Source: a virus
Lineage: Duplodnaviria; Caudoviricetes
Reading direction: 5' to 3' (one strand)
Virus record (IMG/VR): IMGVR_UViG_3300012232_000437
Location: 1-36,060 of that record
Length of the DNA stretch: 36,060 nucleotides
The notes under the pieces are model-generated. The model searched no databases and was not told the DNA's origin. It saw only the letters and a list, made by a program, of their open reading frames with translations. Position 1 is the stretch's first letter. Every line of letters starts with the position of its first letter. This document shows positions 1 to 36,060 of the stretch, piece after piece. Both the position numbers and the translations under genes were made by a program.

Positions 1-2
1 GT

Positions 3-53
3 GGCGCTGGTGGGAATGGGGGCGTGGGCGCCTTGTCGCTGACGAAGGTGTAA
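3..53 (+). CDS. 3' end of a Gly-rich protein, probably tail fibre (partial)
   Basis: Reads GAGGNGGVGALSLTKV-stop at the window edge, just before the lysis module. Confidence 0.45.
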   Translation, partial: GAGGNGGVGALSLTKV

Positions 54-322
54 GGGGTGCCTGATGACCCCACTCTGCGTCTTGCTGTTAGGACTCGCCC
101 GCTTGCTCAGAGGGTGCGCCGGGCTGCTCGAGCAATACGTGGCGGCTGTCTCAAAAGACACAGACGGATCGGGGAGAATATGAGTAGGCTCAGGTTCGAA
201 ACTACCGCTGGCCCGCGTTGCACCAGCCCGCGACTTGTCAAGTCGCCACGCTGCGTGCCCCACCTCGTGGGAGGGCGCCACTCCAGCAGGACACGTCGTC
301 CTGTGATTCGGAGAGGTGCTCG

Positions 323-520
323 ATGACCATTCTGTCATTACTTGTCTGGCTGATTGTGATCTGCCTGCTGTTCTGGGCAGTCCGTGCGATTTGTGCGGCC
401 TTCTCGGTGCCTGCGCAGATTGCGCAAGTGATCCAGGTGTTGATGGTCGTCATCTGCGTGTTGTGGCTGCTTACGGCGACGGGTCTGCTGTCTGGCGGGC
501 CGGTGTTGCAGCTGAACTAG
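323..520 (+). CDS. Small two-TM membrane protein (holin-like)
   Basis: ATG after GAGAGG; two long hydrophobic segments; lysis-module position. Confidence 0.65.
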   Translation: MTILSLLVWLIVICLLFWAVRAICAAFSVPAQIAQVIQVLMVVICVLWLLTATGLLSGGPVLQLN

Positions 521-521
521 T

Positions 522-1166
522 GTGGCGAAGCGCGTCGCGATGGGACTTGGCGTGGACTCCACTGGAGGTCCGGTCATTGATCCGACTGACAACGTCAAGT
601 CGCTCATGGAGGCGTCGGTCAAGTCGCTGACGCGCGAGGCGGAACTGCTCGCCCAGTTGGCGGACGAAAAGATTGTGCGCATGGAGCGCGAGTTGATCCA
701 GCAAGAAAAGGTCGCGAATCTCCGAGCGGAGCACGAGAAAGAAATCCGGAAGATGGAGTCCGATCGGGTGAACTCGATTCGGTCAGTGGACGTGGCGAAC
801 GCCGCGGCGACGGCGACACAGCTCCTGACGGCGGTGAACAACTACGCGGCGGCCCAGCAAGCGACCGCGGAGACGCTGCGCAATCAGGTGGCCTCTACGG
901 CGGCGGCGGCGATCGCGAGTCAGTCCGCACTCATCAACCCGATCGTCGAGCGCGTGGCGGTGCTGGAGAAGACCAGCTACACCGGGGCTGGGAAGCAGGC
1001 GGTCACGGATCCGGCGATGGCCGATCTGGTGATGGAAATGCGGAAGCTGACCGGGACGCGCAGCGAAGGCATCAGCTGGGTGGGGGCGCTGGCCATTGGC
1101 GGCGTGGTGTTGGTCAGTGGGCTCTTGGGCATTGCGGGCGTGTTATACGCCGCGCTGAAACCGTGA
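522..1166 (+). CDS. Coiled-coil protein with C-terminal TM helix
   Basis: 214 aa, helical heptad character, hydrophobic C-terminus, abuts previous gene. Confidence 0.75.
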   Translation: MAKRVAMGLGVDSTGGPVIDPTDNVKSLMEASVKSLTREAELLAQLADEKIVRMERELIQQEKVANLRAEHEKEIRKMESDRVNSIRSVDVANAAATATQLLTAVNNYAAAQQATAETLRNQVASTAAAAIASQSALINPIVERVAVLEKTSYTGAGKQAVTDPAMADLVMEMRKLTGTRSEGISWVGALAIGGVVLVSGLLGIAGVLYAALKP

Positions 1167-1219
1167 GCGTATGAACCGGTACTGGTAAGCACGTATGGGC
1201 CTCTCCCTGGCAACGCACT

Positions 1220-1729
1220 ATGGACATCGGATCAACGCTCGTCGTTGACGACGTGGCGCCGAAGCCGAGTGCCGCACGTCTGGCCGAGCGGCTTGAGCAG
1301 CTTGAAGAGGACCGCGAGGATTCGTCTCGGCGGCTCCACATCGAGATTGATGATCTAAAGCGCCGCATCGAGGCCATGACGTTGCTGCAGAACGCGAGCG
1401 AAGTGCGCATGACACGCATCGACTCGACGCCGCTCGACGCGGAGAAGATTCGCTTCGCGCCACGTGTGGTCGTGGCGATTGTGGCCGCGTGCGTCTCGAT
1501 CGTGCTGGGCATGTACGCCGTGAACTACGGCATCCGCTCAGACGTGCGCGACATCCTGACCAGACAGGAACAGCGCGATCGTCTCGAAGAAGTGAATCGC
1601 AAACTCACCGACCAGCAAACGGAAGCGATCACCAAAGCGGTGGATGTGATCGACAAACGACAGCAGTTGCAAGCGATCCAGATCGGAGAACTGAAGGAAA
1701 TGGTTCTCAAGCAAGGCATTGGAAAATAA
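1220..1729 (+). CDS. Coiled-coil membrane protein (lysis region)
   Basis: 169 aa with a central TM segment (VVVAIVAACVSIVLGMYAV). Confidence 0.75.
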   Translation: MDIGSTLVVDDVAPKPSAARLAERLEQLEEDREDSSRRLHIEIDDLKRRIEAMTLLQNASEVRMTRIDSTPLDAEKIRFAPRVVVAIVAACVSIVLGMYAVNYGIRSDVRDILTRQEQRDRLEEVNRKLTDQQTEAITKAVDVIDKRQQLQAIQIGELKEMVLKQGIGK

Positions 1730-2263
1730 AGGAGTCAGTCCGGAATTTGTCTCCAAGTCAGACGATGCTTAATCTTCCAGACCGACAATCGTTGCAAGTC
1801 ATAGTCGCTAGCAATGACCCCGTGAGTGCGAGGGTCTTTGCGAATGGCCCGCACTTGGTCTGGCGTGAGTTTGATCGTGGGCGACGGTGGCATGCCGGGG
1901 TGTCTCTTCTTCGCCATCATGTCGGCCGCGTTATCTCGCTGTGTTCCGAGAAACAGATGCGCGGGATTTACACAGCGCGGCACGTCACAACGGTGCAGGA
2001 CATTCAGTCCCTTAGGTATCGTGCCGTGCGTCAACTGCCACGCGATGCGATGCGCATACATCGGGCGGTCCTTCCGTGTCGACGGATGATCTGGTTGCTG
2101 GACGGACATCTGTCCATACCCTTTGTTGTTTACGGTGGATGTCCAGAGCCAGCATTCAGCCGGTCCGGCGATAGAAACTTTCGACCAGAAACGATTCTTC
2201 ATCTCCATAAGGTGTAAGCATACAGTACATGGACAAAACCAGCAAGTAACGGAAATAAAGGAG
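1724..2263. mobile_element. HNH cassette flanked by 11-bp direct repeat AAATAAAGGAG
   Basis: Repeat at 1724-1734 and 2253-2263 brackets the antisense HNH gene and contains the upstream stop codon and an RBS. Confidence 0.65.
1735..2208 (-). CDS. Free-standing HNH homing endonuclease with C-terminal HTH-like tail
   Basis: RFWSKV..CWLWT, AHRIAW, VLHRCDVPRCVNPAHLFLGTQRDN motifs. Confidence 0.9.
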   Translation of the reverse strand: MEMKNRFWSKVSIAGPAECWLWTSTVNNKGYGQMSVQQPDHPSTRKDRPMYAHRIAWQLTHGTIPKGLNVLHRCDVPRCVNPAHLFLGTQRDNAADMMAKKRHPGMPPSPTIKLTPDQVRAIRKDPRTHGVIASDYDLQRLSVWKIKHRLTWRQIPD

Positions 2264-2272
2264 ATAACCTAC

Positions 2273-2527
2273 ATGGCGTATGAATTTGGCGGACCGGCGT
2301 GCTGCATTTTGGAAATCTGCTGCGGGGGCGCGAAGCAGGTCGAGGCTATGGAGAAATTTCTCCAAGACGTCGCGGGGCTCCCCAAGCCACAAGCCCAGAA
2401 GGCGGCAGAAGAACTGTGCGAGGCATTCGACTTCGCGACCAAGGGCACGTTGGCGCCGTTCAAGAACGACATCATCAAATACGTGCTGACCTACACCGAT
2501 GAAGTCCGGAAGTATCACCAGCCTTAA
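2273..2527 (+). CDS. Hypothetical protein with CCILEICC motif
   Basis: ATG downstream of AAGGAG; 84 aa; ends 3 nt before the lysozyme. Confidence 0.7.
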   Translation: MAYEFGGPACCILEICCGGAKQVEAMEKFLQDVAGLPKPQAQKAAEELCEAFDFATKGTLAPFKNDIIKYVLTYTDEVRKYHQP

Positions 2528-2530
2528 GCC

Positions 2531-2962
2531 ATGGTCGACCGCGAAGCCCTTCGTGCGCAGTTGATTCGCCACGAAGGTCTTCGTTTGTCCGCTTACGCCG
2601 ACTCGCTGGGCTATCTGACGATCGGTGTGGGTCGGCTCATTGACGCGCGCATGGGTGGCGGCATCTCCCATGCCGAAGCGATGCTGCTGCTCGACCACGA
2701 CATTGACGCATGCGTGGCGGACCTCACCGCGCGCTTTCCCTGGTATGAGGCACTGGATGACGTCAGGCAGCGCGCGGTTACGGACCTGCGGTTTAACTTG
2801 GGTGCGCAAGGGCTCAACGGATTCAAGCAGTTCCTGGCCGCGATGGGCCGAGCGGATTACGAGGTGGCCGCCGTTTCCCTCGTGCGCAGTAAGTGGTATG
2901 GCCAAGTCGGGACACGAGCCGAGCGCATTGTGGCCCAAGTGCGGACGGGTCAGGAGTCGTGA
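2531..2962 (+). CDS. Endolysin, phage lysozyme (GH24/T4-lysozyme-like)
   Basis: HEGLRLSAYADSLGYLTIGVG (catalytic E..D..T), FNLG and SKWYGQVG motifs. Confidence 0.92.
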   Translation: MVDREALRAQLIRHEGLRLSAYADSLGYLTIGVGRLIDARMGGGISHAEAMLLLDHDIDACVADLTARFPWYEALDDVRQRAVTDLRFNLGAQGLNGFKQFLAAMGRADYEVAAVSLVRSKWYGQVGTRAERIVAQVRTGQES

Positions 2963-2963
2963 A

Positions 2964-3152
2964 ATGTCTGCGACATGTCTTGTCCTCTTCATGCTCTCGG
3001 ACGACACCGCGGAGATGGTGAAGGGTCCTGATAGCGAGCGGGTCATCGCGATTGCGCGTGCGCATGGGGGCCATGTGCTCGCGAGAGATTCGGACATTCC
3101 TCCACCACGTGAGATTGAACCGGCGCAATCCAACCCTTTCCGAAAGGACTAG
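2964..3152 (+). CDS. Hypothetical protein
   Basis: 62-aa ORF filling the gap between lysozyme and holin-like gene. Confidence 0.45.
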   Translation: MSATCLVLFMLSDDTAEMVKGPDSERVIAIARAHGGHVLARDSDIPPPREIEPAQSNPFRKD

Positions 3153-3156
3153 ACAC

Positions 3157-3546
3157 ATGGGCGACTTTATCGGCGGGATAGGCCATGCACTGTGGGACGC
3201 CGTGCTCCCGTCGATGGCGACGGTCATTGCCGGGATGTTGATGCTGGTCGTGAAGCGGTTTCTCGCCAAACAGGGGCTGGACCTCACCGAGAAGCAAGAG
3301 CAGCGGCTGAAGGAGATCGTGGTGGACAAGATCCACGCGACCGAGGAAGCCGCACGGCGCATCCCGTTGACCAGCGTGGAGAAGAATGCCAAGACAGTCA
3401 ACGATGTCGTCGTGGCGGCCACGGATGATCCTGATCTGCCGAATCCCAGCGTGGAGAAAGTGGCCGCCGTCGTCGATGCGGAACTCGGGAAAACTCGCGC
3501 CGGTTACTTGCCAGACCCAGGACGGCCGGGACTGGGGCGGATATGA
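3157..3546 (+). CDS. Holin-like protein (N-terminal TM, soluble C-terminus)
   Basis: ATG after AAGGA; TM at AVLPSMATVIAGMLMLVV followed by KR; next to endolysin. Confidence 0.6.
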   Translation: MGDFIGGIGHALWDAVLPSMATVIAGMLMLVVKRFLAKQGLDLTEKQEQRLKEIVVDKIHATEEAARRIPLTSVEKNAKTVNDVVVAATDDPDLPNPSVEKVAAVVDAELGKTRAGYLPDPGRPGLGRI

Positions 3547-3686
3547 GAGACGAAACCGATCGCGGCTTCCAAGACTTCAGCGGCAATGAGCTGACGATTG
3601 GATCGACCATCGATGATCCCCGGAGTAGGGACTTGTTGAAACTCAGCCGTAAGACGGTCGGGTATCAACTTCTGTCGAGCGGGAAG

Positions 3687-3815
3687 CTACTTCCGCTTCG
3701 GTTGAGACGGCTTGAGCAGCCTCGCGAGAGCTGTCTGCGGATCTTCGGTGATCACGAGCCGCTCTTCCCTCGGTCCGCGTTTTGTAGGCTTCTTGGGCTT
3801 CTTCGCCTTGGCCAT
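3687..3815 (-). CDS. Small Lys-rich peptide (42 aa), IS passenger
   Basis: MAKAKKPKKPTKRGPREERLVITEDPQTALARLLKPSQPKRK; below the ORF-track cutoff. Confidence 0.55.
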   Translation of the reverse strand: MAKAKKPKKPTKRGPREERLVITEDPQTALARLLKPSQPKRK

Positions 3816-3837
3816 AACCCCTATGCTATAAAGAGAG

Positions 3838-3922
3838 TGCCCCGGCCGGGGGTCGGACCCGGACGACCTGGAAGGTCACCCGCGTGCAAGGCGGGCCTGT
3901 CTACCAATTCAAGCACCGGGGC
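3838..3922 (-). tRNA. Class II tRNA with tRNA-Leu-like body and UGC (Ala) anticodon
   Basis: Acceptor GCCCCGG/CCGGGGC plus A73; D region CTTGAATTGGTAGACAG; anticodon stem CCCGC/GCGGG with loop CTTGCAC; variable arm GACCT-TCC-AGGTC; T arm CCGGG-TCCGACC-CCCGG; no encoded CCA. Confidence 0.85.
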
Positions 3923-3944
3923 ACATTTAAAGGCCGCCGAGCGC

Positions 3945-4244
3945 TCAGCGCTTCTTGGCGGCCTTTGTCTTTCCAATACCGATCAATTTCAGGGACGTCT
4001 CGACCGGATTCGCGACAGCAGCGTCGACGGACAGATTGTTGACCTTGTCGGTCCTCTGCAAGCCGATGTTGAGCACGGGGATGAGTGCAGTCGGTTGCAG
4101 GTTGTCGTCACTAGCCCCGACATTCATGCCGCGTATCCCGAAATTAATGAACAGTCCCCATATCCCGTCATGGATGCCTTGTGCCTTGAGAAGTGCCGTG
4201 ACGACTTCTTTGTGACTAAAACGGATTTGTGTTTGTTCCGGCAT
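3945..4244 (-). CDS. Hypothetical protein, third gene of the TA-like operon
   Basis: 99 aa, globular-looking, overlaps the end of the HTH gene. Confidence 0.75.
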   Translation of the reverse strand: MPEQTQIRFSHKEVVTALLKAQGIHDGIWGLFINFGIRGMNVGASDDNLQPTALIPVLNIGLQRTDKVNNLSVDAAVANPVETSLKLIGIGKTKAAKKR

Positions 4245-4761
4245 ATGTCAAACCCTGCAGAAACGGCTTGTGCTCTCCGTAGGCGAAATCGTGTTCCACC
4301 TTCGTGGTCGTCACGCGACGCTGAAAAGGATTCGGTGGTATTGGCTGTTGCGACCAGTTCCATCGAACGTCGACCAGTGTTTCAGTGTTGGTTACGACCG
4401 TGGCATTCGCCGAGGAAACGTCAGTCGGCTGGCCGGTCTTCTTCCAGCACGCCACAAAGACCTGCGGGTGAATCGGACCAGTGCTATGAACAACGTCGCG
4501 GTCTTTGTAGGCCACAATCGTCACCTTTAACTTCAGGGCACTGGCGTACTGGACGATGTTCTTCAGCGTCAGATTGCCTGGATGATTCAGGATTTGAGAC
4601 ACGCGGCCCTTGGTCACACCAAGGATTTGGGCAAGCTTGGCGCGGTCGATTCCTTCGGCTTCCATCACGTCTTCCAATTGTGCGACGAAGTCGAAGGCGA
4701 TCTGGTAGAGAAATCCTTTGTTATCGCGATTCCCCCAATTGCCTCTCAATGAGTGGTCCAT
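4216..4761 (-). CDS. XRE-family HTH antitoxin (HigA-like) with long C-terminal extension
   Basis: GIDRAKLAQILGVTKGRVSQILNHPGNLTLKNIVQYASAL HTH motif; downstream of a toxin-like gene. Confidence 0.8.
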   Translation of the reverse strand: MDHSLRGNWGNRDNKGFLYQIAFDFVAQLEDVMEAEGIDRAKLAQILGVTKGRVSQILNHPGNLTLKNIVQYASALKLKVTIVAYKDRDVVHSTGPIHPQVFVACWKKTGQPTDVSSANATVVTNTETLVDVRWNWSQQPIPPNPFQRRVTTTKVEHDFAYGEHKPFLQGLTYAGTNTNPF

Positions 4762-5249
4762 CGTCGTCGTCCTTCTCGTCGTCGTCGTTCTTTTCCAAAA
4801 ACACGCTTGACCGCTTCCTGGACCTCCGGGTGCTGACTCATCGCGCGGACGGTCCTCTTAACAGCCGGGTCAGTTCTGAAATCGTCCTTGGCTCTAAAAC
4901 AACAGAGGATACAGACCTCAAGTCGAGGCCTCGGCCGTCCCAAGAACCCATACAAGCGCCGATGCTGTCGTTGGTGGTCCCAGCGGAACACATACCCCAT
5001 GGAAAACTCCTGGTCGTCGGACCATCCGTGGTGAAATTCGCGATGTGCAACGCCAGCCAACCAATCACGGAAACGTGCTTGGACCTTGTCCTGCTCCTCA
5101 AGCCCGGAACTATGCGTGGTGCTGTCGATTCTCCTAAGCACCGGCCACGCATCGACCTCGTCGTTGCCATCAAAAACCAAGTATCCCAATGCCCTGATCG
5201 CCGACCGCGCGCCAGGTATGGGGTAGACCGTCACACGTTGGGGCGGCAT
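4746..5249 (-). CDS. Putative RelE/HigB-like toxin
   Basis: Position upstream of and overlapping an XRE gene; RRLYGF...CILCCFRAKDD resembles the RelE/Gp49 C-terminal strands; fold not verified. Confidence 0.55.
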   Translation of the reverse strand: MPPQRVTVYPIPGARSAIRALGYLVFDGNDEVDAWPVLRRIDSTTHSSGLEEQDKVQARFRDWLAGVAHREFHHGWSDDQEFSMGYVFRWDHQRQHRRLYGFLGRPRPRLEVCILCCFRAKDDFRTDPAVKRTVRAMSQHPEVQEAVKRVFGKERRRREGRRRWTTH

Positions 5250-5261
5250 CTCGACTCCTAT

Positions 5262-5290
5262 AGTTTAGGCATAACTAAACCAGGCGTCAA
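5262..5290 (-). promoter_or_regulatory. Sigma70-type promoter of the TA-tRNA operon with operator-like inverted repeat
   Basis: TTGACG-17 nt-TAAACT, then AGGAG RBS; inverted repeat GTTTAG-N6-CTAAAC at 5263-5280. Confidence 0.7.
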
Positions 5291-5297
5291 ATTGCTG

Positions 5298-5326
5298 TTG
5301 CAATAGGTATCAAGATATGAGATACT
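5298..5326 (+). promoter_or_regulatory. Transposase promoter, probably leaderless mRNA
   Basis: TTGCAA-17 nt-GATACT with ATG 6 nt downstream. Confidence 0.6.
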
Positions 5327-5332
5327 GTATCC

Positions 5333-6340
5333 ATGGTCAAGAACACATCCCCAGTGCTGAATGCATTGAAGTTGGCGGCCGTCAGCGAAGGCGCTGCCGT
5401 CGCGTTTCTCGAACAACAGCGATGGGGCGATGCACCCGCGTGTCCGTGGTGCGGCGATACCGACGTCTATCAAATGAAGGACGCGAGCGGGCAGCGGAAC
5501 AAAGACTATCGCTGGCGTTGTAAGGGCTGTAAGCGAATGTATACGGTTCGCATCGGTACGATCTTCGAGGAAACACGTTTGCCACTGCGCGTGTGGGTGT
5601 ATGCGTTCTGGCGCGCATGTGCGAGCAAGAAAGGCATCTCCGCGTTGCAGCTTGCGCGCGAGATGGAGATCACGCATAAGTCCGCGCTGTTCGTGCTTCG
5701 TCGTATCAGGCACGGCCTCAGCACCGACATCGACAGCACGCCAAAACTCACAGGCTCTGTCGAAGCGGACGAGACGTACATCGGTGGTCGCCCGCGTCGG
5801 TACTTCGGATACAGCAAGAAGCACAAGCCCGGACCAGCTGATAAGACTCCCGTTGTCGGTGTCGTGCAGCGTGGCGGCGACGTGCGGTTCCGCATGTTGG
5901 ATCGCGTCACGTCTGATCGACTTGAAGAATTCCTCGCAGAGAACGCGGACCACACGTGCCGACTGATTACCGATCAGTACTCAGGCTATGCACGTGTCGG
6001 GCAGAAGTTCGCAGGCGGACACGAGTCAGTCAAGCACGTGATCGGTGAGTACGTCCGCAAGGGCACCGACATTCACAGCAACACGATTGAGGGCGTCTTC
6101 TCGCTGATCAAGCGCGGCGTGATGGGCACGTTCCACAGCGTCAGCAAGAAGCACCTGCCGAACTATCTGAACGAGTTTGAATTTCGGTGGAACACGCGCA
6201 AGCTGGACGACGGTCAGCGCATCACGCGTGCGATTCGTCAGGTGGAAGGGAAGCGCTTGGAGTATCGCGAGTCCGTTGATAACCCGCCGTACCTGCCGCA
6301 GTTCAAGGGGCAGGCACCGGCACCATTCGAGGGCGAGTGA
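5333..6340 (+). CDS. IS1595-family (ISXO2-like) DDE transposase
   Basis: Zn ribbon CPWCG..WRCKGC, GISALQLARE, EADETY, ITDQY, HSNTIEGVFS, YLNEFEFRWN. Confidence 0.95.
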   Translation: MVKNTSPVLNALKLAAVSEGAAVAFLEQQRWGDAPACPWCGDTDVYQMKDASGQRNKDYRWRCKGCKRMYTVRIGTIFEETRLPLRVWVYAFWRACASKKGISALQLAREMEITHKSALFVLRRIRHGLSTDIDSTPKLTGSVEADETYIGGRPRRYFGYSKKHKPGPADKTPVVGVVQRGGDVRFRMLDRVTSDRLEEFLAENADHTCRLITDQYSGYARVGQKFAGGHESVKHVIGEYVRKGTDIHSNTIEGVFSLIKRGVMGTFHSVSKKHLPNYLNEFEFRWNTRKLDDGQRITRAIRQVEGKRLEYRESVDNPPYLPQFKGQAPAPFEGE

Positions 6341-6534
6341 AGGAATCTGGAGTACAGATCGTGACCAACTTGGCGGGTGAGATCACCCGTCTATTTGATG
6401 CGTGCGGAGCCTCACAGATCGAACGCTATGCGGCGCTGGACGTCGCGCGAGCGCTCGTATGTGTGAGTAGCGCGTCTATTTCCTTGAGTTCGCCGCGAGA
6501 AGATCCAGTGCCGCCTGAATCTGGCGCAGGGTGA
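6337..6534 (+). CDS. Small hypothetical protein in the IS
   Basis: GTGA overlap with the transposase stop; 65 aa. Confidence 0.35.
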   Translation: MKESGVQIVTNLAGEITRLFDACGASQIERYAALDVARALVCVSSASISLSSPREDPVPPESGAG

Positions 6535-6586
6535 TATTGAGGGTCCGAAGTTCGTTCACGAGTGCAATCGCGCTGGAGTCATTCAT
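6476..6586 (-). CDS. Small helical peptide (36 aa) in the IS
   Basis: MNDSSAIALVNELRTLNITLRQIQAALDLLAANSRK, amphipathic pattern. Confidence 0.35.
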   Translation of the reverse strand: MNDSSAIALVNELRTLNITLRQIQAALDLLAANSRK

Positions 6587-7020
6587 GGTGATTGGAGCGT
6601 ATTTCAGCGATGGCGTCGTTTCAACAAATACATAGTCCCGGATGATCCAGCGGCGGTACGCGTGGCCTCACCCAGTGGCGTCAACAAGATCAGCGGCAAT
6701 GTGCTGACGCCGGAAGGCACACAGCTCGAGAAGACGCTGCTGGTGCTGACGATGGACGAGTCTGGCGGCTGTTACGACTTCCAGGCGCAGCTGCCTGGAC
6801 GCACCGACGACAAGGGCATGATTCGCTTGGCCCGCCTGTCGCCACAGGGCTTTGAATTGTTCGTGCCGATCATCCACAGCACCCAAGCGCCACCGCCGCC
6901 CGCACCTCCTGACAGCAGCGACCCCCTGCATGGCATTCCCGCTGGTGACTTTTCCAGGATATTGGAAATGTACGGCTTCGCGTCCGATATGCAAGAGGCC
7001 TACGGCAATGCCCGCGTAAC

Positions 7021-7209
7021 GTGGTGATTCAGCGGCAGGACGAACGGGACGACTATCGGCGCTTCCCAAAGACGGCGCCAGTGCCTACTGGCATCACACC
7101 AGAGGAGCGGCTGCAGCGCGTGCTGGACGTGGAGGCGGCTCGCGCCGAATTCGCGCCGATGGAGCTCGATGACGATAAGGTGCAGGCGTTTCTGAGCGGT
7201 CGATCTTGA
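7021..7209 (+). CDS. Hypothetical protein, or frameshifted tail of the split gene
   Basis: 62 aa overlapping the stop at 7027; protein-like composition. Confidence 0.5.
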   Translation: MVIQRQDERDDYRRFPKTAPVPTGITPEERLQRVLDVEAARAEFAPMELDDDKVQAFLSGRS

Positions 7210-7596
7210 CTGCACGAGTTCCACGGGGACAACATGGACCGCGCAGGGGCACATAACCCAGACAGGCACCGGGCTGGACGGCCCTACTGAATTGGGCAAC
7301 TTCACAGAGGCGCTTGCCGCGGAGGTGCAGCGGTTGCGCGCGGTGCTGCTGCAGATTATCCGGACACCGGGAGCCGATGTGGAACGGCTCAAGGCGATTG
7401 CCCGAGAGGCGCTGGAGAAGTGAGCCCCAATGATGCGGCGCGGCGGTGGCTCTGGATCCTGCTGGGCGCGACCGTCTGGGCCGTCTGGGACTCGTGGCGC
7501 CGCGGCTGGCTGTAGTCTGCGCCGTTCACTGTGACCTCACAGCTGGGAAACCCCGCTCATCCCCGGGCGGGGGTGAGGTCGCGGTGGACGGCCAGT

Positions 7597-7800
7597 TCAG
7601 TCGTCCCCTTCATCATCCGGGGTCCAGCGCTCATTCGCGGCTGAGTGCGGCTCGAGTGTCCCGTCTCGGTTGGCGCCGTAGACAAACAGCCCCACGACCA
7701 CGGCACCGCCCAGCAGGCAGAGGCCGACAAAGACGAGGCCGACAAGCGCGGCGGTGCCTAGGGCCAGGACATGACCGGATGAATGCAGCAGAGTGGTCAA
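7597..7800 (-). CDS. Small membrane protein
   Basis: Long hydrophobic stretch, acidic tail, GAGGT upstream. Confidence 0.45.
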   Translation of the reverse strand: MTTLLHSSGHVLALGTAALVGLVFVGLCLLGGAVVVGLFVYGANRDGTLEPHSAANERWTPDDEGDD

Positions 7801-8082
7801 CGCACACCTCGGGGAAGGCTGGCAGGCGCAGCACTGAATTGGGGCTGTACTAGTGAGAACGAATGCTGGCAGGGGACCGAACGACTGTGCAGATCCGACT
7901 CAGGCAAAACATGTAGCCGGATCTGTAATTGCACGAAAACGCGCGCAGGGGCGTGAATTTTACATTCGGCGGCTGATGATCGTGCGTTTAATGTGACGAA
8001 CCCATAGACGGAGGCGCCCCCACCGTGGCACGAGCGAACCAGAGAGCCGATGAGGTCGAAGTGCTGACCCGCTATCGAGCGG

Positions 8083-8559
8083 CTACGACTCGCGCTCGGC
8101 GTGTGATTTTGTATTGGCTTCGCCGCGTCTCCCCGGACGCCGTGTCGCCTCGCGCAACAGCTCGTCCAGCTTCTGCACATCGGCGGCGTTGAGCAACCGG
8201 ATACGCTGCAGCCGCGCCACTTCCTCAGGCTCCAACGAGACGACCAGATGTGGCGGGGCGTCTGCGAGCAGGCGCAGGGCGCTGATGCGACGGTCCTTGC
8301 CGCTGCGGCGTGGTGTCCCCTTGCTCCGTCGCTCGGTGAGCGGAGTGATCCCGGGCTGCAATAGCTGATACGTCGCGATGCCGAAGAAGTCTGCAATGCG
8401 ATCGAAGTATTGCATCGGAAATTCGCGCCGGTCCTCCCGCATGATCTTGCTGATCCAACTCTCGGTGCGCCGACACCACTGAGCGAGGTCCTTGCGCGTT
8501 TGTCCGCGCGCTCGCAACAGCGCGTCGATGTTGGACTTCATTAGCGAATTCGCCCGCAT
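8083..8559 (-). CDS. CI-like phage repressor (XRE HTH)
   Basis: GQTRKDLAQWCRRTESWISKIM...FDRIADFFGIATYQLL; divergent from a Cro-like gene; start uncertain (8559 or 8541). Confidence 0.8.
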   Translation of the reverse strand: MRANSLMKSNIDALLRARGQTRKDLAQWCRRTESWISKIMREDRREFPMQYFDRIADFFGIATYQLLQPGITPLTERRSKGTPRRSGKDRRISALRLLADAPPHLVVSLEPEEVARLQRIRLLNAADVQKLDELLREATRRPGRRGEANTKSHAERES

Positions 8560-8631
8560 ACGCCTGCCAAGTTCTATCACCAGATCGCATGGCACACTGG
8601 CAAGTCATTTGTAGATTGTATTGATTCTTAG

Positions 8632-8649
8632 CTTGACACGGGTGTCAAG
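8632..8649. promoter_or_regulatory. Palindromic operator candidate in the CI/Cro gap
   Basis: CTTGACAC-GG-GTGTCAAG, perfect 8-bp inverted repeat containing TTGACA on both strands. Confidence 0.65.
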
Positions 8650-8668
8650 TGCTGTTTGACTAGGCAGC

Positions 8669-8926
8669 GTGAAGAACGGACCAGAACAACTCAAAGACTG
8701 GATGCACCGGCGCCGGTTCATGCAAATGGAAATGGCTGACTATCTGGGCTGGGATGAGACGTACGTCTCGCGCATCCTGACCGGCGCCCGCGTCCCCGGA
8801 CTGGACAACGCCATCCACTTGGAACGCAAGACCGGGATCCCTGTGGAGGTCTGGGCGTCCAGTGAACTTGACAACGACGAAGTCGCCGCTGTGGCAACCG
8901 GCCGTAAACCCCGATTGTCCAAGTAG
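8669..8926 (+). CDS. Cro-like HTH regulator
   Basis: QMEMADYLGWDETYVSRILTGARVPGLDNAIHLERKTGIPVEVW. Confidence 0.85.
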   Translation: MKNGPEQLKDWMHRRRFMQMEMADYLGWDETYVSRILTGARVPGLDNAIHLERKTGIPVEVWASSELDNDEVAAVATGRKPRLSK

Positions 8927-9063
8927 TCAACCGCCATGTCATTTGGTTATCATAATCCATCGTATGTGACGCACGGCGGCTTGCAAAGCTGTCAAGTCGA
9001 AGCGGCTAGCGTTCATGACCGGCCCGCATTCTCTCACAACTCGGCATCAGCGGGGTCGCGGGC

Positions 9064-9390
9064 ATGACGGTCTTTACTCCCGCATTCGTCGTAGCCCTTC
9101 AGCGGCAACTCGAATCGAGTCCACCGCCTGAAGAATCGCCCGCACGCAATTTTCTCGGCGAAGCGCGGGCGATTCTCGAAGACGTGCCCCCTGCGGGCTG
9201 TGTGTCGCGGGTGAGCCCGGAGCGTGCCCATCTGCTCGCGCTGTCCGAGCACTACCTCGAACTCCTGCACGAATTGACGACACACATCCGGGAGGTGAAA
9301 GCGGGCGTGGCGGCGCGGGGTCACTTGGTGAGAACCGTGACGGCGGGAAGGGCAATGCAGGCGCCGGGCGGGGAGTCGGGTCGCTCATGA
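9064..9390 (+). CDS. Hypothetical protein
   Basis: 108 aa, ATGA coupling to next gene. Confidence 0.55.
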   Translation: MTVFTPAFVVALQRQLESSPPPEESPARNFLGEARAILEDVPPAGCVSRVSPERAHLLALSEHYLELLHELTTHIREVKAGVAARGHLVRTVTAGRAMQAPGGESGRS

Positions 9391-9728
9391 GCAACAGCAT
9401 GCGTCGCCGCGCGAGTGATCGGGAAGGTGACGCACCGCACCCCTTGCGCGCGTCTGCGCAGGGCGGCACGGGTGAACTTTTCCCCCTCGAGCTCCAGATG
9501 GCAAAGGCGCAGTTGGGCGGCGCGATCAAGTCCGCGCTGGTGCGCACCGATTCGCCGATGAAGGAATTCGGCACACCGGCAGTCGTTGAGCGCATGTGTC
9601 GCGGAGAGCTCTCCGACGTGCTTGGGCGGATCTGGGCACGGGCGGACACGCGCGAAGAGTTCGTGGAGGCGCTGGTGAAGGCGTCCGGTCTTTACGTGGT
9701 CGAACGGCAGATACGGAGGCGCGCGTGA
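9387..9728 (+). CDS. Hypothetical protein in CII-like position
   Basis: 113 aa, translationally coupled, GGGGAG RBS. Confidence 0.6.
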   Translation: MSNSMRRRASDREGDAPHPLRASAQGGTGELFPLELQMAKAQLGGAIKSALVRTDSPMKEFGTPAVVERMCRGELSDVLGRIWARADTREEFVEALVKASGLYVVERQIRRRA

Positions 9729-9865
9729 TGGCGAACATCGTTCTGATCGTGGGCTGTGTCGTGGCTGGTGTGTGCAGCGGGTTGGCGCTGGCGATTGCGA
9801 TCTGGTGCCACAAGCGCAAGCCGTTCACGGACGACTACGAGTGGACATCCGAGCGCGGGTTTTAG
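9728..9865 (+). CDS. Small membrane peptide
   Basis: MANIVLIVGCVVAGVCSGLALAIAIW..; TGATG overlap. Confidence 0.5.
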   Translation: MANIVLIVGCVVAGVCSGLALAIAIWCHKRKPFTDDYEWTSERGF

Positions 9866-9877
9866 GACGGAGGAGTG

Positions 9878-10066
9878 ATGGCGAAGAAGAGCCAGATCGA
9901 TTTAGCGATCGAGCAGTTGGAAGCGAAGCGGACGACGGCGAGCGTGAAGTTCCTCGCCGGAGACGAAGCGTTGCAGGCCGCGATCGCTGCGCTGCGACAT
10001 CAAAACGTCAAGCGCACGCGGAAGCCGAAGGCGGTCGCCGGCCCGGTGTCGGGGGCGCCTGCGTAA
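9878..10066 (+). CDS. Small basic protein
   Basis: GGAGGAG RBS; 62 aa. Confidence 0.65.
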   Translation: MAKKSQIDLAIEQLEAKRTTASVKFLAGDEALQAAIAALRHQNVKRTRKPKAVAGPVSGAPA

Positions 10067-10141
10067 CAACAATTCGGGCCGCAATGCTGTCGTAAATCAG
10101 CACGCGGCCCAATGAACCCGACGCGTGGAGGCGTCGAACTC

Positions 10142-10927
10142 ATGCCCCCAATGATAGCAGACCAGAAAGACCTTGAGGCGCGAATGGACACGCCGGATCG
10201 TCCCGACGACAGCCGTACCGCGTCGGCGTTGGTGCCCAGCTCCACCGTCTCCATGTTCGAGCGGCTGGCGTGCGATCCGCGCGTCGATGTAGAGAAGCTC
10301 GAACGGTTGATCGGGATGCAGGAGCGGATCCTCGCGCATCAGGCGAAGGCTGCCTTCGATGCCGACTTCGCGCGGATGCAAGGCGACCTCCCGATCGTCG
10401 CGGAGAAGGGCACCACCAACAACGGCCGCTACGCGCGCCTCGAAGACATCATCGCAGCCGTGCGGCCAGTGCTCGCGAAGCACGGCTTCTCGCTGAGCCA
10501 CACGTCACAGTGGCCGTCAGATAAGGCCGTCGTGCGCATCGTCGGCATCCTCGCGCACCGCGACGGGCACGAGAAGCGGTCAGAGTTCCTGACCGGCCCG
10601 GATGCGTCCGGCAATAAGAACGGGATCCAGGGGCTCGGCTCCGCGCTCTCCTATGGGCGCCGCTACACGACGTTGGATCTACTCGGCATCGCCTCCAGTG
10701 CCGACGAGGACGACGGGCGGGCAGCTGGGAAGACCGCTCCGCCCGTCGCACCGAAGGGATACGACGAGTGGATGGACAACCTCTCGGCCGTCGCCGACGA
10801 AGGTTTCAAGCGACTCCAGGACACCTACAACCAGTCCCGCGCGGAGTTCCGCGAGTACCTCTCCAAGTACGAGAACCCGAAGATCGAGGCGCTGAAGGCG
10901 AAGGCGCGCCGGGTGGCGGCGTCATGA
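10142..10927 (+). CDS. erf: ERF-family single-strand annealing protein
   Basis: YARLEDII, HRDGH, QGLGSALSYGRRYTTLDLLGI..EDDDG. Confidence 0.92.
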   Translation: MPPMIADQKDLEARMDTPDRPDDSRTASALVPSSTVSMFERLACDPRVDVEKLERLIGMQERILAHQAKAAFDADFARMQGDLPIVAEKGTTNNGRYARLEDIIAAVRPVLAKHGFSLSHTSQWPSDKAVVRIVGILAHRDGHEKRSEFLTGPDASGNKNGIQGLGSALSYGRRYTTLDLLGIASSADEDDGRAAGKTAPPVAPKGYDEWMDNLSAVADEGFKRLQDTYNQSRAEFREYLSKYENPKIEALKAKARRVAAS

Positions 10928-11598
10928 GAGTCCTTGATATTCAGCAGCGGTCGCCCGAGTGGTGCGGCGCGCACGTCGGCCGCCTGACTGGTTCGTGTGC
11001 CGCGGCGCTGATCGCGGAGCGCAAGCGCGGCACGGGTGAACTTGAAGTGCGGACCAAGCTCCGGCGGCGTCTCGTCGCTGAGCGGCTGACCGGCTGCTTC
11101 GCCGACGAGGTCGGGCCGTATCTCCCGTGGGCCATGCAGCGCGGCGTGGATCTTGAGCCGCAAGCGTTCGCCGCCTACGAGGCCGTGACGGGCACGCTCG
11201 TCGAGCGCGTCGGCTTCGTCGAGCATGACGAGCTGATGGTGGGCTGTTCGCCGGACGGCGTCGTGAACGATTACGAGGGCATCATCGAACTCAAGTGCCC
11301 GAACTTCACCACGCACCTGGAGTACTGGCAGGCCGGCGGCGTGCCGCTGGACTACTGGCCGCAAGTCATTCACAACCTCTTTGTCACCGGCGCGCTGTGG
11401 TGCGACTTCGTCAGCTTCGACGACCGCTATAAGGATCCGGCGCTGCAATTGTTCCGCGTGCGCGTCGAGCGGTCAGCGGTGGACCTCGTCGCCTACGAGG
11501 ACCGGCTGAGGACGTTTCTCGCGGAAGTGGATCGGGATTACTCCATCGCCATCGGTCAACAGTGGCAACGCGCCGCGGCGGCGCTCGCGGAGGCGTGA
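10924..11598 (+). CDS. YqaJ/lambda-exonuclease family protein
   Basis: QRSPEW..GRLTGS, MQRGVDLEP, GCSPDG, IELKCP, QVIHNLFVTGALWCDFVSFD. Confidence 0.92.
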   Translation: MRVLDIQQRSPEWCGAHVGRLTGSCAAALIAERKRGTGELEVRTKLRRRLVAERLTGCFADEVGPYLPWAMQRGVDLEPQAFAAYEAVTGTLVERVGFVEHDELMVGCSPDGVVNDYEGIIELKCPNFTTHLEYWQAGGVPLDYWPQVIHNLFVTGALWCDFVSFDDRYKDPALQLFRVRVERSAVDLVAYEDRLRTFLAEVDRDYSIAIGQQWQRAAAALAEA

Positions 11599-11957
11599 TG
11601 CACAACATCTGCATCTGTGGCGCGACGTGGCAAGCCGAGCGCCACGAGGACCAGTGCGTCGAGTGCGCGAAGCGTGAAGACGCGATCTACGCGAACCGGC
11701 CCACTCGGGAACCGCTGCGGCGCCTGTTCCGCAAGCCGACTCCCGAGATGAACGCCCCGGCGTACGCGTTGCCTGCGCCCAGCCACGCACCGCGGATGCC
11801 GAACGGTGGGCCAGTGCTGACGTGCGCGTGTGGACACAGCGGGCAGATCGGCTTTGTCAGTAACCCCACATGGCCCAAGCCGCTGTGCGAGTCGTGCGCG
11901 CGTCGGGCGCGGGAATTTGAAATCTCGGTGCGCTTCGCGACGCGCCGTGCGTCGTGA
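11598..11957 (+). CDS. Cys-rich hypothetical protein
   Basis: Two CxC and two CxxC motifs; coupled start. Confidence 0.6.
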   Translation: MHNICICGATWQAERHEDQCVECAKREDAIYANRPTREPLRRLFRKPTPEMNAPAYALPAPSHAPRMPNGGPVLTCACGHSGQIGFVSNPTWPKPLCESCARRAREFEISVRFATRRAS

Positions 11958-12145
11958 TGCCGTCTTATCAGATCGCGGCGTTACTCCTGACGCTCTATGT
12001 GCTGGCTTGGATCGCGGAGAAGGTCGCGACAGTCCCGCCCGTGTGGAGCACGGTTCCAGAGGCGGTGACGGAGAAAGCGGTACGACAGGTGGAGCAGCGG
12101 CAGACGATCGTGACGCAGATCGGGAGGCTGCAAGATCAAAGCTAG
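11957..12145 (+). CDS. Small membrane-anchored protein
   Basis: N-terminal hydrophobic helix; TGATG overlap. Confidence 0.5.
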   Translation: MPSYQIAALLLTLYVLAWIAEKVATVPPVWSTVPEAVTEKAVRQVEQRQTIVTQIGRLQDQS

Positions 12146-12244
12146 TCACGCGCGTTCGCGTGCTCTGGCGGCTCGATCGATTGATGCGGTAAGTCGGCGG
12201 CGGCTGGTTCGTAGGCATCCCCTTTTCTTACAACTGAATCGCTT

Positions 12245-12664
12245 ATGTCGAATCCAGACTTGGATCGCAACGCGCTGCTCAAGAGCGCCATCGTACCGGC
12301 GGCCGTGTCTCGTCGTCAGCGCCGCGCCGCTGATGCGAAGGCCTTACAAGAGGCCTACGACGACGTGGACGCGCGAGACGGCGGCGTGTGCTGGGCAACG
12401 GGTCGCTACACGGTCTCCGGCGCGGTCGATGCCCGCGTGCGGCGTGAACACCACCACTTGTTTAGCCGTCAGGGGCGCCCTGAGCATCGACACGACCCAA
12501 TGCGAATCATCACCGTCGCCGCTGAAGTTCACGACCTGATCCATCGCGGCTGGCTCGTGGTGGAGGGGGCGACAGTGCGTAAGCGAATCACCTTCCATTG
12601 GGCGGAGCACGTCGCAGTGAGGCCGTTTCGGTTGGTGTCTAAACGCTGGAGCCAGAACCGATGA
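12245..12664 (+). CDS. HNH-like nuclease
   Basis: ARDGGVCWATG..EHHHLFSR..IITVAAEVHDLIH; Zn-binding Cys residues partly lost. Confidence 0.65.
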   Translation: MSNPDLDRNALLKSAIVPAAVSRRQRRAADAKALQEAYDDVDARDGGVCWATGRYTVSGAVDARVRREHHHLFSRQGRPEHRHDPMRIITVAAEVHDLIHRGWLVVEGATVRKRITFHWAEHVAVRPFRLVSKRWSQNR

Positions 12665-12882
12665 CGGCGCGCGGCACGTTCAACACGCCACACGACGCCC
12701 AACCCGACAACCTCGCGGTCGCACGCGCGGCGACCTTGTTGCGGACCGCGGCGAACGTGCTGACCTCCCAAGCCGCCGCGATGCAGGAGAAGTCCACGCG
12801 GCGACGGCGAGAAGAGCTGCGGCGCGTGTTGTCCGGTGTTGTGGCCGACGTGGAGACGGTTCGGTACGCGCTGAAGGATTGA
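12661..12882 (+). CDS. Hypothetical protein
   Basis: ATGA coupling; 73 aa. Confidence 0.55.
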   Translation: MTARGTFNTPHDAQPDNLAVARAATLLRTAANVLTSQAAAMQEKSTRRRREELRRVLSGVVADVETVRYALKD

Positions 12883-12886
12883 CGCC

Positions 12887-13063
12887 ATGACCGTCGAAGA
12901 ACTGATCGAGGAATTGCAGCGCCAGCCCAATCAGCGCGTGCCCGTGTGGTTCAAGGGCTGCACGCGAATCGGCTACGAGGGCGTCGGCGAGGAAGTGGCG
13001 GTGAGCGACGAAGTGTCCGACGTGCGCTTTGATGGCAACCGAGTCGTCTTGGAGGGCGAGTAA
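12887..13063 (+). CDS. Hypothetical protein (58 aa)
   Basis: MTVEELIEELQRQPNQRVPV.., a common phage small-protein start; TAATG coupling to next gene. Confidence 0.65.
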   Translation: MTVEELIEELQRQPNQRVPVWFKGCTRIGYEGVGEEVAVSDEVSDVRFDGNRVVLEGE

Positions 13064-13368
13064 TGGCCGAGTGTTCCTTTCCGGGCTGTCTCGGCGGCGA
13101 GTTCTGTCACGTCCACGCCAACCGCCTTGGGAAGCCGTGCCCGACGTGTCGGGGCAAGGGAGTTCGTTGGTACAGCAAGCAGAACGCGACGATGCCGTGT
13201 CTTTGGTGCGGCGGCACTGGCCTCAAGGACAGCTCGAAGCGACCGGCGAAGGCCGACGTGGTGCCGGTGGAGCAGCGCGGCATCATTCAGATTGCGGGCG
13301 AGCCAGAGCCCGGCCCTGACGCGTCAACGCTGGCGGAGTCAGAAACAATCAACGAGCGCTGGAGGTAG
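13063..13368 (+). CDS. Zn-finger protein with DnaJ-type CxxCxGxG repeats
   Basis: CPTCRGKG and CLWCGGTG. Confidence 0.65.
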   Translation: MAECSFPGCLGGEFCHVHANRLGKPCPTCRGKGVRWYSKQNATMPCLWCGGTGLKDSSKRPAKADVVPVEQRGIIQIAGEPEPGPDASTLAESETINERWR

Positions 13369-13370
13369 CG

Positions 13371-13589
13371 ATGGAGTGTGACGCGGTCGAACCTGACGAG
13401 GGCACTATCCGTCGTGTCCCCGCGCGCCATGCCGAGCGCCCACTTGATCCTCCGGGCTGGTGGTTCGAAGGGCCGTATGCCCAGCGCGAAGGGTTCACTG
13501 AACGGGCGCGGAGGTTGTTCGAGTCACGGCAGATGGAGGCCTTGTCGGGGATTCAGTATCAGAACGCGGCGAAGCACAGGACGTTATGA
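13371..13589 (+). CDS. Hypothetical protein
   Basis: GGAGG RBS; ATGA coupling to next gene. Confidence 0.5.
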   Translation: MECDAVEPDEGTIRRVPARHAERPLDPPGWWFEGPYAQREGFTERARRLFESRQMEALSGIQYQNAAKHRTL

Positions 13590-13912
13590 GCAGAAAGTAT
13601 CAACACCGCAAGGATCGCAACCATGCGGCGATCGCGAAGGGCATCGAAGCGCGCGGCCAAGGATTCATCGACACCAGCCAAACCGGGCTCGGCTTCGACG
13701 GCTTGGTGACGGTGGGCTGTCCGACGTGCGGCGGCAAACTCGCGCCGGTGGAGATCAAGGATCCGAGTTCGTCTCGCGGGCTGACGTTATCACCCAAGGA
13801 AGAGAAGGTCCACGCCGCGCTGAAGGCGCACGGGATCCACATCACGATCCTGACGTGCGAGGCGGATCTGGACGTACTGGGGCGCGTGCATCAGGGGCGC
13901 CGCGAAGGGTAG
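13586..13912 (+). CDS. VRR-NUC-like PD-(D/E)xK nuclease (resolvase-like)
   Basis: RKDRNHAAI..G..GFDGLV...VEIKD...LSPKE. Confidence 0.7.
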   Translation: MSRKYQHRKDRNHAAIAKGIEARGQGFIDTSQTGLGFDGLVTVGCPTCGGKLAPVEIKDPSSSRGLTLSPKEEKVHAALKAHGIHITILTCEADLDVLGRVHQGRREG

Positions 13913-13961
13913 GCCGTGTAGGTGAGGCCGTCATGCAGTGGCGGCTGAAGTGAAGCAAGAA

Positions 13962-14170
13962 ACGTGTAGAGCCGCTTGGGCGGCTCGGTTGGTGCCCAGG
14001 GGAGTAGGGATTGACGACTTGCGTGCAGGGGCAGTGCCTGCGCCTAGTGGATGGCTCCGCTAGTTCCTCCCCGGACGAAACCCGAAAGAATTAGCGCCGC
14101 TGAGCGCAGGGCACCGACCGCAGTTATCAGCGTAACACGTAGGCCCCTCAACTGTCGCGAAATGTTGAGG
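13962..14170 (+). ncRNA. Candidate multi-stem structured RNA upstream of the replication gene
   Basis: Nested stems ACGTGT/ACACGT, CGGTTGGTGCCC/GGGCACCGACCG, GGGGAG/CTCCCC and several hairpins; mismatches read as G-U on the + strand. Confidence 0.6.
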
Positions 14171-14218
14171 TTAATCCAAAAGTCGGAGTGTCTTTACGCA
14201 TAAGTACAGAAGCAGAAA

Positions 14219-14557
14219 ATGAAGAACAGTTCTTCAGATCCAGACTTCGAGCGATTTTGGGAGAGCTACCCGCATCGGGTAGCAAAGCTGGCCGCGATGA
14301 GAGCATTCGTTAAAGCAAAAAAACGCGCGAGCCTGATCGAAATTTTGGCCGGCGTGCTGCGGTATCGGCAGCACAAGCCCGCCTACGCAGAGTGGGCGCA
14401 CCCGGCCACGTGGTTGAACGCGGGCCGTTGGATGGACGAGTACGAGGGCACCAAACCTCGCGACCGCTGGGCCTGCCCGCACGTTGATCGATGCAGCAAT
14501 CGCGAGCAGTGCGGCCACGCGACCATTCTGGGCCGACCCGTGAAGGTGCGCGCGTGA
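14219..14557 (+). CDS. Short phage replication protein (initiator C-terminal-domain type)
   Basis: FERFWESYPHRVAKLAAMRAF...HPATWLNAGRWMDE. Confidence 0.75.
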   Translation: MKNSSSDPDFERFWESYPHRVAKLAAMRAFVKAKKRASLIEILAGVLRYRQHKPAYAEWAHPATWLNAGRWMDEYEGTKPRDRWACPHVDRCSNREQCGHATILGRPVKVRA

Positions 14558-14820
14558 AGACCAAGGACTACGCCCCAACGTGCGGGAGTTGCGGCGCGAC
14601 GGCGACGAAGATGACGCGTGCTGGCCTACCGCGGTGCCAGGCCTGTTACGACCAGATTGGGATCTGCCGATTGCCGCGTGGGTGCGAGGACATCGTGGTA
14701 CGCGAGGAGCTGCCCGGCGTGCCGCGCGAGCAGGCCACGGTAATCCGGCCGGACTTCTCGGTGGCGGGGATGATGGCGAAAGACTTTAGGGCTCGAAGGG
14801 CTGGCGACGATGCCGCGTAA
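14554..14820 (+). CDS. Zn-finger hypothetical protein
   Basis: GTGA coupling; CGSC..CQAC. Confidence 0.55.
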   Translation: MKTKDYAPTCGSCGATATKMTRAGLPRCQACYDQIGICRLPRGCEDIVVREELPGVPREQATVIRPDFSVAGMMAKDFRARRAGDDAA

Positions 14821-15184
14821 GTGGGATCGCACACGTATCGGCACGCTCTGCCCGGTGTGCCAAATCAATCCGATCAAGCACCCGTGGTCGAAGACGTGCA
14901 GCCGGGCCTGTGGCGCTTACACACGCGTGGACGCCGAGCAGCGGCGCGCCTATCTCGAGCGGGCGCGGGCACGGTATCGGCAGACCTACCGCGAGCGGGT
15001 CCGCGCGTTCGTGCAGGGCGAGATCGACGCGCTCGAAGGGCTCGGCCGGCCGATCACGCGCAACGACCTCCACAAGGCGATGCTGAACGTGTATCGACGA
15101 GCGTACACCCGCGGCGTGCATTACGAATTGAATCGGTGGAAGTCGGGACTAGCTGGGTCGCGATCGGAAAAGGTCGCGGGATGA
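14810..15184 (+). CDS. Zn-finger hypothetical protein
   Basis: CPVC..CSRAC followed by a basic helix. Confidence 0.6.
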   Translation: MPRKWDRTRIGTLCPVCQINPIKHPWSKTCSRACGAYTRVDAEQRRAYLERARARYRQTYRERVRAFVQGEIDALEGLGRPITRNDLHKAMLNVYRRAYTRGVHYELNRWKSGLAGSRSEKVAG

Positions 15185-15551
15185 CGATCCAGCGAGCGAG
15201 AGGGCAGGCGTCATGAGTGAGAGAATCCCAATCACGGGCGAACAGGTAAGGGCGGGGCGCTCGTCGTTGGGCTGCTACCAGCATCTACCGACCTTCAGTG
15301 GTGGCACGACGACGTGATCGGCCACGCGAAAGAGTTGCGGTGGCTGCGCGGGCGGGTTCGGTTTCTGACTGGTGGGCCGTATCGGGCGAGCGGGTTTTTC
15401 TCGTCGGTGATTGTGATTTGGGATCTAAGGGTGAACCCATGACTGATGCCTCTTCCGCCTCTCTCGTGAGCCCACAAAGGAATTGGATACGCGCGTGGTC
15501 GGCCACTATCCACGGAGTGAGGACCGCAGGGATCTACCGCAAGGGACAGTC

Positions 15552-15710
15552 ATGGCTGATTCGGTCACGCGGATAAAGCGACGGCACCGGGTCGAAGCGA
15601 AGCGCTTGCGCGGCGAGTGTCGGTATTGCCACCGTCCGGCAGCTCCGTTCACGCGCTGCGAGAAGCACCGGCGCGAGGCGGCGTATTGGAAGGGGCAGTA
15701 CGGTCGGTGA
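15552..15710 (+). CDS. Small Zn-finger protein
   Basis: CRYC..RCEKH; coupled to next gene. Confidence 0.55.
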   Translation: MADSVTRIKRRHRVEAKRLRGECRYCHRPAAPFTRCEKHRREAAYWKGQYGR

Positions 15711-16339
15711 TGCTGCTCGTCAGCGGTGCGACCAAGGACGTGCAGGCTGCGCCACCCCAGCGCGTCGGCGTCCTATTCGTACCCAAGGACAAGAACAACT
15801 CGGAGAACGCTACAGGGCGCGTCTGTGCGGCTGATAACGGCGGGTTCAACGGGGTGCCGGTTAAGGAGTTCGTCGAGATGTTGGAGCGCCTACGGGGTAC
15901 GCCATGCCGATTCGTGACGGCCCCTGATGTCATCGCGAACGCGGGCGAGACATTGCGCCTATTCCGATTGTGGGAGCCGATGATTCATTCACTCGGGTTC
16001 CCGGTGGCTTTTGTCGCGCAGGACGGGCAGACCGTTGACGCGTTGCCATGGGATTCATGCGAGGCGGTTTTTATCGGCGGGTCAACGCGGTTCAAATTGA
16101 GCGCGGAAGCGGACACGATTCTGGCCTACGCCGTAGCGCGCGGGAAGCATCGGCACGTCGGACGCGTGAACAGTTGGCCCCGCGTGCAGCACTTCTGGGG
16201 GTTGACGGACACCATCGATGGCAGTGGATTCAGTAAGTGGCCGAAGCGAATCAAGTTGTTCCTGAAATGGGCCGAGGCTATGGACGGCAAGCAGCATCGG
16301 ACGACCATGCAGCCGGAATTGAGGTGGCGTGATGACTGA
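15710..16339 (+). CDS. TGT/DpdA-like transglycosylase-fold protein
   Basis: AADNGGF, APDVIAN, FVAQDG, VFIGGST, HVGRVNS, TIDGSG in the order expected for the TGT barrel. Confidence 0.65.
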   Translation: MLLVSGATKDVQAAPPQRVGVLFVPKDKNNSENATGRVCAADNGGFNGVPVKEFVEMLERLRGTPCRFVTAPDVIANAGETLRLFRLWEPMIHSLGFPVAFVAQDGQTVDALPWDSCEAVFIGGSTRFKLSAEADTILAYAVARGKHRHVGRVNSWPRVQHFWGLTDTIDGSGFSKWPKRIKLFLKWAEAMDGKQHRTTMQPELRWRDD

Positions 16340-16451
16340 TTGCTCGGACACCGGGACATGCGTGATTCCCATGTGGGCGCAGTGGTCAGTGCTAGTGGTT
16401 TTGCTGGCGCTGTTTGTCTGGGATGTGATTCGACGCGCGAGGCGTCTATAA
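16332..16451 (+). CDS. Small membrane peptide (39 aa)
   Basis: MTDCSDTGTCVIPMWAQWSVLVVLLALFVWDVIRRARRL; GAGG RBS. Confidence 0.5.
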   Translation: MTDCSDTGTCVIPMWAQWSVLVVLLALFVWDVIRRARRL

Positions 16452-16477
16452 ACAGTAACGGTTGACGGAGCGAACCC

Positions 16478-16702
16478 ATGACCGACGAACGCGGTGGCGC
16501 AAGTCCTTCGAGCGTAGCACTCCCGGAGTCTCGCGACTCTCACTCTTCGTCTCCTGATCCCTCTCTCGTGAGCCAGGTGGAAGCCCTGATTAAGAAATTC
16601 AGTTGGCAAGTGACGCTGCTTGAAGTGTGGTGTGCTGAGCAGGAACTAAACAACAAGAATGTCGATTTTCCGCGCGGGTGCCAGTCAGCGCGCCTGGTCT
16701 GA
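16478..16702 (+). CDS. Hypothetical protein with Ser-rich repeat leader
   Basis: GGAG RBS; contains the repeat core. Confidence 0.45.
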   Translation: MTDERGGASPSSVALPESRDSHSSSPDPSLVSQVEALIKKFSWQVTLLEVWCAEQELNNKNVDFPRGCQSARLV

Positions 16703-17000
16703 CGACGCTGGATATTCGAGTGCGCGGCCTCTATCTGGACAACCCGAGATATTGGCCGACGCCAGTGGCGCGCGACTTCAAGTATCCAGGCCGCAGCCGA
16801 AAGGAACGGACGGGATCTTCAACGGGGGAGTGCTTGCCGCAGATAGTTGGTGGCGCACTGAACCCGACGTGGGTCGAGTGGCTCATGGGGTACCCAACCG
16901 AGTGGACCGCCTTAAAGGATTGGGGAACGCGATCGTCCCGCAGATCGCGGAGTGGATCGGCCGGCGCATCCTCGAAGCCGAAAGACAAGTGACGCCATGA
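16659..17000 (+). pseudogene. C-terminal remnant of a C5 cytosine DNA methyltransferase, coded in two frames
   Basis: One frame has RLKGLGNAIVPQIAEWIG (motif X); the overlapping frame 16678-16992 has WPTP..LNPTWVEWLMGYP (motif IX-like); no FxGxG or PC motifs seen upstream. Confidence 0.75.
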
Positions 17001-17063
17001 CTGATGCCTCTTCCGCCTCTCTCGTGAGCCGCAACGAAGTGAAGGGCTTGGACGGAGACAGTG

Positions 17064-17270
17064 ATGCTGAGTGAGAAACGACGGCTCGCGTTGGTTCTGA
17101 TCGATTTGGCCTATCAAGGCCGAGATCGGTGCTCGCTTGGTTTTGGGAAGTATCCGCTTGGGATTCGCGAGGCGATTAAACATTTGTATCCGCTGGTGCC
17201 CGCTGATGATCCAGCGCTGCCCGATCTCGATAAAGCGATCTCAGCGTTCGATCTGAGGTTGGCGGAATGA
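17064..17270 (+). CDS. Hypothetical protein
   Basis: 68 aa after GGAG; ends in ATGA at a repeat copy. Confidence 0.55.
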   Translation: MLSEKRRLALVLIDLAYQGRDRCSLGFGKYPLGIREAIKHLYPLVPADDPALPDLDKAISAFDLRLAE

Positions 17271-17391
17271 CTGCGCCTTCTCCCCTCTCTCGTGAGCCCA
17301 CAAAGAAGGAAACCTTCACGCGCGTGGGCGGCCACTATCCATGGAGTGAGAACGGACAGGGTCTACCGCATCGAGGCAACGAGGTAATTCG

Positions 17392-17757
17392 ATGAGCTAC
17401 GTCTACCCAGAGGATGAAGACCTCAAGCGCGTTGCGGAGCACAAATGCGAGTGGCTCAACGACGGAAAGCACCCGGTGTTCTCGCCGTGGTTCGCGCTGA
17501 TCAAGTCGATGTGGTGGATGCCTGATTGGGGCTGGCACGAATTCGACGGCTTTGACGATGGCGATCCTGTGCGCGTGCTGAATATTTCGACGGGCGGATG
17601 GAGCGGCAACGAGAGCCTCATCGGCGCGATGCGTCAGAACTTCATCGGATGGTCGATGACCTTTTACAGCATAAGGCGCGGCGGTCACTACGAGTTCCGC
17701 TTCCCGCGGTTGGTGGAATCACCACAGTCCGGACCCCACGGTCGGGGAGGATGTTGA
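17392..17757 (+). CDS. Trp-rich hypothetical phage protein
   Basis: GAGG RBS; STGGWSGNESLIGAM..RGGHYEF motif. Confidence 0.7.
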   Translation: MSYVYPEDEDLKRVAEHKCEWLNDGKHPVFSPWFALIKSMWWMPDWGWHEFDGFDDGDPVRVLNISTGGWSGNESLIGAMRQNFIGWSMTFYSIRRGGHYEFRFPRLVESPQSGPHGRGGC

Positions 17758-17928
17758 GAGTAGGCAAGGATGACCGCGCGCGACTCTCACTCATCGTCGT
17801 GAGGCTGCGGGGTTGACCCTCCGTGAATTTGCCACGCGCCGAGGCGTCTCTGCGCCGTACATCAGTGACATCGAGAAAAACCGGCGCAACTGTCTACCCG
17901 AGATGCGCGCGGCCTACGAGGCTCTGTG

Positions 17929-18627
17929 ATGAAAATAGAGACGGACGCGCTCGTGAATCACGTCGGGTGTGGCACGGTGGACGCGATGGGTTGTTGCGTG
18001 CTCTGCGAGTTGATACGGGCGCGGCTTCGTGGTCCAGTCGCGAAGGCCCGCGAAACTGGTCCTGTGCCGTGTGCTTCTGCTGTTTTCCCCGTCAGGGAGC
18101 AACGGGTCAGCACTGATTCCGCCTCTGCCGCCCCCTCCATAGAGAACTTGAGGCAGCAAGTAGACGCCATTCGTGAGCATTTCGTGATGCGCGCCAGTGA
18201 ACGCGGCTGCATGGGCGCTGTCGTCATTGATGGCGTGTGCTGCACCAGCGAGTTGCCGTTAGTCGATTGGTGCGACGAGTGCCTCATGGGCCGCATGGCG
18301 TCATTGCTTGAATCGCCAGCCGTCCTTGATCACGAGCGATCCCTCGTCGCCGAGATCCAGCGGCTCAAAGATTTAGTCGATCAATTGGGGCGACTTCATC
18401 GATTCGAGTTCAATCGAGCACAGACCGCCGAGGCCGAGATCCAGCGGCTCACGGACGCCCTGAAGAACAAACAGCTGCAGACGTGCGTTCATCGCGTGGC
18501 GTGGTGCCCGGAATGCGATAACGAATGGTGCAATCAGTGCGGCGATTGGTTCGGACAAGGGAATGACGTTCGCCACAAAGTTTCTGGGCTCACGGACGCC
18601 CTGGACGCGAGGACGCCCGAGAAGTGA
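17929..18627 (+). CDS. Mosaic Cys-rich and coiled-coil hypothetical protein
   Basis: Internal repeats AEIQRL x2 and LTDAL x2; several CxxC. Confidence 0.55.
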   Translation: MKIETDALVNHVGCGTVDAMGCCVLCELIRARLRGPVAKARETGPVPCASAVFPVREQRVSTDSASAAPSIENLRQQVDAIREHFVMRASERGCMGAVVIDGVCCTSELPLVDWCDECLMGRMASLLESPAVLDHERSLVAEIQRLKDLVDQLGRLHRFEFNRAQTAEAEIQRLTDALKNKQLQTCVHRVAWCPECDNEWCNQCGDWFGQGNDVRHKVSGLTDALDARTPEK

Positions 18628-18872
18628 GCACTGGTAGACGTCCAGCGCCGCGCATTGTGGACCCGCCGAGCCAGATGCGTGGCTGCGGGTCGCGGCTGTT
18701 GCGTCTCTACGAATATGCCGCGGCGCACCGCTGGCCTGTGCAGTTCTATCCCGGGGAGGGTGAGGACTGCGCCTTCGCGCCGATGCTCTGGGTGCGGATG
18801 CCCCGCGGTTGGTGGTGGGTCTTAGCCTTCCGAGATGTCCGGCCGTGGCAGTGGGGCACGTTTTGGGTGTGA
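18624..18872 (+). CDS. Hypothetical protein
   Basis: GTGA coupling; overlaps the tail of the opposite-strand PEP-CTERM ORF. Confidence 0.4.
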   Translation: MSTGRRPAPRIVDPPSQMRGCGSRLLRLYEYAAAHRWPVQFYPGEGEDCAFAPMLWVRMPRGWWWVLAFRDVRPWQWGTFWV

Positions 18873-19394
18873 CTGATGCGCCAGAGCACGACCAAGCCCA
18901 CCGCCAGCAAGGCCAGTGTGGACGGCTCCGGCACTTGGCTGAAGGTGGCCTGCATGGCGACATCGCGATCGTGCGGCAAGTCGGTATCGACCAAATGGCT
19001 ATCGGTGTAGAACAGCAGCGCCACCCCGACGACACCCGGCCCGCCGTTGGTCAAGGTGGTGGCCATAGTCCAGCCGGCAGATTCGGGCACGAGGTAGGCG
19101 AGGTAATTCAGGCCGGAGGTCAGCTCAAGGCCGCCCGGGATAGTGGCTGTGAGGCTGCTGTCTGTCTGCCACGGCGTCGAGAAGAGGTCGCCGGCCCAAC
19201 GGCCTCGGTCGTCCAAGAGTCCCACTGCGAGGCGATAGGTGAGCGTGGCAGCGGTATCCGATGGTGTGGCGGCGATGGAGAAGGACTCGAGCCGCTGATC
19301 CTCGGCTGGCACGAAGCCGTCAGTCCAGATGCTGGGCGTCAGCCAGTTGCCATAGCCCACGCCGGCCTGCATGGTGGGCACTGTCTCAGTTTGG

Positions 19395-19760
19395 CTAGTC
19401 GGACTTGCGCTTTTCCATTAACCCGCTAGCGAAATTAGTGACCAGCGACGAACCGATACCAGCGATCAAGAGGTTCTGCAGTTCACGCCGCTGGTCGGAG
19501 TTAAGGAAGTGAGCGGTTTGAGGCGTGAGTATGTGCCACAACCAGACGACTGAAATCGCCACTGTACCGATGAGAGCCACGACCAGAAGGACCCACATGG
19601 CGAATACCGTCGCTCGATGGACATGCTCGCGAATCGATTCATCGCGACGAGCGTTGCCGAGTCTTTGGCTGGCAATAGCTGCCGCTTCGGCGTGAGCACG
19701 CCGATCTGGTTCTGGCGGAACTTCGACGGTGAAGCCGCCAGCGTCCGGCCCGTCTAGCAT
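19395..19760 (-). CDS. Membrane protein, candidate toxin partner of Panacea
   Basis: Two hydrophobic segments; starts 5 nt after the antitoxin stop. Confidence 0.7.
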   Translation of the reverse strand: MLDGPDAGGFTVEVPPEPDRRAHAEAAAIASQRLGNARRDESIREHVHRATVFAMWVLLVVALIGTVAISVVWLWHILTPQTAHFLNSDQRRELQNLLIAGIGSSLVTNFASGLMEKRKSD

Positions 19761-19765
19761 TGTGC

Positions 19766-20266
19766 TTATGCGGACGCGGTGCTAGCGACTTGCGGTGTTC
19801 TGTGCGATAGGCGTCGATAGTGATCCTCGATCAAGTCGTTCGAGATGACGCCCAAGCTGCCATGCATCGCCCGCTTAGTGAGATCCCACGGCGAGCCCTT
19901 CTGGTGGGTCAGCGCAGACAGCTGAACGCCCGTGTACGTATGGTAGGCGTTCCAGACCTGCTCCATCACCTTGCGCTCTCGACCATCGAACTCAATCGGC
20001 TGGTGTTGCGGGCAATCGGTAATGAACTTGCTCCCGAACTTCTTATAGCGGTGATAGACGGACGCGACCACCGGGCCGTATTGCCACGCCTCCACCTGCT
20101 CGGCAAACAATGGCCTACTGTGCAGTCCTAGCATCCAGCCGTGAGAGATGTAGACCATCTTCAACAGCTGCATGGGCGTAATGGGATCTTCCCGTGACAA
20201 CCACATGAAGTACTCCGCAACACGTTCAGCCGTATGACTCTTGGACACTAGAAGCGATCTTAGCAT
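19766..20266 (-). CDS. Panacea (SocA/DUF4065) antitoxin
   Basis: TPMQLLKMVYISHG, EAWQYGPVV, LSALTHQKGSPW. Confidence 0.92.
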   Translation of the reverse strand: MLRSLLVSKSHTAERVAEYFMWLSREDPITPMQLLKMVYISHGWMLGLHSRPLFAEQVEAWQYGPVVASVYHRYKKFGSKFITDCPQHQPIEFDGRERKVMEQVWNAYHTYTGVQLSALTHQKGSPWDLTKRAMHGSLGVISNDLIEDHYRRLSHRTPQVASTASA

Positions 20267-20301
20267 GCGGTGCCAGAAACCGCTGAAAATGTCAAGGGCG
20301 T

Positions 20302-20571
20302 TCAGTTGGGCGGCGCCTGCGGCAAGTCAGTCCCACGGCGCTTATGCGGGAAAAATTCCGATACCTGACAACCGAGCGCTTTCGCGAGCAAGATCAGCGT
20401 GGCGACCGTGGCGTTGCCGGTGCGCTCGATTTTTAGGATGCCTTGGCGAGTCATCCTGGCACGTCTCGCAAGCTCACTCCGCGACAATCCGGAGCGAATG
20501 CGAGCGGCGCGCAGCTCGCGCGCGAATGCTTGCAAGTCCGGACGGATAGCGAGCGCGGGCGGTAACTTCAC
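20302..20571 (-). CDS. XRE-family HTH regulator
   Basis: LRAARIRSGLSRSELARRARMTRQGILKIER..LAKALG; abuts the transposase stop. Confidence 0.85.
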   Translation of the reverse strand: MKLPPALAIRPDLQAFARELRAARIRSGLSRSELARRARMTRQGILKIERTGNATVATLILLAKALGCQVSEFFPHKRRGTDLPQAPPN

Positions 20572-21417
20572 CTACGCCGCTTTCGCTTCGGCCGCATCAA
20601 GCAGCCCGATTATTTCCTCGACAGACCACACGCGATCCGTGAGGCCAGCAGCCATCGCAGGCGTACCGCCGAGCGCCTTCTGTGAACGCGCAAAGTTGTA
20701 GTGCATATAGTGCAGTGCCAGCGCGTGCTCGTGATTCTCGACCTTCTTGGAATGGCCGTTCGTCAAGCGCGTGAATCGGCGCATCGACATCCGCATCTGG
20801 AGATTCTGTCTCTCGATATAGCTGGTCGAAATGTGCTCGATGGCTGGATCGCCTGACACGACCTGCACCTTTGTCTCGATGCAGACTGCGGGCGCGTAGC
20901 GCTTCTCTGCGTTCGGGTCGCTCCCGTACACTTTTATCAATCTCGCGTAGTCGATCTCCGTGCCGAACGCCGCGTCGGTCGCTTCGAGATAGGCGTGGAG
21001 TCCATCCGTGGTGAGCTGCACGCGCGATGTGAGGCGCGCTGCAAGATCCTGCATGAACGGATACGCGGTTTCGGCAGTGCGACGGCCAACGACCCACGAC
21101 AGCACCAGCTTTGAATCCGCGCACTGGCCGACCCACGTCCACAGGTCACCGAATCCAAAAACACCCTTGTATTCCTGCGGCACGTTCTCTCGACGCGCGT
21201 AGCAGAACGACCAAATCTCATCGCACTGCACGCGCTTCGCTGGCACGTTGCGCACGTTCGCGTCGTGGAAGGCTTCGCACGCCGCGCCGAGGTCAACCAG
21301 CAGTTTGGTCACGGTGTTGATGGACACGCCAACCATGCGGGTGATGCTTCGCAGGCTGTTTCCCTCGACAAGGGCCTTCACGATTTGGACCCGCTTGGCC
21401 GTGCTCAACTTGTTCAT
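20572..21417 (-). CDS. IS1-like DDE transposase
   Basis: N-terminal HTH, QCDEIWSF, LTTDG, STSYIERQN..MRRFTRLTN; matching IR and target duplication. Confidence 0.92.
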   Translation of the reverse strand: MNKLSTAKRVQIVKALVEGNSLRSITRMVGVSINTVTKLLVDLGAACEAFHDANVRNVPAKRVQCDEIWSFCYARRENVPQEYKGVFGFGDLWTWVGQCADSKLVLSWVVGRRTAETAYPFMQDLAARLTSRVQLTTDGLHAYLEATDAAFGTEIDYARLIKVYGSDPNAEKRYAPAVCIETKVQVVSGDPAIEHISTSYIERQNLQMRMSMRRFTRLTNGHSKKVENHEHALALHYMHYNFARSQKALGGTPAMAAGLTDRVWSVEEIIGLLDAAEAKAA

Positions 21418-21423
21418 GAGATA

Positions 21424-21452
21424 AGTATGCGTGAGCGCTCACGTATAGTCAA
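21424..21452 (-). promoter_or_regulatory. Transposase promoter with palindromic operator, probably leaderless
   Basis: TTGACT-17 nt-CATACT, ATG 6 nt later; palindrome CGTGAGCGCTCACG at 21430-21443 in the spacer. Confidence 0.75.
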
Positions 21453-21491
21453 GACAGAAATGGCGTACAGGGGAGGGCGACTGCAATTAAT

Positions 21492-21520
21492 TTGCAGTGA
21501 CGGATCAGTCTGATTAGAAT
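21492..21520 (+). promoter_or_regulatory. Sigma70-type promoter pointing into the non-coding hairpin region
   Basis: TTGCAG-17 nt-TAGAAT; inverted repeat CTGCAA-N5-TTGCAG overlaps the -35. Confidence 0.65.
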
Positions 21521-21526
21521 GGGGAA

Positions 21527-21725
21527 TTGAAGAGGCAGCTCGGTTAGGTGGTCTTGGCCGACCACCTAACCGAGCTTTTCGAGCCTGTTCACCAGCAGCC
21601 CGCTATCTAGGCTAATCCTTGCCAAGGGGACCTAGTTAGCGGGCTTTCCCTCGTACCGGCCCCCGCGTTCGGTGAACGCGTCAATCGCAGGGGCTTGAGT
21701 GGGTTTCTTCATCGCTGCCCTCCGT
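21527..21725 (+). ncRNA. Candidate IS-encoded structured RNA
   Basis: 17-bp perfect hairpin 21537-21576, second long hairpin ~21597-21645, third ~21659-21694; no ORF of 60 aa or more; promoter upstream. Confidence 0.6.
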
Positions 21726-21732
21726 CTCGCCA

Positions 21733-22206
21733 CTAGCGAGCTAGCTTGAGCTGGGCTTGGGCTGGGACGGCTTCAGGCTCGCCATCGGCGCCCTCAGCGC
21801 CATGCTCAAACTCGATCAGCCCGAACGTGTTCGGCTCAGGCCGAGTGAAAATCTCCCTCTTACGTGCATAGGCGGAGAGCGCGCTAGCCAAAGCCCGCTT
21901 GTTCGCAAGCGTTGTAGCCACGCCCATGCTTTCTAATAGGTTCACCAAATACACGGGGCGACCGGCGCTCTTTAGGACCGGATAAGCCCTTGCGGGCATG
22001 CTGCCCTTGCGTAGGGCACGAGCGCTTTCAGCGGCAGACTGAGGTGGAGTGGTGCGCTCAGCCAACTTGAGGGCTTCTTCAAGGCCCTGCACGTAAGCCT
22101 GCGCTGCCGTCCGCTGTTGCTCAAGAGCGGCTGCCTGCTGGTCAATGGCCGCAATCTCTTGCCTCTTGGCCCTGATGCGACGCGACAGGTCGTCTGTGAG
22201 TGCCAT
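21733..22206 (-). CDS. Coiled-coil plus winged-HTH-like protein
   Basis: N-terminal heptads; C-terminal AYPVLKSAGRPVYLVNLL..IFTRPEPNTFGL. Confidence 0.7.
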   Translation of the reverse strand: MALTDDLSRRIRAKRQEIAAIDQQAAALEQQRTAAQAYVQGLEEALKLAERTTPPQSAAESARALRKGSMPARAYPVLKSAGRPVYLVNLLESMGVATTLANKRALASALSAYARKREIFTRPEPNTFGLIEFEHGAEGADGEPEAVPAQAQLKLAR

Positions 22207-22278
22207 GCCGTGCAGTGTATCACGGCTGAGCAAATGAGTGAGAAGGCTAAATTAGGGGTGACGGTGATGAGTGACAGG

Positions 22279-22521
22279 CTAGGCCACAGGCTTCTTACTC
22301 TTCGCCCAACGAGCCTTCGCAGCCTTACTCGCGCTGGCCGACAACTCACCCTTCGACAGCTTCGCCGCGCGTGCGTGACCACCCTTGAGGCCACCACGGC
22401 GCCCCAGTGCGACGGCGAGCGGGTCCTTGCCTTCGGCCTCAGCATTCTTGAACATCTGCTTCAGCACATTGAACGCGCTCTGATTCGGGTCTGATTTTTC
22501 CTTGCGTGACCGCTTTGGCAT
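22279..22521 (-). CDS. Small basic IS-associated protein
   Basis: DPLAVALGRRGGLKGGHARAAKLS..AAKARW motif, a family often found beside this transposase type and loosely annotated histone-H1-like or RNA-binding. Confidence 0.8.
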   Translation of the reverse strand: MPKRSRKEKSDPNQSAFNVLKQMFKNAEAEGKDPLAVALGRRGGLKGGHARAAKLSKGELSASASKAAKARWAKSKKPVA

Positions 22522-22712
22522 GCGGCCAGTATCGCACGGTCTTGTACTTTCGTCGCGGCTAGTTCAAACTGAGACAGTGCCGCATGGTGAGCTCGCCGCC
22601 GGCAATGGCATCCACGGTGAGGGTGCTGGCGAGGGCGCTGGAGGGAGCCAGCAGGAGCAGGGCGATCAGGGCGAGTTTCATAGCGCCGCAGAGTATAGCA
22701 GCGAGGTTCCTG

Positions 22713-22889
22713 ATGAGTGAGCATGAACAAATCACCGTGAAGGAATACGCGTCAATCTTTCGTCTGCACATCCAGACGGTCTACACGGCGATTCGATACA
22801 ACCGTCTCCCACATCACGTCATTCGCGTCGGCCGAGCCATTCGTATCTCTGTTCCACGTGAAAGCATAAACGAACGTAAGACAGCGTAA
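22713..22889 (+). CDS. Excisionase-like HTH DNA-binding protein
   Basis: ITVKEYASIFRLHIQTVYTAIRYNRL..IRVGRAIRI. Confidence 0.8.
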   Translation: MSEHEQITVKEYASIFRLHIQTVYTAIRYNRLPHHVIRVGRAIRISVPRESINERKTA

Positions 22890-22965
22890 ACACGCTGAAT
22901 GCAATAGCCCGCCTGAGGCGCGCACACTACCCGCGTTGCCCCTCCATGCCCTTGAAAGGCCTTCT

Positions 22966-23379
22966 GTGATACACGTCAGAACGCTCTTGGTGTCGCTGCT
23001 CGCGGTGTTCCTGGCTGCGCCTGTCTTCGCGCAGACCCCTCCGGTGAGTTACGACCTCATCATCTACACCCCTGGGAGTGCGACCGCGCAGACGCGAAAT
23101 GTGCTGGCCACGGCGGTGCAGTGCAATCAGCCCGTGCCCACGACCACCAACGCTAATCCGACCACGTGGTTCTGGAGTGATCCGCAGTTCACGGGCCGGT
23201 TATGCAAGACCGATGACGCGGCGCGACTGACGGCGTTGCCGGATGGGACGTATAACGGCACGGTCGTCCCGATTGATGCGAACGGCATACGGGGCGTGGA
23301 GAGTGCCTCGGCCCCTTTTACACGGCTGCGAGCCCCCCTGCCCCCAGTTGCAGTGACGGGAGTACGTCTAGCCCGGTAG
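22966..23379 (+). CDS. Secreted beta-sandwich (FN3-like) protein
   Basis: Signal peptide ending APVFA-Q; LPDGTY..VVPIDANG..ESAS pattern. Confidence 0.65.
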   Translation: MIHVRTLLVSLLAVFLAAPVFAQTPPVSYDLIIYTPGSATAQTRNVLATAVQCNQPVPTTTNANPTTWFWSDPQFTGRLCKTDDAARLTALPDGTYNGTVVPIDANGIRGVESASAPFTRLRAPLPPVAVTGVRLAR

Positions 23380-23393
23380 GGGAAGTGCTGTCC

Positions 23394-23519
23394 GTGAAGA
23401 TTCGCCTGACCGAGTGGGAGGCCTGGCGGATCAAGATGCAGGCGAACGGCTGGCAGCTGCAAGTGATTCGCTGGAATACCTCGTGGTGGTGGGGCTATGT
23501 GATCTGCGTCGGAGTATGA
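23394..23519 (+). CDS. Trp-rich peptide (41 aa)
   Basis: GTG start; ATGA coupling to next ORF. Confidence 0.35.
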   Translation: MKIRLTEWEAWRIKMQANGWQLQVIRWNTSWWWGYVICVGV

Positions 23520-23731
23520 CCGAGGCCGATCGGCGTCAGTGTGAATTGATCGATGCGTATCTCGCAGACCTGTGGTGTCCGGAACGGCCGCGGTGGTGCA
23601 TGGAAGGTCCAGCGGCGCCCGTGTTGATTACCGTGACGCGATCGACGTCGCGCTGGATTCGACATCTGGATCACGAATCCTTGCGGGTGCGGTCTTATGC
23701 TGACGTGCTGGAGATGATTCGAGCCGCATGA
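23516..23731 (+). CDS. Hypothetical protein
   Basis: Coupled at both ends by ATGA overlaps. Confidence 0.55.
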   Translation: MTEADRRQCELIDAYLADLWCPERPRWCMEGPAAPVLITVTRSTSRWIRHLDHESLRVRSYADVLEMIRAA

Positions 23732-23997
23732 GTCGACGCCGCCATCGCCTCATCGATCAGCCCATTCAGGATCTCGCGATCCATCCACACACGTTCACCA
23801 CGGTGCAGCGACTGGCTGAATATCTCGAGGTCGAGCGCGACACCATTGTGCGGATGATCAACTGGCGCGTCCTGCACGCGTTCAAGGTCGGCCGAGAATG
23901 GCGTATCCCGATTGACGCCGCTCGTCAGGCCTTCCCAAGTGCCCATGATGTTCGACGTGGAACACCCATGGCCCTCAGTAGCCCACAGCGGCATTGA
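23728..23997 (+). CDS. Second excisionase-like HTH protein
   Basis: TTVQRLAEYLEVERDTIVRMINWRVLHAFKVGREWRIP. Confidence 0.8.
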   Translation: MSRRRHRLIDQPIQDLAIHPHTFTTVQRLAEYLEVERDTIVRMINWRVLHAFKVGREWRIPIDAARQAFPSAHDVRRGTPMALSSPQRH

Positions 23998-24052
23998 CCA
24001 CTGGCCTTCTCTCACTCACCACGCGCACACTTTCAGCCGGAGGATTCCTCAC

Positions 24053-24682
24053 ATGAGTTTCAACAAGGGCGACAAGATCCATCTGCATGATGGCCGGATC
24101 GTCACGGTCCGTCGCAAGGGCGTGGTCCCGAAGATCCACCGGGCACCCGGCGACAACAGCCGGATTCGTGGGTTCATCCGCGCGGCGATTGTGGAGATGG
24201 ACGGCAGCGAACATCCCGCCGACTGGCACGAGAACATCGTCACCGAATACGGCCACGGCATGATCGTCCGCAACTACGTGGGGCTGGCCTCGAGCGCGTC
24301 CAGCGTGGCGGCGACGGTGCTCAGCGATCTCGGCCTCGCCAGATTCTGGGGCCTTGGCTATCACACCCAGGCACAGAGCTCGAACTTCTCCACCCAATCA
24401 GCGATCGACTCGACCGAATACGGATTGGCCTCAACCGGCGGTGTCTCGAGAGCCACGGTGAGTGTCGGCAGCCAGCGCCTGTCAGGTACCTGGAGCCTCT
24501 CGCAGAGTTTCCAGTACGAGTCGAGCCGCATCTCCCACGCGGTCACGGTGAACTGCATCGCCCAGTATCACAACAGCTCGGTCGGGGCTGGCACCGCACA
24601 CAGCCTTGCTACGTTTGCATCAAGTACTAAAGGAACAACGCAGGCTCTTAACTGCACGTACAATTGGTTATTTTCAACGTAG
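24053..24682 (+). CDS. Ser/Thr-rich putative virion protein
   Basis: GGAGG RBS; ENIVTEYG..GLG..LNCTYNWLF resembles tail-fibre or baseplate-attachment domains. Confidence 0.65.
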   Translation: MSFNKGDKIHLHDGRIVTVRRKGVVPKIHRAPGDNSRIRGFIRAAIVEMDGSEHPADWHENIVTEYGHGMIVRNYVGLASSASSVAATVLSDLGLARFWGLGYHTQAQSSNFSTQSAIDSTEYGLASTGGVSRATVSVGSQRLSGTWSLSQSFQYESSRISHAVTVNCIAQYHNSSVGAGTAHSLATFASSTKGTTQALNCTYNWLFST

Positions 24683-25212
24683 CGCTTGAGAACTTGTGTT
24701 ATGATTAAGTCATGGAAAAAGAATGGCTTAAGGCACAAGTTGAATCTGGCAGGGCGGACAAAGACATTGCTGCTGATTTAGGTCTAACGGTTCATGCCGT
24801 TGGTTATTGGCGGCGGTCATTTGGGATTCCTCCGCGGCCGGCCAGTGAGCGCGTTAAGGGTGGGATTCGCGACCGATGGCCGAACGGTAGAAACGGATCA
24901 GAGGCTGCCAATTGGAAGGGCGGGAGACGTTCGGTGCGGCAGGTGTGCCTGTTGCTGAATGTGCCGGCGACGCGGCTGATCTTCAGCCCGGAAGAGGCTG
25001 AGGACGTGGCGGACAAACTGCGGTATTACGCCAAGGCGGCGAGGGGGGAGAAGCCGTCATGATGCGCGCATCCTCAGTGGGCTGGAGATCAGGTCAGACC
25101 AGTTCCATGTGACGGACTTCGTGACCAGCGATTATTACGTGGTGGGGCGGCGAAGCGCGAGATGGTTTGGGATTCGGATCCCGTATCGTCTGGCGCTGTG
25201 GTTTCAACGTAG
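24672..25212. mobile_element. Cassette flanked by 11-bp direct repeat TTTCAACGTAG
   Basis: Repeat at 24672-24682 (includes upstream TAG) and 25202-25212 (abuts next GTG start); AT-richer sequence at the left end. Confidence 0.6.
24712..25062 (+). CDS. HTH plus NWKGG protein, probable homing-endonuclease remnant fusion
   Basis: DIAADLGLTVHAVGYWRRSFGIP and AANWKGGR but no HNH core; extended -10 TGTTATGAT upstream. Confidence 0.6.
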   Translation: MEKEWLKAQVESGRADKDIAADLGLTVHAVGYWRRSFGIPPRPASERVKGGIRDRWPNGRNGSEAANWKGGRRSVRQVCLLLNVPATRLIFSPEEAEDVADKLRYYAKAARGEKPS

Positions 25213-25719
25213 GTGGCGATGAAGACGCGCGCGGCAAAAATTGCCAAGGCCAAGGCCGGGATCCTGCTCGATCTGTCGCTCGGCGGCACGCCACAGCCGA
25301 ATAGCGTGACGTGTGCCGACCTGAAGATCGATCCGCGCAAGCCGAAGTTTCTGTTGCCGACGGGATCGGTGCATACCTGCGTCGCGACACACATCCTCGA
25401 GTATGTCGAACCGACACAGGTCTGGCAGTGGTTCGATGAGCTCCACCGGGTGATGCGGCCGGGCGGCACGGTGTATTTCTCCGGGCCGTATGGCGGCGAT
25501 GAGTCAGCAGGCTGGGTGTCGGATCCCTCGCATCGTGTGCGGATCACTGAGGGCACTTTTGCGTGGTTGGATCCGCGCCTACCTTTTTTCCAGCAGCACC
25601 CTGACGTGGGACGAAAACTGCCGAAGCCGTGGCATGTGCTGCAGGCGACTCGTGCGCCTGGGACGCATGGGACGACTACGTATCAGGTGGTCATGAGAAG
25701 CGCGAAGGCGTCTCAGTGA
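25213..25719 (+). CDS. Class I SAM methyltransferase-like protein
   Basis: LLDLSLGG, GSVHTCVATHILEYV, ELHRVMRPGG, SDPSHR. Confidence 0.75.
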   Translation: MAMKTRAAKIAKAKAGILLDLSLGGTPQPNSVTCADLKIDPRKPKFLLPTGSVHTCVATHILEYVEPTQVWQWFDELHRVMRPGGTVYFSGPYGGDESAGWVSDPSHRVRITEGTFAWLDPRLPFFQQHPDVGRKLPKPWHVLQATRAPGTHGTTTYQVVMRSAKASQ

Positions 25720-26051
25720 CGCGCTCGGTGCGCGCTGGCATCGGCGCGATTCTCGTGACGCTGTCCGGCGGTTCGATGCCGTGGGTGGTGGGGATCGATC
25801 GCGTCGTCCGGCTCGATCAATACATGGACGGCAAGCCTATCTGGTTTCGCGTCTGCACCGATGGGCCGTTTGGATCGTGTGAGGAGTCGCCGCACTACAC
25901 CGGGGTGGCTGGGACGGTGCAGCATTTCGATCTCCCGATGCGGTTCCGGCCTGGGCGCAAGACCGTGACCGTGGAGAGCTGCAACGCGGATGGGTGCGCG
26001 ATGCCGGTCGTAGTCGAGGCTGAGATTCCGATCCAGTGGGAGTTGCCGTGA
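25716..26051 (+). CDS. Small exported beta-sandwich-like protein
   Basis: Hydrophobic N-terminus; PGRKTVTVESCNADGC. Confidence 0.5.
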   Translation: MTRSVRAGIGAILVTLSGGSMPWVVGIDRVVRLDQYMDGKPIWFRVCTDGPFGSCEESPHYTGVAGTVQHFDLPMRFRPGRKTVTVESCNADGCAMPVVVEAEIPIQWELP

Positions 26052-26920
26052 GCGTGGTAGCACCAGCGGTTCCTGGCTATTGCGTGGATGCGACATGTGT
26101 CTGCCATCGTGGACTGGAATGGTCAGATGGTTCTAACACGCCAGTCACGGGCATCGATTTCACCGCCTCCGGTCTGCCGCTCGGATGCTGCCCGCGGTGC
26201 GGCCGTCGTGGCCCCAAGCCCACCACGATCGTCTTACCGCCCACGCTCATCTCCTTCGAGGATATGGAGGCGCGCGTCAAGGCGACTCGTGAGCAGCACG
26301 ACCGCACGCTGCAGGACTTCCACAAGGTCTGGTACGAGAGCGGTCACACGTGGGTGTGGACCAGTTTTCTTGGCGTCGGGATGATGAAGAACCCGATGGA
26401 CCTGTGGGTCTATCAGGAGCTCATGACAAAGTTGCGGCCGAAGACCATCGTCGAGACCGGCACGTTTGCTGGCGGCTCGGCGCTGTGGTTTGCCGTGCTG
26501 ATGGATGCGCTAGGGATTGATGACGGCCGGGTGATCACGATCGACCTCGACGATCACCGGAAGTGCCAGCATGACCGGATTACGTTTGTCGCGGGTGACT
26601 CAACGAGTCCCGCCCTAGTTGCGGCAGTTATGGCTGAGGTGGAACACCCGCTGCTCATTTCCCTCGATGCCGATCACTCTGCGGCGCATGTCCGCAAAGA
26701 GCTAGACCTCTATGCGCCGCATGTGCAGGTCGGGGAATACCTGGTCGTCGAGGACACCAACATCTCGTGGGACGACGAGCCGGGGGCGCGTGGCGGGCTG
26801 GAGTCCTATCTGCTGGCGCATCCGGGGGAGTTTCGGCAGGACATGCTCTGTGAGCATTACCTCTTGAGTTGCCATCCTGGGGGTTGGATTCAGCGCATCG
26901 TGGAGTGTCGCCATGCCTAA
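26048..26920 (+). CDS. CmcI (cephalosporin hydroxylase / rhamnosyl O-methyltransferase) family protein
   Basis: FLGVGMMKNPMDLWVYQE, IVETGTFAGGSALW, LDADHSAAHV, YLVVEDT; Cys-rich N-terminal extension. Confidence 0.9.
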   Translation: MSVVAPAVPGYCVDATCVCHRGLEWSDGSNTPVTGIDFTASGLPLGCCPRCGRRGPKPTTIVLPPTLISFEDMEARVKATREQHDRTLQDFHKVWYESGHTWVWTSFLGVGMMKNPMDLWVYQELMTKLRPKTIVETGTFAGGSALWFAVLMDALGIDDGRVITIDLDDHRKCQHDRITFVAGDSTSPALVAAVMAEVEHPLLISLDADHSAAHVRKELDLYAPHVQVGEYLVVEDTNISWDDEPGARGGLESYLLAHPGEFRQDMLCEHYLLSCHPGGWIQRIVECRHA

Positions 26921-27119
26921 TCTCGGATCACATACCTGCTGGTGGTGTGGTGAACAGACCACGAGTATGTTCTGGGCGTGCGAACGGTGCCGTCCGTTGA
27001 AAGAAGAAGGTTATCGGCGGGCGGCTGATCGTGGACTGACAGACATCGCTGGCGTCTATGCGTGCGTGTTTGAGGTGCTTCGTGAGCACGGGATCAGGCA
27101 ACCAAAGGATTATGCCTGA
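26913..27119 (+). CDS. Small Zn-finger protein
   Basis: CWWC..CERC. Confidence 0.5.
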   Translation: MPNLGSHTCWWCGEQTTSMFWACERCRPLKEEGYRRAADRGLTDIAGVYACVFEVLREHGIRQPKDYA

Positions 27120-27187
27120 GGCGATCGACTGGCGATCGGTCGTTGAACGCGGCGCAAGCCGAGCTATTCAAGGAGCGCGTGTCGTAG

Positions 27188-27547
27188 ATGAATAAAGGCC
27201 CGCTTTGGTCTTGTCTCAGTTGCGACTTCCATTGCGAATCCATGGACGCCCTGGAAGGGCATGTGCGCAATACGCACGGCTGGACGACGCCGCCGAGTGT
27301 CCACAGCACGCCGCCGAAGCGTTGCGAGTATGCCCGGCCCGGACTCGGCCGCTGCGTGGATACCTCAGGGGCGGTGCATGGACATCACTTCAAGCCTGGG
27401 CAGTTGGATGAGGCACTGGTGCTCACGGTAGAGGAAGCCCGCGCGCTGACGGACTACATGAACGATCAGTATCTGAATCCAAATCGACATCCGGTGCTGA
27501 GTCGGATGCTGACGAGGATCTCGTCGCACATACTGGTGACGACATGA
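27188..27547 (+). CDS. C2H2 Zn-finger protein with C-terminal DQYLN domain
   Basis: WSCLSCDF..HVRNTH; C-terminus paralogous to 35354-35542. Confidence 0.6.
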   Translation: MNKGPLWSCLSCDFHCESMDALEGHVRNTHGWTTPPSVHSTPPKRCEYARPGLGRCVDTSGAVHGHHFKPGQLDEALVLTVEEARALTDYMNDQYLNPNRHPVLSRMLTRISSHILVTT

Positions 27548-28365
27548 AGAAGCGCTCGGCCTTAGCGCTCAATCCTCGGCATCCTGCGCCCGGCTCCGAC
27601 AATGTGCAGGTCTTGCTGGGGCATCCGTCACTCGGACAGGTGCGTCTCGAGTGGATGAATGCGGTCATCGGGATGGTGTCGCCGCCGAACTGGGCTCTGG
27701 TCCGTTCGACACCACAGGGCTATCTGGTGCCGGATGCGCAGAACATTCTCGTGGATACGATGCTGCGCGGATCGTTTCGCGCGCTGCTGTTGATCGAGGA
27801 CGACACCTGTCCGCCTCCGGATGCGTTGATTCAATTCGACCGCTGGTTCTGGAAGATGGAGCGCAAGAAGGCCCCGCCGATTGTCTCAGGGCTGTATCAC
27901 ATCAAGGGCAGTCAGGAAGTGCGGCACGGCAAGACCGGAGGCATTGAACTGCTTGGTCCGGAACCGCTGGCGTATCGCGGTGGTGGCCAGCGAGCCTTTC
28001 GAGACTGGACACCTGGCGATGTGATTTGGGTGTCAGGCATTCCGACGGGTGCGCTGCTGATCCACCGCTCGGTGCTTGAGGCGTGGGCGAGAGAACCCGA
28101 CGTCGAGGAGTACACGCTGCCGGGCTATCCGTGGCCGCTGAAGAAGATTTTCCAGAACCCGTCCCTGGTGTGGATTGATCCGCAGACGCAGGGGATTCAC
28201 GCCTCGACAGGGACCAGTGACCTCTGGTTTTCAGAGCACACCATCAAGCGCAACATTCTCGAGAAGGCTGGCTGGAAGAAGTTTGCGAAGAAGCCGTTTC
28301 CGTACGTGGTCGACACATCATTGCGCTTCGGCCACATCGACCGGCAGACAGGCGCGGTGACGTGA
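27544..28365 (+). CDS. GT-A fold (family 2-like) glycosyltransferase
   Basis: AQNILV, LLLIEDDT (DxD-like), IVSGLY, PTGALLIHRSVLE, SDLWFS, VDTSLRFGHID. Confidence 0.85.
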   Translation: MKKRSALALNPRHPAPGSDNVQVLLGHPSLGQVRLEWMNAVIGMVSPPNWALVRSTPQGYLVPDAQNILVDTMLRGSFRALLLIEDDTCPPPDALIQFDRWFWKMERKKAPPIVSGLYHIKGSQEVRHGKTGGIELLGPEPLAYRGGGQRAFRDWTPGDVIWVSGIPTGALLIHRSVLEAWAREPDVEEYTLPGYPWPLKKIFQNPSLVWIDPQTQGIHASTGTSDLWFSEHTIKRNILEKAGWKKFAKKPFPYVVDTSLRFGHIDRQTGAVT

Positions 28366-28676
28366 TGGCGTTGAAACGTCAAGAGAAGCCGCGCATTGTC
28401 GTGACCGATGGCGATGGCCTACATGTCGTGAGAAATCTGAAGCCGGCGCATCAGCGGTATTACCGGACGTATGGTGTTGTTGTGGGCGAAGTAGATGATG
28501 GTCGTCTGGCGATATTGGTGTATGGGGAAATCCACATGCGCTATTTCAAGGGTTGGGCCTTGCAGCGAGTGCCATTTTGTGGTCCTACTGATTGGCGTGC
28601 TGAGTGGACTCCTGAGCGCCTAAAGAAGCGCATTCGTCAGTATCGCAAAAAGATGTCATCGGAGCAGGTGTTTTAG
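28365..28676 (+). CDS. Hypothetical protein
   Basis: Coupled to the glycosyltransferase; AT-richer codons suggest a recent insert. Confidence 0.55.
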   Translation: MALKRQEKPRIVVTDGDGLHVVRNLKPAHQRYYRTYGVVVGEVDDGRLAILVYGEIHMRYFKGWALQRVPFCGPTDWRAEWTPERLKKRIRQYRKKMSSEQVF

Positions 28677-29143
28677 TGGCCTCTGCTCTGTCGGTCCTCG
28701 TCGCTGGTCGCGGGTTCGGGCGGTCCAAGATCATGTCGGGGACGCCGCTGGTGATGACGGTGTCCCTCAGCGAGGGACTGAAGCTCTCCGCCAACACGGT
28801 GTCGCGGACGTGGCATGACACCGGTGACGTGGCGTTTAACGCGAGCCCGGATCATGCGACGGTGCTCAGTTACACGGCGCGGTTGCGGGTGTCTGGCAGT
28901 GCGACGGTGGTGGCGTCTCAGCTCTTGGGCAAGCCGACACCGGATGGCAACAACGTGATCATCGTGCCGCTGGCAGGCTTCCTGGCGTATCGCGCGGCGG
29001 GGGATTACACGATTTCGATTCTGGCAACGGATGCGGTGGGGTCGGCGGATTCAGCCGAGTCGCCACCGTTTACGCTGCCCTTGCCGTGGCCCACAGAACG
29101 ATTGAAGGTGACTGATGGCCCTCCCAGTGTTACGCGCGTCTAA
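28676..29143 (+). CDS. FN3/Ig-like protein with ExLKV motifs
   Basis: VAFNASPDH..SYTARL..GDYTISILATDAVGSADS. Confidence 0.65.
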   Translation: MASALSVLVAGRGFGRSKIMSGTPLVMTVSLSEGLKLSANTVSRTWHDTGDVAFNASPDHATVLSYTARLRVSGSATVVASQLLGKPTPDGNNVIIVPLAGFLAYRAAGDYTISILATDAVGSADSAESPPFTLPLPWPTERLKVTDGPPSVTRV

Positions 29144-30965
29144 ATTCGCCGCCTTCTGGCTCGTGCTGTTGCTGGCGGTCAGCGCGTGGGCGCAGCCGCG
29201 TCCCGCGTCTGGCGTCATGGTGGCGGCCCCCTTGACCGCGCCGCCGGTGTCTGGTCTGAGCTGCGGCCAAGCCACAACGCGGTGCGTGCCGAGCGAACAC
29301 GCCACGATTGATGCCTGCTGGGAAGCGATGAGCGCGGGCGATACCTGCCTCGTGTCCGCGGGCACCTATGCCGAACTGCCGGCCTCGACGCGGAATGGCT
29401 CGAGCGGCAATACCCTCACCTTCAAGGGCACCGGCACGGTGAACGTGTGCGGTTGGGACTTCAGCGGCAACAGTTACATCCGGCTGATCGGGTTCACGTT
29501 CAACAACATCACGGCGGGCTGCGCGACACGCGACGGCACGGTGCGGTTGTTGGGCGTCAACACGAAGATCGAGATCTGGAATAACACATTTGGGCGGGGC
29601 GTGCGGGCGATTGGGCAAAACTCGCTCGCGGATCGGTGCAATGGCTGCGTTATCGTCGGGAACTTTTTCACGAATGTGAATGTGCCTGACGCGGGCTTCG
29701 GCACGGGTGGCGGCGTCGGCTTCGCGTTCAATGACGCCTTTATTGCCTATAACGACTTTGGCCCCATTGATGCCGACGCGATCAACGTGACGGGCGTCCA
29801 GAATCGGTTTGTTGGGAATTACCTGCACGACGTGTCGCAGATCTCGGGACATTCTGACTTCTGGCAGACCGACACCAGCGACGACGGAACGCAGTTCATC
29901 CTCGCCGAAGCCAACTTTGATCGCGGCGTGGGGAATCTGTCTGACGAGCATGTCGGAGTGATTCAAAACCTGACCTCTGGACGGTGCCCAGGCACCGGCG
30001 GTGTCTGCGGCGCAGTCACGGACAACACGTGGCGCCGCAATGTGTTCTACAACATGAGCGGTGGCCTCGGGGTGTCGTATGGTCCTATCGCGACGATGTT
30101 GAACACGCGGTATTACTCAAACACCGAAATCGACACGATGCTGTATCCGGTCGCGAATACGACCGCGTATTCAACGAATTTCTTTAACGGCGTTGACTGG
30201 GTGTTTCTCCGCAACAACGTGAGCTATGCCGCATGGGGCACCGGGATCTCGGCCAATATCGAAGTCTTCCACAGTGAAGCGGCGAACAACGACCGCGACT
30301 ATAACCTGGCGTATGACCCTGACGGCTCAGTGACATTCGCCAGCGTCTGGACCAATCAGGCGCACGAGCAGAGCAACGTCAATCCCAATTTCGTCAATAA
30401 GGCTGGCTTAGATTTCCATCTCGCTGCGGGATCCGGGGACGGCGCGAATGCGCGCGGCACGGGCGGGCCTCTCACCACAGCCACGAGCTGCAGTGGGACC
30501 ACGCTCAACGTGGCGTCACGCGGTGGTGGATTCTTCCGCGGCGACAACACCACACTGGACCAATACAGTGGCGGGCTCGTCAAGGGCGACACGATTACGG
30601 TGGGGAGCTCGACGCGAGAGATCGCCAGCATCTCTGGGGATGTCATCACGCTGACGGCCTCGGTGACCTGTTCGAATGGTGATGCGGTGTATCTCGGCGA
30701 TGACACGACGCCAGATCTCGGAGCCTTCCCCTATAAGGTGGGCGGGTACACGCTGAGCGCCACGTATGTCAATTCCGGTGGCACCGTGACGACGACGCCC
30801 AACGATGTGAACCTCGTGCGGTTTGTGGTCTGCTACTCGGATGGTGTCCCGTATGCGGTGGACCACACCAGCCCGTATACCTGCGCGTCTCCTGGTGGCA
30901 CGCTGAACGTGCGCGTCTATCCGATGTATGCCTCACAGACGCTCTGGGCGGTGGCGACACCCTAA
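29115..30965 (+). CDS. Signal-peptide-bearing right-handed beta-helix (pectin-lyase-like) protein
   Basis: Signal peptide ending VSAWA-Q; AGDTCLVSAGTY; Asn ladders; NPNFVN..DFHL; PDLGAFPY. Confidence 0.8.
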   Translation: MALPVLRASKFAAFWLVLLLAVSAWAQPRPASGVMVAAPLTAPPVSGLSCGQATTRCVPSEHATIDACWEAMSAGDTCLVSAGTYAELPASTRNGSSGNTLTFKGTGTVNVCGWDFSGNSYIRLIGFTFNNITAGCATRDGTVRLLGVNTKIEIWNNTFGRGVRAIGQNSLADRCNGCVIVGNFFTNVNVPDAGFGTGGGVGFAFNDAFIAYNDFGPIDADAINVTGVQNRFVGNYLHDVSQISGHSDFWQTDTSDDGTQFILAEANFDRGVGNLSDEHVGVIQNLTSGRCPGTGGVCGAVTDNTWRRNVFYNMSGGLGVSYGPIATMLNTRYYSNTEIDTMLYPVANTTAYSTNFFNGVDWVFLRNNVSYAAWGTGISANIEVFHSEAANNDRDYNLAYDPDGSVTFASVWTNQAHEQSNVNPNFVNKAGLDFHLAAGSGDGANARGTGGPLTTATSCSGTTLNVASRGGGFFRGDNTTLDQYSGGLVKGDTITVGSSTREIASISGDVITLTASVTCSNGDAVYLGDDTTPDLGAFPYKVGGYTLSATYVNSGGTVTTTPNDVNLVRFVVCYSDGVPYAVDHTSPYTCASPGGTLNVRVYPMYASQTLWAVATP

Positions 30966-32017
30966 TGGCTGATCGCACGGTCTTCGTTGACGGCACGACG
31001 TCCGGCACGCCGGGCACCAACGGGGCGCACTACGCCACGCTGTCTGCGGCCATCACAGGTGAATCTGGCGCGGCGCCAGATCTGGTGAGCGGTGCGGCCA
31101 TCTTGACCATTGAGTGCAGCGGCAACGTCTCTGATACCACGTCGGTCGACGTCGTGGGCTTCACCGTGGACGCCACGCACTACATCAAGATTGTGACGCC
31201 GGTCGCGTCACGCCATGCCGGCGTGTGGAGCACCTCCAAGTATCGGCTGGAGGTGGCCAATCCGGCAGTGGCGGTGGTGCATCTGCGCACGGAATTCACG
31301 CGCGTCGAAGGGCTGCAGGTGCGCAAGTCGGCTAGCAATGCCAACGACCAGATGATCTTCCACGTGGAGGCGAGCAGCGCCTGCACGATGCAGATCACGG
31401 ATTGTCTGATCCGCAACGTGCCCACAGATGCCTTCCGTGCGCCGAACATCTGGGTTGTCAGCGCCAATGTCACGGCCTATCTGATCAACAACATCTGCTA
31501 TGGGTCACCGGATGTTGTGACGCCGTATGCCTCGGGCATCATGGTCGAGGCGGGCACGGCGTATGTCTACTCCTGCACGGTCATCGGCGGCTGGGATGGT
31601 CTGGTCGTCAGTGGTGGCGCGACCGTCAATGCCAAGAACAGCTATTTCGCTGAGAATTCGACGGACGGCGGGGCGAATTCCATTTCAGCGACGGGCACCT
31701 TCAATCAGACGACGTGCGCGGCCAATGATGCCTCAGGGCTGGTGAACGTCGGGCTGCAGAGCATCGCGATCAATACGACGAACTTCACCAACGTCACACC
31801 GGGGAGTGAGGACTGGCATTTGCCACTCGGGTCGGCGCTGATCGATGTGGGCACTGATACGAGTGGTGAGGGGGCCCCCTTGAATTTCACCAGAGACATC
31901 GACGATCAGGCGCGCACGGTGCCGTGGGACATTGGCGCGGATTCGCGCGAGTCTGTCGGTGGTGGTGATTTGTCGGTGAGTTTACAGGAAGCGCAGATCG
32001 GTGGGTCGGTCTTCTAA
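30965..32017 (+). CDS. Beta-helix-type putative virion or fibre protein
   Basis: YATLSAA, DWHLPLGSALIDVG, DIDDQARTVPWDIGAD. Confidence 0.75.
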   Translation: MADRTVFVDGTTSGTPGTNGAHYATLSAAITGESGAAPDLVSGAAILTIECSGNVSDTTSVDVVGFTVDATHYIKIVTPVASRHAGVWSTSKYRLEVANPAVAVVHLRTEFTRVEGLQVRKSASNANDQMIFHVEASSACTMQITDCLIRNVPTDAFRAPNIWVVSANVTAYLINNICYGSPDVVTPYASGIMVEAGTAYVYSCTVIGGWDGLVVSGGATVNAKNSYFAENSTDGGANSISATGTFNQTTCAANDASGLVNVGLQSIAINTTNFTNVTPGSEDWHLPLGSALIDVGTDTSGEGAPLNFTRDIDDQARTVPWDIGADSRESVGGGDLSVSLQEAQIGGSVF

Positions 32018-32211
32018 TGCCTATTGACGAACTCGGCGTCGGCGTCGTGGACCACGTGACCGCGGAGATGGTGGAGTGTGGTCCGCCCTTGGACGGGGAG
32101 ACGCCGACGCCGATCCAGTCCACGGACGCCACGCCGACCGCGCAAGCGCAGGACGCGACCATCGAGCAGACCGGGGCCGGGCCGCCACCGAAAGCGGTGA
32201 GACGTGGCTAA
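32017..32211 (+). CDS. Small hypothetical protein
   Basis: TAATG coupling; 64 aa. Confidence 0.5.
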   Translation: MPIDELGVGVVDHVTAEMVECGPPLDGETPTPIQSTDATPTAQAQDATIEQTGAGPPPKAVRRG

Positions 32212-34381
32212 GCCGGTCATCACCTGGAAGTCCAACAATTACGTCACGACGGCTGGGCCGACCTACACGGCCTCGCCGACGTGGACCCCCGCCGCGAATT
32301 CTCTTCTCGTGGCCCTCAGCGTGGGCTGTTCCGCCTCGCCCACCGACCCCACCGGCGTCACCGGACACGGGCAGACGTACAGCAAAGTCGTCGTTCCCAC
32401 GGCCACGCTCAGCACGACCCACATCATGTCGATCTGGGTGGCGCATGCGGGGCCGTCGCCGACCAGCGTGGCGGAGGTGGCGAGCTTTGGCGGCACGCCC
32501 ACCGGCAACGCGCTGATTTGTTTTGAAATCACGGGCTGGGAAGTCGACGAGGCGGCGATCAACGCCTTCGGTACCAACATCAAAACGGCCACCGGCACGG
32601 GCACCACGGGCACGGTCACCTTAGACCTGCGGCCCGATGTCACCAGTGAATACGTCAACCTCGCCTTCTGGCTGCATCTGGCGAATGAAGCCACCACGCC
32701 ACGCGCGAGCTGGACGGAAACCGCTGGCGCGGATGGCAATTTCAACACGCCAGCCACTGGGGCTGAGGCGCAGTTCCGCACGGACGTCTTCGAGCTCACC
32801 AACACGGCCACGTGGTCGACCAGTGCCTTGTGGCGTGGCTTGGGGTTGTATGTCCGTGGCACGGACACCACGCCGATCGAGCGCGTCCGCATCAGTGACC
32901 AGATTAGCGTCTCGCTGACGCCGATTTTTACCAGCCTCACCGAGAACGTCGAGATCACCGACACCGTGGCGGCGGATATTCCCCAGCCGCCACTCACGGC
33001 CTCAGTCACTGAGAATCTCAAGGTTGATGACAGCGGCCAAGGCGCCACGCAACTGGTCGGGCCGATCCGGGTGCAGGACGGGCCGGTCGTGGCCGCGTTG
33101 GTGGAGGCGGGTGCAGGCGACCTGACGACCGGACTGCTGACCGAGACGCTGAAGGTTAGCGACACCACGCAGCAGGCGCTGAACCCGCTTGAGCGATCGA
33201 TCGCCGAGTCGATCAAGGTCAGCGACAGTGCCAGTCTGACCCTGAATCCGCTCGAGCGGACACTCACCGAATCCATCAAGGTCACCGACACCCCAGCTAC
33301 CACGCTGGATCCGTTGCAGGCGGCCCCCCAAGAGGCCATCCGAGTCACCGACACGCTGACGCGCACGCTGGATCCGCTGAACGCCACGCCCAGCGAATCT
33401 ATACGCGTCACCGACACGGTCACGGTCACGGAAGACCCGCTGCAGGCGACCCCGAGCGAGAACCTCAAGGTCAGCGAGAGCACGGCCCGCACCCTCGATC
33501 CGCTGCAGGCCACCCCACAGGAAGCCGTCAAGGTTCAAGACGTTCTCCAGGTCGACGCCTTCGGTCTCACAGTTGTCCTCACCGAGAACGTCAAGGTAGC
33601 GGACATCGTCAGCCGCACCTTGGATCCGGAGCAGGCAACTCCGAGTGAGGCCGTCAGGGTCACTGATAGCGTTTCAGCGCAACTGGATCTGCTGCAGACC
33701 ACGGTCACGGAATCCGTCAAGGTCTCGGACAGCGCCAGTGGTGCGGTGGATCCGCTCCAGGCCACGCTGCAGGAAGCCGTTAAGGTCCGAGACATCCTGA
33801 CGGTCGATCCGTTCGGGATTCTCGTGACGGTGACCGAAACCATCCGGGTCACGGACACGGCCAGCGTCACGCTGGATCCTGAGCAGGCGCAACCGACCGA
33901 GTCGGTAAAGGTCAGCGATCAGGTGTCAGCCAGCCTGAGCGTGCTGACGGCCTCGGTGCAGGAATCGGTCAAGGTCTCGGATGCCGTTGCGGCGGCCTTC
34001 GACCTGACACGTGCCATTCCAGACGAATCGGTCAGGGTCACCGATACCGTCTCGGCGCAACTGCTGACGCTGGTGGCCACGCTCACCGAGAGTGTCAAGG
34101 TCAGCGACAGTGTCCAGGCGAGTCTGCAGTTTCTTGGCGGGCTGAGCACGAGCCTCACGGAATCGGTGAAGGTGCAGGACAGTGTCCAAGCTGCATCAGG
34201 GTTGCTCGAGGCCACCCTCACTGAGTCGATCAAGATTCAGGACAACGTCTACACGATTCCGGTCACGCCTGGGCTCGTGGTGCATGTGCGGCCACGCATC
34301 ACCACGGTTCATGTCCAGCCACGCGAATACATCGTGCATGTGCGGCCGAGAGTGACGACGGTACAGGTGAAAGCGAGATAA
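32204..34381 (+). CDS. Fibre-like protein with ~22 TESVKVSD-type repeats
   Basis: Globular ~220-aa N-terminus, ~21-aa periodic repeats, C-terminal VHVRPR-type repeats. Confidence 0.85.
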   Translation: MAKPVITWKSNNYVTTAGPTYTASPTWTPAANSLLVALSVGCSASPTDPTGVTGHGQTYSKVVVPTATLSTTHIMSIWVAHAGPSPTSVAEVASFGGTPTGNALICFEITGWEVDEAAINAFGTNIKTATGTGTTGTVTLDLRPDVTSEYVNLAFWLHLANEATTPRASWTETAGADGNFNTPATGAEAQFRTDVFELTNTATWSTSALWRGLGLYVRGTDTTPIERVRISDQISVSLTPIFTSLTENVEITDTVAADIPQPPLTASVTENLKVDDSGQGATQLVGPIRVQDGPVVAALVEAGAGDLTTGLLTETLKVSDTTQQALNPLERSIAESIKVSDSASLTLNPLERTLTESIKVTDTPATTLDPLQAAPQEAIRVTDTLTRTLDPLNATPSESIRVTDTVTVTEDPLQATPSENLKVSESTARTLDPLQATPQEAVKVQDVLQVDAFGLTVVLTENVKVADIVSRTLDPEQATPSEAVRVTDSVSAQLDLLQTTVTESVKVSDSASGAVDPLQATLQEAVKVRDILTVDPFGILVTVTETIRVTDTASVTLDPEQAQPTESVKVSDQVSASLSVLTASVQESVKVSDAVAAAFDLTRAIPDESVRVTDTVSAQLLTLVATLTESVKVSDSVQASLQFLGGLSTSLTESVKVQDSVQAASGLLEATLTESIKIQDNVYTIPVTPGLVVHVRPRITTVHVQPREYIVHVRPRVTTVQVKAR

Positions 34382-34383
34382 CG

Positions 34384-34692
34384 ATGGAAGTCACGATTGA
34401 TGATGGCGGATTCGCCACACGAGACAGCAGCGAAGTGCTGCCGATTGTCTTTGATTATGACGATGTACTGGCGGCCGGCGTGCAGCTGGCCAGCGTGGGC
34501 ACGATTACGGTGACGCCGGTCACTGGTGCGCCTACGGTGACCAGCATTGTGCTGATGGCCGGGAATCGCAAGGTCATGGGCATGCGCAGCGGTGGGACGG
34601 TCGGTCGCACCTATACGTATGAGCATACCGTGCAGACCAACGAGGTGCCGGCACCGACCTATAGCCCGTGGATCAAAGAACGTATCACATAG
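34384..34692 (+). CDS. Putative fibre adaptor or virion protein
   Basis: RDSSEVLPIVFDY..SGGTVGRTYTYEHTVQTN pattern; follows the fibre-like gene. Confidence 0.65.
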   Translation: MEVTIDDGGFATRDSSEVLPIVFDYDDVLAAGVQLASVGTITVTPVTGAPTVTSIVLMAGNRKVMGMRSGGTVGRTYTYEHTVQTNEVPAPTYSPWIKERIT

Positions 34693-34771
34693 CCCAGTAT
34701 GGCACTCGTCGGCACAACGTGCATAGGAATGGCGTGTGTTTCTGTGCTAAGAAACTCAGCGATGTCTCCAC

Positions 34772-34963
34772 GTGCCTGAGCCCCGACGGTGGGCGTACAT
34801 TGAAGCGAAGGCTGGCATCATCTGCCCGTGGTGCAAGGCCGCTGCGGGTCGTCAGTGCCACTCGCCGAAAGGCTCAAAGTGCGGCACCATCCATGCGGAT
34901 CGGCTCAAGGCGTATCGAGCCTCGATTGGTGAAGCTGAATACATCAGGAGACACGGAAAATAA
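34772..34963 (+). CDS. Small Zn-finger protein
   Basis: CPWCKAAAGRQC..IHADR. Confidence 0.6.
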   Translation: MPEPRRWAYIEAKAGIICPWCKAAAGRQCHSPKGSKCGTIHADRLKAYRASIGEAEYIRRHGK

Positions 34964-34965
34964 GC

Positions 34966-35397
34966 ATGCCTGAGTCTGCATTGCGCCCGTGCACGGGCGA
35001 TCCAAAGTGTCCTGAACTCACCAAGGGTGGCCCCTGTGAGAAGCATCGCAAGGTACGCCAAAAGCTGAGTGACGCCCACCGAGGCACCGCTCAACAGCGC
35101 GGCTACACGTATCGGTGGAGTCAAGTCAGTCAGCAGCACCTGCGGCAATACCCACTTTGCGGCATGAAGGACATCTGCGCCTACGAAGGCTGGCGCGGCG
35201 AGTGCTACGAACAGAAACGCATCACCCCAGCCACCTGCACGGACCACATCATCCCGCATAAGGGCGATAAGTATCTGTTTTGGGACCCTTTGAATCGTCA
35301 AAGTTTGTGCTCTGCGTGCCATAGCCGAAAGACGGCGATGGAAGATGGAGGATATGGACACCCTGCTCGACATGCCGAAGCGAAAGCTGTTCCCTAG
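34966..35397 (+). CDS. Terminase-associated HNH endonuclease (HK97 gp74-like)
   Basis: RGTAQQRGY..W, YPLC, DHIIPHKGD..FWDPLNRQSLCSACHSRKT. Confidence 0.9.
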   Translation: MPESALRPCTGDPKCPELTKGGPCEKHRKVRQKLSDAHRGTAQQRGYTYRWSQVSQQHLRQYPLCGMKDICAYEGWRGECYEQKRITPATCTDHIIPHKGDKYLFWDPLNRQSLCSACHSRKTAMEDGGYGHPARHAEAKAVP

Positions 35398-35542
35398 TCA
35401 CGTGTTGATCTCTGCCCAAGAGGCTGAAGACCTGATGGCCTACATGCGCGATCAGTATCTGAACCAGAATAAGCACCCGCAGTTGCATGCCCTGCTGCAG
35501 CGACTGGACCGACTGGCGACTGGGGTCTATGAACGCACGTGA
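35354..35542 (+). CDS. Hypothetical DQYLN-domain protein
   Basis: GGAGG RBS; paralogous to the C-terminus of 27188-27547. Confidence 0.6.
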   Translation: MDTLLDMPKRKLFPSHVLISAQEAEDLMAYMRDQYLNQNKHPQLHALLQRLDRLATGVYERT

Positions 35543-35552
35543 GGGATTCCAC

Positions 35553-35774
35553 ATGAATCGACGAGAAGCGATCGCGGCGTTGGTGGCACTGCCTGAGGTG
35601 TCGCGGATCTCAGTGGCGAATCCTCAGCCTGACGATGTGGTCGTGGTGGAATACGAAGGCGCCATGAGCCAAGAGACTGCCGAGCGTATCGAGGCCCACT
35701 TACAGCGCGTCTGGCCTGGCCGCCAAATCGTGGTGTTGAGTGACGGGTTGAAGCTCAGATTTGCTGGCAAATGA
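35553..35774 (+). CDS. Hypothetical protein
   Basis: 73 aa, starts MNRREAIAAL. Confidence 0.6.
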   Translation: MNRREAIAALVALPEVSRISVANPQPDDVVVVEYEGAMSQETAERIEAHLQRVWPGRQIVVLSDGLKLRFAGK

Positions 35775-35951
35775 ACGGTCCACTTCGCGTTGATGATGTG
35801 CCGCTGCCTGCGCTACTCGTGCCAGGATCCCCACGAAACAGGCCAGCCCGATGACGCCTACTCCTAGTGTCCCAGGGTTCAGATTCGCTGCGCCGAACAA
35901 GGCTAGGAACACACCGAAGGCAGAGAGCGCGAAGACGATCAGTGCAGTCAT
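35700..35951 (-). CDS. Small two-TM membrane protein
   Basis: Two hydrophobic helices on the opposite strand, moron-like. Confidence 0.55.
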   Translation of the reverse strand: MTALIVFALSAFGVFLALFGAANLNPGTLGVGVIGLACFVGILARVAQAAAHHQREVDRSFASKSELQPVTQHHDLAARPDAL

Positions 35952-36060
35952 ACGCTAAGCATACGCAATAATCCCAACACAAACATGGCATGAACATTGA
36001 CGTGAGACGCAACGAATCGACGGGGGGTATTGACCTGTTGCGCGGACAATGCCTCCAAAC

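Follow-up and report, generated by a model that had tools for sequence, protein, structure and literature searches.

What is an insertion sequence doing with a tRNA whose body belongs to one amino acid and whose anticodon belongs to another? The question is raised by a 36-kb virus record with lysozyme, ERF, and YqaJ genes, analysed here over its whole length of 36,060 nucleotides (the window). ARAGORN calls a single tRNA in it, at 3837-3922 on the minus strand and with anticodon UGC. An earlier note, made from the letters alone, took this to be a leucine tRNA body with an alanine anticodon on a mobile element, and both halves of that description stand: the tRNA lies within the inverted repeats of an IS1595 element and is conserved in relatives of that element.

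The individual features listed in the note are likewise all seen in the sequence. The 85-nt cloverleaf is of the 7/5 type, with A73 at 3838, a long variable arm in a variable region of 16 nt, a Leu-type D loop (AAUUGGUAG), A15:U48, C2:G71, C3:G70, a U12.C23 mismatch, U33, U34, and C55. Rfam returns no match to the window tRNA at the gathering threshold or at E<=5, and its single-strand fold is no better than that of shuffled sequences (z -1.39); proof beyond chance must therefore be comparative. Among 45 homologues, 99.4% of the stem cells are paired and both sides have changed at 16 of the 24 pairs, against 30-46% pairing in slid controls. This confirms that the window tRNA is real and more than a chance match.

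The family was sampled through the transposase alone, as the best 80 of 531 metagenome loci; three loci from unpublished genomes (L457, L462, and L571) were left out of all counts. Unfiltered ARAGORN output places a long-arm tRNA in 55 of these best 80 loci, in each case upstream of the transposase and on the opposite strand. The tabulation of homologue anticodons proposed in the note yields UGC in all 55 and a leucine anticodon in none. Wherever the left end is visible among the 80 the tRNA is there too (51 of 51 loci, with no end lacking one), and the 25 loci without a tRNA have at most 1124 nt upstream. One of the 80, L197, is identical to the window and so is not independent. The position is equally regular: the distance to the left end is 213-263 nt for 52 of 57, and the tRNA comes directly before a small basic ORF. 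Read inward from the left end, the core genes are the small ORF, the tRNA, and the transposase, with variable passengers between the last two. In this IS1595 subfamily the tRNA thus belongs to the conserved core. A near-identical copy occurs in a Vicinamibacterales bin (L343), so the host of the element probably lies within the Acidobacteriota.

Identity positions can be read across 47 distinct tRNAs, drawn from the family loci, five further loci (L194, L279, L326, L335, and L343), and the window; two of them were not aligned for covariation. Measured against the E. coli leucine determinants in the available part of PMC9976931, the family has A73 and A15:U48 in 46 each, A14 in 47, G18G19 with A20a in 45 of 45, and the long variable arm. 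The anti-serine pair C2:G71 named in the same source is present in all 47, so that neither tRNA-Ser mark, G73 or the lack of C2:G71, describes these molecules. The tRNA-Ala mark G3:U70 occurs in none, C3:G70 taking its place in every one. Two leucine marks are missing: A35 of a leucine anticodon, given UGC throughout, and U55, which is retained in 13 and replaced by C55 in the window and 34 of the 47, so that the G18:U55 pair important for E. coli LeuRS (PMC9976931, available part) is broken. CCA is encoded in 22, and G12:C23 is found in 46. Judged by these elements, LeuRS would be expected to charge the IS1595 tRNA. The note had seen both U12-C23 and C55 as deviations that might reduce or abolish activity; the mismatch is indeed private (1 of 47), and the window's own copy is probably weakened by it, but C55 is a family trait and not decay.

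The carrier spans 3620-6640, with 23-bp inverted repeats that enclose the tRNA, three passenger genes, and a transposase with the Zn-ribbon and DDE domains of the IS1595 type, and it is flanked by an 8-bp duplication (GATGATCC), the target duplication length of the IS1595 family. The features are collected in Table 1.

Table 1. Coordinates of the IS1595 element, its genes, and its fixed GCA codons in the window
Feature	Position	Strand	Basis or remark
Left target-site duplication copy, 8 bp	3612..3619		Repeat at insertion ends; empty site joined in run X3
Left inverted repeat, IS1595 element	3620..3642	+	Flanks of X4, X6, X7 end exactly at 3620
Small basic ORF, 42 aa, family core gene, always between tRNA and left end	3687..3815	-	ORF comparison
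tRNA, Leu-type body, UGC anticodon at 3888-3886	3838..3922	-	C55; CCA not encoded; mismatch of U12 (3911) private to this copy
G+C-rich hairpin with UUU after it, adjoining the tRNA on the upstream side	3929..3970	-	Fold -25 kcal/mol
Passenger ORF, 99 aa, unnamed family	3945..4244	-	ORF comparison
Passenger HTH_3 protein, 181 aa, antitoxin-like	4216..4761	-	HipB/HigA matches below cut-off
Passenger ORF, 167 aa, RelE/ParE (Gp49)-like fold predicted	4746..5249	-	TM 0.56/0.80, predicted models
Divergent promoter region	5262..5332		Internal inverted-repeat core 5298-5309; -10-like hexamer 6 nt before transposase ATG
IS1595 transposase, 335 aa	5333..6340	+	PF12760, PF12762; NF033547 171.5 bits, cut-off 75
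GCA codon 95, invariant	5615..5617	+	68/68 genes; 0 changes on tree
GCA codon 202	5936..5938	+	59/61 Ala codons; 2 changes on tree
Six-residue C-terminal motif, codons 327-332, GCA at positions 2 and 4	6311..6328	+	Consensus comparison
Passenger ORF, 65 aa	6337..6534	+	No match
Right inverted repeat	6618..6640	-	Different flank begins at 6641 in X3
Right target-site duplication copy	6641..6648		8-bp repeat

Joining the two flanks without the insertion restores an open frame of 151 codons at the empty site. Contigs from other runs hold this empty site and two further insertion sites at exactly the IS1595 end bases; therefore the element moves. The second site lies at window positions 7469-7476 in related phage contigs (runs X3, X6, and X7), and the third falls outside the window (X3 and X4). 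Both ends with an 8-bp repeat were found in 40 of 87 loci checked for termini. The stretch 3620-5427 recurs in run X4, which comes from a different study, apart from two differences that leave the anticodon untouched, and an assembly error there is ruled out. One of the two differences, at 3911, restores G12:C23; G12 is also found in X5, and U12 in X1 and X2, which are possible sources of the window. Runs X3 and X7 also hold, at another site, a tRNA-less version that lacks 3837-4378, to be accounted for by help in trans during the move, by loss of the tRNA after insertion, or by the element having no need of it. Elsewhere in the window, a second IS-like island of similar layout (19766-22233; a small basic ORF plus passenger genes) has an IS1-type transposase-like ORF at 20572-21417, with NF033558 below cut-off, and no tRNA called, and the lysis region contains an inserted HNH endonuclease gene (1735-2208, minus strand) that runs against its neighbours.

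The neighbours of the tRNA divide into a constant and a variable part. The small ORF, 40-45 aa long and Lys/Arg-rich, has a -10-like site of its own immediately past the tRNA and accompanies nearly all family members, and that of the window has no Pfam, PHROG, or NCBIfam match. The hairpin upstream of the tRNA folds with z<=-2 in 24 of 47 relatives, measured against mononucleotide shuffles, and is possibly an attenuator. By comparison the RelE-like/HTH/99-aa cassette, whose RelE-like member has no profile match, occurs in only two clustered tRNA-bearing elements, the window and L266, and is an interchangeable passenger. A role of the tRNA as partner of this cassette is thereby rejected, and the note's alternative of an RNA component of the adjacent toxin system is not supported, the tRNA being present in all elements. 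At the divergent promoters, 60 of 66 relatives have an overlapping inverted-repeat core, compared with 2 of 680 control windows, and the word preceding the transposase is Shine-Dalgarno-like in 0 of 66 elements; in 63 of 66 the ATG is preceded at 5-7 nt by a loose -10 pattern, a figure without a control. Together with the hairpin, these features suggest autoregulated, low expression.

Whether the tRNA has a target can be asked of the codons that it would read. Across 68 transposase genes under 95% identity, codons 95 and 202 are joined by codon 330, which is GCA in all 55 genes with Ala there. Synonymous changes at codons 95, 330, and 202 number 0, 0, and 2 on the tree, where the median is 21, and these three, all GCA, are the most invariant of the 98 four-fold columns. 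The GCA share of Ala codons is 34% in the transposases and 8% in ten long phage frames. Where tRNA-less elements have Ala, by contrast, GCA makes up 2 of 80 codons (four columns, from related sequences); the figure is 246 of 744 elsewhere, and the tRNA-less elements themselves have 38 of 221. The transposase avoids GCA at its essential alanines.

Column 95 is Leu, Met, Val, Ile, or Phe in 63 of 74 tRNA-less IS1595 elements. It is GCA in 39 of 39 elements with a UGC tRNA, and Ala by way of non-GCA codons in 8 of 11 with UGG; in the sister clade Ala95 is the usual residue, and non-cognate codons for it occur there. Other elements mostly have Arg or Lys at column 202. Leucine in other family rows is not enriched at GCA columns (2.7% vs 1.7-4.1%), and columns with at least 30% Leu in tRNA-less profiles make up 3 of 248 for GCA vs 8 of 576; the proposition that all GCA columns are leucine columns is accordingly rejected. 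Partial or broken coding sequences were left out of the column comparison (L282, L295, L308, L323, L326, L338, and L406). Codon 94 is biased as well (AAA in 62 of 68), and the codons neighbouring 202 and 330 vary freely. The transposase structure model (pLDDT 74, C-terminus <50) does not support a ranking by burial, and a PDB search with the transposase retrieved distant DDE enzymes and no IS1595 structure. Conserved GCA columns are absent from the small ORF and, beyond one at 5 of 11, from the three main passenger families. GCA is kept fixed at a few transposase sites where leucine would likely work, and the likely target of the tRNA, not named in the note, is the set of codons in the element's own transposase.

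In the window, two GCA codons fall in the C-terminal motif, which is present in 56 of 68 coding sequences: Gln, then Met/Leu/Ile/Pro/GCA, any residue, GCA, any residue, and Phe or Leu. Position 4 is GCA in 55 of the 56, and position 2 is Met in 34, Leu in 9, Pro in 5, Ile in 2, and GCA in 6, never another Ala codon. In the available parts of PMC3971601 and PMC11139829, the beta-clamp consensus has a strongly constrained Leu or Met at position 4. That consensus (Gln1, aliphatic 2, Leu/Met4, Phe/Leu at 5 or 6) fits here only with GCA read as Leu and not under the standard code; leucine at 328 and 330 would thus build a beta-clamp-binding motif. A version with hard-coded Leu was found neither in P0001-0120 nor in 150 representatives. 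The motif is absent from the UGC elements L472-L474, L496, and L567, and the deeper UGC elements keep GCA at 95 and mostly at 202. CCA appears in the motif-like C-termini of L160 and L296. Some tRNA-less IS1595 C-termini are Ile/Val-Pro-Phe tails, one of them an acidic Ile-Pro-Phe; they resemble the SSB tail, and this would likewise speak for a large residue at that place. Transposases of tRNA-less elements ending in Pro-Phe are those of L445, L451, L482, L483, L486, L491, and L502.

Leucine bodies with other anticodons are widespread. A search pattern for such tRNAs gave 120 loci, spanning many phyla, from 44 of 64 parts of a genome collection, with an IS1595 transposase at 24 (22 of the 80 with full flanks). 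The anticodons of these 24 are UGG (11), UGC (4), UGU (3), AUC (2), UCC (2), AGG (1), and UUG (1). On viral contigs IS1595 accompanies 3 of 65 mismatched loci. Another pattern retrieved ordinary Leu-UAG tRNAs at 119 of 121 loci and an IS1595 match at 0 of 80 with full flanks. In ten genomes chosen for holding IS1595 elements of interest, a transposase lies within 1.5 kb of 6 of 9 mismatched tRNAs vs 0 of 45 ordinary Leu tRNAs. Where IS1595 elements were chosen on Pfam matches only, most have no mismatched tRNA (three clear matches and one weak Ser-like match at 62 loci, with flanks of ~1-1.4 kb), and on the tree most carriers fall in one clade, along with six elements in which no tRNA was detected.

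Within this wider set, column 314 is Leu in 49 of 74 tRNA-less elements and CCA in 7 of 11 UGG elements, with cognate codons also in L344 (CCT, AGG anticodon), L313 (CAA, UUG), and L322, one of the two UCC elements (GGA); column 13 is CCA in 8 of 11 UGG elements. The converse expectation, that a non-Leu residue at 314 predicts a cognate tRNA, failed for L466, L467, L469, and L471, which have Pro, Gln, or Ser there (3.5-kb flanks; 150 candidates scored per draft genome), and L499 and L470 hold non-cognate tRNA-codon pairs. In L473 (4930-5012; the same as L402), the tRNA with anticodon UGC has U73 and a D loop of Ser-like type, and it lies directly upstream of a transposase that is 69% identical and keeps GCA95.

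Several further leucine bodies were seen in passing. An IS1595 element at L499 (3607-3688) carries an ochre (UUA) tRNA similar to the tRNA2 of Mukai and colleagues, and its transposase has no in-frame TAA. Ten with CGC (Ala), all in Gemmatimonadota bins, have no IS1595 found nearby (L287, L290, L293, L357, L362, L368, L377, L387, L389, and L392). Others with ACC (A34, Gly) occur without IS1595 at 11 viral loci, around 3001 (L129, L130, L138, L146, L167, L168, L173, L174, L178, L179, and L193), and in Saccharibacteria bins (L277, L305, L311, and L365). At L301 and L306, around 4001, tRNAs with UUC and AUC adjoin DDE_Tnp_1 (IS4/IS5-type) transposases, so that the habit may extend beyond IS1595; a comparison of these two transposases by eye, without alignment, gave no pattern of cognate codons.

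Two host genomes, G324 and G337, retain ordinary Leu tRNAs beside the IS tRNA, as well as a normal tRNA-Ala(UGC) that has G3:U70, and host-wide reassignment of Ala to Leu is rejected for both. A pattern search for tRNA-Ala(UGC) in the draft genome G001 found none.

The explanation that we favour, with a probability of roughly 60%, is that the tRNA, charged with leucine, inserts Leu at some GCA codons of its own element's transposase and that full transposase activity needs it. Host LeuRS would charge the tRNA, leucine would enter at some of these codons, the residues at 328 and 330 would complete the beta-clamp motif, and fully active transposase would arise only when the tRNA is made. Only a fraction would be complete because host tRNA-Ala(UGC) competes for the same codons; G324 and G337 keep that tRNA, so decoding there would be mixed and complete transposase rare. 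Mixed decoding could then act as a throttle whose effect resembles that of programmed frameshifting. Transcription of the tRNA would come last in the divergent passenger operon, beyond the hairpin, which would keep collateral Ala-to-Leu errors low. We infer the decoding of GCA as Leu from codon patterns: GCA would be fixed where Leu fits and avoided where Ala is needed because it is sometimes, and usefully, Leu. At 95 and 202, leucine may be activating, merely tolerated, or otherwise. The element thus likely controls its own movement by a private codon change. A broader form extends this to an IS1595 clade with a private code, in which Leu-charged tRNAs bear non-Leu anticodons of their own (UGC, UGG, AGG, UCC, UUG, and others) and the needed leucines, those of the sliding-clamp motif included, are hidden behind matching codons, with transposition switched by competition between element and host tRNAs. 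To this we give even odds.

The same tRNA could act without delivering leucine. Poorly charged or uncharged, it might bind GCA and cause pausing or stringent signalling or serve as a decoy, the fixed codons being pause sites; the frequent C55 (34/47) and the encoded CCA in only 22/47 agree with this, as do some irregular tRNAs that are charged but unused, or inactive (Mukai et al., PMC5389517, available part), and L473, where a different body goes with the same anticodon and codon. Host Leu tRNAs, however, likewise often lack an encoded CCA, the full set of Leu determinants is kept, and pausing explains neither the Met/Leu/GCA exchange at motif position 2 nor the cognate codons at the Leu column in four other anticodon classes, which makes this account unlikely. 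Leucine might instead be delivered as a repressor in trans, spoiling the transposase at the fixed GCA codons so that more copies mean less transposition. The prevalence of Ala95 in the wider clade (8/11 UGG elements; 21/40 Trp93-type representatives), the helix predicted around residue 95, and the arrival of tRNA-less copies at new sites would suit such a brake, yet Leu occupies 95 in 3 of those 40 representatives, leucine at 328/330 improves a motif, and GCA is avoided (2/80) at the very alanines where Leu would harm most. We regard a repressor as rather improbable.

The transposase might also be a bystander. Were the tRNA a general mistranslation agent against host or phages (a toxin, a persistence factor, or a means of abortive infection), its carrier's codons would merely have adapted. 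Such adaptation accounts for GCA avoidance but not for fixation at three sites, and the passengers vary, the toxin pair being confined to two elements; these points outweigh, to our mind, the RelE-like pair that the window tRNA follows, the damage or loss of the tRNA in two phage-borne versions, and the killing of E. coli by induced Ser-identity allo-tRNAs that adjoin toxin-antitoxin genes (PMC5389517, available part), and leave this account improbable. Least credible is an RNA-processing signal or neutral passenger, with the GCA triplets serving as a DNA or RNA signal apart from decoding. The fixed place of the tRNA before the small ORF and the bias at codon 94 are what such a signal would produce, but the anticodon is invariant while the stems covary, the neighbours of 202 and 330 are free to vary, and column 95 takes non-GCA codons once the anticodon differs, all of which make it very improbable.

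If leucine is indeed delivered to the transposase, sense-codon recoding joins the ways in which insertion sequences limit themselves, ambiguous decoding has a way to spread between phyla on mobile DNA, and for many soil genomes the annotated transposases, together with 'tRNA-Ala/Pro' calls, are mistaken at key positions. The family is also a natural source of tRNA scaffolds that are LeuRS-compatible and bear many different anticodons.

Among known systems, quoted here from the available parts of the cited papers, the closest in setting are the allo-tRNAs and irregular tRNAs of Mukai and colleagues (PMC5389517), which are likewise mismatched, long-armed, found in Acidobacteria and soil, and near mobile and toxin-antitoxin genes. 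The allo-tRNAs are of the 8/4 or 9/3 type and mostly of Ser or Ala identity, whereas the IS1595 tRNA is 7/5. Their 'tRNA2, tRNALeu (7/5)', seen in metatranscriptomes, has the 7/5 Leu body in common and likewise lacks a Leu anticodon, but all 16 of its rows read UUA (stop) and not UGC, and UGC rows, at 32 of 36 places, are 8/4 E-loop tRNAs or matches in the codon column. The available part of their supplementary table has no IS1595 or transposase entry and no link to an element's own codons. The tRNAProX/ProRSx pairs of Streptomyces and Kitasatospora (PMC11415595) are natural missense tRNAs whose charging follows the body, and one of them has an Ala anticodon; with a Pro body, A33, A34, and a dedicated ProRSx, they are without a known target gene or purpose according to that review. 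The IS1595 tRNA differs in its Leu body, U33, U34, and matching codons in its own transposase, and no synthetase is found among the element's ORFs. Natural bacterial missense tRNAs have so far been without a known purpose, and this family offers named codons and a predicted gain of function. Clamp-motif transposases have a short C-terminal Gln-aliphatic-x-Leu-(x)-Phe/Leu, as here (PMC3971601, PMC11139829); IS1595 is absent from the nine families tested for such motifs in the available parts of those papers. Its motif differs in that no Leu codon stands at the key Leu position.

Outside subscription journals and bioRxiv supplements, we found no published description of an IS1595-borne mismatched tRNA or a self-recoded transposase. 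Taken by itself, the tRNA is one more variant among the hybrid-identity tRNAs already known; its coupling to codons in the carrier's own transposase is the part for which no counterpart was found. If charged by its body, it works like the allo-tRNAs and tRNAProX and is a member of neither group. Programmed frameshifting in IS1 and IS3 throttles the transposase at the level of translation, and bldA is a cognate host tRNA that gates genes with TTA codons. Unlike either, an element-encoded tRNA of the IS1595 kind would alter which amino acid is inserted at sense codons.

Follow-up and report, generated by a model that had tools for sequence, protein, structure and literature searches.

What stands in for the N-terminal half of a replication initiator when a phage encodes only the C-terminal domain? 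The question is raised by an IMG/VR virus record from freshwater sediment, which was analysed over its full 36,060 bases (the window; estimated completeness 68%). Its layout resembles that of lambdoid temperate phages: a cI/cro switch spanning 8086-8926, with the repressor at 8086-8595 on the - strand and a cro-like gene at 8669-8926, is followed by Erf and YqaJ exonuclease genes and then by small rightward genes. Within this early rightward operon, at the position where relatives encode a replication initiator, an intergenic gap of about 306-318 nt (13913-14218) separates a 108-aa gene (13586..13912, + strand) from a gene of 112 aa (14219..14557, + strand). An initial reading made from the letters alone (the sequence-only reading) had put this gap at about 300 nt, in good agreement with its measured length, had described nested stems within it, and had offered three explanations: an RNA-dependent origin, a cis-regulatory leader, or a new class of non-coding RNA.

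The short initiator gene and its surroundings

The 112-aa protein corresponds to the C-terminal domain of phage replication initiators, encoded here on its own with four helices and a Cys/His tail, and carries the F..FW..YP / HPATWLN motifs of that domain. It matched only the C-terminal part of initiator profiles (PHROGs 270, 9474 and 9327; for phrog_270, positions 174-255 of 383, E 6e-15), bearing out the earlier view that the gene is of the initiator C-terminal type only. The Atlas gives the domain as PF28946, which is elsewhere fused to HTH_36, DUF1376 or DUF6291; searches of Pfam and NCBIfam with the 112-aa protein returned no match. A model of the protein (pLDDT 80.7) gave weak fold matches to G39P-N (Z 5.2; 1no1, rmsd 2.6, 59 aligned) and to DnaD-C (Z 4.7; 2zc2, rmsd 3.1, 63 aligned), both tied with unrelated rows, and no match in Foldseek.

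A search for proteins of like length returned 31 short relatives, in many of which the start lies no more than a few residues from the F..FW motif; among longer relatives, HTH_36 was present in 4 of 13 and DUF1376 in one of 13. The fetched loci yielded 174 distinct domain sequences (131 full-length, 36 short and 7 at contig edges), the short label being assigned by an automatic rule that is doubtful in 5 of the 36, and the set being biased, as several scans targeted the short clade. From these a quick tree was built (151 rows, only 79 columns), leaving out three mis-anchored sequences (L292, L295 and L305), contig-edge rows and duplicates, and with L317 and L332 relabelled as full-length. The window fell in a clade of 16 short and two nested full-length forms (SH-aLRT 82). 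Seven changes of label were needed on this tree, at least four of them forced by well-supported branches, compared with 27.5 for shuffled labels, indicating that the short form is a stable lineage that has arisen or reverted several times.

When 123 initiator N-termini were used as queries (tblastn, E 0.01), none matched either the window or G404, a complete phage (100%) that carries a different element at the same slot (family B, below). No repeat family of more than two copies was detected in 13800-14700, consistent with the initial impression that neither an N-terminal HTH nor iterons are obvious. Nor did 72 hand-picked ORFs, of 133 candidates in G404, include a helicase, primase, polymerase or full initiator. 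The window thus shares with full-length initiators (PHROG 270/9474; PF28946 fusions) the same C-terminal domain at the same operon position, but has a structured element in place of their N-terminal domain and linker.

The 108-aa upstream gene is nuclease-like by eye, with what we take to be a VRR-NUC-type motif, and profile-library searches with it gave no match. Because the stretch is present within one contig in each of two runs (X1 and X2, either of which may be where the record came from), and because 13940-14158 is present with zero differences in a groundwater run from a separate study (X3), this DNA is not an assembly artefact. Elsewhere in the window we noted an IS1595-type transposase gene (5333-6340), a relative of which is also found in G404, an IS1-type transposase gene (20572-21417, - strand), a SocA/Panacea antitoxin-domain gene (19766-20266, - strand), and, ahead of the late region, methyltransferase genes (25213-26920), one of them CmcI/rhamnosyl O-methyltransferase-like. 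Two overlapping frames at 16659-17000 both match DNA-methyltransferase profiles, which suggests a frameshifted or partial gene. Near-repeated short gene starts, which open with a Ser-rich stretch and continue into a shared motif, recur in the early region (15438-15576, 17000-17060 and 17267-17395). A tRNA-Ala called by ARAGORN at 3837-3922 (- strand) lies within a long ORF and is probably spurious.

The structured element and its homolog

At the upstream end of the gap lies a separate conserved 40-nt piece (13910..13953, + strand) that contains a hairpin (13926-47) and a strong ribosome-binding site preceding a six-codon ORF (13933-13953), whose stop shares bases with a GTG from which a 38-codon frame runs on into the element. 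Near-identical copies of this piece occur in two other studies, in contigs of one soil and one sediment run, one copy having unrelated flanks on both sides. It is absent from the homologous locus described below, was not found in 391 Acidobacteriota genomes, and had no significant match in GenBank phages. The piece may be a portable translational-coupling device.

Beyond it lies the element itself (family A), a predicted RNA of about 235 nt (13962..14196, + strand) that is supported by its fold, by its homolog on contig L268 and by covariation between the two. Its architecture comprises an outer helix, a multi-branch core, a 3' hairpin, two pseudoknots and a conserved 3' box, all on the + strand. 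The outer helix, P1 (13962-67/14135-40), has 6 bp and encloses the P2 hairpin (13969..13986); P3 (13986-97/14109-20; 12 bp, one G-U), with a conserved core at 13991-97/14109-15; P4 (13999-14004/14067-72; 6 bp), with a G-rich 5' strand; the hairpins P5 (14023..14043), which has a conserved G-rich loop, and P6 (14044..14063); and the small P7 hairpin (14094..14107; 4 bp). The 3' hairpin, P8 (14146..14170), abuts the 3' strand of pseudoknot PK1 (14008-14/14171-77; 7 bp), and PK2 (14015-20/14180-85; 6 bp) is followed directly by an unpaired, TGTCT(C)TTA-like conserved box (14189..14196). There is no linker between the pseudoknots on the 5' side and one of two bases on the 3' side; PK1 and PK2 would coexist only side by side, or else alternate. 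Every stem and hairpin named in the sequence-only reading was recovered, and the non-Watson-Crick pairs in the window stems are indeed G-U on the + strand; that reading had missed PK1, PK2, P7, the 3' box and the six-codon ORF.

Folding energy by itself is only moderately unusual. The whole gap had a z of -2.15, with 4 of 100 shuffles equally good, and the core 13960-14142, whose ends were chosen around the structure, had a z of -3.98 on the + strand (0 of 200 shuffles) and -2.57 on the - strand. We therefore counted folding energy as modest support, and let covariation with L268 decide the case for the element. No sigma-70-like promoter was found in 13300-14900 (0.3 expected), the sigma-70 consensus possibly not being that of the host. 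Searches for a + strand terminator and for an antisense RNA promoter-like site were negative, and the one terminator-like site (- strand, 14107-14094) compares with 1.6 expected by chance. An RNA run (X4) had no contig over the element and was uninformative on expression.

L268, a Gemmatimonadales MAG contig that came from a scan of genome contigs, matches the window element with 73% identity over 205 bases (E 1.9e-23), and its element sits ahead of the same short gene, with Erf and YqaJ genes upstream as in the window. This single contig is the basis for taking Gemmatimonadota as the likely host group. Over ten helices and 62 pairs, with the registers of P1-P3 set by hand, 47 pairs are unchanged, 10 have changed on both sides, 4 on one side and 1 is broken; that is, 14 of the 15 changed pairs still pair, ten of them by double change. 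The double changes fall in P1 (two, with one single change), the 5-bp core of P2 (one), the 7-bp conserved core of P3 (two), P6 (two, with one single), P8 (two) and PK1 (one, from A-U to G-C, with one single), and P5 has a U-G to C-G change. In P4 five of the six pairs are unchanged and one is broken, and the counterpart of this helix in family B covaries between L090 and L098. P7 is invariant, as is PK2 in both sequences; PK2, without covariation of its own, had been proposed before L268 turned up. All four one-sided changes pass through G-U on the + strand, and none through A-C.

When the same 25 substitutions were scattered at random (200,000 trials), a mean of 17 pairs were broken, and one or fewer never. 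An alignment made by MAFFT without regard to structure, covering 44 pairs, still gave five double and three single changes and one broken pair, a result reached by 11 of 500 shuffles; slid controls were 31-44% paired. Covariation between these two sequences thus indicates a conserved, strand-specific structured element. One outcome that had been foreseen as fatal to the sequence-only reading, homologous loci devoid of the structure, is the opposite of what L268 presents. The unpaired columns are 60% identical (74/124), and the seven indels between window and L268 (sizes 1, 1, 1, 1, 2, 4 and 8) include no multiple of three.

The two loci differ around the element. In L268 the distance from box to start codon is 166 nt and contains 24-nt repeats. 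At 1847-1907, between element and short gene, 2.5 tandem copies of a 24-nt repeat occur together with a run of CG dinucleotides; these repeats, absent from the window, resemble the linker or iteron region of full-length initiators. The gene after the short initiator in L268 (2230-2746; L419 1191-1703, - strand) gave a weak lead to G39P_N, a helicase loader (score 0.88, family on 11% of members), unlike the window, where an unrelated Cys-rich gene holds this position. About 0.8 kb upstream of its element, the L268 contig also encodes a 65-aa HTH protein as a gene of its own (an HTH_36 match at E 6e-4, below the cut-off), which the window lacks.

Family A comprises these two members only. Rfam 15 gave no match on the window at gathering score, and at E 10 only two chance matches in L090 and none on family A; the motif is uncatalogued. 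No further member was found when the gap was compared by blastn with 50,697 phage records and 72,556 plasmid records, by motif scans of viral contigs (48, 7 and 8 matches), or in four additional sequencing runs. A DNA search of 401 Gemmatimonadota genomes for the element returned only G001. Protein searches matched 4 of those 401 genomes and 8 of 401 Acidobacteriota genomes, the latter all weak and with longer frames. A box-plus-domain pattern gave 110 matches, few of them short genes. The phage, plasmid, viral-contig and Gemmatimonadota collections searched gave no instance of the element apart from the short gene.

In the literature searched, we found no report of a structured RNA ahead of a headless phage initiator. 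Three short motifs of families A and B are absent from four supplementary files of PMC10690425, whose alignments and models may bear on novelty. RNA-based phage origins are already known; the pairing of the family A motif with a cut-down initiator was not found in print, as far as the accessible text of the sources goes.

Other elements at the same slot

Among members of the window clade the slot is filled by three or more elements that can replace one another, namely A (window and L268), B (L090, L098 and L009) and C (L093 and L091), and they do not follow the protein tree. Family B, supported by blastn (E 2e-32 and 0.004) and by covariance model R2, is an H-type pseudoknot with changes on both sides of its three helices, and it ends in the same TGTCT(C)TTA-like box; this box was found upstream of the short gene in the window, L268, L009, L089, L090, L098 and L108. 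Family C (L091 476-745; L093 about 1040-1320) is 69% identical over 297 columns (E 1e-30), with double changes in 6 of 65 predicted pairs. The element and the short gene are about 630 nt apart in L091, with an HNH-type ORF between them; in L093 such an ORF lies upstream of the element. The DNA upstream of the near-identical L091 and L094 proteins is unrelated, and a single branch unites L090, L091 and L094, whose elements differ.

Three short blocks occur in the same order in the window, L268, L090 and L098 and in no other upstream region among 204 loci, the blocks having been drawn from the very sequences compared; the covariance model of family A (R1) did not detect members of family B, nor did that of family B (R2) detect members of family A. 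On this sequence evidence, common descent of families A and B is plausible.

An adjacent gap is not universal in the clade: in 3 of the 16 short members (L011, L021 and L095), the 1.2-1.6 kb of upstream sequence available is gapless, its genes reaching as far as the short gene. Strong folding, moreover, is not specific to headless genes. A z of -3 or below in 150-nt windows upstream was reached in 6 of the 20 short loci that could be scanned in full (a further two had too little sequence) versus 9 of 22 full-length loci drawn from 104, and the PMC10690425 supplement lists candidate structured RNAs ahead of full-length DUF1376 and HTH_36 genes as well. Non-coding stretches assigned to none of the three families also precede window-clade short genes in L089 (about 400-860), L094 (1-190), L096 (770-1170; z -5.3, followed by a small gene) and L108 (1-200). 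Other initiators of freshwater phages have been independently shortened (the L048/L074/L078 group, L067, and L143/L186); upstream of them lie 260-460 nt of non-coding DNA, partly strongly folding (z down to -6) and without sequence relationship to family A.

Possible functions of the element

Of the explanations first offered, an RNA-dependent origin fits best, by inference. We tentatively favor the reading that the family A element acts as an RNA by which the replication origin of the phage is opened or primed, standing in for the origin-binding half missing from the neighboring initiator and working with a headless, putatively helicase-recruiting domain, and regard it as possible rather than probable; it draws on position, cassette exchange and precedent. 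Its starting points, the fold and its + strand polarity, the headless gene, the position, the exchange of elements and the tolerance of DNA between element and gene, are observations. Adjacency to the start codon is not required, because L091 has the HNH-type insertion and L268 the 166-nt spacing. The element would be transcribed with the early rightward operon from the cI/cro switch (8086-8926). Once the 3' end was made, the two pseudoknots would lock the fold and the transcript would stay paired to its template near the box, yielding an R-loop or primer, as with ColE1 RNA II. The short DnaD-C/G39P-like domain might then bind the displaced strand and recruit a host or phage helicase loader, in which case an iteron-binding HTH would not be needed.

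We counted in favor of this origin role the covariation, the + strand G-U pairs, the shared slot, the lack of any match to an initiator N-terminus elsewhere in the window or in G404, the cassette exchange, the weak G39P_N lead in L268 and the precedent of RNA-based phage origins. Counted against it were the two-member family, the hand-set P1-P3 registers, PK2 without covariation, the negative search for a sigma-70-type promoter, the gapless L011, L021 and L095, the non-specific folding strength, the weak fold matches, the separate HTH gene of L268, the 68% completeness of the window, and GC skew, which showed no switch at the element in the window or in G404.

The main rival is a cis-regulatory leader, whose pseudoknots would switch translation or transcription of the short gene, as in repZ/repA, possibly driven by translation of the tiny ORF. 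The six-codon ORF, which has a strong ribosome-binding site and overlaps the beginning of the 38-codon frame that enters the element, suits this idea, as do the distance from box to start (8-30 nt in six of seven loci, the window being at 30 nt), an in-frame GTG overlapping the box in L090 and L108, and an alternative partner for the PK1 5' strand in L268. A long-range pseudoknot that ends just upstream of a replication gene also recalls ColIb-P9 (PMC4705826, in its available part). The I-complex plasmids combine the ColIb-P9 repZ pseudoknot with a leader peptide and Inc RNA (accessible text of PMC4705826 and PMC10286972) and are alike in having such a pseudoknot upstream of the replication gene, but the window lacks a conserved leader peptide and its gene lacks the origin-binding half. 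The pseudoknot 3' strand does not lie immediately before the ribosome-binding site and start of the replication gene (from box to start, the window has 30 nt and L268 has 166 nt), and no conserved leader peptide ends at that start, the 50-codon ORF 14051-14203 being startless in L268 and broken by indels. With indels of 1, 1, 1, 1, 2, 4 and 8, no leader ORF is conserved between the two sequences; the start codon and the 30 nt upstream of it fall outside the conserved structure, and no + strand terminator was found. The 166-nt spacing in L268 and the HNH-type ORF that splits the family C element from its gene in L091 further weaken the leader, which also leaves origin recognition without an HTH unexplained, and we now consider it unlikely.

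Alternatively, the RNA could be a partner or scaffold of the short domain or of a host replication protein, giving origin recognition rather than a primer. The element occupies the place where full-length relatives encode the DNA-binding domain, its unpaired loops and box are conserved (60%, 74/124), and the modelled compact, doubly knotted fold is suggestive of tertiary structure. Elements and proteins, however, do not co-evolve, as the L091/L094 pair and the L090, L091 and L094 branch attest, and we judge a partnership distinctly unlikely.

The structure might instead form in single-stranded DNA, for instance as a primosome assembly site. DNA hairpins can accommodate G-T pairs, and the window core beats shuffles with DNA parameters too (z -2.95). 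The same option is raised for plasmid motifs in the available text of Weinberg 2017 (PMC5737381). L268, however, is not significant with DNA parameters (z -1.69, 8/100), and the two folds, which agree under RNA parameters, disagree under DNA parameters. Ten helices and two pseudoknots are, besides, more typical of RNA, and we judge the single-stranded DNA alternative improbable.

Slightly more improbable still is that the element is an RNA in its own right, a non-coding RNA or a ribozyme, whether self-cleaving or mobile, whose place in the operon is incidental. Elements at the slot do swap, one travels with an HNH-type gene, and double pseudoknots are known in ribozymes; yet no Rfam family matched family A even at E 10, and the short gene was always alongside in the collections searched. 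Specific ribozyme likenesses were tried and rejected. A group I intron has its P4-P6 domain between P3 and P7 and exons that join in frame; here only 10 nt lie between the 5' strands of P4 and PK2, too few for that domain, and there is no Rfam match. The 2 nt between the 3' strands of PK1 and PK2 are too small for the catalytic strand of an HDV-type ribozyme, and likenesses to group II domain V and RNase P, judged on short motifs, were dropped, the required domains being absent. Finally, a decayed or frameshifted 5' half of an initiator gene, which the sequence-only reading had named as its other possible undoing, would suit the slot and the linker-like repeats that persist in L268, but stops in all three frames of both sequences, no indel of three, no match for any of 123 N-terminal queries, the many relatives that begin a few residues before the domain, and conservation of pairing rather than codons leave it next to no chance.

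Precedents for the favored origin role differ from it in instructive ways. The available portions of PMC7157519 describe RNA-based prophage origins, needed for replication, in the cluster A mycobacteriophages Alma, LadyBird and RedRock, where, much as proposed here, a non-coding region replaces a rep gene among related phages. Those regions, on the same partial account, are without repA, lie beside parABS, are transcribed in the reverse direction and belong to plasmid prophages, whereas the window keeps a headless initiator domain directly downstream on the same strand, and its origin function is putative. Lactococcal Ceduovirus phages (c2, bIL67 and 923-type) have three mutually unrelated origin types, with a non-coding PE1 transcript, and so resemble our loci in carrying mutually unrelated cassettes at one slot; theirs sit between two promoters and require no phage proteins (PMC7150918, as far as its text was available), unlike the window cassette, which lies inside an operon before a short initiator gene and for which no promoter was found. 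Elements A, B and C are likewise interchangeable non-coding cassettes, as in RNA-based phage origins.

The proposed mode is shared with ColE1, in which a folded transcript on its template lets host proteins start replication (PMC3167613 and PMC7157519, available text). ColE1 differs in having no initiator protein, while the short domain is kept in all loci here, the loci having been found through that protein; no sequence likeness to ColE1 was shown, and neither a promoter nor an antisense RNA was found at the element. The plasmid motifs ARRPOF, GEBRO and PAGEV are also structured, span 223-349 nt and are tied to replication regions (accessible part of PMC5737381), but family A has no Rfam match, comes from a phage rather than a plasmid, and is found in different hosts.

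A broader proposal, which we consider doubtful, is that these loci represent a class of phage replicon in which interchangeable pseudoknotted RNAs and a retained C-terminal domain form a hybrid RNA-protein initiator that replaces the N-terminal domain. If it were true, the step that starts phage DNA replication would have passed from a protein domain to a structured RNA. The four to seven label changes on the tree would then mean that this swap took place more than once; known RNA-based origins are either initiator-free or not tied to a cut-down initiator. The module measures about 600 nt, and its defined helices come with natural compensatory variants. The weaker reading would still add an RNA family that has two pseudoknots and is so far uncatalogued.
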